Source of the DNA: Leucoraja ocellata
Taxonomy: Eukaryota
NCBI GenBank assembly: GCA_036785375.1
Contig: JAWMAR010000711.1
Span: 682,001 to 746,000 of the forward strand
DNA: 64,000 nt
Direction of reading: 5' to 3'
A model generated the notes under the pieces. The model ran no database searches, had not been told where the DNA came from, and saw nothing but the letters and a program-made list of their open reading frames with translations. The position numbers and the translations under genes are program-made. This document shows positions 1 to 64,000 of this stretch, piece after piece; position 1 is the stretch's first letter, and each line of letters opens with the position of its first letter.

Positions 1-240
1 AGAACAATGGGTAAGCCATTTAGAATGGAGATGAGGAAACACTTTTTCACACAGAGAGTTGTGAGTGTGGAATTCTCTGCCTCACAGTGGAGGCTGGTTC
101 TCTGGATCTTGAAGATAGCGGAGTCAGGGGATATGGGAAGGTAGGAACGGGGTATTGATTGTGGATGATCAGCCTTGATCATATTGAATGGTGGTGCTGG
201 CTTGAAGGGCCAAATGGCCTACTCCTGCGCCTATTGTCTG
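1..240 (+). mobile_element. CR1-type LINE 3' end
   Basis: gagatgaggaaacactttttcacacagagagttgtgag ... gatcatattgaatggtggtgctggcttgaagggccaaatggcctactcctgc, ending in a ctattgtct tail; same family as 62197-62855. Confidence 0.85.
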
Positions 241-313
241 TCAATTTAATCAACTTCACTACTGACGTCCACCCTTCCCTCAAATTCATTTGGACGATTT
301 CTGACACCTCTCA
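241..313 (+). mobile_element. Penelope-like RT fragment
   Basis: Translates NLINFTTDVHPSLKFIWTISDTS, resembling the Penelope RT FxNxFHPxLKFTWxIS motif. Confidence 0.55.
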
Positions 314-317
314 CCAC

Positions 318-526
318 GGATGCTGTCTGTATGGAGTTTGTACATTCTTCCTGTGTCCGCGTGGTGCTCAGATTACCTTCCACATTCCAAAGATGTGCGG
401 ATTTGTAGGTTAATTGGCATCTGTAAAATTGTCCCTAGGGTGTAGGATAGAACTAGTGTATGAGTGATCGTTATTTTGCGCAGACTCTGTGGGTCAAAGG
501 GCCTGTTTCCACTTTGTATTTCTAAA
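318..526 (+). mobile_element. V-domain tRNA-SINE (HE1-like), 5' truncated
   Basis: tgctgtctgtatggagtttgtacattcttcctgtg V-domain; 3' tail gggcctgtttccactttgtatttctaaac. Confidence 0.8.
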
Positions 527-534
527 CAGCAGAG

Positions 535-665
535 TCCAGACAACGAGGCTTGACCTGAAACATCAACTGTCCATTTTCCTCCACAGATGCTACCAAACGT
601 ACTGAGTTCCTCTAGCAGTTTGTTTTTTTGCTCTAGATGCCAGCATCTATAGTCTCTTGTGTCTG
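535..665 (+). mobile_element. Penelope-like terminal repeat fragment (degenerate hammerhead)
   Basis: ttgacctgaaacatcaactgtccattttcctccacagatgct...ctgagttcctctagcag is a degraded copy of the recurring terminal unit. Confidence 0.65.
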
Positions 666-1364
666 CAATGTGACCGAGGAGCTTTGGGAGTGCTCCAGGG
701 AGAACTTGCTTGATTTACGGCATAATACTCCAATGCGAGCACTGCACAGGAATAATTCCATTTGATGCATGCCTGCTGAGTATATTGTGTCAGACCCGCA
801 AGCATCATCACACACTGAGAAGTGCAAGATCAAATTTTCAGGGTTATACTAAATGACCAGGAAATGGTTGCTAGCATCTTTCACTTAATGTTACGTCTAT
901 TTTAATTTGCGTAGTACTATTTACTTCAGCACTTCACAATATAAATCCTACATAAAAGAGTTCACATTTCAGATCCATGATCTTACAACAAAACCTAGTC
1001 CACAATGTCATTAATCACGATAAAAAAAATCTGCTTATTCACCAACACAATTAAACAACAAGACAAAAATCATCTGTTAATTATATGGCACTTCATCTGT
1101 CATATAAATCTCCTGGGCTATATATCACATTGCCCATGAAGAGACACAAAAAGGTTGCGTTGCTCTGAGGCCTGTACCAAATCTGTGCAAGACTCTCTGG
1201 TAGGGGTATTTTATTACACAAGATCCCAGCATTGTTTACAACAGAAAAATATTTATACAGTTAAATATGCAAATAGGCATTTTGTCTGTAACGTGTTGCC
1301 AGCCTGGAGCTCAAAGTCAATTGGGCTGCTTATTGTTTAGTTCTTCATTTTATTTTGTGCTCTT

Positions 1365-2300
1365 TTGGAGATCTGGGCACGACTGACAAGACTAGCCTTA
1401 CGAACTATCAGTAAATGCCCTTAATAATGTGGCAGTTAACCAGCTAATTGAATTGTTACAGAATTATTAAAAGATACTGACCAGATTCATCGGGTGGGGA
1501 GGAGCCAGTAACATAATTAGTCAGTGACATACTTCCAAGTCAGTTTTCAGTGTAATCTGACGATCGCGATCTCCCCATGTACAAGCTGCCTACTCTTTAT
1601 GTTAGTAGGGGCTGCGAGGTTGGGAGGTGTTGTCACAGTCGGAGAAGTGAGTAAATGCAGCACATTTTTGTACACTCTACAGTCAGAGGGACCAAGGTTT
1701 TATGGCATTGGAGTTATGCCAATCAAGTGTGCGGCTTTGTACTATGCGTCTTGAGTGTTGTTGGGGTTGAAGCCATTCAAGAAAATTTAAGGAATTCCAT
1801 CAAACTCTTTCTGCCTGATAGAAGGTGGAGAGGCTTTGAGGTATTAGGAAGCGAGTCAGGCATGGCAGGTTTACAAGCCTCTGTCTCATTCTTGTAGCCA
1901 CAGTATTTATATGGTTAGCCCAAATAAATTTCCGACTAATGCCCCATCTTCCGAAAATGGAGATGACCTTGGAGCTTCATCCTCCTCCCATGGGCTTTTA
2001 ATTATCCACCACCATTTAAAATTGATGTAGTAGACTGCAAAACTACTATCAAATCAATTGTTTGTGAGATTGCTTTGCTCTTTCATGTTGTTTGCATGCA
2101 TGTTGTTGCTTCTGTTAGCGATTGGTGTCTCATTGCAGTTATGCAGGCTTGATGTTGTTTCTATCCACTCTTCTCCACTCCCCTATGAACAAAGCTGATC
2201 TCCTGACTTAACAGCAATGGTAGGGTGAGGGCTATGCCATACTGTGAATTTCTGCTGCTGCCGATGTCTTAACAGTGCCACATGAATGCCCAATTTACAT
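1365..2300 (-). mobile_element. Old CR1-like LINE 3' portion
   Basis: Degraded match to the elasmobranch LINE end (tctgggcacgactgacaagactagc...atgcccttaataatgtgg; tcttgtagccacagtatttatatggt). Confidence 0.5.
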
Positions 2301-3462
2301 CAGCCAGACCTTTTCTCATGACTATTAAATAAATTCTAGTTCCAAAAATGCAATAGTAAGTGAGTCTATCCATGGCTGTTTTATGCACCTCTAACTCAGC
2401 CCAAATCAAATTCCAGGGCTGGAAATTAATTCACACAATGTAAAATAAAATCCAGCTAACATGCAAAAGATCTAATTTTGTTTTCAACTCCTCATGTTCA
2501 GCAAGACTTTCATTTTCCCTACCATTCCTTCTCCGGTATAAAGCTTCCTCAAATGACTCAACATTCATTGGCAGGGAGATTTTCTACCTCACTGCTCTGA
2601 AAAGTGAGAGTGCATTATGTGCCAAATAACCAGGTTTTAGTAATCCTGTTTCCCTGAAACCATGCATTTTAATGTGCCAACAATCCTACTGATTGTACAT
2701 ACGGTGTGCTTGTAAAGTGTCCAGTGGGCTCTCAGTGTGCCTTGACTGCTTTGCTTCTGTTGGTCAGGATCATAATCACACTCAGCTTCCTAATTCTAGG
2801 ATTAGTCATTACCACTGATCTCTGCCATGTCTCACAGGCTGCTGCTCAATGCTGCACTGGGAAGAAGATGAATTATCACCCACTTTCCCTTCAACCCACA
2901 GGAGCAATCAGAGAGAGTCAACATTTGCACGAGGCGTGCAGGCTCGACCTACAGTGGCAAGTAGAGAATATTCAGACTTGAAATTTGCAGATAATTAAAA
3001 AATTAAGATGAGAACAATTTTGGAGGGATGAACCATTGAAAAAGTGAGAGCAGATACAAACGTTTGAGCTCACAACAAGCAAAATGTCATCAGAAAGTTT
3101 CCACAATGTTTTCCTTGATCAATGAATTGTGCTGAATCTCAGACATTTAAAGCATGGATGGGCATTAACACTACCAGCTCCCTCTGACCAATTATATTGC
3201 TCTCCCCGTGTACCCTTCCACATTTTTTTCACTTATCCCATTTCATTTTACGTTATTGTTGAAGCTGCTTCGATACAGAACAAAATTACAGCTACACTGC
3301 AGTTTCTCGTGTCATGAAATGTATTTGTAACAGCTTTAGCTACATGACAAAAATGTTCCCCATGATGCCAATAACCTAATTTCGACAATACTAACTCCAT
3401 CACAATATAGTGCACAATAGCAGCTATACATTTACATCGTTTTTTCCCTTATAGATCCATAC

Positions 3463-3611
3463 CTGATTTTCATCCTGTTCATCCATGCTGTATTCTGTGT
3501 TTGTCTGTACTTCTGAGGCTTTATCTCCCAACAGAAAGCCTAGTCGTGTCATTAGTGTACTTGCAGCCTCATCCACAGAGGGTGGCGGTCCAAGTTCCTG
3601 TTCTGAATCAC
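3463..3611 (-). CDS. TANC2: TANC2 coding exon (149 nt, phase 1-0)
   Basis: Translates (G)[49 protein letters not shown], a conserved TANC motif; acceptor ttcctgcacag, donor CAG|gtatgg. Confidence 0.95.
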
Positions 3612-6600
3612 CTGTGCAGGAAGATGAATAATAAATCAATTCAATTAAGTAACATCACTCTAATTTACACACAAGAGGACAATAGCATTCTATCATGATC
3701 AGTCTCTCTGATCTACATTTGTATCACTAATGTTTACTCATTTATACAGATGTTGTAATGGCTGCACAGCTGCATAATTGGGAAGTTTATCCTCATAGAA
3801 CACGTAGACACGTACCTTTGTGGATACTAAACCAAAATACATGCCCACATAAATATGAATTCAGATTTACAGCCATCTAAATATAACCAGACTGTTCACA
3901 GCATAAAGTGAATTTTAAATCTTTCAATTCACTGCAATATTCACCCTTGCAGAAGTTTACCTGAAACACTTGAACAAATGCTTCAAATATTCCAAAACAC
4001 TATTTTGCTCATACATACCATTGCAAAAAAACTAATACGTACAGAATTGCTTTGAAGTAAGTGCCTCTGATGAGCATACAAAAGCCATAACCTACTTGCA
4101 CTAGGAAAAAAAGGTACCAAGGGGAATAGTTAAATATAGCTTGGAGGTTACTTGACACAGAAAATCCATGCAACACATGAATGTGACAGGGCTTTCATAT
4201 TTATTTTTAATTGTAATAGGAACATTCAAAGAGTATAGGACATAAAATAAACAATGCATGCATAGTAATTTAGTGAATGGTCTCCATCAGTACATTTGTT
4301 TTAGCATATTATGCATAAATTCTATGAGCCTAACAAAGTACCCATTAGTCTCAGCTGTGAACATTTTGAAGATGTCAACAGATAATGTGCCCGCTGAATT
4401 TGTGCATTCACATCACATAAATGTTTGGCTGCAAATATGCTGCTGCATATAAATGCCACCTTGCCTGTGGGTAGTTTTTCCAGTTATTGTAAGATTTGCT
4501 AATTTATTTTTCACCATTCTGCTTGCCCTTCATTGTTATCCTGGCAATGTAAAGGAAAACTACTATACACAGAAGCAAAATATATCTAGGAGCATTGGTA
4601 AAGAAGATGGCCTGATACACCAGAGCCAGTTATGTCACTTAATGAGTGGGCTGATGAATTACTTGCTCTTTGTATATCTCCCTAAGAAAGAAACTCTACC
4701 TATTCTATGAAATTGTTTTACTTCACTATAGCATATTTAGCGATAAGAGCAAAACTTGACAAATACTAAGTCTCCTCTGGATAAATGCCGTCAGAAGTCT
4801 TATTGTAGGTACAATTAGACCAACAGCATTTTCATACTTTTGCGGAAAGGACACCTGTTCAGATTCATTTACGGTTCACAAAACAAATACATGCCATGCA
4901 TGTAAATCATTTAATAGCCTCTGTAACTTCCACTGCTAAGAAGAAAATATTTTTGTACACATGCTGCCTCTTTCAAATTAACTGAACTAACAAACTAGTG
5001 TCCGCATAAAAATCAAAGGGGCACCCTACTATTGAGAGTCACAACATTGATTTGGAACCGTGGAATGAGGATGAAATAGGGCTAGATAGGGCTTCTACAC
5101 CTGTAGCTTTTCTCACCATTATGTCACTGTTTAACACATCCCACAAATAAACCATCCACTTTGAAAACAATTTATGGCATTTTGAGAGCAGAATGAATAA
5201 AAATGCAAATTCCACGTGGTTGACATTTAATGAGGTTTTACTGATAAATTAAAAGGAATTATTTTTTCATGCTGCCCTTCACAGTGTAGCTTTCTTCGAT
5301 TTTATTAGTCAAAATGGAAAAATTCAAGCCCCATTATTAATACGCGTTTCCAAACAATTCCATTTCCCATAGATCATTTCATGTTTGAGAGAAGGAGAAA
5401 AAGGATAAAACTAATGTGAAGGTTGCAACTGGAAGTTCAGGGTACCTGTAAAAAGATTTAGAATATGTCTAAATATAAAGCATGACTGGAAGTATTACCA
5501 AGAAGAAAGGAAATGGGTGTTTCTGAACTTTGTAAAAAGGAGAAAGACGGAGAACATAAAGTAGAACCAAAAAACATTGTAAGAGGAAGAAATGAAATAA
5601 GTAGCAATTGGGAAAGAAGCGAATTCCAGAAAATAGAAGCATTGTGCTTGAAGGAGCCAGACATTTGGTTTTCCTGAGGATACCGGGCAAGAAAGGATTG
5701 CTACGAATGCAAGGAACACAGCAGCATGACTTTTGAAATTGATTAGCTGCTGTCAAGGAAGTCAATGAAGCTTGACTAATAGGACATTAATGAGAGGATG
5801 CAGCAATGTTATTTTACATAAATTCATGCTTTGAATTACAATGGTAATATGAGAATCAACCTAGGAGGTTGCGAGAAAAGTAAACCTTAAGATAATGAAA
5901 ACATGGCATAGTTTCAACTGGGTTTTAATGTAAGATCATTGAACTAAAATGTTAACTCAGTTTCTCTCCCCACAGTCATTGTCTCACCTGCTGAGTATTG
6001 TTCCACCATTCTGTTTCTTAATTCTAGTCACCGACACAAATTTCCTATAAGTTGAAACTCTCTAATCCAGCACCATTGGGACCTAATTGGTCCCAGACCA
6101 CAGATAAATCAGATGTATTCATATTTCTCAGTGGTTAAACTGGGAGATCTGATCAATTAATATTCAGCTCTGCCAGTCAAATTTATTTCAGTAGGTAGAT
6201 GTGTCTCAAAAGACACAGATAAATTCAAATTACTTACTAATTATTTTATTTAACTGAGATGATTAAATGTAAAAAAAAAAAAAAATAGTGTTTCATTGCC
6301 TCTTCATTTACTTTTAAAATGTTTTAATAATTTTAAAATGTTGGTGTATTTTTAATGGTTAATTGTTTTTATATATTGCCCTTACTATCCCTGGCCTAAT
6401 TCAATCTTCATATTGGCCTATGTTCTGCGCCCAGCAGGCCCAAAATACGAGACAAACTTATGTACTCTGGTTCCTGACTCACTGACCAGTATTTCCTTAA
6501 GTAATTCCTTATAATTATGGATTAAATGTCGATCATTTCTATTTCTCGTTACTCAGTAAAATATACTCATCCTTAGCATCACTTTAGAAATCCTGCAAAG

Positions 6601-6672
6601 CCCCTGCAAGGAGTAATAGAAAGGCTGATTCAAATTGTCAAATGAAAACACAATGGAAAAATTGGAATTGCA

Positions 6673-6760
6673 GGTAGACAAAAATGCTGGAGAAACTCAG
6701 CGTCTTTGGAGTGAAGGAAATAGGCAATGTTTCGGGTCGAGACCCTTCTTCAGACTGATG
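6673..6760 (-). mobile_element. Penelope-like terminal fragment with hammerhead core
   Basis: Minus strand reads CTGAAGA-agggtctcgaccc-GAAAC, followed by the ctgagtttctccagcatttttgtctacc unit. Confidence 0.8.
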
Positions 6761-8894
6761 TGAGGGTGTGGGGGGGGGGGGGGGGGGAGGTGGAAGAAGA
6801 AAGGAATTGCATAATTTCTGAATAAAAACCAATATACTGAAAATGGATTATAAAAGAAAAAGATGAAAGGTTAATGGCATAGATTTCCCAAGGATCTACA
6901 AGCTGCTCGAGTTTGTCGTTACTTGCCCCTGCAGTCCACTTTTGCTTGTACTAAATCCCTGTTGGCATGCTGGGAGTGTATGAGAACGAGCCGATAAATT
7001 TGGGGAGGATCACCAGAGAGGAGATCATGGTTAGATGAAAGAATAGAAGCGCAGGGATACAGATTATGGGAGTGAACCAAAGGACAACAGTGGATATTAG
7101 GAGGGAGTGGAGACTGATCATTGTGAATGGACAAGAGATAAAAGAGTAAATCCTTTCCTCTGATGAAAGGTCATCAACATGAAATGTTTACCCTTTTTCT
7201 CTCTTCATTGTTGTTACCTGTCCCATTGTGTAACTCCAACATTTTCTGTTTTTATCTCAGATTTCCAGCATTTGTTGCCTTCTTCCTTTTCAAAACAGGA
7301 ACAGACTACTTTAAGGTAGATTTAAGGTGGATATACTCCCCAAAAACCCAGTTATGAATAATACTCCCCTTAAGTATTGCCGGGATTTTCTCCAGTTCAA
7401 GAGACCCACACCATTTATTCATTGCATAAACTTGGCAAAACTTTGTGCTTGTGGATTAATCAACTATTGTAAACCCATTGACGTCACTGTGCGTGCCATT
7501 TGGCCTTTTTGCGGGGGCGAGTATGGTTTGTATTGAATTTTTTGAATGTGCCCTACATGAGTACAAAATAATAGATTTACTAGAACAAAATTCACCTGCA
7601 TGTACTGTTATACGTGATAAAGCCTCCACCTTTGAAGTTAAATCCTACTATAGATGGAATAACGGTACCAGCACTGTAAATGAATATTCACAATGGCCAA
7701 TGTACATTCTATGAAGCAGTGCTCACCTAGCCAAGAGCAACTAAATTATGCATAAAACTTAAGAGACTATGAACCAGTGATATGCTTTGAAGACATTAAA
7801 CGTCTGAATCGTATTAGCAGCAGGGGGATAAACAGTAGTAAGTGTACAATTATAATTAATTGTCACGGCATTAATATTTTGTTACTTCAACAGAGGTCAC
7901 TGCACACTTTGATAAATTCTGTAAAACTAAACATTACTGCCTGCTATTTAAAAATAACTCATCAGGAATCTGCAGAGTTAGATTGCTTCAGCTCAGGAAA
8001 CAGAATGAAAAGTTCTGATCAATCCTATTCTCCTTAGAAAGTCTCGCCATCTTGTCTGTTGAATAGGATCCTGTATTGGTAGCATGATGCAACAATATTT
8101 TGTTCTCTTTACCAAAGACAACAAATGGAATAGAAGTGGAAAAGAGAATTCTCACACCTGGGCATCATTTTACATTTCAGTAAACATCTTTTATATTCAT
8201 CCAATTAATTGCATTCTATTCTTTAAAATACAGACAATGCTCGACAACAATCCCCCCAGGATAACATAATTGTTCAACTGCACTTACCCGTTTCGCTGTG
8301 AACAGCAGTAATTATATCATTTTTCATGCACTAAGGTTTGATACAACAAGGTTTGAAGTATTTAAATGCTGAAAATGGAAAATAAAATCCCTTTAACCAG
8401 ACAGTTGCAACAGCAAATGCTCAAAGCAAAGGGAGTACCTTGAACATCAGGGAGGGGAAGTCTCCTACAGGGATGTTACTCCCACTTGAGCAATCTCATT
8501 AGCTAGAATTTCCAGCAGGCAAATAGGTCTATACCACTTGTTTGTTTCAGAGGGTTTTAGTACTGACTGCAAGTTATGAATATCCAAACACAAATGATAT
8601 GGAATTAGAAATAATCAAGTTTGCTGAATAATTAATTGATGTCACTTATACAATTTTCTTTCCCCATCCTGAGGGGAAGTGGGGATGTTCTAGAGGGGTG
8701 AACAGCCATAGGTTGTGGTCCATACCGGTACCAATTATGTAGAAATAAAATAGGATGAAGTTCTGCAAGATTAGGCAGGAGATTAAAGAGCAGAACATCA
8801 AAGGGAGTAATTTCTGGATTTCAACCAGTGGTACAATTCAGCACCAACAGAAATAGTGCAAATGCGCACTTTGGCCGAAGAGAACATGCAGTTC

Positions 8895-9095
8895 CGACTC
8901 TTTTTGAGTAGAGGTAGGGTAAAGTGTTACATCTCCTGGAGTTGCAGAGGAAAGTGACTAGGGAGTGGGGGATTGGGTGAGAACTAGTGGTCTCTGCAGA
9001 AAGCAGTGGGACATGAAAATGTAACTGGTGGTGGGATCACATTGGTGGAAATGGTCATAGAATGATGTGTTGGATGTGGAAGCTGGTAGGGTCAT
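8895..9095 (-). mobile_element. Penelope-like internal fragment
   Basis: aaagtgttacatctcctggagttgcag...ggtggtgggatc...gatgtgttggatgtggaagctggtaggg resembles the reverse strand of the elasmobranch PLE ORF. Confidence 0.45.
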
Positions 9096-9129
9096 AGTCA
9101 TACTGTACGGAAATCTCCATTATTCCAGT

Positions 9130-10335
9130 CCCCGCCCAAAAAAATAAAGTGACTTGTCTCAATGTCTACTGCCCAGTAGCTCTAACACTGACTATAATGA
9201 AGTGATTTGAAAGATTGGTAATATCCCATGTTTGTGACAGCCTCCTGGACAAACTAGGTTGCATATCATTTGCATAGAAGAAAAAGTAGGTCTGCAGAGG
9301 ATGACGTATTTCTTGTACTACATTCAGCCCTGGGTCAACTTGAGGAAAAGAACACCTATGTCAGGACGCTATTCATTGTCTACAGCTCAACCTTCAACAT
9401 CATAATACCGAATATGCTCATCGCTAAACTTCTGGACCTTAGCCTTGGGACCAGTAAATCGGGTTTCACTGTACCATAATTGGTACACGTGACAATAAAA
9501 TACCTTTGAACCATCTGAATTGGTTTCCGATCGGCAGACCAAAATCGGTTAGAATTGGTCATAACTTTTCTCCACCCTGACCCTAAACACTGGTGCCCCT
9601 CATGGTTCTGTGCTATACTCTATCTACGCCCATGGTTGTGTGGCAAAGTACAACACCAACTCCATCTTTAATTTTGCCAATAATGCCACTATTCCTGGCC
9701 AGATCTACAATAACAATGAGTCAATGTGCAGTAACGAGATAGAGAACCTTGCGTCATGGTGTCAGGGCAACAACCTACCCCTTAAATATCAGCATGATAA
9801 GAGTTGGTTATTGAGCTAAGGAAACGGGGGGATGAACACAACCCTGACCTAATCGACAGAATTGCCTTACACTGCCTTTTACTGAATTTCTGCAACAGCA
9901 GAATGGTTAAACACAAATTTAAACCCGATGCCAGGGATGGGCGAGGGGGGATGGGTAGCGGGGGTGGGGGGGGGGGGGGGGTTGGTATATCTCCATCTTC
10001 TCTTTTTTTAAATTTATTTTATTTTCTCTTGCACTTCTTTGGTAAGTTTGGGGTCTTTTTCTTGCTTTCTCTTATTTTCTATTTCTTCATTCTCTTCTTT
10101 TTTTCTCTTCTTTTCTTTTTTTTTTGATTTAGGTTTTACTGTTAAAAATGAAGCTGTACAATAATTGTATAACTGTTATGTTGATCGCCTTATCCCTGTA
10201 CAATTGCTTCTAATAAAATAAATAAAATTAAAAAAAAAAAATTGCTTTACCGACGGCGACAGCTTCAAGTTCCTCGCCATCCATATCACCAGCAAACTAA
10301 CCTGGTCCCTACACAATGATGCAGTGATCAAGTAT
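9130..10335 (+). mobile_element. Rex1/Babar-clade LINE RT fragment, interrupted by a poly(A) insertion
   Basis: Frameshifted RT motifs: YCPVALTLTIMK, LHSALGQLEEKNTYVRTLFIVYSSTFNIIIP, LNTGAPHG, EIENLASWCQGNNL. Confidence 0.8.
9871..10239 (+). mobile_element. Poly(A)-tailed retro-insertion (probable L1/Tx1 3' UTR)
   Basis: G-rich then T-rich body, AATAAA and an A-tail; TSD aattgccttac (9860-9870) / aattgctttac (10240-10250). Confidence 0.7.
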
Positions 10336-10680
10336 CAATGAAGATAGCGAATGCATTGGAAACTGAATTTTAGCAAGGCTTATGAAAACATTGATAAAGG
10401 ATTCAAAATAGCATGGGATCCAGATTAAAAAAAACAAGTTTGATTAAAGATCAGTGGCAGAAAATGGTAATATTTGACCAGAATTGTGTACCTAGAAGGC
10501 TGGTGGTGCACTGAGTTGCATTGAGGAAGAACAGCTTATTAGCAATTCAGGACTCACTAGCTATATCGTTTGCGTCATTAGATGTACCTGTACAATTTCG
10601 ACTACAATTAGATGCATCAATGTTCTCGTTTATCATAACATTTCAAACTTCAGAATGGATCTACTTCCTGCTCTAATTTA

Positions 10681-10987
10681 TGGGCCTGTCCCACTTAGGC
10701 GATTTTTTAGGCAACTACAGGCGACTAGTTTATTGCCACATTTTCGCCAGGAGTAGTCTCCTCAGTCGCGCTAAAAGTCATAGCGTCTTTCTGGTCACCG
10801 CAAATTTTCAACATGTTGACATTTTTTCAGCGACAGTGGGTTCGACGCCAATGAGCGTAGCTTGACTTCTCCTGACGTAGGTGCTGTCATAGGTTTACCC
10901 CAAGGAAGACGCAGGTCGTCGCCGGTTTTTCGGCAACCTGACAGTCACCGGCAGTTGCCTAAAAAATCGCCACATGAGACTGGCTCA
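10681..10987. mobile_element. MITE, PIF/Harbinger-like
   Basis: TIRs tgggcctgtcccacttaggcgattttttaggcaact ... agttgcctaaaaaatcgccacatgagactggctca; TTA on both sides. Confidence 0.8.
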
Positions 10988-11689
10988 TTAGGCAGTTCTT
11001 GCTCAATGCATCTCAGGCACGTCAAAATTTCAGACCCTGATCATTATTCAGAAGACATAGACTTTATGAGCAGCAGGGGATTGAAAAGTGATAAAATCCT
11101 AATGGGATGAAAGACATGACATGGCATTTAAACTGGCTTACCTGCTATTTGAGTTGGGGGATGAGGGTGGCAGAGAATGGGATTGTACTAGTTTACAGCC
11201 TATGTTAATAGTAGAAAAGAAGCCACACTCATTACATCAGAAAATAATCTTTAGCAAAATTAAACAATGAGGCTGGAGTATGTATTTTAAACAAGATAAA
11301 GCTCTTAAAGCTAAAAAGTTTCAAAGAAGTATTTTTTTACTATAAACACCAATGCACATTAAGTTTTTACAGTTTCAATTTGAAAGAGTAATAAATCCCA
11401 GTTGCATACAGAGTCTCTTGAACAATTTACTATATACTTCTAGCATTAACAATAATGCTTGATAGAGTTACATTTTTGTCTGGTTGAACAATATATCAGG
11501 TCAAAGGCAGCGGCAATATTTATAGAGAGTAGAGGCTAATATTTTGCGCCATTCAAGAGGCAAAAGGCACAATGGAATCAGAAATCTTGGGACAAGCTAA
11601 CAGAGTGCCAATAGATAAAAGGATTTAAAAATAATTTCAGGATTAATTAAATAGATAATATGATTTAAAAGTGCTAAGATAATAAATAA

Positions 11690-11975
11690 TCCAGAGATCC
11701 GGGTTTGATTTTGGCCAGTTTCTGGGTGTGTGGAAATTACAAGTTCTCTCCATTCCTCCAGTTTATTTCCATATCCCAAAGACCTGTCGGAAGATTACTT
11801 TGCTACTGTAAATCACTCCTGACAGGAGGTCAATGGCAAAAAGAATCAAAGGGGAGTTGATGGGCATGTTTGAGAGAGAACAAGTTGGAGGAGTACTAAG
11901 AAAATGAGGGGGAATGGGTCAAAGAGTAGCTGGCATGGAGTTGATGGGCTAAATGTCCCTCTACTGTGCCATTAC
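11690..11975 (+). mobile_element. Old tRNA-derived SINE remnant
   Basis: ccagagatccgggtttgatt B-box-like motif; ccagtttatttccatatcccaaagac; CR1-like tail gatgggctaaatgtccctctactgtg. Confidence 0.5.
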
Positions 11976-12049
11976 ATAAATTAATTCAGGAAGGTTTTAA
12001 AAAGGACAAGAGCATTATTGTGGACCATTAAGGGGATTCATTTTTTAAT

Positions 12050-13160
12050 AAACAAACAGTATGGTTGGATGTGGAGGCAGGACAATAGAATTGGTACTGG
12101 ACCCCAAGAAAGGCAGTTTGTAGAATGCCTCCGAGATGGATTATTCGAGCAGCTTGTACTGGAGCCTACCAGGGAGAAGGCAATTCTGGATTTAGTGTTG
12201 TGTAATGAACCAGATTTGATAAAGGGAACTCGAGGTAAAGGAGCCATTAGGACAGGGGTCAGCAACCTGCGGCCCATAACCCGGAATCATCTGGCCCGCA
12301 GGCGGATTTTTTATCCCGTAATCATCCGGCCCGCCGAGCGCCATGCGCGGCCGAGCGCTGAGCTCTGGCTGTACTACATCCTGCACAAAGCCACCGGCAC
12401 GGTCGCACACCTTCTGTGAACACGTTTAAGAAAATACTTCAGATGCTGGAAAAATCATAGGTAGGGCGGGATGGGGGTGGGATCCATGTGTACATGTGTT
12501 AGATGTGGCCCGCCATCCGTTCAGACATGCGTCCTGGCCCCTATGCAGAACAAGGTCGCCGACCCCTGCATTAGGAGGTAGTGACCATAATATGATAAGT
12601 TTTAATCTACAATTTGAGAGGGAGAAGGGAAAATCGGAAGTGTCAGTGTTCCAGTTGAGCAAAGGGGACTATGGAGGCATGAGCGAAGAGCTGGCCAAAG
12701 TTGACTTGAAAGAGACCCTAGCAGGGATGACAGTGGAACAACAATGGCAGGTATTTCTGGGAATAATACAGAATGTGCAGGATCAGTTCATTCCAAGGAG
12801 GAAGAACGATTCTAAGGGGAGTAAGAGGCGATCCTGGCTGACACGGGAAGTCAAGGGCAGCATAAATATAAAAGAGGAGAAGTATAACATAGCAAAGATG
12901 AGTGGGAAGCCAGAGGATTGGGAATCTTTGAAAGAGCATCAGAAGGTAGCTAAAAAGGCAATACGGGGAGAAAAGATGAGGTATATACATTAATGAATTA
13001 GATGAAGGGATTAAAAGTGGCATTAGTAAATTTGCAGATCACACCAAGCTGGGTGGCAATGTGAGGAGGATGCCATGAGGATGCAGAGTGACTTGGACAG
13101 TTTTGGTAAGTGGGCAGATGCATGGCAGATGCAGTTTAATGTGGATAAATGTGAGGTTAT
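12050..13160 (+). mobile_element. CR1 LINE ORF2 fragment (endonuclease to RT, internally deleted)
   Basis: FVECLRDGLFEQLVLEPTREKAILDLVLCNEPDLI, LGGSDHNMISF, ISKFADHTKLGG; split by the hAT MITE at 12253. Confidence 0.9.
12253..12568. mobile_element. Non-autonomous hAT (Buster/Charlie-type) MITE
   Basis: TIRs caggggtcagcaacct / aggtcgccgacccctg; perfect 8-bp TSD cattagga with central TA. Confidence 0.92.
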
Positions 13161-13597
13161 CATTAAGTCATCGGTTGAGTAGAGGCAAGGGGTTCAGCAA
13201 AACTCCGGTCAGACTGAGAACTGGGAATTCATTGATCTTTTATCAAATTGTACAAATAAGTAACTTTTCAATACAGCAAAGCCAAGAACCCAAATAATTC
13301 ATGAATTCAGAAAAAAAGGATCATGCCTTTAAAAATGTGTCTGTATTATTATGCAGCCTGCTGCCAATTAGATGAACATTGAACATTGTCATAGGTGCAA
13401 AGAACTGTGAAAATATGCACTATATATTTCCAGGAAGACTGTGTATATTAAACATGAAGACTGTCTTCAGAAGTGAAACAGACAATATTTTTAGCTACTA
13501 TTTTTTTCCAACTTGAAAAATAAATGGTCCTAATCTGAGAAGAAATATATTATTTTGTAAAATCCAGATTAAGACCAAAATGTCACTTATTTCATTT

Positions 13598-13893
13598 GGG
13601 CAGCACAGTGGTGTAGCAGTGGAGCTGCTGACTCACAGCACCAAAGACCCTGGTTCCATCCTCACTACAGGTGCTGTCTGCGCAGACTTTGCACGTTCTC
13701 CATTTGGCAGCATGGGTTCTCTCTGGGTGCTCCAGTTTCCACCAGACTTTCAGGTTTTTAAATTAATAGGCTTCTGTAAATTGCTCTTAGTGTATAGGAT
13801 GTGAAAGTGGTCTAACATAGAACTAGTGTACGGGTGATCAATGGTCGGTGTGGACTTGGTGGGCCAAAGGGCTGTAACTCTAAACTAAAATAA
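13598..13893 (+). mobile_element. V-domain tRNA-SINE (HE1-like), near full length
   Basis: A-box cagtggtgtagcagtgg, B-box ggttccatcc, V-domain tttgcacgttctcc, tail ctctaaactaaa. Confidence 0.85.
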
Positions 13894-14859
13894 CAAACAC
13901 AGGCTATGATGCATCTTCTGCAATGAACTGTTGGAAAATCAAAATGTAAAACATGTAATGTACAACTGTACAAAAGTAATGTAACATTTGTTTTAAGACA
14001 AAGCATTCTAACCTTAAAGATGAACCTCTTAACATTTAAATACAAAAGAAAAGTTCAAGAAATGCTAGAAGAAGAATCTATGTACTATCTGTACACCACC
14101 TTCGAAGAGCCCATCAGAGAAGAATGATAGAGCGCAGAGAAAAATGCTCATTTCAGGAGACTGTAACAGATGTGCAAATGATGTGACGAGCCCCTTGAAA
14201 CCGGTTGAGCTTGATCAGAAACACAGATGGACATTGGTTAGGGAAAGGACATGTTGTTCCTCCAAAGAATTTAGACAAATTTGCTGATGCAAATTGGTAG
14301 TACTTCTTCAGTGCTTTGAGGTACCTAATATCAGTTCTCCTCAATTCTCGTGCATTTGAGTGGGCAGGGATCACCGTTACTCAGTGGATTATGAGTTTGG
14401 TCAGAAATAACACTTCAAAGACATCCTCAAAGCTGCCATGCAAATAAAGTAACGTCTTCCTCAATCTATAGGAATCCTTGGTCCAAGACTTCTCAAATTG
14501 GCGGAGACATACAAGTAGTCAAGTACTTCTGTCTCTCTTTACAAGCATTTGGAATCCAAACACAAAAACATTGGGAGAAGCGTGATATAATCAAATCAGT
14601 TCACCCACTAGTCTCAATTGTGGCAGAATTTGATGACCCACACATGACACATTCATCTCCTTCGAATGTGCAGATATATATAGAGAAAGCAAGGGATCTT
14701 CAACCTCAACGAACTGCTAAAGAAGAGTGCATGTTATCATTTGGAATAACTATGCACCAAAATGCCTTCATATTTAGGAGATTTAATTTTTACTTCCGAG
14801 GCTGACATATGCAATGCATTATTGGTAGAATCAGCTGCAAAAAATTAGCAACAACCCCA

Positions 14860-15800
14860 CTATGCATCTTTCTAACACAAAGAAGGGAATGTAACATTTT
14901 GGAAGACAGTAAACTGCTGATTATCTTTCAATAAATAACTATTTGACTTCACTTAATCTGCAGAAGTGTCAAACCGTACCACCTTGCTGACTTGAATGTG
15001 ATCTGTGTGGGAAGGCAATTTTCAAGAGATTTAACATTTTAGTGTGAATTTTCTCACTTTGGCTAGGTAATGAAATATTTGTTGCTGGGGATAATTAATT
15101 TAAGTTGTTGCGTTTTAGTATATCTAAATGCACTGATGTTGCAACTGATGGGGGTCATTTCAATGATTAGTCATTTTAAACATTCAAATACTTTATGAAA
15201 ACAGTGTTTGCAACATGGAACCTACTGTTTCATCCAGAGAGATATTATGTACTAAAGCCTTGGCACGAAAGCTTCACAAAATTCTAAAAGGTGTCATTAA
15301 TCTTGTGAATCATATTAAATAAATGAAACGAGGAACTTTTCAAGCTTTAGACAAACAATGAGCAAAGTATTACCATGTTGACATCCCTTGTTGTATTACC
15401 ATGCTGAAATCCCTTGTCTATCCAAGGCAAATTGCTGTTTCATTGTCTAATATGAACTCTGACGTAAGCTGGCAGTATTCCTTAAAAAAGTCTCAACCAG
15501 CAGAGCACTTTAACAATGACACATGGTTTGCTCGCGTTGCATATCGTGCAGATATATTTGATCAGCTGAATGCTTTCAATCTGTCTTTATGGGGCAAAGG
15601 GTACAATTGCTTTGAACAAGCTGACAAAACTGTGGCACTTGGGGAAATATATCTGTGCACCAAATATGTTTCAAATGATAGGATAGACAAGATACTATTT
15701 TCTACAAAGACAATTTTGGAAAGATTCCACGAAACGAGAAGGACCGACGAAAATAATTGTTTAACTAAACCGCACCATAATTTCCAGATGAGCAACTCAA
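14860..15800 (+). pseudogene. hAT Charlie/Buster-type transposase remnant
   Basis: Degenerate motifs TDVATDG, a W..CFI.RE-like stretch, and WFARVAYRADIFDQLNAFNLSLWG (cf. LAYLxDIFxxLNxLNLxLQG). Confidence 0.7.
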
Positions 15801-17128
15801 GGGCAAAGGATATGAAAACCAGTTGGAATTGTATTAACCCCCCCCCCCCCTCCCCTCCCACTTAAATGTGCATTTCTGTTCCTTGGTGCAGTGTTCCTGG
15901 AGTATATCCTGCTTTTGCCTGCCAAGCTTTTACAATCATTTTGTCTTTATGTTCCATATTCTTGTGTGCAATTGGATTATTTGCCTTGAATCAACTGAAG
16001 ATTTAAAGCAAGGACAAGCTAGATGCTGAGCCCAACCTTTGGATTGTGCTGATGGCCATTTCACTAAAGTAAGATGGTCATCAATGAGAAGCAAGATCAA
16101 GTTTCTCATCAAATGTAAACTACCTTTTAAATTAAAAAAATCAATGGAGATTAGACTTTTTACAGAATTTACTGCATTACTTAACCTATTAGTTACTATT
16201 TTAGAGTGCAAATAGCAAGGAGTGCGGGCACAGGATTTCCACTACATTAAAAATAATTTCACAATTAAGCTATATCTATCTGATATAACCCTTATAAAAT
16301 ATAATTGTTCCTAACATTGCTCTGAAAGCATGAAGACACATCAATAAACACATTAAAATGTTTAAATATCTTAAAAGGGAAGAGAGACTATTGTTCATTT
16401 ATGTTTTGCCATTTTTAACAGTGAATTAAGACTTGAAATGTGAAACTTTGATTGAGAGGGATCATGCAATGTTTACCAAGACAGATTGCAAGTGAAACTG
16501 GATGCAAAAGTGGGCTGCAGATGCACATGACTGGATAGCATGAGAGACGTTTGTGGCAGAATACATCCTACCATTTTGGATGCTTTTAAATCATTTTGAT
16601 TCCGCTCAAAGTCTCTTGACAAAACAAAAACAAGATGGAACTAACCTTGCACATATGTGGACAGCAATCATCAGATAATAAAGACCAAGTGTATTTGCTT
16701 CAAATTTAACACAGATGAATGCGTCTTGAGAATAAAGGAGGTCACAGGTCAATAGTGCTTCCTGGAGCTATAGAGTTGTGTAAGCACAGAAGCTCTTCAA
16801 CCCACCACATCCATGCCAACTTTTTTGCTCATCAACACTAATCCCACTGGCCTCCATTAGGTCAATATCCTTCTGTGCCTTGCCTAATTAAAAGTCCATC
16901 CAAATATCTCTTAAATGTTTTAACTCCAGGCGCATCCAAGTCGGTAAATGTTAGGTAGTCCAGGGACAATAAATGACAGCATTTCCATCATTGTCCATTT
17001 CCCAATAATACATAAATATAATTAATCGCATACCAGAAATAAATGCTTAGTTCCCCATACACTTGATGACACACTTGAAGAGCCAGAATAACGAAGGGAT
17101 AAAATTCACAGCACGTTTTTTGCAAACA

Positions 17129-17441
17129 AGCACAGTGGCACAGCGTGTAGAATTGCTGCCTATGGCACCAGACATCTAGGTTCGATCCTGATCTTGAGTG
17201 CTGTCTGTGCGGAGTTTCCCGTGTCACTGCATGGGTTTCCTCCAAGTGCTCTGGTTTCCTCCTACACCCCAAAGACGTGCGAGTGTGTATTTTAATTGGC
17301 CTCTGTAAATTGCCCTTGTGTGTAGGGACTGAGTGAGACAGTGGGATAACAAAGAACTAATGTGAATGGGTGACCGATGGTCAGTGTGGACTCGATGGAC
17401 CGAAGGACCTGTTTACATACTGTATCTTTCAAATCAATCAA
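17129..17441 (+). mobile_element. V-domain tRNA-SINE (HE1-like)
   Basis: gcacagtggcacagcg...ggttcgatcctg; ggtttcctcctacaccccaaagacgtgc; (TCAA)n-like tail. Confidence 0.85.
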
Positions 17442-18210
17442 GGGTGATTAAACCCTATACCAGGCATAAGGTGGAATAATTCAGTAACCATGAGAAACAA
17501 ATCTAGTGGAGTTTTTTGATCCATTAATTTCCAGTTGTCCCCGGATCTGCCTACTTGCAAAATGTGCCATATATTACCCAGTAGTGTTGCTAAATATCCT
17601 TTCCTCTCTAGCCCTCTCCTCTGGTATCTGGGGAATTGTGTGTCCAGGAGATGGATTGCATTTGCTTTCTCGTGCTGACAAGTAGTAAACTAACAATGAT
17701 CAGTGTGCACGAGAACTGGGGTCAAAAACCTGCACCAGGTGTTTATTTTGTTCATTGTTATTATTATTCTTTACAAATATGTAAAAATAAACCTATGCTG
17801 CACATCATTTCCCAAATCTTGTAATTTCTCATTTGAGTACAGAACATACTAGCTGCTGCATAGTTATATAGTTAGTGTTGCAGCTGGAGGCAAAGTGAGT
17901 GTTTGGGAACATCAGGAGTTAGAAACTCGGGTAGGTTTGCAGTTTGTTGCTTCAGTGGTAGCCACTAGCTTTCTGATGCTGTTGGAAAACTTAAAGCCAG
18001 TCAATCTCCACCCCATAAGGTTGTAGTAAATCAAACTGTAGTTGTTTTTACATGCTAAAACCTAGTGTCATTGCCAGCTGTCTTAGATAGATCTGAGATC
18101 TTATTTCCAGAGAAAGTTTACGCCCCTGTTCCTTGTGGATAACAAGGATCTATTGTGCATCAATGCCTCAGTCCAGAAGCAACACGAATAACAACAGACA
18201 AATGACACAA

Positions 18211-19337
18211 TCATCTTCTTCTTAAGCAGTCTCTTGCTCCGATCTTGTTTTTTGGGTTGTGAGGTAGTCGATAAGATCAATGTGGGAAATGCAGACATGC
18301 ACAGATCAGGCAGGAGTTCATTTATAAGATGGTATTCTCCTTCCACCACCGACATGTGGTGTCTGTGTGCTCCTGATGCATGGCCTCTGCTTTCTCAATA
18401 CCATCCCCAATGTTCCTTGTCCACTTGAACAGGTCATGGGCCAGAGATTCCCATGTGTTTGTGAGGATATTGCTCTTCCAAGAATATTTGAATCATTTTC
18501 AACAATCTTTCTTAATGCAATGGGCACTTCACCTCCAATACACTTCACAGGGCAGTGCAGCCAATCTTCAGAACCAATGAGTAACTGTTTAACCTACATC
18601 AATGACGGTACGGAGGTCACCCCAACCTCAGTAGTCAACCTAAAGCATGCAGAGGCCACCTGCTTGGAAGTCGAGCTACAAGACATTGTTGACTTGTTCA
18701 CCAAGGCAAATGAGAGGATAGACCAAACTCTCAATAGCTGAGAAACCAAGGAAGTCAAGCAACCTGCACCTACTGCCCTCCCAAAATAAAGGTACACAGC
18801 AAATCCTTGGAAAATTCAGATCATTTCCCAGATCTCGGGAGACGGCTCAAGGCAAAAGTAGACATTGAGAATGAAATTCAACAGAGCTCTCAATGTGTCA
18901 GCAAAGCTTTTTGATAATTGAAGAAATTCTAACCGACCTAGCACAAAACCTATGGTCTACTCGTCAATAGTGAGGTCTGCACTCTTGATATTAGGCATCT
19001 CAAGACAACGAAAAGAAAAGCACCAACAGCAACTGTAAAATCTTCTAAATTCACCAAAAGGATAAGCAAACCAAGATTACTAATTATTCCCAGAACACCT
19101 CTAGAACTGGGGATCCCAGTTACTTGCAGTCCGCGAAGTTGGTCAATCCACATTGTTTGCACACCCAACACCTGACTATCCAAACAGACATGTCTGAAGA
19201 AGGATCTCAACCCGAAACGTCGCCTATTCCTTCTCTCCATAGATACTGCCTCACCCGCTGAGTTTCTCCAGCATTTTTTGGCTACCTGCTCTGCTCCAAG
19301 CTGTGTCTTGCAAAGAGATTGCCAGGGAGACTGAGAA
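18211..19337. mobile_element. RTE-clade LINE with 5' inversion
   Basis: 18211-~18520 is the RTE 3' end on minus, ending aagaagaagatga. ~18530-19337 is RT on plus (TEVTPTSVV...ELQDIVDLFTKANE..., then ..IV..P...L.KQ..LCSKLCLAKRLPG). TSD aaatgacaca / aaatgagaca. Confidence 0.75.
19191..19288 (+). mobile_element. Penelope terminal fragment with hammerhead core, nested in RTE
   Basis: CTGAAGA-aggatctcaaccc-GAAACGTC followed by the standard terminal unit. Confidence 0.85.
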
Positions 19338-20689
19338 AAAATGAGACAGAAAAGGGCAGAGCAATGAAAGCCACCTAGTACATAACATAGAGTAATATAT
19401 TCCAGGACCCTATGTACCATACCGTTTTGGTGTACCAGGTTTTCTAGTCCATGCTGGTCACGTTGCAATAAGGCTGTTAAGATATGAAAATTCCAATACA
19501 TGAGAGCCAAAGGTACATGGGGATTGTACAAAGTTATGCTCTAGTAAATAGCCCCGAAAAGGCACTGCCATTTTCTTGAGAAAAATTGGCTCCCAGATGC
19601 AGTTGAAACACTAGCGATTGGGGGTTGCACTGAAGAATAGCCAGTCCAACTTAAATTGTGAGAAATCTATTCCCTGAGCTCAGGGCATTTCACCAACCTA
19701 ACCATGCTTTTGTGTTCTTTAAACTTCCTGCTTCGAAAAAACACATTAACTTCAAAGCACAGGAACGGATGCAGAACTGATTCTCTAAGGCTGCAAGGGG
19801 GGTGGTCTCTAACTCAAGCAATTCTTGCAGGCTGCTGGGCAGCAGATATCTCTGAGAGGGGTGAGAAGGAGTGAAGGGAGAAAAGGAATGTAAGAAATGG
19901 AGCAAGGGAGTCAGGGAGTAAGCTATAAGAGAGCCATGGAATTGGAGTAAGTACTGGGAGCAGGACGAGGAGGGAATGATTCAGCACACTTTCAATACTA
20001 CATTGAAACAAAAGTGGAGGGATAAGAAAGGCGAGAGTGAGAGTGAGATGAAATAATATAGAGGTGGAAACAAAAAGGGAGGAGTGAATGAAGAACTCTC
20101 AGGACCCCTTACCGTTTTGACATCTAGGTCACCAACAATCCCTAGAAAAGGCCATGACTGTATTTATGGAATCCACTGGTTCTTGAACTACAACTTTGTC
20201 TGCATCTTACAAGAACCTACCCCCACCCCCCTCAGCCAATTAAGGCATTTTTCAATTGAGGAATCATGCCACAGAGGAAAAAAAGCTCTTTAAGCCTTTC
20301 TGTAAGTCCAATCATCAAAACACTGACAACTGCATCTTAAAATTAAAACACATGCCCTAGGATAAAATTCCATATTCCAGACCGTATCCCCACTACTTCC
20401 AAATCATACGCAGTAAATATTGGAGACAAAATATCAACACATCAGGATGTCATCACTGTCAGCATAACTAAACAATGATATCAGGAAGAGAAGTGATATC
20501 ATAGGCTACAACAGTAAACCAAGCTTCAAAGTAGTGGAGCCTTACGAGTGAAATTAGACATGTTGTATATTAAGTTGGGAGAAATAAGATGACATCCAAA
20601 ACTGCCTGTATTAGAAATAAATATTTAATTTAATACTATCTTGGAACTATGGTTAAACTCTCATCCGAGCTTCAATGGCTACAAACGTA

Positions 20690-20925
20690 ATTCCAGTTTG
20701 CATTGCCCCATTCACCTGCATCCACCTATTACATGTCAAACTTTGCCCCACCATCACCTCACGTTTCTAGCTTTCCTCCACCCCCCCCCCCCCCACTCCA
20801 CTGAAGATGGCTCCCGATTCCAAACATTGCCCATCCATTCCCTCCACAAATGCTATCTGTCTGCTGAGTTCCGCTATCACTTTGTATTTTATTCAAGATT
20901 GCATTCTCTGCAGTCTCCTGGATCT
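20690..20925 (+). mobile_element. Penelope-like terminal region, degraded
   Basis: cacctgcatccacctattac...ctgaagatggctcccgattccaaacattgcccatccattccctccaca. Confidence 0.6.
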
Positions 20926-21044
20926 ACATTCCAGTTCTGATGCACTTCAACTGGGCTTTTGTTTCAATGTAGTATTGAAAGTGTGCTGAATCATCAAAGC
21001 AGTCATTTGGGGGGGGGGGGGGGGGGAGGGGCACAGTGAGGGCC

Positions 21045-21277
21045 TCAGGTGGATGTAACAGTTTCCATGTCACTACTTGGAAGGAACAGGGAAATTCTCT
21101 AGGTGTCTTCATTAATTTCCTCAGTACAAAATGGCCGAAACAGATTAGATTGTCATTCATCTGTGAGACCGAGTTGTATTATAATTGCAACTACACTTCA
21201 AAAGTATTTAATTAGCTGCGAAATATTTAGTACATCATCTGGACATGAAACATTCTCGATAAATGCAATTTCTTTCT
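21045..21277 (+). mobile_element. DeuSINE (SacSINE1/AmnSINE1-like) remnant
   Basis: caggtggatgtaacagtttccatgtcactac...aaacagattagattgtcatt...actacacttcaaaagtatttaattagctg...ataaatgcaatttctttct matches the Deu-domain SINE consensus as recalled. Confidence 0.7.
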
Positions 21278-21489
21278 AATGACCTATATCTAAATATTTT
21301 CTGGGATTTAAATCATGGTTTTAAAAATTAGAGGATGGTCATATAACCACCATCAGGAGCGGAAATCGCTATCAAAACATGGGGGGAAACATTTTTTTGG
21401 TGGCTGCGTGCACGTGCACACACGTGAGGCTTTGGAGGCTTCAACCATGGGCCCTGTGGACAGTAACATCGGGAGCTGACCTGTTTAAG

Positions 21490-21667
21490 AAGGAACTGCA
21501 GATGCTGGAAAAATCGAAGGTAGATAAAAATGCTGGAGAAACTCAGCAGGTGAGGCAGCACCTATGGAGCGTCTGAAGAAGGGTCTCGACACGAAATGTC
21601 ACCTACTCCTTCGCTACATAGATGCTGCCTCACCCGCTGAGTTTCTCCAGCATTTTTGTCTACCTTC
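21490..21667. mobile_element. Palindromic Penelope terminal unit, hammerhead core in the loop
   Basis: Arms gaaggtagataaaaatgctggagaaactcagcaggtgaggcagc / gctgcctcacccgctgagtttctccagcatttttgtctaccttc; loop contains ctgaagaagggtctcgacacgaaatgtc. Confidence 0.85.
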
Positions 21668-22344
21668 AGGAACTGACCTGGTTGGTGACCGACTCCGAAC
21701 TCCAGCAACAGCAGCTTCGTCCGCCTCGAATCGTGAGGCTTCAATCGCCCCGTTCGCAGGGCATTTCATCGCCCGGCGCGGCTTAAAACCAGCTGCGGCA
21801 TCTTCCATCCCCCGGCGGGGGCTTCAACATTGGGAGCCTCAATCGCCTCGACGCTGCAATTTGACCGCGGGGCGATGGAAGATCCCGTGGCCTATTTTAA
21901 GCCGCGCCGGGCTGGGCGATGAAAGGCCAATTCAAGCTCCTCTCTATGATCTTTGCTCCACCAGCATGTCTCCCTCCTCCAATCACCGCGTTCTATCCTC
22001 AGTCCCAACCCCTACTTCCGCCTCTGACCGACACCTCCCTCCTCCAATCATCGCGCTGAATCATCATGTCCCCTCCCCCCACCCCCACCTGACCGACGTT
22101 TCTCTCGTCCAATCTGCGCCCTCGATCATCAGTCCCACCCCCACTGCCTCGCGAAAAGCGGAGATTTTTAACAGATTTTGTTTCACCAAAATTCAAAACC
22201 CGGATTACATAACATGGGGGGGATTGCCCCCCACCTCTCAAAACATGGAGGGGACGTGAGAACACAGATTACAGGGTCAAGCCAGCAAGAAATATTGAAG
22301 CAGTCAGCCCAAGTTTTTATATATTCACTATGCTGATCCTTGCA

Positions 22345-22725
22345 AAAAAGTGTTTTCCAATTAGGAAAGGTTGAACAGGTTGGGCTCATACTCTATGAAA
22401 TTTAGGAGAATTTGGGGTGAGTTACTGAAATATGGAAGATTCTGAAAGGGCTTGATATGGTAGATGCTGAATGCATTCTTCCCCGGGTCTGGGAATCCTG
22501 AACTAGGAACCATAGTTTCAGAATAAGGTCCCCAACATTTAAAACAGAGATTAAGTGGAATATCTATTTTCATAGCGCTGTGAGCGTTGGAATTCTCTAC
22601 CCCAGAGAGCTGTGGAGGCAGAATCAAGGGGCATGGGGTACAGGCAGGAATGTGCACTTCAGATTAGATTAGCCATTATCTTAATGCATGAAAGCTGGTT
22701 TGGGAGGCAATACACCTGCTATTTC
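22345..22725 (+). mobile_element. CR1 LINE 3' fragment
   Basis: aggttgaacaggttgggctcatactctatg...aaagggcttgatatggtagatgctg...ttggaattctctaccccagagagctgtggaggc. Confidence 0.75.
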
Positions 22726-23574
22726 ATATACACTACAAATTACATAAAGCAAGAATAACACACCCAAAACTGAAGTGCCTGCTGAAATGAATGTCCATTG
22801 TAATTAATGTGTTAAAACTCTCTGCTTACTGATACTAACCCCTTAGATATAACACCAACTATCTCAAAAATATGAAATTTTATCTCCTAGCTTTTAAAAC
22901 CTAACTCTCACCCATGTAACATAAGATGATTTCTCACTCAAATGGAACAGAAAGCAGCAGCAGCAGTTGAATGGATACATTTAGGAGGTGACAGATGCAA
23001 TGGAGATTCACTGACAAGTAGGTGCTGAAGGGGAGGAACATTCAATATGGTCTCACAAGAGGGAATCCAGAGAAGGTTAAGCTGTACTTTTCCTAATAGG
23101 GCACACCTGCTCCTAGTGGGTTGTGACACTCTTCAAATTTGTGGCAGCAGCTGATTTGCTTCAACCTGGTACAAATGTTGTGAATAGCTTCCCAAAGGGG
23201 TTTAAGTTAAAATCGCATTGTGGTCTAATGGCGTAAGCTATTGCATTACAGTAAGTTTTAAAATGGTGGCTACCAGGATTGCTATGGGCTAATTTGCTTT
23301 GAAGAACACTGTTGGCAGGATGACTTAGCATGTATTCTTTCCCATTTGAATGAATAAGATCAAAGCATAAAACTGCATGTAAAATGCCATGCAGTTCCCA
23401 GATATTGAATTATCCTTATTATGCCACATTATTACCAAAGGGCAAAGTAAAGTAAATACACATAAGCTTCTTTGCAACAATAATATGTGCATTAAATGTG
23501 CTATCCCAGTAACATTGTTTTAATCAGTTCAACAAATTATTAATTTAATGTAATCTACCTGCTTGATATCTTAA

Positions 23575-24141
23575 TGTGCTGCAATTTTGTATAACTAACC
23601 AATTCTGCACGGCCATCTTAGAGTCTGTTCTCACCTTCTCCATCATGGTCTGGTTTGACTCAGCCACCAAGCACGACACCTGGAGGCTGCAGCGAATCGA
23701 CCGATCAGCAGAGAAGGTTATTGGCTGCAACCTTCCCTCCATTGATGAACTGTACACTGCAAGGGCCAGGAAGCGAGTGGGTAAGATCATCTCTGACCCC
23801 TCTCACCCTGGCCACAAACTCTTTGAATCACTTCCCTCTGGAAGGCGACTCTGGATTGTCAAAGCTGCCACAGCCAGACATAAAACCAGTTTTTATCCAC
23901 GAGTAGTTGAGTGGTCCACTCAACAGCCAAAAATCTGGAGCCTTCCTTTGATCTGGTATTTTGTTGGTTCACATGCTTGATCTATGGTGGGTTATCATTA
24001 ATGTTTTATTATTATTAATGTTTAGTGTTTTCTGAGTCATTCGTAACTGTCACTGTATGTCATGTTGTTACTTGTGGGCAGAGCACCAAGGCAAATTCCT
24101 TGTATGTGAATACTTGGCCAATAAACTTACTTACTTACTTA
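23575..24141 (+). mobile_element. Rex1/Babar-clade LINE 3' end
   Basis: ORF AILESVLTFSIMVWF...RLQRIDRSAEKVIGCNLPSIDELY...IISDPSHPGHKLFESLPSGRR; AATAAA then (TTAC)n tail. Confidence 0.9.
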
Positions 24142-24977
24142 ACTAATTCATTTGAGAATTGTCACTTGCATTAAAAAATATTTCCAAGTCAATAGATTAA
24201 TAGCTCGTGAATCCATAAATCATTCTGATCCAAAATATGGAAAAAAATAGTGAGATTAATTGTGCAAATTGGCAAGCCACTAATGACGCAGAAAAGATAT
24301 TGTAATTTATAAATTGCAAATGACGAAAGTTGCTGGGCAATTTCAGCTGTTTCACTGTTAGATTTGCATGAATAACATTTGAGCTTGTACAACCCCCTTT
24401 GATTTTCCTGGTTTTTGCACTAATTGCCCAATAAACTTCCTGTAGAAAGCACAGAAATTAAACATAGGTAGTACTTTAACAATGTAATTAATATTAATTA
24501 CTGCCATTCATTTTCCTGACCCAGTAAGTGAACATTTTAAACATAGAATCTCATCTTTCCAGGCTGTTGATTGCAGCTGGAGATTTTGAAAGAATGAACT
24601 TTAATTATAACAATTTTCCCTTTTGTTTTCCTTCACCCTGCCATCTTAATCCAATCTTTCTTTTCCTCTTTTCATTGTTATACCTGTTTTGACATTGAGT
24701 TTACCTAATCTAATCAAACCACTTTTTCAGATTCTCCTGATTTTGTAATTCAAACCTTAAATGGCTTTCTCATATCCATCACCAAGGTCTCAGATATCCT
24801 GCTACGCTTGCACGCATTAGTTTGCAATTCCAACAACTTATTGAGCAAAATATTTATTACATAAATATACAATAACAAGAATGAAATTCTCCTCGAAATT
24901 CTCTATTCCAACAAAATCTTATATGATTGGATATCTCGAATGCATGTCATTTAAAATCAACACATCAAGCAATCCAA

Positions 24978-25063
24978 AGATAGACATAAAATACTGGAGT
25001 AACTTAGTGGGTCAGGCATCATCTCTGGAGAAAAGGAATAGATGATGTTTTGGGTCGAAATCC
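24978..25063 (-). mobile_element. Penelope terminal fragment
   Basis: gatagacataaaatactggagtaacttagtgggtcaggcatcatctctggagaaaaggaatag. Confidence 0.75.
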
Positions 25064-26967
25064 TAACTATCTTAATTATCTGGCAGGCCCAGAATTTTGC
25101 TGGATTGGCAGATTTTCGGGTTTATTGGATATTGTGAATATTTTAGATGTTTTTCAGTTTCTGTTTTTTTAAGATGTTACTCGTTATGATAACAAATTAT
25201 AAAGCCTGCAAATTGAAAGGAGGTTAGGTAATCACATTAACTGCAATTTTACCTTCCCGTAGAAAAGATTTCTCCATTCTCTTATAATAAATTTACCTAG
25301 GTACTAGAATAGTAATTCAGTTTTGAACACTTACGTGATTATCCAGCCGCACTTATATGATTAGCCAGCCGCACTTACATATATTTGAACTGGTCAATAC
25401 GCTTCCTATTTTTTTGCATTTAGAATTATTTTTAAGTATTTTTAAGAATATAATTCCAATCACAACGTATATCCATTCAAAGCATGTAAGCAGACTTTAA
25501 ATATGCTTAATATGTTTTAACTAGAATTATAGATTAAGTTTAACTGCTCAAACATAATAAACATAAGGACAGAATGAACTGTTAAATACGAACATTATCA
25601 AGCACAGAACATGAGATACTTCCCAACCTCCTGCTTTCCACATGTTTGAGATTTTTGAGTGCTAGGTAGCCAGTGTGATGTCTACAGACACTACATCAGC
25701 TACCGCACTGCCTCAGGGGCTTGACAGTGAGACAAAGAAATAGGCAAACACAAGATGCAGGCAGCTCAGATGGAATCTTCACCCAGAAGACTTCATAACC
25801 CCAGTAACTTGTGTAAATGACCACACTTCAGGTCAGATGCTCCCAAGAATGATACAACATTATGGGATAGCGACACTTTAACTGGCAAGGGGGTGTGTGC
25901 ATGGGGGGGGGGGGGGGGGGGGGGGTTGAAGGGTCACACTAACCACCTCCTGCAAACATTGCAGATTACAACTGACAAATACCTCAAGGTTTCCCTAGTC
26001 ATGGAATGATCCATAGGTTCAGGGAGACCCCAAGAGGGGGAGAAATATTTTAAATAAAAACCTTTGCACTAGGCAGAGATAGTAGCTAGAGCTGGAAAAA
26101 TGCAATTGTGAAGTACAGAATTCCTCTCAAACAAATGCAGTCCACAAGGTAACACGTAAGCTAGCAAACATAATTTGCAATTAGACCTCCAGTACAGAAT
26201 CACAGGATTCTGTTTGTAGATCCCACAAGTATCCAACAAAATTTCTCCACAGGATATCCATATTTTTGAAAGGGATCATTTAGTAATTAATTCGGCAGAG
26301 GAATAACAAACAACTGCATGAAATAAACTACATACTAAAGTAAAATAAATGAAGCACAAAAATGTTTTTTTTTGTAGTTGAAGTCCTTGGTTAAACATTT
26401 CTATACGAAAGCTATCCAAATCTTTTTATTCTCGTTTCAAAAATGTATTTCCAAAACATCTATCTTACCCAAGCCACAAGAAGAAATATGATTATTTTGA
26501 ATGCATTTTCTGAACTCAGCAAGCACTTTCCGTTTGTACAAGACCAAATGCATGCCTGAAGCATAAATTAAACTATCCCACATGCACTACTCCGGAGCAG
26601 ACCATTATCACAACAAGCATGCACAGAGATCAAACCGTGCTATTTTTATATTACAATTTCTAGAAGTGACAACTCTGAACTAAAGCATTCTGAACCTAAT
26701 TATTTAAATGCACAATATAATAACCAATTCATCCTTTAGTTTAAAAAACTGGTCTCTGTCGACAACATACCACAATTGCTTCTCCCCTCTCTATTGTTAT
26801 GCACTGAAAGGAGCCTAAACATTATCAGATCCTCTGCTGCAAAGATTACCAGAGCTCCACACATACTGATTTGGCATTGCTTTTGTGAGACAAATGAACC
26901 AGCCTATCCAATCATACAACTATGAAATTTGCTAGCTAGTGGAGAATTGAACCCTGTACATTCTTAC

Positions 26968-27078
26968 CAGGGCAGAAAGCATCCAAGTCTGGCTTCTTGG
27001 CTGTGGTTCTGGTTGGGGAACTGAGCTCCGACTCTGGGACTCGAGGGCTTTCCACAAACTTCGCCTTCCTCAGGGGGG
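26968..27078 (-). CDS. TANC2: TANC2 coding exon (111 nt, phase 1-1, probable cassette exon)
   Basis: Translates (A)PLRKAKFVESPRVPESELSSPTRTTAKKPDLDAFCP; acceptor ctcttcctctcttgtcccag, donor CCTG|gtaaga; joins in frame with both flanking exons. Not reported in the ORF track. Confidence 0.9.
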
Positions 27079-29432
27079 CTGGGACAAGAGAGGAAGAGGG
27101 TCGTAAGTGAGGGGAACAGCAGGCAACAGATGGAAGCAGTTAACTAAACGGCCCACTGTGACGGAGACGGATTGAATTACTTTATTTGTTGTGCTGCATG
27201 AAAGCAGCTGTACTAACCATCTACAACTGAAAGACAAGGTGTCTTGTTTTTCAATAAATACACTACATGTAAAACCACAATACACTGTACTAGTACAGAC
27301 TTCTGCCCATTAATCTCAGCTATCCTTAGTGTAAACTCCAACACATATTAAATAAATCACATTTAATTAAACTTTATACTACCAGGCAAAATACATATTG
27401 TCTGTCAATCAGTACTGCATAGTTTAGCAGGTAAGCGACTAGAGATTAAAGAAAAAATACAAGTAGTGTGCAAAATGTACACTACAGGTCAACTGTAATT
27501 CAAAACCTCTACAAAATTCATATCCATTTAAAACTTTAGTAATCTGCCCAGACCAAATATGTGCAACATTCAGAAGCATTTCCAAAGGAATGCATTTCTA
27601 AGTATCTTGAAAAGGAAACAGGCCCAAAGTCAGCTTGATTCTAGAAAAATAAGCAAAAGAAAGTATGTGGCTATTTTTTGTCGACAATTTCCTTAATGCA
27701 AACCATTATTTAATATAGTGTTTCCAGTATGGTTTATTGAATGTAATCTCACAGAACACTAAATACAGTCCACATAATTTGACAACACTGCAAGTAAGGC
27801 TTAGTAGAGTCGAGGTACTTTGTGATTAGGGTTTAAACGTAACACTGAACAGCCTACATACACTGGAGGTTATTTACAGGGACTTAAAATACTCAGTATG
27901 TTTGTACATTCCAACATATGTAGTTTGTGACTGTAATGTCTGCTCCTCTGTCTTGATTATTTCAGTACTTTGTAATTCCATTTCCAAATTTTTGTGTTAA
28001 TCATTATAATTTTGAAGACTATTCTTCAACCGGCATCTTTTTGATGTGCACAAGTTCTATATGACTGGCTCATAATGGAGAGGAAAATTATATAATAAGC
28101 TATGCATTCCATTCCTGAACCACTCATAGCATCCTAGCATGTGAACAGTAGTTATTTGTTTCCTTAATCCTTGTTTGCTGTCTGCATGAGCTCTCCCGAT
28201 AATTGTACTATTCCTCCTTATGCTGGTAGTCCTGTTTTTTCCTCCCAAAATTGATTCTTTTCCACTGAACTTTCTCTGCTCAAATGAGAAAAATCAATTG
28301 AATCTGCCTCTACCATCTATCTCAGATGCTAATTATGGGCTGGTATGGATGTTTTCCTCATATAACTTTTTATTGCCTTTCAATTTAAATCTATGTCCGC
28401 TGGTACTAATGGGAACTGTGTCCATCTGCTCTGCCTAAACGCTTCATTATTTAGAGCACCTTGATAGAGAACAATCTCATTTTACCCAGCCTTTTCCCAT
28501 AAAAGTCCTTCATCCCAGGAGTCATTCCTGTAAATCTTTTCTAAATCCTTTCCATGTCCTTCACATCCTGTGGTGCAGTGACCCGACCATGACGCAACCA
28601 ATGAAGCAATATTTAGTGAAGATTTATTGTAATTTTCTCACGTTGTGTATCTCATGCCTCCAAAATCGTGAAGGCCTTCTCTGCTACTTTCTCACTGTGT
28701 GTTAACAGTCAAAGATATATGCACACAAATGCGTATGTTTCTATATTCCTGCACCCATCTTTAGATATTGTCCCATCTTGCATTTCCTTCCTTCATTTCA
28801 CTTCCAGCTCTGGTCACATATACGCAAAAACAAATCAGACACCTACCATGACAACATGTCAGCCTATATTTACTTTCTTTCTTTACATGTTACAAATAAG
28901 TAGTTTGATGAAGAATTTACCAGCATCAAGAAATACTCTATAGTAACAGGGATGTGCAGAAAAATGATCATTAAGGAACAATGAATATCTTTGTACTATT
29001 TACTTTGTAGTAATTTAGTCTTAAACCACACTACTATAGTGATAACTTTGACCAGTATTGCCATGTTATTTTCTCTAGAGATGCTGGCTAACCTGCTGGG
29101 TAACTCCAGCATTTTGTGGCTCCTTTGCCATATTTTTCTCAGTGTATCTTACTATCCTGATAGGCTTTAAGCCAAAATAAATAAATCTTAAAACCCATAT
29201 TGCCGTCCTTCAGTCAGGCAAACAACATTTAACATTTTCTATTCCAATATTATATCCCCAGTACTATCAGAACACATAAATTGCTGTTCAATATAAAAAA
29301 AATAACATTTCATAACATTGTTGCATTAACAAAAGATAGTAAAAGGGAAGAAAGGGAACAAACCTCCAAAATCCCAGCATCACAATTCATGGCAAATTCA
29401 ATGGTCGCAGATTAAAGTTTTGACTTTAGTTA

Positions 29433-29734
29433 CAGAGTTGCCAACTGTCCCGTATTAGCCAGGACATCCCATATATTGGGCTAAATTAGTTTGTCCCCTG
29501 TCCCGACTCCTACTACTTGAGTCGAGCGGACTGTCAGGTGAGAGCACCGATCCGACCCCGCCTCACCCATCCCGAAGTAGTGCAGCCCATGGAGTGCAGC
29601 AGCAGCGCCTCGCCCGTGCCTAACTCGTCATTCGCCAAGCCACAGCCGAGTTGGTCGATGAATTGCCGTCGGGAATTTGTCCCTTATTTTGAACTTTTGT
29701 CCCTTATTTTGGAATGAGAAAGTTGGCAACCCTA
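29433..29734. mobile_element. hAT-like MITE
   Basis: TIRs cagagttgccaact / agttggcaacccta with repeated tgtccc subterminal motifs; TSD not resolved. Confidence 0.7.
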
Positions 29735-30716
29735 GTTATGTACCCCTTATAATTCTTCCACTAAGTGCATTCTCTATTCAAAACTCAGAAAGCAGTTTAA
29801 AAGAACCACAAAAACAGCGCCACCCGGCAATAGGAAGTGCATTACCACAAAACTGCAGTGTACTCAAAGTGTGAGATCCTGATCTGACTCTCAAACACAC
29901 AAATCCCAGGATGTGAACTGCTCCCCAAGGAGATAGCCGTATGAGATTGAATCCACAAGGATGGTGTAATCTCCATTTTGTTACAAAGAATGTTTAGAAG
30001 TGGCCAGGTGGATCTGCTGACCCCTGGACACTTCATACACACATCTCACTCCAGCATTATTAGAACAGAGTGCACACTCCGGCCTCCAATCTCCTAACAC
30101 TTCAAATAAGTCACAGACTGAATGGAGCTGCCCTTTGTCTGACCCATGGTGGTGTGCGGCCAATATCTTAACTTGGTTCTGCCAGATATGCACTAGCTCC
30201 ACTGACAGCTGTCTGTGGCCAGTAATTAGAGTGCGATTACACTTTGCATTCAATGTAATCAATGGAAGTCACATAGTTAAACAGTGTCCTCCTAATGAAA
30301 GTGTTTATTATTGACCTCAGTATCTTGTCTTTGGTTCAGCAATACAAGGCCCATGTAGAAGGCTAAACACAACAGGCATTTGCTAAACCATCAATATTAT
30401 TTAAACATTTTGATCAGGCATATTTTATTACCGCGATGGTGCGCTCGAAATATCTCTGCACTTACACCTCTACAGTGATGATGTTCAATTTACGCTTCCA
30501 GTAGCAGAAAATATGGAGGTTTAAATTGTATAGACCGTAATTTCATATGTCTACATTAATCTAACCATTGTACACATCTCAGTGATCCTGCCCTGGATGA
30601 TTACATACCTCCAGTTTAAAGGAAGCTGGCTACAAATTTCAAGTACTGTTGAAAGTCACTGAGAACTTGGACATTCTAAGATGGCGGCAAAGGAGCTTCT
30701 AATCGATTTCTTCAAA

Positions 30717-30836
30717 CTCTGAAGAAGGATTCCAAACCAGAACATCATCTATTTCCCTCCACAGATGCTTCCGCTGAGTTCCTTCAGCACTTAGTTGTTT
30801 ATTAATATTCCAGCATCCACAGTCTCTTGTGTCTCC
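30717..30836 (+). mobile_element. Penelope terminal fragment, degraded
   Basis: tctgaagaaggattccaaaccagaacatc...ccctccacagatgct...gctgagttccttcagcac. Confidence 0.7.
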
Positions 30837-31283
30837 ATAAATATGGAGCACCAGTCTGTAAGTCTATTGTCAACAGTGTCACACTTCCAGCTTCTGATCA
30901 CAAGGTGAAAATGCTCCTGGTCAATGTCATGTATCCACGGCTTCATCCTCAGCCAGGTGAGGGTATCCATAAATCAGCTCCCTTAAAACATCAAAGGTAC
31001 GAGTCTCTTTATTGGAGACAAGGTTAGCATCTACAATTGCTCATACTCTGCCTTCAAATCACTTTGCTACATGTGAGTCGATGAATGCAACATTCATACA
31101 AAATGCTGCCAGAATGGAGAATGAGCAATAGACATATTGCTAACAATCATGTTGAGATGCTCATACAGACGTTCACATCCAGACACGAGGTTGCCAACGG
31201 TCTTCCTCTATTACTAGAAATTTCTACCCCAATTTGGTGACAAGGACTGGCATCATTAGCTGAGTTAATGCCCCTCGATCTCG

Positions 31284-32070
31284 GAATCAAAATCACACTT
31301 TATTCGCCAAGTATGTTTTGCAACATTCGAGGAATTTCATTGGCCAGGTCAGTCATACAATTATAATCAACAGATCACTCAAAAACACATTTTAACATGA
31401 ACATCCACCACAGTGACTCCTACACATTCCTCACTGTGATGGAAGGCAAAATAAAGTTCAAGTCCTTCCTTTTGTTCCTCCTCGGTCGGGGGGGCCTCGA
31501 GCCCTCCGTTGACGGGACGATCTTGACTCCCGTAGCCTGTGGTGTTTGGGCCCTCTGCGTCGAGGCGATCAGCTCCTGCATCGGGGGGGGGGGGGGGGGG
31601 GGGGGGAGGGAGATAGTCAGCTCCCCCGCGCCGGCGAACGAACCTCGCATCGGGACTTGTTGAACCTTTCGCGACGTTGAGCTCCCGACTCACCCTCACC
31701 CGACACTGCGAGCCCTTGATGGTAAGTCCACGGTGGTCATGGTGAGAGCGATCCCAGGCAAGGGATCCGCTCCCATGTTAAGTCCACGCCCCGCAGTGGG
31801 GCTCACAACAGCCGAGGAGGCCTCCAGCTCCATCGATGTTAGGCCGCAGAGCCCGGAGAATGTGATCCGAAAATTGATCACATCTCCGGGAAGGTAAGAA
31901 CTTGAAAAAAAAAATCCCCCGATCCCCTCCCCCCACATAAAACAAACCGAAGAACATTAAAACAAAAGTTTTAACAAACTAAAAATAACAAAAGAAAGAA
32001 AAAACGAACAGACTGCCGGCAGGGCTGCCATCTCCCCGGCGCTCCTGGTGCTCATCTCCCCAGCGCCCCT
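31284..32070 (-). mobile_element. GC-rich non-autonomous retroelement with Rex-like 3' tail
   Basis: Minus-strand 3' end aaattcctcgaatgttgcaaaacatacttggcgaataaa parallels the Rex tail near 24090-24125; shares gccttccatcacagtgaggaatgtg with 40927; no credible ORF. Confidence 0.6.
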
Positions 32071-32289
32071 TCTGTGTGCAGAATTGAGGAGTATGAATTT
32101 CAAGAGAATCCCACAGCTATGAGAAGGCCGCTATTAGTGCATGCAGCGAGAACCCCTCTTTATTGATCGTCCCTTCCTGCAATTCAGGAAGAGCCTTACC
32201 CTCTCATGTCCAAAATGTGGACATGACAATGAGATCACATCTGTGAGCACTGCAGTTCATGTGGAGACTGCAATGTCATCTCAGGGCTC

Positions 32290-32940
32290 CTGATGGCATT
32301 ATCCAAGGGCTCCCAACTTTGGGGTACCATTGCCTTGTATTATAACGAGGCAGCCAGAGAAGTCAAGACAGTCACCTTCCTTCCATAATGGCTGCCTTCC
32401 CTGCAGAATGGTAGCTGATTTATTCTGGACACCTCAATATGGCTGAGGGTGATGCAGCAGTGGGAACTCTCTGCATGCTTGGTCCTTGTGATTCACGTGG
32501 AGCTTTCAGTTCACAAGAACCCTGATGTGTCACAGATGCAATCTACCACTTCCAAACCCTTCGGCAAGTACAAATTCTTCATAATTCTGCATGACGTTCA
32601 TGGTTTCTTCTCTCCTCTCAATGGAAAGATGATGAAATGATCAAGAAGATAAATAGTTCAAAGTGACATTGACCTTCAATACTGCAGAAAGAACAGTCCA
32701 GAGATTGATGACTATGGGGAGCTCTGCTTTGAGAAGATTGCTGTGGGTTCTCTGCCACCATACAGGAAAACCTTAGCCTCTGGTTTCCCCAATCCTTGAA
32801 GTACAAGTAGGAATATAAGTCCCTGTACATTCATCTTTCAAGGTCCTCTGGCAATGCTCCAAACCTCCGGGTAGCTTTAAACTCAGGCAGGTCATCATTT
32901 AAGCAGCCATAGCAAAATAACATTAACATTGCCCTACGCA
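32290..32940 (-). mobile_element. Old RTE-like LINE fragment
   Basis: Degraded ORF2-like sequence (ttatccaagggctcccaactttggggtac; gaggcagccagagaagtc; ttctctgccacc); family assignment tentative. Confidence 0.35.
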
Positions 32941-34577
32941 CATATTTTGCCACAGTTACAGCTCAACTGCACCAGGCTTCCCAATGAAGCTAAATGGAAC
33001 TAATCACCACATGAAAAAGCATAGCTCTGTGCACAATGATGTTGTGGCGGATGCACACCATTTCACTATCAGAAATACATGCTATGGTTCCAGCAAGCAG
33101 ATTAAAAATGAGGGTTACACAGTGGTCAGTCTATGCTACATGGCACAACCACATCATGGAGGCAGAAATATTTGCATGGCGTGCCGTTTTGTCAGATTCA
33201 CACAATGTAATCACTAACACTAAGATTTTTCATACCTAATGTTTTAAAGGCAAGAGATACTCTAACACAATCTTTTAAAATATTTGTTAAATAAAATAAT
33301 TTCCTGGTTTTAACGATACAGACATCTTTGTCAGATTTCATGCAATATTTACCTTGCATAATCTTCAAGAAACAGGCACTGTAAAACCTCCTTGATTGTT
33401 AAACCGTATAGTCTAATGTGTTAATGATCAGTTCAACCTACTGTACACTTGAACCATCAGTAGCCAGCATAACCCAAAACACAGCTTGCATCTCTCGACA
33501 GCTCCATGACCTCATCATTCTAAAATGCTGTTCTGTTTCTACATTACTATAAAAGACTGTTGGGACTGCTATATATATACATATATCACAGAGCTAGAAT
33601 AAAGACAAAATGCTGCATTTCCAAAAGTCTGTCAACCACAATCAGTTCATGTAACAAAGAAAAATAAAGTTTGAATTCCATTTCAATGACAACCCTGAAT
33701 GACTTGGGTATGTTGAAAGCACTAAACTCTTTTTTAACAAGTGTTCCATCTTGAACTTTTATTTTGGATGCAAGTCAAAACCATTTTCAACTAATTTACT
33801 AAAAAGTGACAGCCAAATTCAAAGATATTTGAAAATTCAACATGGAAATATTTTGATAGACATTTTTCACGCATATTCCTAATTAAATAAATTAATAGTG
33901 ATCTTAATTGTTGGTATTGGTTTATTATTGTCGCAGAGTTTTAAACATTCTATTGTCACAATACATGCTGCTCATCATCCAGTGGGGAGGAGTGTAATTT
34001 GTAAGTTCCTCCTTCTAGTAGGGACATATTTAGTCTGGACTTTCACTTTTTCCTCTTTTAAATACCTTCCACTGCTCTTACACAAGTTAAAAACTCATAA
34101 AACCATTATTAAATTTTAAAATAGGATTAGATGAGCAATAATCAGCAGCAACATATTTTGTTTAGTTTTGTTTTTACAGGCCACTGTGACAACTACAGAA
34201 CATGCACCTGTCTATCACAATCATTTGTTGCCGTCATAAATCGCCTCTAAAATAATGCACTAAAAAATATAGCTAACAAATGGTCAGCTATGAAATGCAT
34301 AGATAACGGGGCCGTTGCAACTGAACCCTTGCCTAACATATCATTCCTGGTCATTGTTTCAAGTTTCAAATAAACACTTGTTCATTGTTGTGCTGAATGT
34401 TACAACTTTATACGCTGACTGACCAAATTAGAGTATCACCAACTCATACAAAATTTGCTTTTAATTGAGATATATTCTCAAGCAGTAAACACACAGGGGT
34501 GGGGAGGGAAGGAGAGGGCGGGGGAGGTGGAGGGGGAGGGGGAGAGAGAGAAGTTAGTTGAAACAGGAAGGTAGATG

Positions 34578-34700
34578 GTGTAGGAAAGAACTGCAGATGC
34601 TGGTTTAATCGAAGATAGACACAAAATGCTATAGTAATTCAGCGGGACAGGCAGCACCTCTGGAGAGAACGAATGGCCGATGTTTCGGATTGAGACCCTT
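34578..34700 (-). mobile_element. Penelope terminal fragment
   Basis: gtaggaaagaactgcagatgctgg...gatagacacaaaatgct...gatgtttcggattgagaccctt. Confidence 0.75.
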
Positions 34701-35251
34701 GATGATGTACTTTATTGGCCAAGCCTTCAGCTATATAAAACACCTTTTCGACCGTTTGGAATAGTTAAAATCAACGCATTAAAGGAAAGATGTTATGGTT
34801 CTTTAGAGGGTGCACAAGAGATTTACACATATTCCTGTCATGCAATTTCAGTTTATTACTATAATGTGGAAAAAAGATAGCAAAGAGCAGTACCAGGTAA
34901 CATCTCACTTTTTTTTGATCTGGTCCAATTCTTTCTAATTCATCTCCATAACAAGCCATGATAGTTAATTTTATCACCCAGTAAGAGGGGAGGTGAGCAG
35001 AATACCTTTCACCCAGCAGGGCACTCCACTTTTACATGAATATGCTCAAGAATGTGTACACACACTGTGACATTAATTGGGAACACATTGTGAAAAATTG
35101 TGCATTACTCACTTGCAGAATTCCATCCATTAATTTTACTGTATGCATAATTGTAGCTGGCAGTGCACAATATTTTGTTATGCCATCGCAACAAATCCCA
35201 GGAGAGCACAGCAGAATTTTTTCAAACCAGTCTAACGTTAATCTGATTAAT

Positions 35252-35402
35252 GGAGACACTAGGAACTGCAGATGCCAGAATCTTGAGGAAAAAATTAAAA
35301 GTTCTGGAGGAAGACTGAAGAAGGATCCTATCTCAAAATGTTGAATGTCCATTCCCTCCACAGATGCTGCGTTCCTCCAGCACTTCGTTTTTTTTTTGCT
35401 CA
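35252..35402. mobile_element. Penelope terminal fragment, partly palindromic
   Basis: ggagacactaggaactgcagatgc ... ctgaagaaggatcctatctcaaaatg ... ttccctccacagatgctgc. Confidence 0.65.
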
Positions 35403-36989
35403 TTAATCTGATTACGTTTGTTTATAGTTAGTATCAAAAAAAGTCACTTCATTAATTTGATTGCTTTTTTACAGCTTAACTAGATTTTACTTTGCACCCT
35501 GAACCTAATTCCATAAAAATGATTAAAAATAATTATTTTCTAAGCTAATAAGAGAATCCTGTTTCAGCTCTGAGCTTAAAATAACAAAAAATAATGCAAA
35601 AGTTTTGGAATGGAGCCTGGATCTGTTTAACTGACCGATTTTAACAGAATTAAAATCAGAATGCTTAGATGGTTGTAAAAAAAATCAATTAGGCACAGAG
35701 CTCGTTAAACAGACGCTTAGCAGTACTGTCCATTAAAATAATAGCAGGCAGTTGGCCCATTTGATTTTTTGCCAGAACAAGAAATTTGAATCTGCTAACT
35801 TACTTTATGATGCGTACTGGAACTGAGAATTTACGGAGGTGTTCCAAGACATCATGATTCTGCCTAAATGGTTGAACACTGAACACTGACAATTTCTAAA
35901 GATCTTCTGTAAAGTGGGCATATATGCAAAATACCAACAGAGCCTGATCTTTGGCTTCCAACAATGCCATTTCGTATCATATATTAAAATATTTTCAGTA
36001 TACCCTATTGTAACCTGAACATTGCAAACAATGAAAACATAATAAATAATTTTATTAATACTATTTTTTTTAAGTATGCGACAAAAAAGGATAGGCTTCC
36101 ACAGACTAAATACACTTTCTCACTACTCTGTTTAATGTTAAGGATAACTTCTACAAAATACCTCCCTGACCTTCAAAGCAAAGCTTGGGACATTCCAGAT
36201 GGAAACTCTCAGCAATAGCATCTATCAAGAGCAAAAATGATGAAGGTGATAAAACTATTCAAACATATGGCACAGTGCTTAGTTTTAAATATGGTACATT
36301 TTAAAATGTGTTACATTTTAAAATCAAAATGATTGATTATATTAAGCAAATTTTGATCACCCTTAAATTTGTTAAATCCAAGAGTAAAAATTGCTCTTAA
36401 TTTATGTATTGTGGAGCTTCGGAGTGCAGTGGTGATGTGAACGTACCATAATAATTTGTGTTCAAGCTCCATCCATTCACTTAAAAGGCACAGATTTAAA
36501 TTCACAGACAATGTACTTGGCAATGAAGGCAGTACATCTGGCAGGATTACATGACAGGGGGTTTTAATAGATTAAGCAACTGGTCAAATCTGCAAAAAGA
36601 TTTTAATATGGTATAAGCGAATAACCCATTTCATGCCTATAAAGAATAAACATACTAAATGATTGGAAAAAAACAATACAAAGAAAGGTACAAAGAACAT
36701 TGGGATTTATAAGAAGGGGGGTGCGAGGGGTCAAGGGGGGAGCGAGAGATCACACTTGGCTCATTGTCAGCAGCTCTGAGCACCACATCTTTGAAAGGAC
36801 ATAAATGGCTTTGGATGGATTCTTATGTAGGTTTACTAAACTCAGTGGGTTAAATTACAAATTAAGCATGGATGGCAAATGTTAGTGGGAAATAGCTGCC
36901 TCTTGATAATATTGTCATGACACCTTTCAGCATTTGCAGAAGTTTCAGACAGGGCCAATGGAGAGGTAATTAACCAGACTGGATTTATT

Positions 36990-37302
36990 CTTATTTAGTT
37001 TTGTTTAGAGATACCGCGCAGAAACGTGCCCTTCAGACCACCAGGTCCGCGCCGACCAGCAATTCCCGCACATTAACACTATCCTATGTACAATTTTACA
37101 TTTATACTAAGCCAATTAACCTACAAACCTGTACGTCTTTGGAGTGTGGGAGGAAACCGAGGATCTCGGAGAAAACCCACCCGGGTCACGGGGAGAACGT
37201 ACAAACTCCGTACAGACAGCACGCGTAGTCGGGGATTGAACCAGGGTCGCCGGCGCTGCATTCGCTATAAGGCAGCAACTCTACCGCTGCGCCACCGTGA
37301 CC
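36990..37302 (-). mobile_element. V-domain tRNA-SINE (HE1-like), young full-length copy
   Basis: Minus strand ggtcacggtggcgcagcggtagagttgctgcctta...ggttcaatccc; intact V-domain; CpGs retained. Confidence 0.9.
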
Positions 37303-38185
37303 ACCCCCATTCTTTATTCTGTAGACATGAAATACCTGATGCGATTTTCACTTTGGTGGGTAGTCATCAGTGTTTTGACTGACCAGGGACAGGTGCCCAG
37401 AGGCACTACTGGAGCCCAGATAGTCAGGTCACATGGCTTTCATTGCATCCAATGCTCCCAGCTGCTTTGGAATATCATTTGGAGTAATGAAATTGGCCAA
37501 AAGCTTGCTTCTATATTCTGCAGAGGACTCAGAAAGAAGCTTTGGAGAATCATTCACTCAACACTTCACTAAGCATGTTTACAAAAAGTTAATAGACTTG
37601 CAGAAACTTCAATCTTGGTCATAAGTTTGAATCCCAACACCGTAACTGCTGAATTTATATATATATTACATATAATAACGTCTAGTCTCCAACCTAGAGC
37701 TTTCATTTTCTTACTTTTAAAAAATGACTCGGCTACAACATCAGTCATTAAGTTTTTATTCAATGTTTCCAAGTTAGAGGACTGAAATTTAATGATTTGC
37801 TATGAGGTACTAATAAAACAAGTTAATCTCTCCCCGATTTGATGTGTGAGAGCTTTAAAAACAACTATTTGAGTTAATTAATCTGGAATAATTTCCTGCA
37901 TCAGTCTGATGTTGAACTGATACATTCCATACATGGGTCCACCTGGCTTTAATACATACTGTAAGTAGCTGTGGCAGACGACGTTTTTCAATAAATATTG
38001 AGCAAATTGAGTAAAAACACAAAAAATTGTTTTAAACTCATGAAAAAGGACATAAAATCTTGAAATCTGATTTTTTGCACAAATCACCACCTTTAATTCA
38101 GTATAATCTTGCTGAATGCACTCCGATTCAAATAAAATACAAATTTGATAAATATAATTACGTCGTTGTTTCTTTGACTGCACAC

Positions 38186-38296
38186 TGAAGGTAGCAATGA
38201 AAATAAAATCAGAAAATACTGCAAACATTCAGCTGCTCAGGCAACATCGTGGAAAGAGAAATAGTCAGGATTTTGTGTCGAAGACCCTTCTTCAGA
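38186..38296 (-). mobile_element. Penelope terminal fragment
   Basis: Ends gtcgaagacccttcttcag (CTGAAGAAGGGTC on the minus strand). Confidence 0.6.
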
Positions 38297-39094
38297 ACAA
38301 CATTTTCTGATTATGAACAGAGGTTTATGGAGTCTTATTCAGAAATAAGGATAGGAAACTGAGTGGTTCCTCAAAAACCTTTAGAAAATATCGCAAGTTT
38401 TATTCTTGGATAAATCTGTTATCAGCACTATGATAGATTCTGAAATGCTGCCAATGATTCCACCCATCCAGTTCCATCAGTGTAACATTATATGCTAACA
38501 AAATAATCTGACATCTGGGCCAATTTGATTTAAATTATAGTTTTTATTTGATGGGGGTTTTTTTTACAGAAGGGCAGGCAAATACAACAGCAGCATTTAA
38601 GATATTTTTTATTTAGGTACATGGATATGCGGGAATGGTAGGATCTGAATTATGTGCAGATAAATAAGAGTTGATCTTGGCATCATATCCGGCACAAATA
38701 ATGTGAGCCAAAGGGCCAGTTCACATGCCGTACCATTCTATGTTTATGTTTATGTTTATGTTGTTTTATGTTGTTGAATGGTTCCAGTGTACTGATCTCA
38801 AGCAAGTATACTGGCAATCCATTCCTGCTGAAGATTATTGTCTATTAAAGAAATACTTCCTTGCTTTTGGGTACAATTATTATTATAAACCATCAATCTA
38901 TGCTTATCTATCCTTTCAGTACCTTGTGTCCTTTTTGATTTACTTCAAATAAATATTTACATAATTACAGAATCTTAGTCTATGCTATTGAAGTATTCTT
39001 CCTTTCACTGTCTCACCACCCTTCTCTTTTCTTTATTTCTCCCCACCATTCCACATCTCCCGCACCACATTAGAATAAAAATAATAGAATAAAA

Positions 39095-40030
39095 TTTGTA
39101 AGCCAAGTATGGATACATACAAGGAATTTGCCTTGGTGCCTTGCTCAGCAAAAGGATAAAAAAAGATAGACAGCAGACAAATTAAAAATAAAACATTATA
39201 ATTTAAACATGTGAGAATAAAGTACCAGAGTTAAAAGAGACTCTAGACATTTTTGGCTGTTTAGTGGAGCTACTGCTCGTGGAAAAAAAAGCTTTATGTT
39301 TGCCTATGGCGGCTTTGATAGTCTGGAGTTACCTCCCAGAGGGAAATACTTCAAAAAGTTCATGGCCAGGGTGAAAGGGGTCAGAGATGATCTAACCCGC
39401 TCGCTTCCTGGTCCTTGCGGTGTACAGTTCGTCAATGGGGGGGGGGGAAGGTTGCAGCCAACAACTTTCTCAGCTGGTTGAACGATGCTCTGCAGCCTCT
39501 GGCTGTCATGCTTGGTGGCTGAGCCAAACCAGACCATGATGGAGACATGGTCTGACAGGTGGCAGGTTGTGTTTCCTCAGCTACCGCAGGAAGCACATCC
39601 TCTGTTGGGGCTTTTTGACTGTGGAGTTGATGGTGGCCTCCCATTTAAGGTCCCTGGAAATGATGGTTCCGAGGCACTTAAATGACTCCACAGTTGGGAT
39701 TGTAGTGTTGTTGGTTCATGATTAGTGGGGGGAGGGGAGGTGCAACTCTCCTAAAGTCTACAATCAATTCCACTGTCCTAAAAGCATTGAACTCCAGGTT
39801 ATTGCAGTGGCATCAAGACGCCAGCTTTGTCATTTCCTGTCTGCAGGCAGATTCCTCCCCATCCTGGATTGGTCCAATCAGGGTTGTGTCGTCCGCAAAC
39901 TTGAGAAGTTTGACAGAGGAGTATGTGGAGGTGCAGTCGTTGGGATAGAGAGAGTAAAGGAGGGAAGAGTACGCAGGCTTGCAGTGCTCCTTTGCTGAGG
40001 GTCAGCGGGACCGAGATGTACTTTCTTACT
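39095..40030 (-). mobile_element. Rex1/Babar-clade LINE 3' portion
   Basis: Minus strand LTLSKGALQAC, VKLLKFADDTTLIGPIQDGEESA, MVWFGSATKHDSQRLQSIV; same family as 23575. Confidence 0.9.
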
Positions 40031-40904
40031 GGCATCTTAATTATTTCATCTCTGACCCCAATTTTGATTAAAGGTTATTATTCTGAAATTATTTCACCAC
40101 AAATGCAACCTGATCTCTCCTTACGTCTTTATTTTTATTCTGGTTTAATCCATTTTTATGAAAGAACTGTAAATTCACTCAGTTAAGAAATAGTCTGAAA
40201 AATGGTTACTAGTCAATTTAGATGTTTACTAGTCAATGGCAGGACGACAATTATGCCTTGCAGTTTCTAGCTTTGTTTCAACTTTTGCAGATGTCCAATA
40301 ATATTGTTAATACTGATTAATACAGTAAAGGAAAAAAATGATTAAACTCGGACAAATCCAGACTGAAGTGTACAGTGTTCAGCTTTTTTCCTTGAATTTT
40401 TCACAACAGGTCCACATTGGTTGTTTTTACATCCAAATACCAATGCCAGTCAAATTTACAGTAGATGTGTCTGTTTTGTTCTGGATGAAATATGAAACAA
40501 CTTGATCTGATGGCCTTATTTCACTTTTCTATAAATGGGGGGAAAACATTGTAAAATGACCTATTGCATTGAGTGGCTGTAGGTTGCAAATGTAGTGAAA
40601 TATGAGCAATGTTATTGAACTGATGATCTACTTGAACTGAAGCTGCCATGGTGGGACTCTGATCATATGCTTACAATATCACTGAGGTTGAGTCATTTCT
40701 TTTTCAGATTATTTTAACAACTAGCATTTTGATTTGCTCATCACAAACCTGGTTTATGTTTGTCCTAAGTTCTCATTTTTGTGCTGCTGATTTTGTTAAA
40801 AAAAAACCATATTATTCATGTGAAGCCCAGTTTTCAGCGTAGGTGTTTAATAGGATAGGTGACATTTAATTATATGGGGATATGTCAGATCTGCACCATA
40901 TATA

Positions 40905-41088
40905 GAGGGAAGATTAGACTTTCTTGCCTTCCATCACAGTGAGGAATGTGAGGAATCCGCTGTGGTGGATGTTTATGTAAACTTTATGTAGTTGTGTGTC
41001 TTGTTGCTTATTTTAGTGTGACCGTACGGTAATTCGAATTTCACTGTACCCTAATTGGTACACGTGACAATAAATTACCTTTGAACCT
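40905..41088 (+). mobile_element. Short retroelement 3' fragment
   Basis: gccttccatcacagtgaggaatgtg...cactgtaccctaattggtacacgtgacaataaattacctttgaacc; the same tail occurs at ~9465-9512. Confidence 0.65.
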
Positions 41089-41839
41089 TTTTCAAAGGCT
41101 AGAACAATTGGAATTTTTTTTTAAACTTTTTAAAAAACTTTTTGTTTCATAACAATTACAGAGCATTAATGAGATAGATATTATCGCTGGCAAAATTCTA
41201 AGTAAATAAAGAAATAAAAGCAAAAATACAAAAAAGAATCAAATGTGTATACAATGTTATTCCATTGCACCAATATTACCTCAAATGATACAAAGGTAGG
41301 GAGGACACAGAATTCATAAAATGCATTCAGAAAACTTCTTCAGGCAGTCTGGAGTAACTCCAGCATGAATGGTGGTGTGAAATTATGGATTGAAATGAAA
41401 CGGAACAGGGGAAAGGAGATTTAGGTGGAGAGCAATGTTGGGTCTTGATCATATTTTTAAATTATGTTTATTATGGAAATATGAGAAAAAAAATATGTGC
41501 AAAAGTTCTACACTGGAGGGAGGCAATTTTACTAAACCAAAAACTGATGAAGATAGATGAATAAATTCAAGTGCATTTACAAAAGAGAACAGTGCTGATA
41601 GAGTAGTAGACATATAGCACGGATATAGGCCTTTCAGCTCAACTTATCCATGCTGACCAAGATGTCCCATACTCTAAAACCTTTCTATACATGTACCTGT
41701 GCAAATACATTTTAAATGTTATTGTACCTGCCCCAATTATTTTTTCTGGTAGCTCGTTCCATAAATCCACACCCACTGGTATTGTAGTTGAGGAGGACAT
41801 AATTATAATATACTAAATGGGATATGCATCATGTAATAG

Positions 41840-43360
41840 AATGGGTTTAGCAACTTTGAATGTGAATAAATTGCCAGGATGAAATATTCATCAGGCTGTT
41901 CGAGGAAGCAAGAGAGCATACTGCAGAGGCTCTGGCCATTTTCGTCTAAATGCCCCTGTCCCACTTAGGAAACCTGAACAGAAACCTCTGGAGACTTTGT
42001 GCCCCACCCAAGGTTTCTGTGCGGTTCCCGGAGGTTTTTGTCAGTCTCCCTACCTGCTTCCACTACCTGCAACCTCTGGCAATCACCTGCAACCTCTGGG
42101 AACCGCACTGAAACCTTGGGTGGGGCGCAAAGTCTCTAGAGGTTTCCATTCCTAAGCGGGACAGGGGCAAAAAAGGAATGGTTCTGGGAGAATTGAACTG
42201 CAAATATTGTATCATTGTTTAAAAAGGGAGGAAAGGATAAACTGATTGTATTACTGTTAACATCAGTAGTGGTAAACCTATTGTAATTGACACTGAGAAA
42301 CCGTATAAGCCTTATTTAGAAAGTAACAAACAAATTAAGGACAATTGCCATCATTTATTAAGGCAATGTCATGTGTGACTAACTTTTGAATTTTTTTGAT
42401 CAATGAAAGGGCCAAACGGCCTCCTCCTGCACCTATTTTCAATGTTTTCTATCAAGAGGCGCTGCTGAAGGCACTGATTTGTGTATATGGATTTAGTGGG
42501 TCTTGTAACAAGAATCCATATAGCAGACAAGAATGCTGCATCCATGGGTGTAGAATAAATTAAATCATAAATTGGCTTAAGGGCAGGAAAAAAGAGAACA
42601 GTTGACGTGCTCCAGTGAGTGGATGGCTTTTATCATTAAGGTTCCACAAGACTCATTGCTCACTCTTTACATGTGTTATACAAATTACTACACACACTTA
42701 AATGTAAGATGTGATAAAAGAATTATGGGCATGGCAAAATGGCTACATGTTAAAGAGCAGGAAAGTTTTAAACTTGTTGGTTACTTGGATTTGGATAGTG
42801 GACAAAGAAGTAGCCTATGGAATTTAATCCACAGGAATGTGTGGTAATGTATTTAGTGACATGCAAAAAGGCAATGGAGCATGTAATAAATGGGAGGATA
42901 TTGAGAAGTATGGAGGAACTGAGGGACTTTAAAATGGCAAAAGATCCTTAAAATAGCAGAGTAGTTTGATTATGGTGGTTTAAAAGCACAAATTATGCTT
43001 TCCCTTGTTAGCCTCTGCATAGACTTTAAGAGGTGGAAGATTATGGTCAAATTGACCAAAACAATTGTCAAGCCAAAACGACCTCAATTTTGGTCACTAC
43101 ATCACAGGAAAGATGTGATTGCACTGCAGAGGGTAAAGAGGACATCTATTAGACAGCCAACAAGAATAAAACAAATGTGTAGTGAGGGAGGGGTCAGAAA
43201 AGATAAGGAAACCGTTTTCCCACACAGGCTGTGGCACAAGCTTGGGGCTTTCTCTTTAAACATATTTAAAGGACACCCATATTTGTACCTGAGAGCTGTG
43301 ACCTGCAGGATTACAGATCAAGTGCTAGAAAATGGGATTAGGTTACATTGCTGTACTTTG
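41840..43360 (+). mobile_element. Old CR1 LINE ORF2 fragment
   Basis: Degraded RT: gcaaatattgtatcattgtttaaaaaggg (ANIVSLFKKG), QFWSLHHRKDVIALQRV; interrupted by a MITE. Confidence 0.75.
41951..42169. mobile_element. Palindromic MITE (TIR shared with 10681 and 51789)
   Basis: tgcccctgtcccacttaggaa ... ttcctaagcgggacaggggca; arms of roughly 85 bp are nearly complementary. Confidence 0.85.
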
Positions 43361-45269
43361 ATCTGCACAGTCACTATGGCTCCTCAGATGTGAATTTTCC
43401 TTCACTGGAATCTACTGTATTGTTTGCAATTTCCCTTAAACTTGCCCAACACTGGATAGCAAACAGATGCGTAACCCTTCTCCTGCTTTAACTCGAGGAT
43501 AAAGAAGCTAATCGCAACCACTCCTGGCTGAGAACAAAACTACAACCTGCCTACACTGTAAGGTTTAGCCAATTGAACTATATAAAAAAAGTTTCCAACA
43601 GCACCCAAGATACAAAGAGCAAACAAATATACCAGTTATATAACAAACAACTTTTTTGGGGGATGTATTTGAAAGACTTGTAAATTCAGGATATCTTTGG
43701 AAAAACAACTATTTTTCCAAGCATTAGACAAATTGAAAGTATCAAACCATAACAATGCACTAATGGAATTAATCTGTTATGAGGGCCAAATTTACAAAAT
43801 TAAATAATGTTACATCAATTTGATTTGAAAATTCCATAATATTCAAAATATATTCAGCTGATCAACATAGAGAGCACATCGTTCTTGAATTTTCCTACAC
43901 CAATTTGGGCTTAGGGTGTTAGTAGACATTTTTCAGCAGATAAAAATGTATTTTCTCTCTTGATCAATAATTCAGGAGAGTTACTGAAAAAAAAATATTT
44001 TATTTCACAATGGTTCCTTTTAACTCACAGACTAAGTTTTGTTTTAAATGAAGAGCAATTAAGTTATTAAGATAATTATGTATAACCAGAAACTATTAAT
44101 ATCAAATGAATCAGAAATTCGATGCAAATGAACTTATCACATTAAAAATAGTGAAGAATTCCCAATTCATGCCACGTAAAATGAAATCTAGTGACTACAG
44201 TACACAGAAAAACATTATTTGGAACTGAGTCCTAATACACCCAACTGCAATTACTCTAATCAGCAGAGCTCTAATGTTAGAGCTTAGGAGCTCTAATCAA
44301 CAGCTCCTAAACAAGACAGTCCTCCATCACACACGGTCTGTTCTCGTCTGTGTTTTTTTTAATATATCTAATCATACAATTTCTCCCTCCTCCACTTCAT
44401 GTGGGTGGGTGACAAGTTGGATGAAACTCTAAGCCCACATTTGCCTACTCCTTCTTAGTTCACTGCAGAATTTTGCAATGAGGTATTTTAAACAAAAATA
44501 GTACGAGTTATAAATTCTGCCAACGTTATTAATCACTGTGATCAGCAAAAAAACACATACATTTACAACAAAAGAACTGAATTCTATTCGTGATTTCTAA
44601 ATTAAAAGCAAAAAATCCTTTAATTGTGTGATTTATACAAATTAATTTTGCCAGACTTAACTTTCATTGACCTGGATTTTCCTGAGAAATGCTGGCAGCT
44701 TCAAGAACAAATGGCCACCCTCCCACGACCACCTCCAAAACCATTACGTGTTTGGGATCCTTGCAGGAATTAGCCAATCTCATACTTCCTGACTGGAAGA
44801 ACATTAAAATCATCTGACTACTCTCTGCTACTTGGACCGTTATGAACTCTTGATTGTGACTGGTTATGGAGTACTAACTCCTTACAATGAACCAGTATCT
44901 GCACTGGGTAACCTGCCCATTGAAACTGCACTGTTCATTGGGAAGAGAGGGGTGGAGAGAGAAAGATAGATCAGCCATGATTGAATGAGTAGATTTGAAT
45001 GGCCAAATAGTCTAATTCTGCACCTAGAACTTATGAAATGAACTTATGGAGAGAGCAAGCAGAAGGAGTGAGAAAGATAAGTGTTAGGTAAAACACATTT
45101 TTTTGAATGACTTAGTTTATATAATGCTTTAACTATTTTAATTCCTACATTATGTAATGATGTACTTCTTCTTATTTATTGCGTTTGATTTGGCGACCAT
45201 GATTCAGCCCCTATACTGCCCATTTATGTACATTGCAAGTACCATCAAATCACTTTTGATCAGAGAGGA

Positions 45270-45835
45270 AAAACTGGCTTCCTGAACTCATTGAATTCCA
45301 TAATGAATCCTGAGGGCTGCACCATGTCTATGTGGGAGATGACATAATGTTCTTTGACCTTATGTTGGACAACAATGAAGCAACCAACGACTAAGCGAGC
45401 ACCAAAGGCTATGCACTAAATTGGATGGCAGGAATTAGGAAGAATGATCCATTAAACATGGAAGCTGGTGAGGTAGAGGACAGAAAGAAAAATATTGTAA
45501 ACTCTGTCACCATAATGGATGGGAAGAGAGGGAGTGAGAACAGAGGTGCAAAAAAAAGAGACTCAGTTGAGAACCATGTTAGTTATGGTGGAATAGAAGC
45601 CCCTTAAAGAAAAAAAAATACATTGTCTCAAAGGCACTGATATGGAACAGATAAGATGAAGAAACAGGGCAAATGGAATAAAATCCTCAAGGAAGCAGAT
45701 TAGGAGAATGTGTATATGAAATAGCTGTAGAATATGTGGGCTTGACTTAATTATTAGTTGGTCACCCTTTCCCTAAATAAAAGAAAGAGCAGCCAAGAAA
45801 CAGAAAGGAACAGTCAGAAATAGTAGAGGGGAACT
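45270..45835 (-). mobile_element. Old Penelope-like internal fragment
   Basis: tgaatcctgagggctgcaccatg...atgttctttgacc; aaggcactgatatggaa; tatatgaaatagctgtag resemble the reverse strand of a PLE ORF. Confidence 0.45.
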
Positions 45836-46920
45836 GGGGCACTGAAATGGTCCAATGTATTACTGTATCAGCTCGTCTATGATAATTCAATTGACATTGA
45901 ATTTTACTACTGGAGTTGCCTCATCCAATAATGTACAATGTATTAGTCAAATAAAAATGTAAACATTCATCAACATGATTGGAACTTTGTTCACATAATC
46001 ACTCAGAGCACATGGAGGGGGGAAAAAGTACATATGTTAGTAATTATAAATCAGAAATTATTTCATGCACTGTCATTTCTTTAGGATTAACTTTTTCACG
46101 TACTTTTTGGTAAACTTAATCAAACACAAACAGATTGGGTATTTCTAAATGCAGCTCACTGACAGACCAGAATCATGTGGTTTCCAGTCACTTAAACTTT
46201 TTCAAATGCAGGAAGTTGGAAAAATTGATGCACCATGTCCACTGGTGTATGGCAAAGAGGAGATGCACAGTACTGAGTCAGCCTAAGCTAGCAAACATTA
46301 GGCTATGCCTCAGAACATAGAACATATAACAGCTTGTCATCCATAAAATACTTTATAAAAGTTTTCAAATGACTCGTATTTCATTGTCCTGTCAGGGACA
46401 CATGACAATAAGCTCTCTTGACTTGACTTCAGAAACATTTAATACTAACAAAATTGATCACAAAAAAATAAAAGAACGCACAAATAAATATTAATCAAAA
46501 CACATCAGAACACTACTTTTTAATTTAAAATGATATATTCAAGTACAATTCTATTTTTATATCTATTTTTACAGGGTCATTGATCCTTTTCAAATAAATG
46601 TGATCAAGATTTCTACAGCAACCCTTCCTGGCATAAAGCTAAGTGCATCAGGATCCTCACAGCTACAGTCAATGACGAGTCCAGTGGTGGAGGCAACCGT
46701 CAGCTGTTCCAGTGTTTGACCTACAGGGGTATTAGCCAGCACAACCTAGTCCTTTCTCAAGCAAAGATATTGGTCTGTAAAGAAAAAAAAAGTTAAACAA
46801 CAGACAGTTGAGGCTTGAACTTTGTAAGAATCCAGTCGCTGACCTCCAGTGTCCAGCCACTGGAAAGTCAGTGTTTAACTGAAACAAATGAAACTCTCGA
46901 TATAACTCGAGGTGAGAACT

Positions 46921-46974
46921 GGGGTGGGAGATTGCAACCTTCACATGGTCCACCCTGTTTCGACTAATGTAATC
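46921..46974 (+). ncRNA. Minimal HDV/CPEB3-like self-cleaving ribozyme (predicted)
   Basis: P1 GGGGTGG/CCACCCT with G1-U wobble, P2 GATTGCA/TGTAATC, P3 ACC/GGT, 7-nt L3 TTCACAT, GTTTCGA in place of P4, C(46964)-TAA as J4/2. Confidence 0.85.
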
Positions 46975-47055
46975 AACCGGACGTGCACAAACAAATAGAT
47001 CAAATAAAACATGTTGACCTACAACTTTAGGCGGTGCACACCATGCGCAAGAAGA
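46921..47055 (+). mobile_element. Ribozyme-headed short retroelement with (GAA)n tail
   Basis: Starts at ribozyme G1; gtgcac...gtgcac stem; tail gcaagaagaag; TSD aggtgagaact / agatgagaatt (9 of 11). Confidence 0.8.
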
Positions 47056-47753
47056 AGATGAGAATTTAACCTGGGAGTGATCGATGATCGAAAACCAAGG
47101 CACTTTCAACTTCAAGAACCTGCCTTATCCTGAAAAGTTAAAGGGAGTGTAGAGGAGAAAGCACCAAACAATTCCTACAATGTTCAGATAAGTACTTGCA
47201 TTTCTGGTCCTCTCAGCATACAAAATACGAGATGCCCTTCAATAAAATAACAAACTGTACTTGCACAGAAGAGCTTTCTCATTCCAAGGACTCCAGGTGG
47301 AATAACATGTACAAGTCACCGAGACAAAGCAACTGAATGACGCTGGTCAAGCCGTAATTTGTGCAGCTAAATTACATCATCACCCCCCGAAGACATAAAT
47401 CTCTGACGCAGATGGAGCAGGTTATAATTGAGTGAATTGTGTAGTCACACACCATCTGAATACGGAGAAATGTGTGGTTATCCACTGTTTCAGTTGCTTA
47501 GAATAAGCAGAAAATAAATTGATGGCAGTCTCAAATGAAAAGTTTTATGAGGGATGAAATTATCATTAACAATAAAATGCAGATTAGGTAATGAGAAGCT
47601 TCTTTTTAATTATAATCCAACATACATGTTAGAGCCCAATTTATAATACATTCTATTAAGATTTGCACAGAGTAATATAATTCTAAAAGCTAGAAAAAAT
47701 AAGCACACCTTTGTTCAAATCATTTGACTAATTTTCTATTTCAAACCTTACAC

Positions 47754-48067
47754 CAGGGGTCGGCAACCTACGGCCCTCGGGCCGAATGCGGCCCATAACC
47801 CGAAATCATCCAGCCCGCAGGCATATTTTTTTCCCCGTAATCATCCAGCCCGCAGACTTCTGTCATCTCCGCCATGCTCATGAGCACCCGTAACTAGAGA
47901 CAAGTGATCCGGGTAGCGTCCTCGAAGGGGCGGGTATCTATGTGAAGACGTGATTTGTTGCCTGCCATCTGGGGTGGGATCCATGTGTATATGTGATAGA
48001 TGTGGCCCATCATCCGCTCACAGTCATGCGACCTGGCCCCTATGCAGAACAAGGTTGCCAACCCCTG
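47754..48067. mobile_element. Non-autonomous hAT (Buster/Charlie-type) MITE
   Basis: TIRs caggggtcggcaacct / aggttgccaacccctg; perfect 8-bp TSD ccttacac. Confidence 0.92.
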
Positions 48068-48229
48068 CCTTACACGATATGAATAAGAGTTAAAACGAGA
48101 CCAGGTGACAAAGGAATTAAATGATCCAAAAGGATTTTCAATGACAGCCCCATATTTTCAAGGACATTTTTCAAGGCGTTTAATATCAAATTTATTTGAT
48201 TAACATTTACCAACCGCTTTATGGTATTA

Positions 48230-48560
48230 CAGGGCTCTCGCTTAACATTTTTTCCCTGTTGCCAGTCGGGCAACCTTGCTTTTTAGGTTGCCAAATGACA
48301 GTTTAGGTGGTCATTTAAGATGGCTTGCATGACGCGTGCGATAATGTGCTCGGACGAAGTGCGTAGTTACCAGTCGGAATTATACTCAAAGAAGCATTCA
48401 CATATTATTTTTGCTTCAAATAAAGTCACAAACTAAACATTCACCAATCAACACATGATATATCCCACAATGACGCAGCACAATTATGACTTCATCTGGG
48501 AGAGAAGTGTCCGTGTCAGTTACCTGCTGCCTTGCCTTGTACCCCGTCAGTGTTCATGTT
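48230..48560. mobile_element. Probable truncated hAT-like element
   Basis: Begins cagggctctcgcttaac with ttgcc/ggcaacc subterminal motifs; no second TIR found. Confidence 0.35.
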
Positions 48561-50132
48561 CCCTTCCACATCCTCCTGGTGTCTCCTGTGTCACAGAGGT
48601 GTCCCTGGATTTTCCCCGCGCAGGCACGTTTCGCTGCCCTGATTCCTTACACCTTACCAAGGGCTTGAGTGGACACAAAGATCTTCGTCAAGGTCCATAC
48701 AATTTCCTCACTTGCCTCTTTCAATGAGCTGGGAAATATCCCATCATGCTCTGGGAATTTATCCACCTGAATGTGCTTCACAAGACCACCTCCTTCTCTC
48801 CTGTGCTAAACCTGAATATCTTGATGACTTTTCAATCCAAAAAACTTTTAATCTCTGCCTTGAATATACTCAGACACAGCCTTCACCAGCCATTTGGGCA
48901 CAGAATTCCAAAGATTTATTCGTACCTGGCTAAAGATTCCCTCTCAACTCCACTCACCTCCATCATGAATTGCTGGCCCTAACTTTGAGACTGTCACTCT
49001 TGATTACAAATGCACCAGCCAGGGAAAATATCATTCCTGCATCTACCAAGTTTAGTCCCACAATCGATCAGTTTTGCAGTCTTCTAAGTATTAGAGGATA
49101 GGTCAGTTTTTTTAATCATTCCACAGAAAATATTTCCCTTTTCATCCCCAAAACCAACCTGAAACTTTGGTGCACTGCCAATCTCATGAATATATCCATT
49201 CTTAAGCTGTGAGGAGGCTAGATCTGGGTACTGTAATTCAGCTACTGCCTTCCCAGGATCAGACTTAATTACAGTCAGGTATACTGGACTCATACAAAAT
49301 GACTGAGAGAATTAATTTTCATTTGGAGTTCACAAACATACAACTGCAGGAGCATCAGTTTACTTTAAGATTATCTACAGTTCACAAGGCAAGAATTGCC
49401 AGTTGGGTGAGCATCAACATTCCCTTTATATCTTTTAGATTCGCTGGTGAAAATATTGTTCTTACTGACAGCTGCAACACGACATTGTCATATCAATGAG
49501 CTTAACATTACATGACATTTTATCACTCGAGCAAGAAGCCAAAAGATTCTTTGCAAATAGTACTACAATTCATTCTAGGTAAATACACAATTCAGTCGCT
49601 TTTGAGAAAGCCATTTTTATTGCAAAATAATTAAACTAAGCAATGTTCTTGATAACTGACACCCTCTTCTTTCCTGTAAACAAATGACCATGCTTACCTT
49701 CTAGCTGCAATAAACCCTTTGCTTCTTGCAGCATCGGTGCACAGTCAAGGTTGACAGGCTGGCAACTGCTGAAACGTTAAATCTTAACAGCACTATTAAC
49801 TCCCACAGCAGCATAAAGACTGCAGGAAAACAGTTATTTTCTCTCTATTGTTTGAAGTCATCTTGACTACTGACGGTGTTCTGACAAAGGCTGCAGACTG
49901 ACAACCTTCTTTAAATAAGCCCCTGCTATGTTAGGATTTTCACACTACATTCATGCCTGATTTTAGAATCGTGGCGTAAAAATCCCTATATGGCACCAAC
50001 AGACTCCAACTGGTTCAGCTGCTTTGCTTCCAAAAAGACTGCACTATCTTCACATCATATTCTGCCAACTGGCAGCCCTGCAGACACACCACAAAATAAC
50101 GGATGACCGAAGTCCAAGTGCTCTCATAAAAT

Positions 50133-50342
50133 GGAGACAAGGGACTGCAGATGGTGGAATTTTGAGCGAAAAATAAACTGCTAGAGGAAATGAGCAGGTC
50201 AGGCAGCATCTGTGGAGGTAAATGGACAGATGACATTCAGATTGGGATCCTTCTGTCCAAAGTCCCGATCTAAAGTTTTGTCGGTCCAATTCCCTATACA
50301 GATGCTGCCTGAACCACTGAGCTCTACCAGCAGATTTTTTTT
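50133..50342. mobile_element. Palindromic Penelope terminal unit, older
   Basis: aaactgctagaggaaatgagcaggtcaggcagcatctgt ... acagatgctgcctgaaccactgagctctaccagcagattttt. Confidence 0.75.
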
Positions 50343-50636
50343 ACTATCAGAAAAGTGTAAGATTTGAAAATGATCACCGACACCAATCTGACCATAACTA
50401 TATGAACTGACGTGGCAATAGAATGAAAACCAGTTCAAAGACGTGTGTAATCTCTGCTTTCCAGGAGTTAGGCATATAACCACAATGATATCACATTTAA
50501 CAAATCAGTACCAGCTGCAATAACACCATCCAAGAATTGGATTGCAGTTAAATTCTCTGCACTCCCTAGAAATTTCATTGAATTTAAATAGAATTAAATA
50601 GAAAATTTGGATTCTCCAATATTATTTGTTCCAATA

Positions 50637-50800
50637 TTTAGACTTTAGAGAAACTGTTGGCCCACATAGTCCATGACGACCAGCGTTCACCCCGTACACT
50701 AGTACTATCCTACACACTAATAACAATTTTACAATTTTACCAAAGCCAATTAACCTCCAAACATGTACATCTTTGGGATGTGGTAGGACACTGGAGCACT
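50637..50800 (-). mobile_element. V-domain SINE, 5' truncated
   Basis: tttagagaaactg...ctatcctacacacta...agccaattaacct...tctttgggatgtggtaggacactggagcac. Confidence 0.75.
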
Positions 50801-50809
50801 CAGGGTAGG

Positions 50810-51785
50810 ATGCAGAGGGGAATAAAGCATACACAGGCAGGTTTAGCAAACTAAAGACTGGAGAGGGTTGTCAGGATTATACAAAGTGCAACAAAGGGCT
50901 CAAAGATTAGGAAGGCAAAGTTGGGTCACAAAATATCATTTGTGTACAGGATTAATCTGAAGGCCAAAAAGAATAACCAGGGAAAGATTAAGTACAAAAG
51001 AATAACGTGGGAAATAGTAGAACCCATTAGGCAATCCATGCAGAGAGCCAAAAGATATAGACGAGGTCCAAACATAAATACTTTTCATCAGTATTTCCAA
51101 ACTAAACAGACTTTGTAATTGGATAATTCAATGTAGAGAAAGGTGAAATTCTGGTACGAGTTTTCATAAATAAAGAGCAGGTAGTAATAACAGCTGGCAG
51201 AGAAGTTGATAAATCCCCAAAACCATATGAAATTTATCGGACTGCTATGAGAGATAAGGAAAGAGATTGCTGGGGCTCTGACTGCGCTTTTTAAATCTTC
51301 ACATGCCACAAGTGAGGTATCTTGGAGGCGGAGGCAGCATATGTGGTCCCCCTTTTAAAGTAGGCAGGCAGATATAATATTGTTAAATACTGCCTTGTGA
51401 GCCCAACAGTAGTTTGGTAGGTTTTAGCACTTGAAAAGGCAGGAGCAGATCAGCTATCGTCATTGAGGACTGATTCTGTCTGACCATTCTGAAATATTTT
51501 ATTGTATGATAAAGAAGTGTATTGATGAAGGCAATGCAGTAGATGCGGTTCACATGAACTTCAGTAAAGCCTTTGAAAAGTTTCACATGCAATACTAGGG
51601 AAAGGCCCATGGGTTCCAAGGTAAATTAGATCCAAAATTACCTTGACAATAGGATTCTAAGGATGATGCTACAGGGTTGATTATAGGATTATGCATTTTG
51701 GGGTTACTAAAGATGCAAGCAGCACCATGAATGGGAGAGTCCTTGGGAGAATTGAGAGACTTGATGTACAAGTTCTTGAATGACT
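50810..51785 (+). mobile_element. Old CR1 LINE ORF2 fragment
   Basis: gagattgctggggctctgac; gatgaaggcaatgcagtagatgcggttcacatgaacttcagtaaagcctttga (DEGNAVDAVHMNFSKAF). Confidence 0.75.
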
Positions 51786-51788
51786 TAA

Positions 51789-52463
51789 GGGCCTGTCCCA
51801 CTTACGTGTCCTTGGCACGCAAATTACGCTACCTCGTCGTTGCGTTGAGGCGCAGGACATCGTGTGGCCGCGCGGGGCCGGTCCCACTGAGAAGCGCTGA
51901 GGGGTATGTAGTTGTCCGAAATTTTTGTAGTGAACGAAATCTTTGCACGCCAATGGCCTGTCGCATAACTGATGGCCAAAGTGGGACAGGCCCAAGACCC
52001 TCCTGGCATGACGCAACGTCTCACCTCCAACAGCAGCAGAAGCAGTCAAATGATCGCCGAGCTCGGCCTGGGGCTCACGGCCGTTGCGGTCCGGATCCGC
52101 CCCTACTTCTACTTCCAGAGCGGGGCCAAGAAAATTGAAGATAGACACAAAATGCTGGAGTAACTCAGTGGGACCGGCAGCATCTCTGAAGAGAAGGAAT
52201 GGGTGACGTTTCGGGTCAAGACCCTTCTTTCAGACCGAAGAAGAGTCTCAACCCGGAACATCATCCATTCCTACTCTCCAGAAATGCTACCGGTCCCACT
52301 GAGTTACTCCAGCATTTGTGTCCATCTGCAAATGACGTCACGCACTCCAGACGGCTGTGCGGGCGAATGAAGTCTTGCGCAACCTTCTTCGGACCGTCGC
52401 GTCTCAACGCGACCACGAGGTTGCGTAATTAGCGTGTCAAGGACACGCAAGTGGGACAGGGGC
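51789..52463. mobile_element. MITE (Harbinger- or Kolobok-like) carrying a Penelope palindrome
   Basis: TIRs gggcctgtcccacttacgtgtccttggcacgcaaattacgc / gcgtaattagcgtgtcaaggacacgcaagtgggacaggggc; TTAA on both sides. Confidence 0.85.
52137..52327. mobile_element. Full palindromic Penelope terminal dimer
   Basis: Arms of ~90 bp centred near 52235; each arm has a degenerate CTGAAGA...GAAAC hammerhead core, on opposite strands. Confidence 0.85.
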
Positions 52464-52544
52464 TTAACATTACATGAGTATGGGTTGCCTAAAGGCAATC
52501 CTTAGCAAACTTAAATTCACCACATAATTTAACAATGAAATCAA

Positions 52545-53042
52545 CAGAAGTGCAGTTAAGTGAGTTGCTGCCTCACAGCTCTAACTACCCAGTTCAATCC
52601 TGATGTCTGGTATTCTCTGTATGGAGTTTGTACATTATCCCAGTGATTAGGTGACGTACTCTAGTTTCCTTACACATCCTAAAGACCTGTGGATTAGAAG
52701 TTTAATTAGCTATGTAAATTGCTCCTAGTCTGTGAGTGAATAATAGATACTAGAAGGACAGGACCGTGGAGCAGCGGTAGAATTGCAGCGCTAGAGACTC
52801 AGGTTCGATCCTGACCACGGGTGCTGTCTGTATGGAGCTGTTGCCTTCTCCAATTATGCTTTGTTCCCATTTAAGACCAATAAATGGGTAGATTATCAGA
52901 TACTATAAATCGCTCTTAGAATGTAGGTGAATGGAAAAATCTAGGATGAATTGAAGGGAATGTGGGGAGAATAAAATAGGATAATGTAAATGTGCATCTG
53001 ATGGTGTGCAGACTTGGTGGGTTAAAGTGCCTGCTTCCATGT
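52545..53042 (+). mobile_element. Two adjacent or nested V-domain SINE fragments
   Basis: Two tRNA-like heads (gagttgctgcctcacagc...gttcaatcctg; gcagcggtagaattgcagcg...ggttcgatcctg) with V-domain and tail pieces. Confidence 0.7.
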
Positions 53043-53398
53043 CAGTGCATGGCAAGAGGTATAGAACCTGAATGACTGAGTTCTGTGCATGATAACCCTT
53101 CCAAAGAGGGAGTAGAATAAAGGTAATGCCCAATATTTACTGTATATGTTTAGCTTTGGAAAAATAATGGTATATCATGTTAAATATATGTGGTTAATTG
53201 ATAGAATAATTTAATACATATACAGATATAGGCCAGTTACTTTTTTTAAAAAGGTCGAAAGTGGTGTTGTTTGTTTGGTACACACAGTGCCCACCATAAT
53301 GTTTGGGATAAAGACCCATCATTTATTTATTTGCTTCTGTACTCCACAATTTGAGATTTGCAATAGAAAAATAAATCACATGTGGTTAAAGTGCACAT

Positions 53399-53492
53399 GG
53401 GGATGCAAGCACAAGCCTCCACGTGGCGCATCTCAGGCAATGCTGACGACAGAAACTGTACCACAGTGACTGACTGAAGTAGCAAATTCTGC
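53399..53492 (+). ncRNA. HDV-like ribozyme with long P4 (predicted, slightly degenerate)
   Basis: P1 GGGATGC/GCATCTC, P2 GCACAA/TTCTGC (one mismatch), P3 GCC/GGC, L3 TCCACGT, GG available for P1.1, C(53483)-AAA as J4/2. Confidence 0.65.
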
Positions 53493-53566
53493 AACCACCG
53501 ACCGTCAACCGTCACTGACCGATCGGAAAGATGTGATATTGAAGATGGCCGGACACGAGGAAGAAG
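53399..53566 (+). mobile_element. Second ribozyme-headed short retroelement with (GAA)n tail
   Basis: Perfect 10-bp TSD aagtgcacat (53389-53398 and 53567-53576); HDV-like fold at the 5' end; stem ccgaccgtc/gatggccgg; tail gaggaagaag. Confidence 0.8.
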
Positions 53567-53669
53567 AAGTGCACATTGTCAGATTTTAATAAAAGCCATT
53601 TTTATACATTTTGGTTTCACAATGTAGAAATTACAGCAGTGTTTATACATAGTCCCCCCATTTCGGGGC

Positions 53670-54890
53670 ACCATAACCTCCATGTACTAATGAACTAAAA
53701 CCTTATCACAATAGACGACATGAACTGTCATGTGAGCAAGGGTGTATCAAATGAGGTCGCAGAATAGTAGTACCCAATTGTTTAAGACAAAGATTACTTA
53801 AAGAACTCCATGGACACACAGGTATTGTGGGAATGAAGTCTACAGCCAGAGGTTGCACGTATTGGCCAGGATTGGACAATGACATACAAGCAATGTCAAG
53901 CAAATATAGCACCTGTCAGAGTTGTATAAGTAGGCCTGTCCAAACCACTTTGCAAACATGATCTTGGCCTACTAGACCCTTTCAGAGGGTTCATGTGGAT
54001 TTTTGTGAACACGAGAATAATAATGTTCTTGTTTTTGGTAGATAGGCACTCAAAGTGGATTGAGGTGGTACATATGGGTACAAACACAACAACAGAAAGA
54101 ACAATAGAGACATTGCGGTCTATCTTTGAGTGTCATGGATTACCGGAAAAACTCGTCCCTGACAATGGCCCCCAATTTCTTGCTGCACTGTTCCAAACAT
54201 TATTAAGCATATCTTAGTGACAACCTCCCATCCAGCATCTAACGGTGCAGCCGAAAGGTCAGTCAGGATAGTCAAAGGAGCTCTCAAGAAACAAATTCTT
54301 GAAGGGAATTTAAAATTCAGTTGTCACAGCGGCTAGCTAGTTTCTTACTGAAATTTCGTACCACGCCACAATCTAACCACAGGGTATACACCAGCTGAAC
54401 TTCACATGAAAAGAAGGCTCAGAACTAGACCGAGTATTGTTCTACCAAACCCATCTCCTAAGGTTGAACGCAAACAATCTGATCAGAAACGTAATTATGG
54501 TGGAAGTCAAAAAGAACGTAGGTTCAATACACATGATCAGGTTCTCAGCCCCAAAAGCAAACAAATGGGAGGTGGGAATAGTAGTTGAAGTGTGTGGTAC
54601 CAGGAGGTACTTGGTAGAAATTGGAGACCATGTTAGAAGTGTGCACATAAACCATATGATCCCAGCACGGGATGATCCGGTACATGAGCAAAGCATAGAT
54701 GAAGAAGTAGATCTGACAGATTTTGGTATTATTCCAAGTTCAAATGTAAAATCAGAATCTCCAAAGAAAGAGGAGACAGATGTAAATGATTCTGAACTTG
54801 ACTCTCCTTTACAACCACAACCCGACGCTCACCCTAAACCACTCAGGAGATCAGAAAGTGTGTAAACCAGTCGTCAGATTACATTTATAA
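53670..54890 (+). pseudogene. Gypsy/Ty3 LTR-retrotransposon integrase remnant
   Basis: LLKELH.HTGIVGMKSTARGCTYWPGLDNDI, WPTRPFQRVHVDF, LVDRHSKWIEV, LRSIFECHGLPEKLVPDNGPQF, HPASNGAAERSVRIVK; frameshifted. Confidence 0.92.
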
Positions 54891-54945
54891 AATTGTTCTT
54901 GTTTGTCTAATTTACAAGTTATTTTACTTTCTAAGAGGAGAGCAG

Positions 54946-55147
54946 TGTAGTGTATATAATGGTAAATGTAACGTTAAGGACTGAGTATTAGAATGGTATG
55001 GTTTGTGTCACGTGACATATTCAATATCTAATCAGTCATGTGAATATGTGCAGTGTACTTTTGTAAAATAAAGACCCACAATGGCAATAGCGTGTACCGA
55101 AAATTGTGCGTGTTCCTATCTACATGCTGAAGCCGTAATATCTTACA
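54946..55147 (+). mobile_element. 3' LTR of the Gypsy element
   Basis: Polypurine tract aagaggagagcag directly upstream; TGTA...TACA ends; internal AATAAA. Confidence 0.7.
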
Positions 55148-56749
55148 CTTACTTTTTTTCTTATGGACTGAAGGAGATCAGCTGAATATGCCAAAATGCT
55201 ATTGTCCTTTGGAGTCTACCAGCATCTTATTGCATCCATTTCTTTCACAGCTTTTCAGTTAGATGTTATTGTAAAAAGCGCATTAACCAGATCATGTTGT
55301 ATGTCTGTGGGAGCAGCTGAACATATTCAACACCATTCTGTGACAGGGCCATATTACTTGATATATCCAGTAGTGTTGGCTACCTAGAACGCCAAATTGA
55401 GTTATTTTTAACTGTTACTAATGAACAGGCTCATTCCAAGAGCAAATTAAAGGTGCTTCATTGATATACAGTTTTGGAGCAAGTAATAATAATATTAAAT
55501 TAGATTGGCTCCGGGGAAATCTATTATAGCTGTTGCAAAAGGCAGCGCCACATAGCCAGACAGTATATAATAATATATAAAGCCAGGAGCCTGCACATTT
55601 GTAGCACTAATCCAATACAAAACTGAAATTAAATCCTTGCCACTTCCTCAAATACATTTATTCAAAGAATGAATAAAACTTTACAAAGTAGCAAATATCC
55701 AATACTCCAACCAACATTTTCCACTGTAAGGTTACACAAGTATATCACAATAATATAATTCAAGCTGGTAATATAAGATTAGAATATAGTAAATGTTATC
55801 AGAGTTGTATTGCAATGAAATATAGAATCTTCCCCTACCGATTGCTGCTCATTTCAGTCTGTCTTGATAAGTTTTCATTATAGGCAACATGGTTTAGAAT
55901 TCAATAACTACTTAATACAAGAGATGAACAACTTAGAATTCTGCAACATTCCATGTCAAGTTGCCTTGTACTGGAATAGAAATAGACTGGAAATTGAACA
56001 TTGAAGACATGTTGGTACGTTTGCAGCAATTTTACTTTTTAGTTTCTGCTGCACTTTTTTAAATATAGTTTGCACTGCAAGTGTTTATTTATACATTACA
56101 AAGAGGGAAATTCCAATTAATTTTCATGATTGAGTCGTTGCAAGTAAGACTGGTAATTATGTTCCATCTTTCATTGCCCTTAAGAAGAATTTTTCTCCTT
56201 GAACTGAAATGAATAAATTACTTATGACATGTATGTGAATTCTGTGCCTTTTGCAGCATAAATGACATTGAGTTTATTTTCAGAAATAAATTCTTTGGGG
56301 ACAACAAGCCGTATAAATATTTTTAGCAACTAATTTTCTACATACTATTTTAAATAATCATTTGTAATAAAATTGCCTCAATTGCAAGCAATTATCCTTG
56401 GAGAACACACTTCGTTAAGTTAAAACATTGAGAGTTTTCCTTCTTGCTGCGACAGTATTGAGAAAATGACTGCACTGAAACATTTATGGCTCCGCATTTC
56501 AGCTTCTCTATGCAGACCCACAATGAAACCTATAGATGAGCTGCTATGCAAGCAAAGCTTTTAAGATTAACATTTTATTTGAAACATTAAAGTAACCTTA
56601 CTTTTAGGAAGCAAGGTAACTCATGAAGAAATACAGAGATTCCTCAAAGAACACAAGGCCAGATGCACAAAATAGCAAAATATCCCCTAGTTTTGCCAAA
56701 TCAAGAATAATTTTATTTTGAGTAGTTCATTGAGTTGCCTTACGACGAA

Positions 56750-57020
56750 TGCAGCGCTAGAGACCTGGGTTCAATCCTGACTATGGGTGCTGTCTGTGCG
56801 GTGTTTGTGCGTTCTCCCCGTGACCTGCGCGGGTTTTCTCCGAGATCTTTGGTTTCCTCCCACACTCCAAAGACGTACAGATTTGTAGGTTAATTGGCTT
56901 AGTGTAAATGTAAAAACTGTCCCTAGTGGGTGTAGGACAGAGTTAATGTGCCGGGATCTCTGGTCGGCGTGGACCCAGTGCGCCGAAGGGCCTGTTTCCT
57001 TTATCTCTAAACTAAACTAG
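56750..57020 (+). mobile_element. V-domain tRNA-SINE (HE1-like)
   Basis: gcagcgctagagacctgggttcaatcctg; gttctccccgtgacctgcgcgggttttctcc; tail tctctaaactaaacta. Confidence 0.9.
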
Positions 57021-59189
57021 TTCTGGTGGTCAAATCTGTACAAGAAGATAATTTTATTTCACATTACATGCCCCAACATAATTTAAAAAAAATTATCAGG
57101 ACCAGAAATTATCTAAGAGAAAAAATAATCAATGGCAGTCTACAATATACCCAGAAACAAGGCAGATAGATCTCCGGTGCTAAACAGCTTTAAGAATAAT
57201 GAGTCTAAATTCACCTCATCCCAAATATCTTCATCAAAATAATGTTTCAACTGACTAATTTAGTATTTATCTAGTCCTGTGTACCACAATCTCTGGCTCT
57301 TCTATTATGGACAAGGAAAAGCAGCATCTCACAATCACCATTATCTTGTCCCTTCAGGAACAGATCACCTCTCCACCTTCAGTGACAAGCACAATTTATG
57401 CAATTGTTCATCATAATCACCTTCAATCATTACAATTGCTGTCTTCTGTTCATTTTGAATAATTGCAATAACATTTCTTCACTGCAGCAATTAAAAGTAC
57501 AGTATTCTAAATATGATAATACTATGGCCTTATGAAATACTAGAATTTCCTCACTGTTCTGCCTTTATTTGTTCTCCTAAATCATTTCAATACTTTACCT
57601 AAATCACTCAAAGTATTACTGAATTAAGAAAGCTTATCATTTCTATTTCTATTTATACTCTTCAGGTTTTAGTTTTTATTATCATACATATTTTATTTGC
57701 ATGTAGAGTCTATAATCTACATTTTTAAACTTCATATCAAACACTACGTGTTTTTCTAAACAGAATTTTATCTGACACCTGCCTTCAATAATTGTCGAAC
57801 AATATTCAAATCCTCCTGTAATATATACTTCTTGGATCTGTGTTGTCCAGAATTGGACCCATTTCTGAAGCAGAGCGAGGGGACTAACTTGCAAAAAACA
57901 TAAAGTTTGAGAATTAACACACAGGCTCTAACAATAATGGTCCATGTCAAAATCCTTTAATATATGGACTACTTCTTACATCTTGGAAGCAATCTCTCAT
58001 AAAGATAGACATGGGTAACAAAAATCATCATCACATTTGGTGCATTGCAGAGTCTTTGCTGATTGAGGGAATGGGTGCTTGAAGATTAGCTGCTCAGATC
58101 TGGTACTTGATGTACCAATGATTTCTGCTTTCCTCTAATTTTCTGAATACTGGCCCACTTACCAGTGCCACCTTGGTAAAATTCTCCAAATTCACTGGAC
58201 AAAAACATCAAACCAATGTCAAAACTTTCAGAATTGGAACAGTAAATGCCTGAACCTTTACAGTCAAATGAATTGGTTTTAAATTGCAGGGCAGAATTAA
58301 CAATGGCATAATTGCCCATGTTCTAGTCATAAGCAGTTGGATGAAAGTTAACATTGTTCTGATATTCCTTTCCATATTCATGGTGCCAGACGGCAAACAA
58401 AAACACAAAATGCTAGAAATATTCAGCAGGAACAGTCAGCATTCATGGAGAGGAAAAAAAAGAGCTCATGTTTCAAGTCAATAATCTTTTGAATAGATGT
58501 CACTCAACCAAAAGGTTAACTCCATTTCTCTATCCGTACGTATGTGCTGCCTGACCTGCTGAATATTTCCAACATTGTATTTTTATTTCCAATTTTAGTA
58601 TTTGTAGATTTTTGCTTTTTGATCACAGAAAGCAGAATGAATAACTAATTAGAAAGTTGGCAAGATGTCAGAGATCAGCCTTTTTTCGCTGCATCCAACA
58701 TGCATCAACTAAGATACACTTCATAAACTTTACGCATGATGAAATACCGTTTTCTTATCATAAAGATTCAAACTTGGCAGTGCCAACTGTTACACAACAG
58801 TGCAACCTACAACAGACAAAATCTGCAAAACCATTGATTATACAATTTTGACACATCCAAATAAGCATTTACAACAGCACCAAACAAATGATAGGTTAGA
58901 ATCTGCATGATAAAGGAATAGTTGATAATATATGCACATTTTTACACTGTTTTCAAAATACACTACCTTTATTGCATGTGTGTTCTGCTATTAAACTAGA
59001 TAAGAAGTCAATAACTGTCGTATGTACTGCGAAAGAAACAATAGAATTATTTCTTGCTTCAGCTTTACAGGTACATCTAACAAATGATTAACTAACAATT
59101 GGAGTCAGAATATTAGGCCTTGAGATATTGGGAAGGGATCAGTTCAGAAATTAGACTCTGAAGAATAAGACTATGTGGATGAATAGATC

Positions 59190-59690
59190 TAGTTAGCAAC
59201 TTCGGGAAGTAGGGTGGGATACATGCCCCAATCAGCATCAATGGTGCCAAAGTGGAAATGGTTGAGAGCTTCAAGTTCTTTGGAGTCAATATTACAATGA
59301 CTGTCATGGTCCAACCATATTGAAGAAGGCACACCAATGCCTATACTACCTCAGAAGACTAAGGAAATTCTGCATGTCTCCAATGACTCTTACAAACTTG
59401 GGCAAATGCACCACAGAGAACATGTTTCCAGTTGCATCACAGCATGGTCTGTCCCACATTGAAGAAATTGCAGAGTTGGGGATATAGCCCAGCCCAGCCC
59501 ATCACATCACATCTACCAGACTCCCTACCATTGACTCCATCTACACTTCCCACTGCCTTGGGAAAGCAGCCAACATAATCAAAGACCTTTCCCACCCCAG
59601 TCATTCCTCCTTCTCACCTGCCCCCTTTTGGCAGAATATTCAGAAGCTTGAAAGCGCACACCACGAGACTCAGTTTCTTCCCCTCTGTTA
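59190..59690 (+). mobile_element. Rex1/Babar-clade LINE 3' fragment
   Basis: ISINGAKVEMVESFKFFGVNI, YYLRRLRKF, KAANIIKDLSHPSHS. Confidence 0.8.
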
Positions 59691-59889
59691 TTTGTATTAT
59701 ACAACCTGTTCATTCATCTAAACCATCAAAATACATTCAAGCCTCATGTATGGATATAAATATTCATATTTATCAACAGTGCTATCAAACGACACTTATT
59801 CATTTATAACTTGCTCACCTACGTACAATTTTGATTTTGTTAGAACCTGTGGACATCAGCCCTGGGAATACTAAATCCAGTGAGGATTA

Positions 59890-60850
59890 AGTGGCAAACA
59901 CGCCAATGAACGAAAGACATATGGCACACAAAGAAAGACAGCGGTGATAGATGGAGGTCAGTCATCCCAGCCAGGCTATCACTGCAGATCCTTTGGGCAG
60001 TATTCGGAGCCCAAACATCTTTAGGTGTAAATGATCTTCCTTGACAAAGTCAGATATAGAATTGATTGCACAATATTTCAATTCTATTTTCAACTTCTTA
60101 TCAAATAATGCAATCCATAACTACAGGAGCTAGACAAAGACTATGTGCAGGAATGGGTTGATAAGCAGCTGATAACATTTTTACCATGAAAGTGTACAGC
60201 AATGACAATTTCCAAATAGTATATAACAACCTTCTGTTAACATTCAGAGGCATTACTTTCTCTGAGCACATCACCAATAATCCGAATCTCCACTGGACCA
60301 GCCATATAAAAACAGTTGCTATAAAATAAATCACAGGTTTGGTTTCCTGTGGCAAATTCGTGTCAGCCCAAGGTATTTTCAACATCTACGGCACAAGCCA
60401 GAAGTATTATGAAATACTGTCCATTTCCTGTATGAGTGCAACTCCAACAATTTGAAGCTCATTTGAGTGGCACACCATCATCTAACCTACACAATCATTG
60501 TTTCTACCAATGGTTCACAGTGGCCGCTGTGTGCACCGCCCACAAAATGCACAGCAGTTTTTTTTTTGCCCAGGCTATTCCATCAGCACCTGCCAAGTCC
60601 ACAACCTCTATCATAAGGACAGGGCAGCAGGTGTATGGAAATATGACCATCTGCAAGCCCCCCTCCAACTTGCACATCAACCTAATTTGGAAATATTTTG
60701 TCAGTCCTTCAATATCACTGGATCTCATTCCTGGAACTCTCAACATGCGAGCATTGTGAACATATTTTCACCAGAATAAGTGAAATGGTCTAAAGTGGCA
60801 GATCACCAATTTCTTTGCAAGAGCAATTTGTGATTTGTAATAAATGCAAG
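59890..60850 (+). mobile_element. Old CR1-like LINE, RT and 3' end
   Basis: tcctttgggcagtattcggagcccaaacatcttta...aatgatcttcc; cacagtggccgctgtgtgcacc; tggaactctc...aataaatgc. Confidence 0.6.
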
Positions 60851-61046
60851 CAAATAAATAACAGAACTATGGATATAAATAACAGAATTAGAATTTTTGC
60901 CATTCTAAAACATAACTGCCACGGTAAAACTCCTCAAGAACGCATAACATTCACAACTAAATTCCTGATATCTACATGATACAATTTCAAATTACAAGAT
61001 GGGTTTAACACATTACATTGCATTACTGAGCAAATTAATATGTTAC

Positions 61047-61229
61047 CTGTTAATTTCTTCACAGGTTGAAGACGGACACTGATAGATTGGTGTGTGAGTA
61101 GTGGGGAAGAGGGGAGGGAGCGGGACATTCCTTCCATTATCCGAATATGCTGCATTCCTTCCGAAACTGGGAGAGACGGGACAGCGTAATCTGGTTCAAA
61201 AGCACAGTCGTTTTCTGTATTGGACCCAC
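61047..61229 (-). CDS. TANC2: TANC2 coding exon (183 nt, phase 1-1)
   Basis: Translates (G)[60 protein letters not shown], matching the TANC2 N-terminus as I recall it; acceptor ttttttaaataag, donor ACAG|gtaaca. Confidence 0.95.
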
Positions 61230-61669
61230 CTTATTTAAAAAAGAGAACAAGAATTTAGCATGAAAAAATTGAAATGTTTTTACTTAACTTGTGTCACAAA
61301 AAAAAAGCAACACGGAGGTTGTGAACTGATTACAAAAGGGTTCATTCTGCTGCAAACTTCCCCTTGTCAATATCTGACAACTGTTAGACTTGTTCATATA
61401 TTGATTTAGCCAGAACAACTTTGCCTTTCCCACACAGATACTGACAACAATAGCAAATGCCACAGTTTTGGATCCATTTAGAAGCTTTTGATATCTAAAT
61501 TTCCAACTAAAAGACGTTGATGGTAAAATACATGGATAATAATGCCTATGATTGTTAACAAGCTGTTAGAGAAAAAGTAGCCATAAAATGTGAAATATCA
61601 TACAAACATTTAATAGAAATTCGACATGTTAGAAATTGTTCTGCTGATTTTAGGCAGTGTTTTGGACTC

Positions 61670-61915
61670 AAGGATGAGTTGCTCCCACTTTAGTTCTGCG
61701 GGTTGAGGTGGCCTTAGAGATGACCCGCAGACTCTGTCACAGCTGGCGCATGACAGGTTGGGCGAGTGGGCAGTTTGGGAGTTAGCAAGCTCATTTTGTC
61801 ACTTTCACTGATTCTCCGCATGTTCCAAGTGCCATCCCAAATGTTCCTTTTCCATCTTGAGCCGTCAAGGGCCAGGGATTCACAGGCGTCAGTGAGAGGC
61901 TTTGTAAATATCCTC
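61670..61915 (-). mobile_element. RTE LINE 3' fragment
   Basis: ccatcccaaatgttccttttccatcttgagccgtcaagggccagggattc parallels the RTE end at ~18400-18455. Confidence 0.65.
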
Positions 61916-62196
61916 CAGCCATGTTCTCTGTCTTCTTGCTAATCATTTGCTGTCACAGAGCTCAGACTAGAGAATATGTTTCAGGAATCTGGTGCAGGGA
62001 ATGTAAATATGTTTCAGGAATCTGGTGCAGGCTCATCAAATCCAGCTAAATGAAATCAGGGTCACTTAGTTGGACTTGAAATATATGCTACAGTTAATAT
62101 CACTTGTCAGTGAATTTGGAGGATTTTGCAGATATATTGTCAATTGCGTCCCCAGTGTCTTGAAGAGTCAGCAATAGGTAGTCCATGAATCTTAAG

Positions 62197-62855
62197 CAGA
62201 CAATAGACAATAGGTGCAGGAATAGGTCATTCGGCCCTTCGAGCCGGCACCGCCATTCAATGTGATCATGGTTGATCATCCCCAATCAGTACCCTGTTCC
62301 TGCCTTCTCCCCATATCCCCTGACTCCACTATTTTTAAGAGCCCTATCTAGCTCTCTCTTGAAAGCATCCAGAGAAACTGCCTCCACCGCCCTCTGAGGC
62401 AGAGAATTCTACAGGCTCACCACTCTCTGTGAGAAATAGTGTTTCCTCGTCTCCGTTCCAAATGGCTTATTCTTAAGTGTTCCGGACTCCCCCAACATCG
62501 GGAACATGTTTCCTGCCTCTAGCATGTCCAAGCCCTTAACAATCTTATATGTTTCACTGAGATCCCATCTCAACCTTCTAAACTCCAGAGTGTACAAGCC
62601 TAGCTGCTCCATTCTCTCAGCATATGACAGTCCCGCCACCTCGGGAATTAACCTTGTAAACCTACGCTGCACTCCCTCAATAGCAAGAATGTCCTTCCTC
62701 AAATTAGGGGGCCAAAACTGCACACAATACTCCAGGTGTGGTCTCACTAGGGCTCTGTACAACTGCAGAAGGACCTCTTTGCTCCTATATTCGATTCCTC
62801 TTGTTATAAAGGCCAACATGCCATTTGCTTTCTTCACTGCCTGCTGTACCTGCAT
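62197..62855 (-). mobile_element. Young CR1 LINE 3' end
   Basis: Open frame QVQQAVKKANGMLAFITRGIEYRSKEVLLQLYRALVRPHLEYCVQFW; (CTATTGT)n tail. Confidence 0.95.
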
Positions 62856-62934
62856 TCTTAAGTATTCAGGGAACATTGCAGTATGTAAATGCAGAGTTGT
62901 ATCCTGACTTTTTGCCGTTATTTCCAAACACGAT

Positions 62935-63275
62935 TCCGCAGATAGCCTCAGAAAACCTCATAAGAATTTTGGTACATTGGCCTTCATCAGTCAGGATATT
63001 GAATATAGAAGTAGGGACATTCTGTTATGTACAATGAATTGAGGTCACAGTTGGAGTATTGTTTTCAGTTTTGGTCATCCTGCCACAGGAAGGATGCAAT
63101 TAAACTGGAAAGACTGCAGAGAAGATTAACGTGGTTGTTGCCATTACTCAAGGACGTGCCCCACAAGAAAAGGTTGGGCAGGCGAGGACTTTATTCAGTG
63201 GGTGTGATCTTACGGACGTGTATACAATCATGAGCGAAGCAGATAGGGTGAAGGAACAGTCTCTTTTGCCAGAGC
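62935..63275 (+). mobile_element. Older CR1 LINE fragment
   Basis: LRSQLEYCFQFWSSCHRKDAIKLERLQRRLT. Confidence 0.85.
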
Positions 63276-63739
63276 TGCTAACTCTCACACATTGAGTGTG
63301 AGACTCGCGCTCTGTTGTGAAAAATTCTGTGATCAACGAGAATTTAAAAATAATATCAACTACATGAGCCGTGGGTGTTGGAGAGCCGGAGCAGAGGGAG
63401 GGATGGAAGCAGAAGCAGCGGCGGGGGCAGATGCGGACGAGGAGGCAGGGCTGGCGAATGTTTGCCGGGCTGGCGAGTCGCTCGCTGCAGCTCCGGCCAT
63501 GGAGCAGCCTCAGTGCAAGAGTCCCGGGCCATCAGAAGCGTCGGAAGCATTGTGCCGCGGCCTGGACCAGGCTGCGGCTCGGTGCATCCTGGAGGACAAC
63601 CAATGGCTGCAGGAAGTAGGTACCAAGCACTGGGTAGAAGCGGTGTTAGAAAGTGGTCTTCAAATGGGGGTGGTTGGAGAAAGCATCCTGCTTGCCTGCT
63701 AGATTTTCACTTACTGTAACTGAAGGAAAAATGTTCCTG

Positions 63740-64000
63740 CAGTTCAGAACCAGGGGTCACAATTTAAGAATAAGGGATAGGCCAGTTAGGACTGAGATGA
63801 GGACAAACTTTCTTCACCCGGAGAGTTGGGAATCTGTGGAATTCCCTGCCGCAGAAGGCAGTGGAGGCCAATTCACTGGATGTTTTCAAGAGAGAGTTAC
63901 ATTTTGCTCATGGGGCTAGCGAAATCAAGGGATATGGGGGAACAACAGGAAAGAGGTACTGGTATTAGATGAATAGCCATGATCATATTGAATGGCAGTG
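63740..64000 (+). mobile_element. CR1 LINE 3' end
   Basis: RTRGHNLRIRDRPVRTEMR; agccatgatcatattgaatggc. Confidence 0.85.

Follow-up and report, generated by a model that had tools for sequence, protein, structure and literature searches.

A short insertion in Leucoraja ocellata, headed by a predicted HDV-like ribozyme, is very probably a bipartite non-autonomous derivative of a Vingi-clade LINE

What kind of mobile element is the short insert that splits a Tc1 repeat in the 64,000-nt stretch of Leucoraja ocellata DNA analysed here (the window), and where does the HDV-like fold at its 5' end come from? A preliminary description of this locus reported a clean 168-nt insertion with a perfect 10-bp target site duplication (TSD). 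The duplication was found as described, but the element measures 167 nt, has its first base at 53400 and does not include the G at 53399 (Table 1). Since empty sites have T at the position of this G, either the TSD is 11 bp long with one change or one base was added. It had also been proposed to check whether other copies of the Tc1 host lack the insert. Fifteen host loci were collected through the left flank, comprising the window, one duplicate of the window locus and 13 others. All 13 others lack the insert, 12 of them running straight across the site in their top match, and the insert is thus foreign to the host rather than a normal internal part of it. The Tc1 identity of the host is given by inverted pairs of the repeat and by DDE transposase motifs in host copies. 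The duplicate of the window locus (L002/L224, G000:C9) is 98.3% identical over at least 2.9 kb, carries the same decayed copy and is either a haplotype or a segmental duplicate. Directly after the Tc1 repeat, window positions 53680-54880 hold what, judged by motifs, is presumably a broken Gypsy-like integrase fragment.

Table 1. Positions in the window of the insert, its parts and its surroundings
Feature	Position	Strand	Remark
Host, solo terminal inverted repeat of Tc1 transposon	53284..53676	+	split by insert
Left TSD	53389..53398	+	10-mer recurring at 53567-53576
Whole non-autonomous element	53400..53566	+	167 nt; 7 differences from family majority
HDV-like ribozyme (predicted)	53400..53492	+	predicted cut just before 53400
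P1	53400-53406/53428-53434	+	
P2	53409-53414/53487-53492	+	C-C mismatch at 53412
P3; L3	53415-53417/53425-53427; 53418-53424	+	
P1.1, 3' strand	53435-53436	+	G-to-A at 53435
Long P4	53441-53481	+	41 nt
J4/2	53483..53486	+	C at 53483 equivalent to catalytic cytosine C75, kept; register from Rfam HDV and CPEB3 alignments
LINE 5'-end-derived part	53400..53509	+	bases 1-110 of element
Junction filler	53510..53524	+	in neither LINE end
LINE 3'-end-derived part	53525..53566	+	last 42 nt: last ORF codons, stop position, 3'UTR, GAA tail
GACACGA motif in LINE-derived 3'UTR	53552-53558	+	
Right TSD	53567..53576	+	11 bp if T at 53577 is set against G at 53399

The preliminary description assigned an HDV-like fold to the 5' part of the insert, and every helix that it named is present in the window copy where it had been placed. 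A strict HDV descriptor matched this element and nothing else on the two strands of the 64-kb window, and a looser one gave four matches there. The Rfam search of the window in gathering mode returned no match; in E-value mode, three HDV-class models aligned to the element, all below their own cut-offs (20.6-26 bits), the best E-value being that of the CPEB3 model (22.0 bits, E 0.004). The first ribozyme-headed element, implied by the preliminary description when it called this one the second, was not found with the HDV descriptors or Rfam. The details of the fold were compared with 74 copies of the family. The single P2 mismatch noted earlier is the C-C at 53412; the majority has G at the corresponding position 13 (70 of the 74 copies), so that the consensus restores P2, a point proposed for checking. 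Three other details required correction. The supposed extra base before P1.1 is actually a CpG G-to-A change (G in 56 and A in 12 of the 74 copies) that costs one P1.1 pair; J4/2, for which CGAA had been suggested, is C-C-A-A in the family, its first C being present in 72/74 copies and in the window copy; and the ccgaccgtc/gatggccgg stem proposed for the 3' part folds no better than shuffled sequences (z -0.03 and -0.76) and shows no two-sided change.

In the family majority, all helices pair in HDV order (P1, P2, P3, P1.1 and P4, in a nested double pseudoknot), with a 7-bp Watson-Crick P1, P2, a 2-bp P1.1 and the J4/2 cytosine. The preliminary description had named two observations that would speak against it, a consensus lacking P1/P2 pairing or the J4/2 cytosine, and an insert native to its host; as the majority fold is intact and the insert does not belong to the Tc1 element, neither was made, and the interpretation as a ribozyme-headed insertion in a Tc1-like host is supported. 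Across the family, 96.8% of the helix cells pair, compared to 26-38% for slid partners, and all 18 core pairs together with the J4/2 core are intact in only 15 of the 74 copies. No two-sided (compensatory) change was found within the short family, whose copies are too alike to be informative, and the pseudoknot-free minimum-energy fold of the insert is no better than that of shuffled sequences (z 0.70). Three of the seven differences of the window copy fall in the core: the P2 mismatch, a P1 G-C pair changed to G-U, and the G-to-A substitution in P1.1. The window copy, decayed since its insertion (4.2% from the majority), is probably a slow or dead ribozyme; inactivity is plausible but stays open to doubt since the catalytic cytosine is kept and ribozymes with a single-pair P1.1, such as L1TcRz, do cleave (PMC3185411). 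The CUGA...GAAA stretch of the 3' half was also considered as a hammerhead and rejected by eye: the core has an extra base, and the stretch is made up of the junction filler and the last codons of the LINE.

The short family was characterised in the whole genome (3.44 Gb, 5847 contigs). Several hundred dispersed copies were found, with 711 candidates, 40 of which were scored and proved 93-100% identical. A 19-mer from the 5' end has 188 exact matches genome-wide and a 21-mer from the 3' end has 492 matches with at most one mismatch; the reversed-pattern controls of both gave none. The 5' ends were sampled at 90 of 100 listed matches of the 3' 21-mer, the others being four loci already examined and the last six of the list, so that the 5' end played no part in the choice. 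Sixty-six of these loci start exactly at the predicted cleavage G (base 1) and 74 within bases 1-3. Other starts fall at bases 6-66 (seven loci). At nine loci no base before 113 is matched; one of these is a copy that a later insertion has interrupted, and the other eight are 3' ends of LINEs. The 74 copies have 69 distinct flanks, and 63 of them a TSD of 6-14 bp (mode 11 bp, 27 of the 63), which abuts base 1 in 43. Mean divergence is 4.2% (10.6% at CpG and 3.8% at other sites). The upstream composition, T at -14/-13 and A at -12/-11, is that of a T-rich/A nick site. At position -1, the 69 distinct flanks carry T in 39 cases and G in 3; this bias may reflect a preference of the second-strand nick, or a target G absorbed into the GGG start of the element.

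We asked where the two parts of the element come from. Two loci, L103 and L104, match 53441-53509 at 95.7% just upstream of an endonuclease ORF, element bases 42-110 lying ~30 nt before the endonuclease start. Another locus, L315, matches 53400-53509 at 94.5% and continues into LINE 5'UTR sequence. L315 is a second, independent deletion derivative, composed of the full head, 16 nt of LINE-specific 5'UTR and the LINE 3' end, with a 13-bp TSD, and this composition ties the P1 strand to the LINE. At the other end, the tail of the element is matched over 39-42 nt at 88-95% in 18 of 20 LINE 3'-end loci (two displaced by insertion) and over 25 and 35 nt in the remaining two. Walking upstream from the partner 3' end yielded reverse transcriptase (RT) and endonuclease pieces, all from broken copies. 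No intact full-length partner LINE was found in the genome, where five matches to the 5' coding region and four to the head/5'UTR junction are present; the continuity from head to ORF was read from the overlapping copies L315, L113 and L103/L104. The partner ORF ends in a cysteine/histidine motif, C-x-C...H...C, which we take to be a Vingi/Ingi trait. Relatives of the partner are mostly 960-1050-aa proteins with APE and RT domains, on contigs of ~3.0-3.6 kb, with RT recognised by Pfam and no RNase H match in any of the five proteins scanned. This corresponds to the published Vingi architecture, a single compact ORF with APE and RT and no RNase H (PMC13708176). In addition, the partner-type head shows homology to gharial Vingi-2_Gav, of which the first 74 nt are printed (nt 2-74 compared by eye; PMC5786205 supplement), the likeness of the ends being close for the LINE families that we call B, C and D and more distant for the window family. 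The partner is called Vingi-type on the basis of this architecture and end homology, the rows of the RT tree being all unnamed. L105 and L108 belong to another Vingi-type family, sister to the partner in the tree with 54-56% protein identity and seen as 5'-truncated copies only.

Rfam gave no match to a Pol III small-RNA head (tRNA, 5S or 7SL), and it is the 5' end of the LINE itself that forms the head. The window element joins the 5' and 3' ends of one LINE and has no ORF, as bipartite non-autonomous LINEs do, and shows the variable TSDs and microsatellite tail of dispersed copies. Taken together, these comparisons indicate that it very probably derives from a Vingi-clade LINE as a non-autonomous, bipartite element, with an HDV-like head that would fix its 5' end. 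RTE elements are short, encode APE and RT and carry microsatellite tails, and the GAA tail had led us to a first guess of an RTE partner, which was dropped on the C-terminal motif and the Vingi-2_Gav head homology. If the partner were an RTE-clade or other APE LINE, the window element would simply add to the RTE-type bipartite elements, whose association with ribozymes is known, RTE being listed both as ribozyme-bearing and as a source of bipartite elements (PMC5786205). We hold this to be very unlikely: the head is homologous to that of Vingi-2_Gav, family B measures 3126-3147 nt between its TSDs, compared to the 3128 nt listed for Vingi-2_Gav (PMC5786205), and the C-terminal motif of the partner argues in the same direction.

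With the partner assigned to the Vingi type, we wondered how common HDV-like heads are among such LINEs. Of 19 metagenome relatives that reach the start of the ORF, six, representing four distinct insertions, gave a strong match to the HDV descriptor 100-175 nt upstream of the ORF match, one gave a weak match and 12 gave none; the reverse-strand control gave 0/19. Several of the relatives without a descriptor match have too little 5' sequence, while L116 and L118 have long 5'UTRs. These two 5'UTRs have in common a GC-rich, structured block that is conserved ahead of the ORF and may be another RNA element. The L137 head gave a clean parse under a looser rule. No relatives were found in viral contigs, and those in prokaryote genome contigs are three fragments without 5' ends. 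L129:3287-6450 is a full-length Vingi-type element on a metagenome contig, with a 16-bp TSD. Family B (L193-L222, L305-L311) is a Vingi-type LINE of 3.1 kb whose first base opens a CPEB3-type head and whose tail is GACACGAAAA(GAA)n; several of its copies are nearly full length and have TSDs. The start of the head lies at most two bases from a TSD that closes 3.1 kb away in L129 and in four of the seven family B copies that were extended. Family D (L212, L219, L298-L304) is older, and the match of its head to CPEB3 extends into the P4 stem; L298 and L299 look like another bipartite derivative, and in L300-L302 and L304 the head is inverted relative to the 3' ORF piece, as in twin priming.

Over nine heads, P1, P2 and P3 pair at 140 of 144 positions (97%), with many pair types, compared to 743 of 1152 (64%) when strands are swapped between families, in a structure-fitted parse where the parser picks the pairing strands and where four of 13 parsed heads (window copy, L132, L146 and D_L303) were left out. 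The counts were not taken from a sequence alignment, which placed the 3' P2 strand wrongly. Because the parse is fitted and four heads were left out, this cross-family pairing is support, not proof, for a fold maintained by compensatory change across distant Vingi families.

The precise 5' ends of the short copies fit a promoter and a ribozyme alike. The head could be an internal promoter starting at G1, as Pr77 is in L1Tc, the ribozyme fold being vestigial or secondary in the window family; Pr77, which belongs to the sister Ingi clade, is indeed both promoter and ribozyme (PMC4035085). However, the start coincides with G1 of P1 across families that differ in sequence and share the same pairing and J4/2 cytosine, and the closest characterised homologue, the CPEB3 ribozyme, does cleave (PMC8233481). 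A head acting as a promoter with a vestigial or secondary fold therefore appears quite unlikely to us, and a dual role as ribozyme and promoter is possible. By analogy with L1Tc/NARTc and R2 (PMC3185411, PMC4035085, PMC6765202), we infer release by self-cleavage followed by mobilisation in trans by the Vingi protein through the 3' end. A source copy would be transcribed within a host read-through transcript and the ribozyme would cut co-transcriptionally before G1, fixing the RNA's 5' end. The Vingi protein would then bind the 3' GACACGA-(GAA)n end in trans, its APE domain would nick a T-rich/A site and the RNA would be copied by target-primed reverse transcription.

The CPEB3 model that gave the best E-value for the window element corresponds to Rfam RF00622, whose cut-off is 35 bits. 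Other scores for the family, 25.9 (L003) and 20.2 bits (L007), also fall below it, and the family is related to RF00622 without being a member. It shares with the CPEB3 ribozyme the P2 strands GCAGAA/UUCUGC, a 7-nt L3 with an ACGU palindrome and a C-N-A-A J4/2. In contrast to that ribozyme, it has a 2-bp P1.1 of the HDV genomic type, a GGGCAA linker and a 41-nt P4, and it is mobile and multicopy, whereas the CPEB3 ribozyme is a single conserved intronic locus. The head of L129 scores 55.6 bits on the same model. A search of the present genome with the model placed 56 of 59 scored hits above cut-off, up to 64.7 bits, while 0/14 control genomes had a hit above it. Thirty of the loci were examined and fall into three further families (23, 5 and 2 loci), most members of the largest running into a Vingi-type ORF. 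Compared by eye with the Rfam consensus, the L129 head is identical at 34 of 36 positions from P1 to P1'. Outside the distal P4, identities by eye are 52/54 for Vingi-2_Gav (PMC5786205 supplement), 46/55 for L129, 45/55 for family B and 36/55 for the window family; the family D copy L212 agrees at 46/50, plus 8/8 in the P4 stem. Published peculiarities of the CPEB3 ribozyme are a U instead of the first cytosine of P1.1, the ACGU palindrome and the missing J1.1/4 (bioRxiv 10.1101/2022.09.22.508989). They recur in family B, in most family C copies and in Vingi-2_Gav; family D has the U and lacks the linker as CPEB3 does, and shows no palindrome in the copies seen. At the protein level, B, D and L129 are 42-59% identical and form one group (FastTree support 0.84-0.95; tree rows unnamed).

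From these sequence comparisons, HDV-like 5' ribozymes probably occur regularly on Vingi LINEs, and the CPEB3 ribozyme of mammals is probably a 5' head domesticated from a Vingi element or from one of its short derivatives, such as the window element represents. This probable Vingi origin of the CPEB3 ribozyme is our strongest result and lies outside the insert itself. The likeness could instead be convergence forced by the fold, or Vingi could have captured the ribozyme from a host gene: the ribozyme is short, and because Vingi may move between hosts the direction is not proven. Evidence against these readings comes from the class itself, which has just six invariant bases and in which HDV and CPEB3 are substantially different (PMC8256844), from the heads of L117, L132 and L138, which gave no match to the CPEB3 model at E up to 1, from the control genomes, from the extension of the identity over freely varying stems and part of P4, and from the presence of CPEB3-type heads on several diverged families, compared to one CPEB3 locus in mammals. 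We regard both as unlikely and retain the descent of the CPEB3 ribozyme from a Vingi head as the probable reading.

Elements of this general type are already known. NARTc/L1Tc and RIME/ingi of trypanosomes include short, internally deleted elements with the HDV-like ribozyme Pr77/L1TcRz (PMC4035085, PMC3185411). Like NARTc and RIME, the window family is a non-coding derivative that joins the 5' and 3' ends of an Ingi-group LINE by deletion, with the ribozyme cut site (predicted here) at the first base; it differs in its animal host, its Vingi partner without RNase H, its GAA tail, its long branched P4 and its CPEB3-related core. The R2 SIDEs of Drosophila are likewise ribozyme-headed internal-deletion derivatives of a LINE (PMC3414825), but R2 is rDNA-specific and uses a restriction-like endonuclease, whereas the window family is dispersed. 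Internal-deletion derivatives of Vingi have also been described, namely Vingi-1_EE and the Vingi-derived SINE2-1_ACar and SINE2-1_AMi (PMC5786205, PMC4494074); the window element differs in having no tRNA head. By eye, the alligator SINE2-1_AMi has the 5' end of Vingi-2_Gav with the P4 stem kept and a GGACACGA motif before its tail (PMC5786205 supplement), a motif that stands at the same place in the window element, L116, L118, L129 and family B. The 3' end of SINE2-1_AMi, called 'unknown' in that supplement, may on account of this motif be a Vingi 3' end. The main text of PMC5786205 lists six other clades as ribozyme-bearing and does not mention CPEB3. In the accessible portions of the literature, patents being outside the scope, we found no report of a ribozyme on Vingi and no Vingi source named for the CPEB3 ribozyme, and an earlier mention of either is possible. 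The window element would extend this known element type (NARTc, RIME, R2 SIDE) to the Vingi clade in an animal.

These results are also relevant to platforms for gene writing whose RNAs carry Vingi 5'UTRs; one review names ribozymes for R2 only (PMC13708176). Conservation of the CPEB3 ribozyme spans ~159 My, and it was reported not to be found outside mammals, which left it without an outgroup (PMC8233481). If the proposed origin is true, Vingi heads would be these missing outgroups, and the oddities of the CPEB3 ribozyme, its weak U-U/one-pair P1.1, its ACGU palindrome and its lack of J1.1/4, would be inherited from a transposon rather than adaptations to neuronal splicing. As Vingi heads that nearly match CPEB3 are found here, on a metagenome contig and in the published gharial sequence, the origin becomes directly testable, and the question of which features the host selected is reframed.
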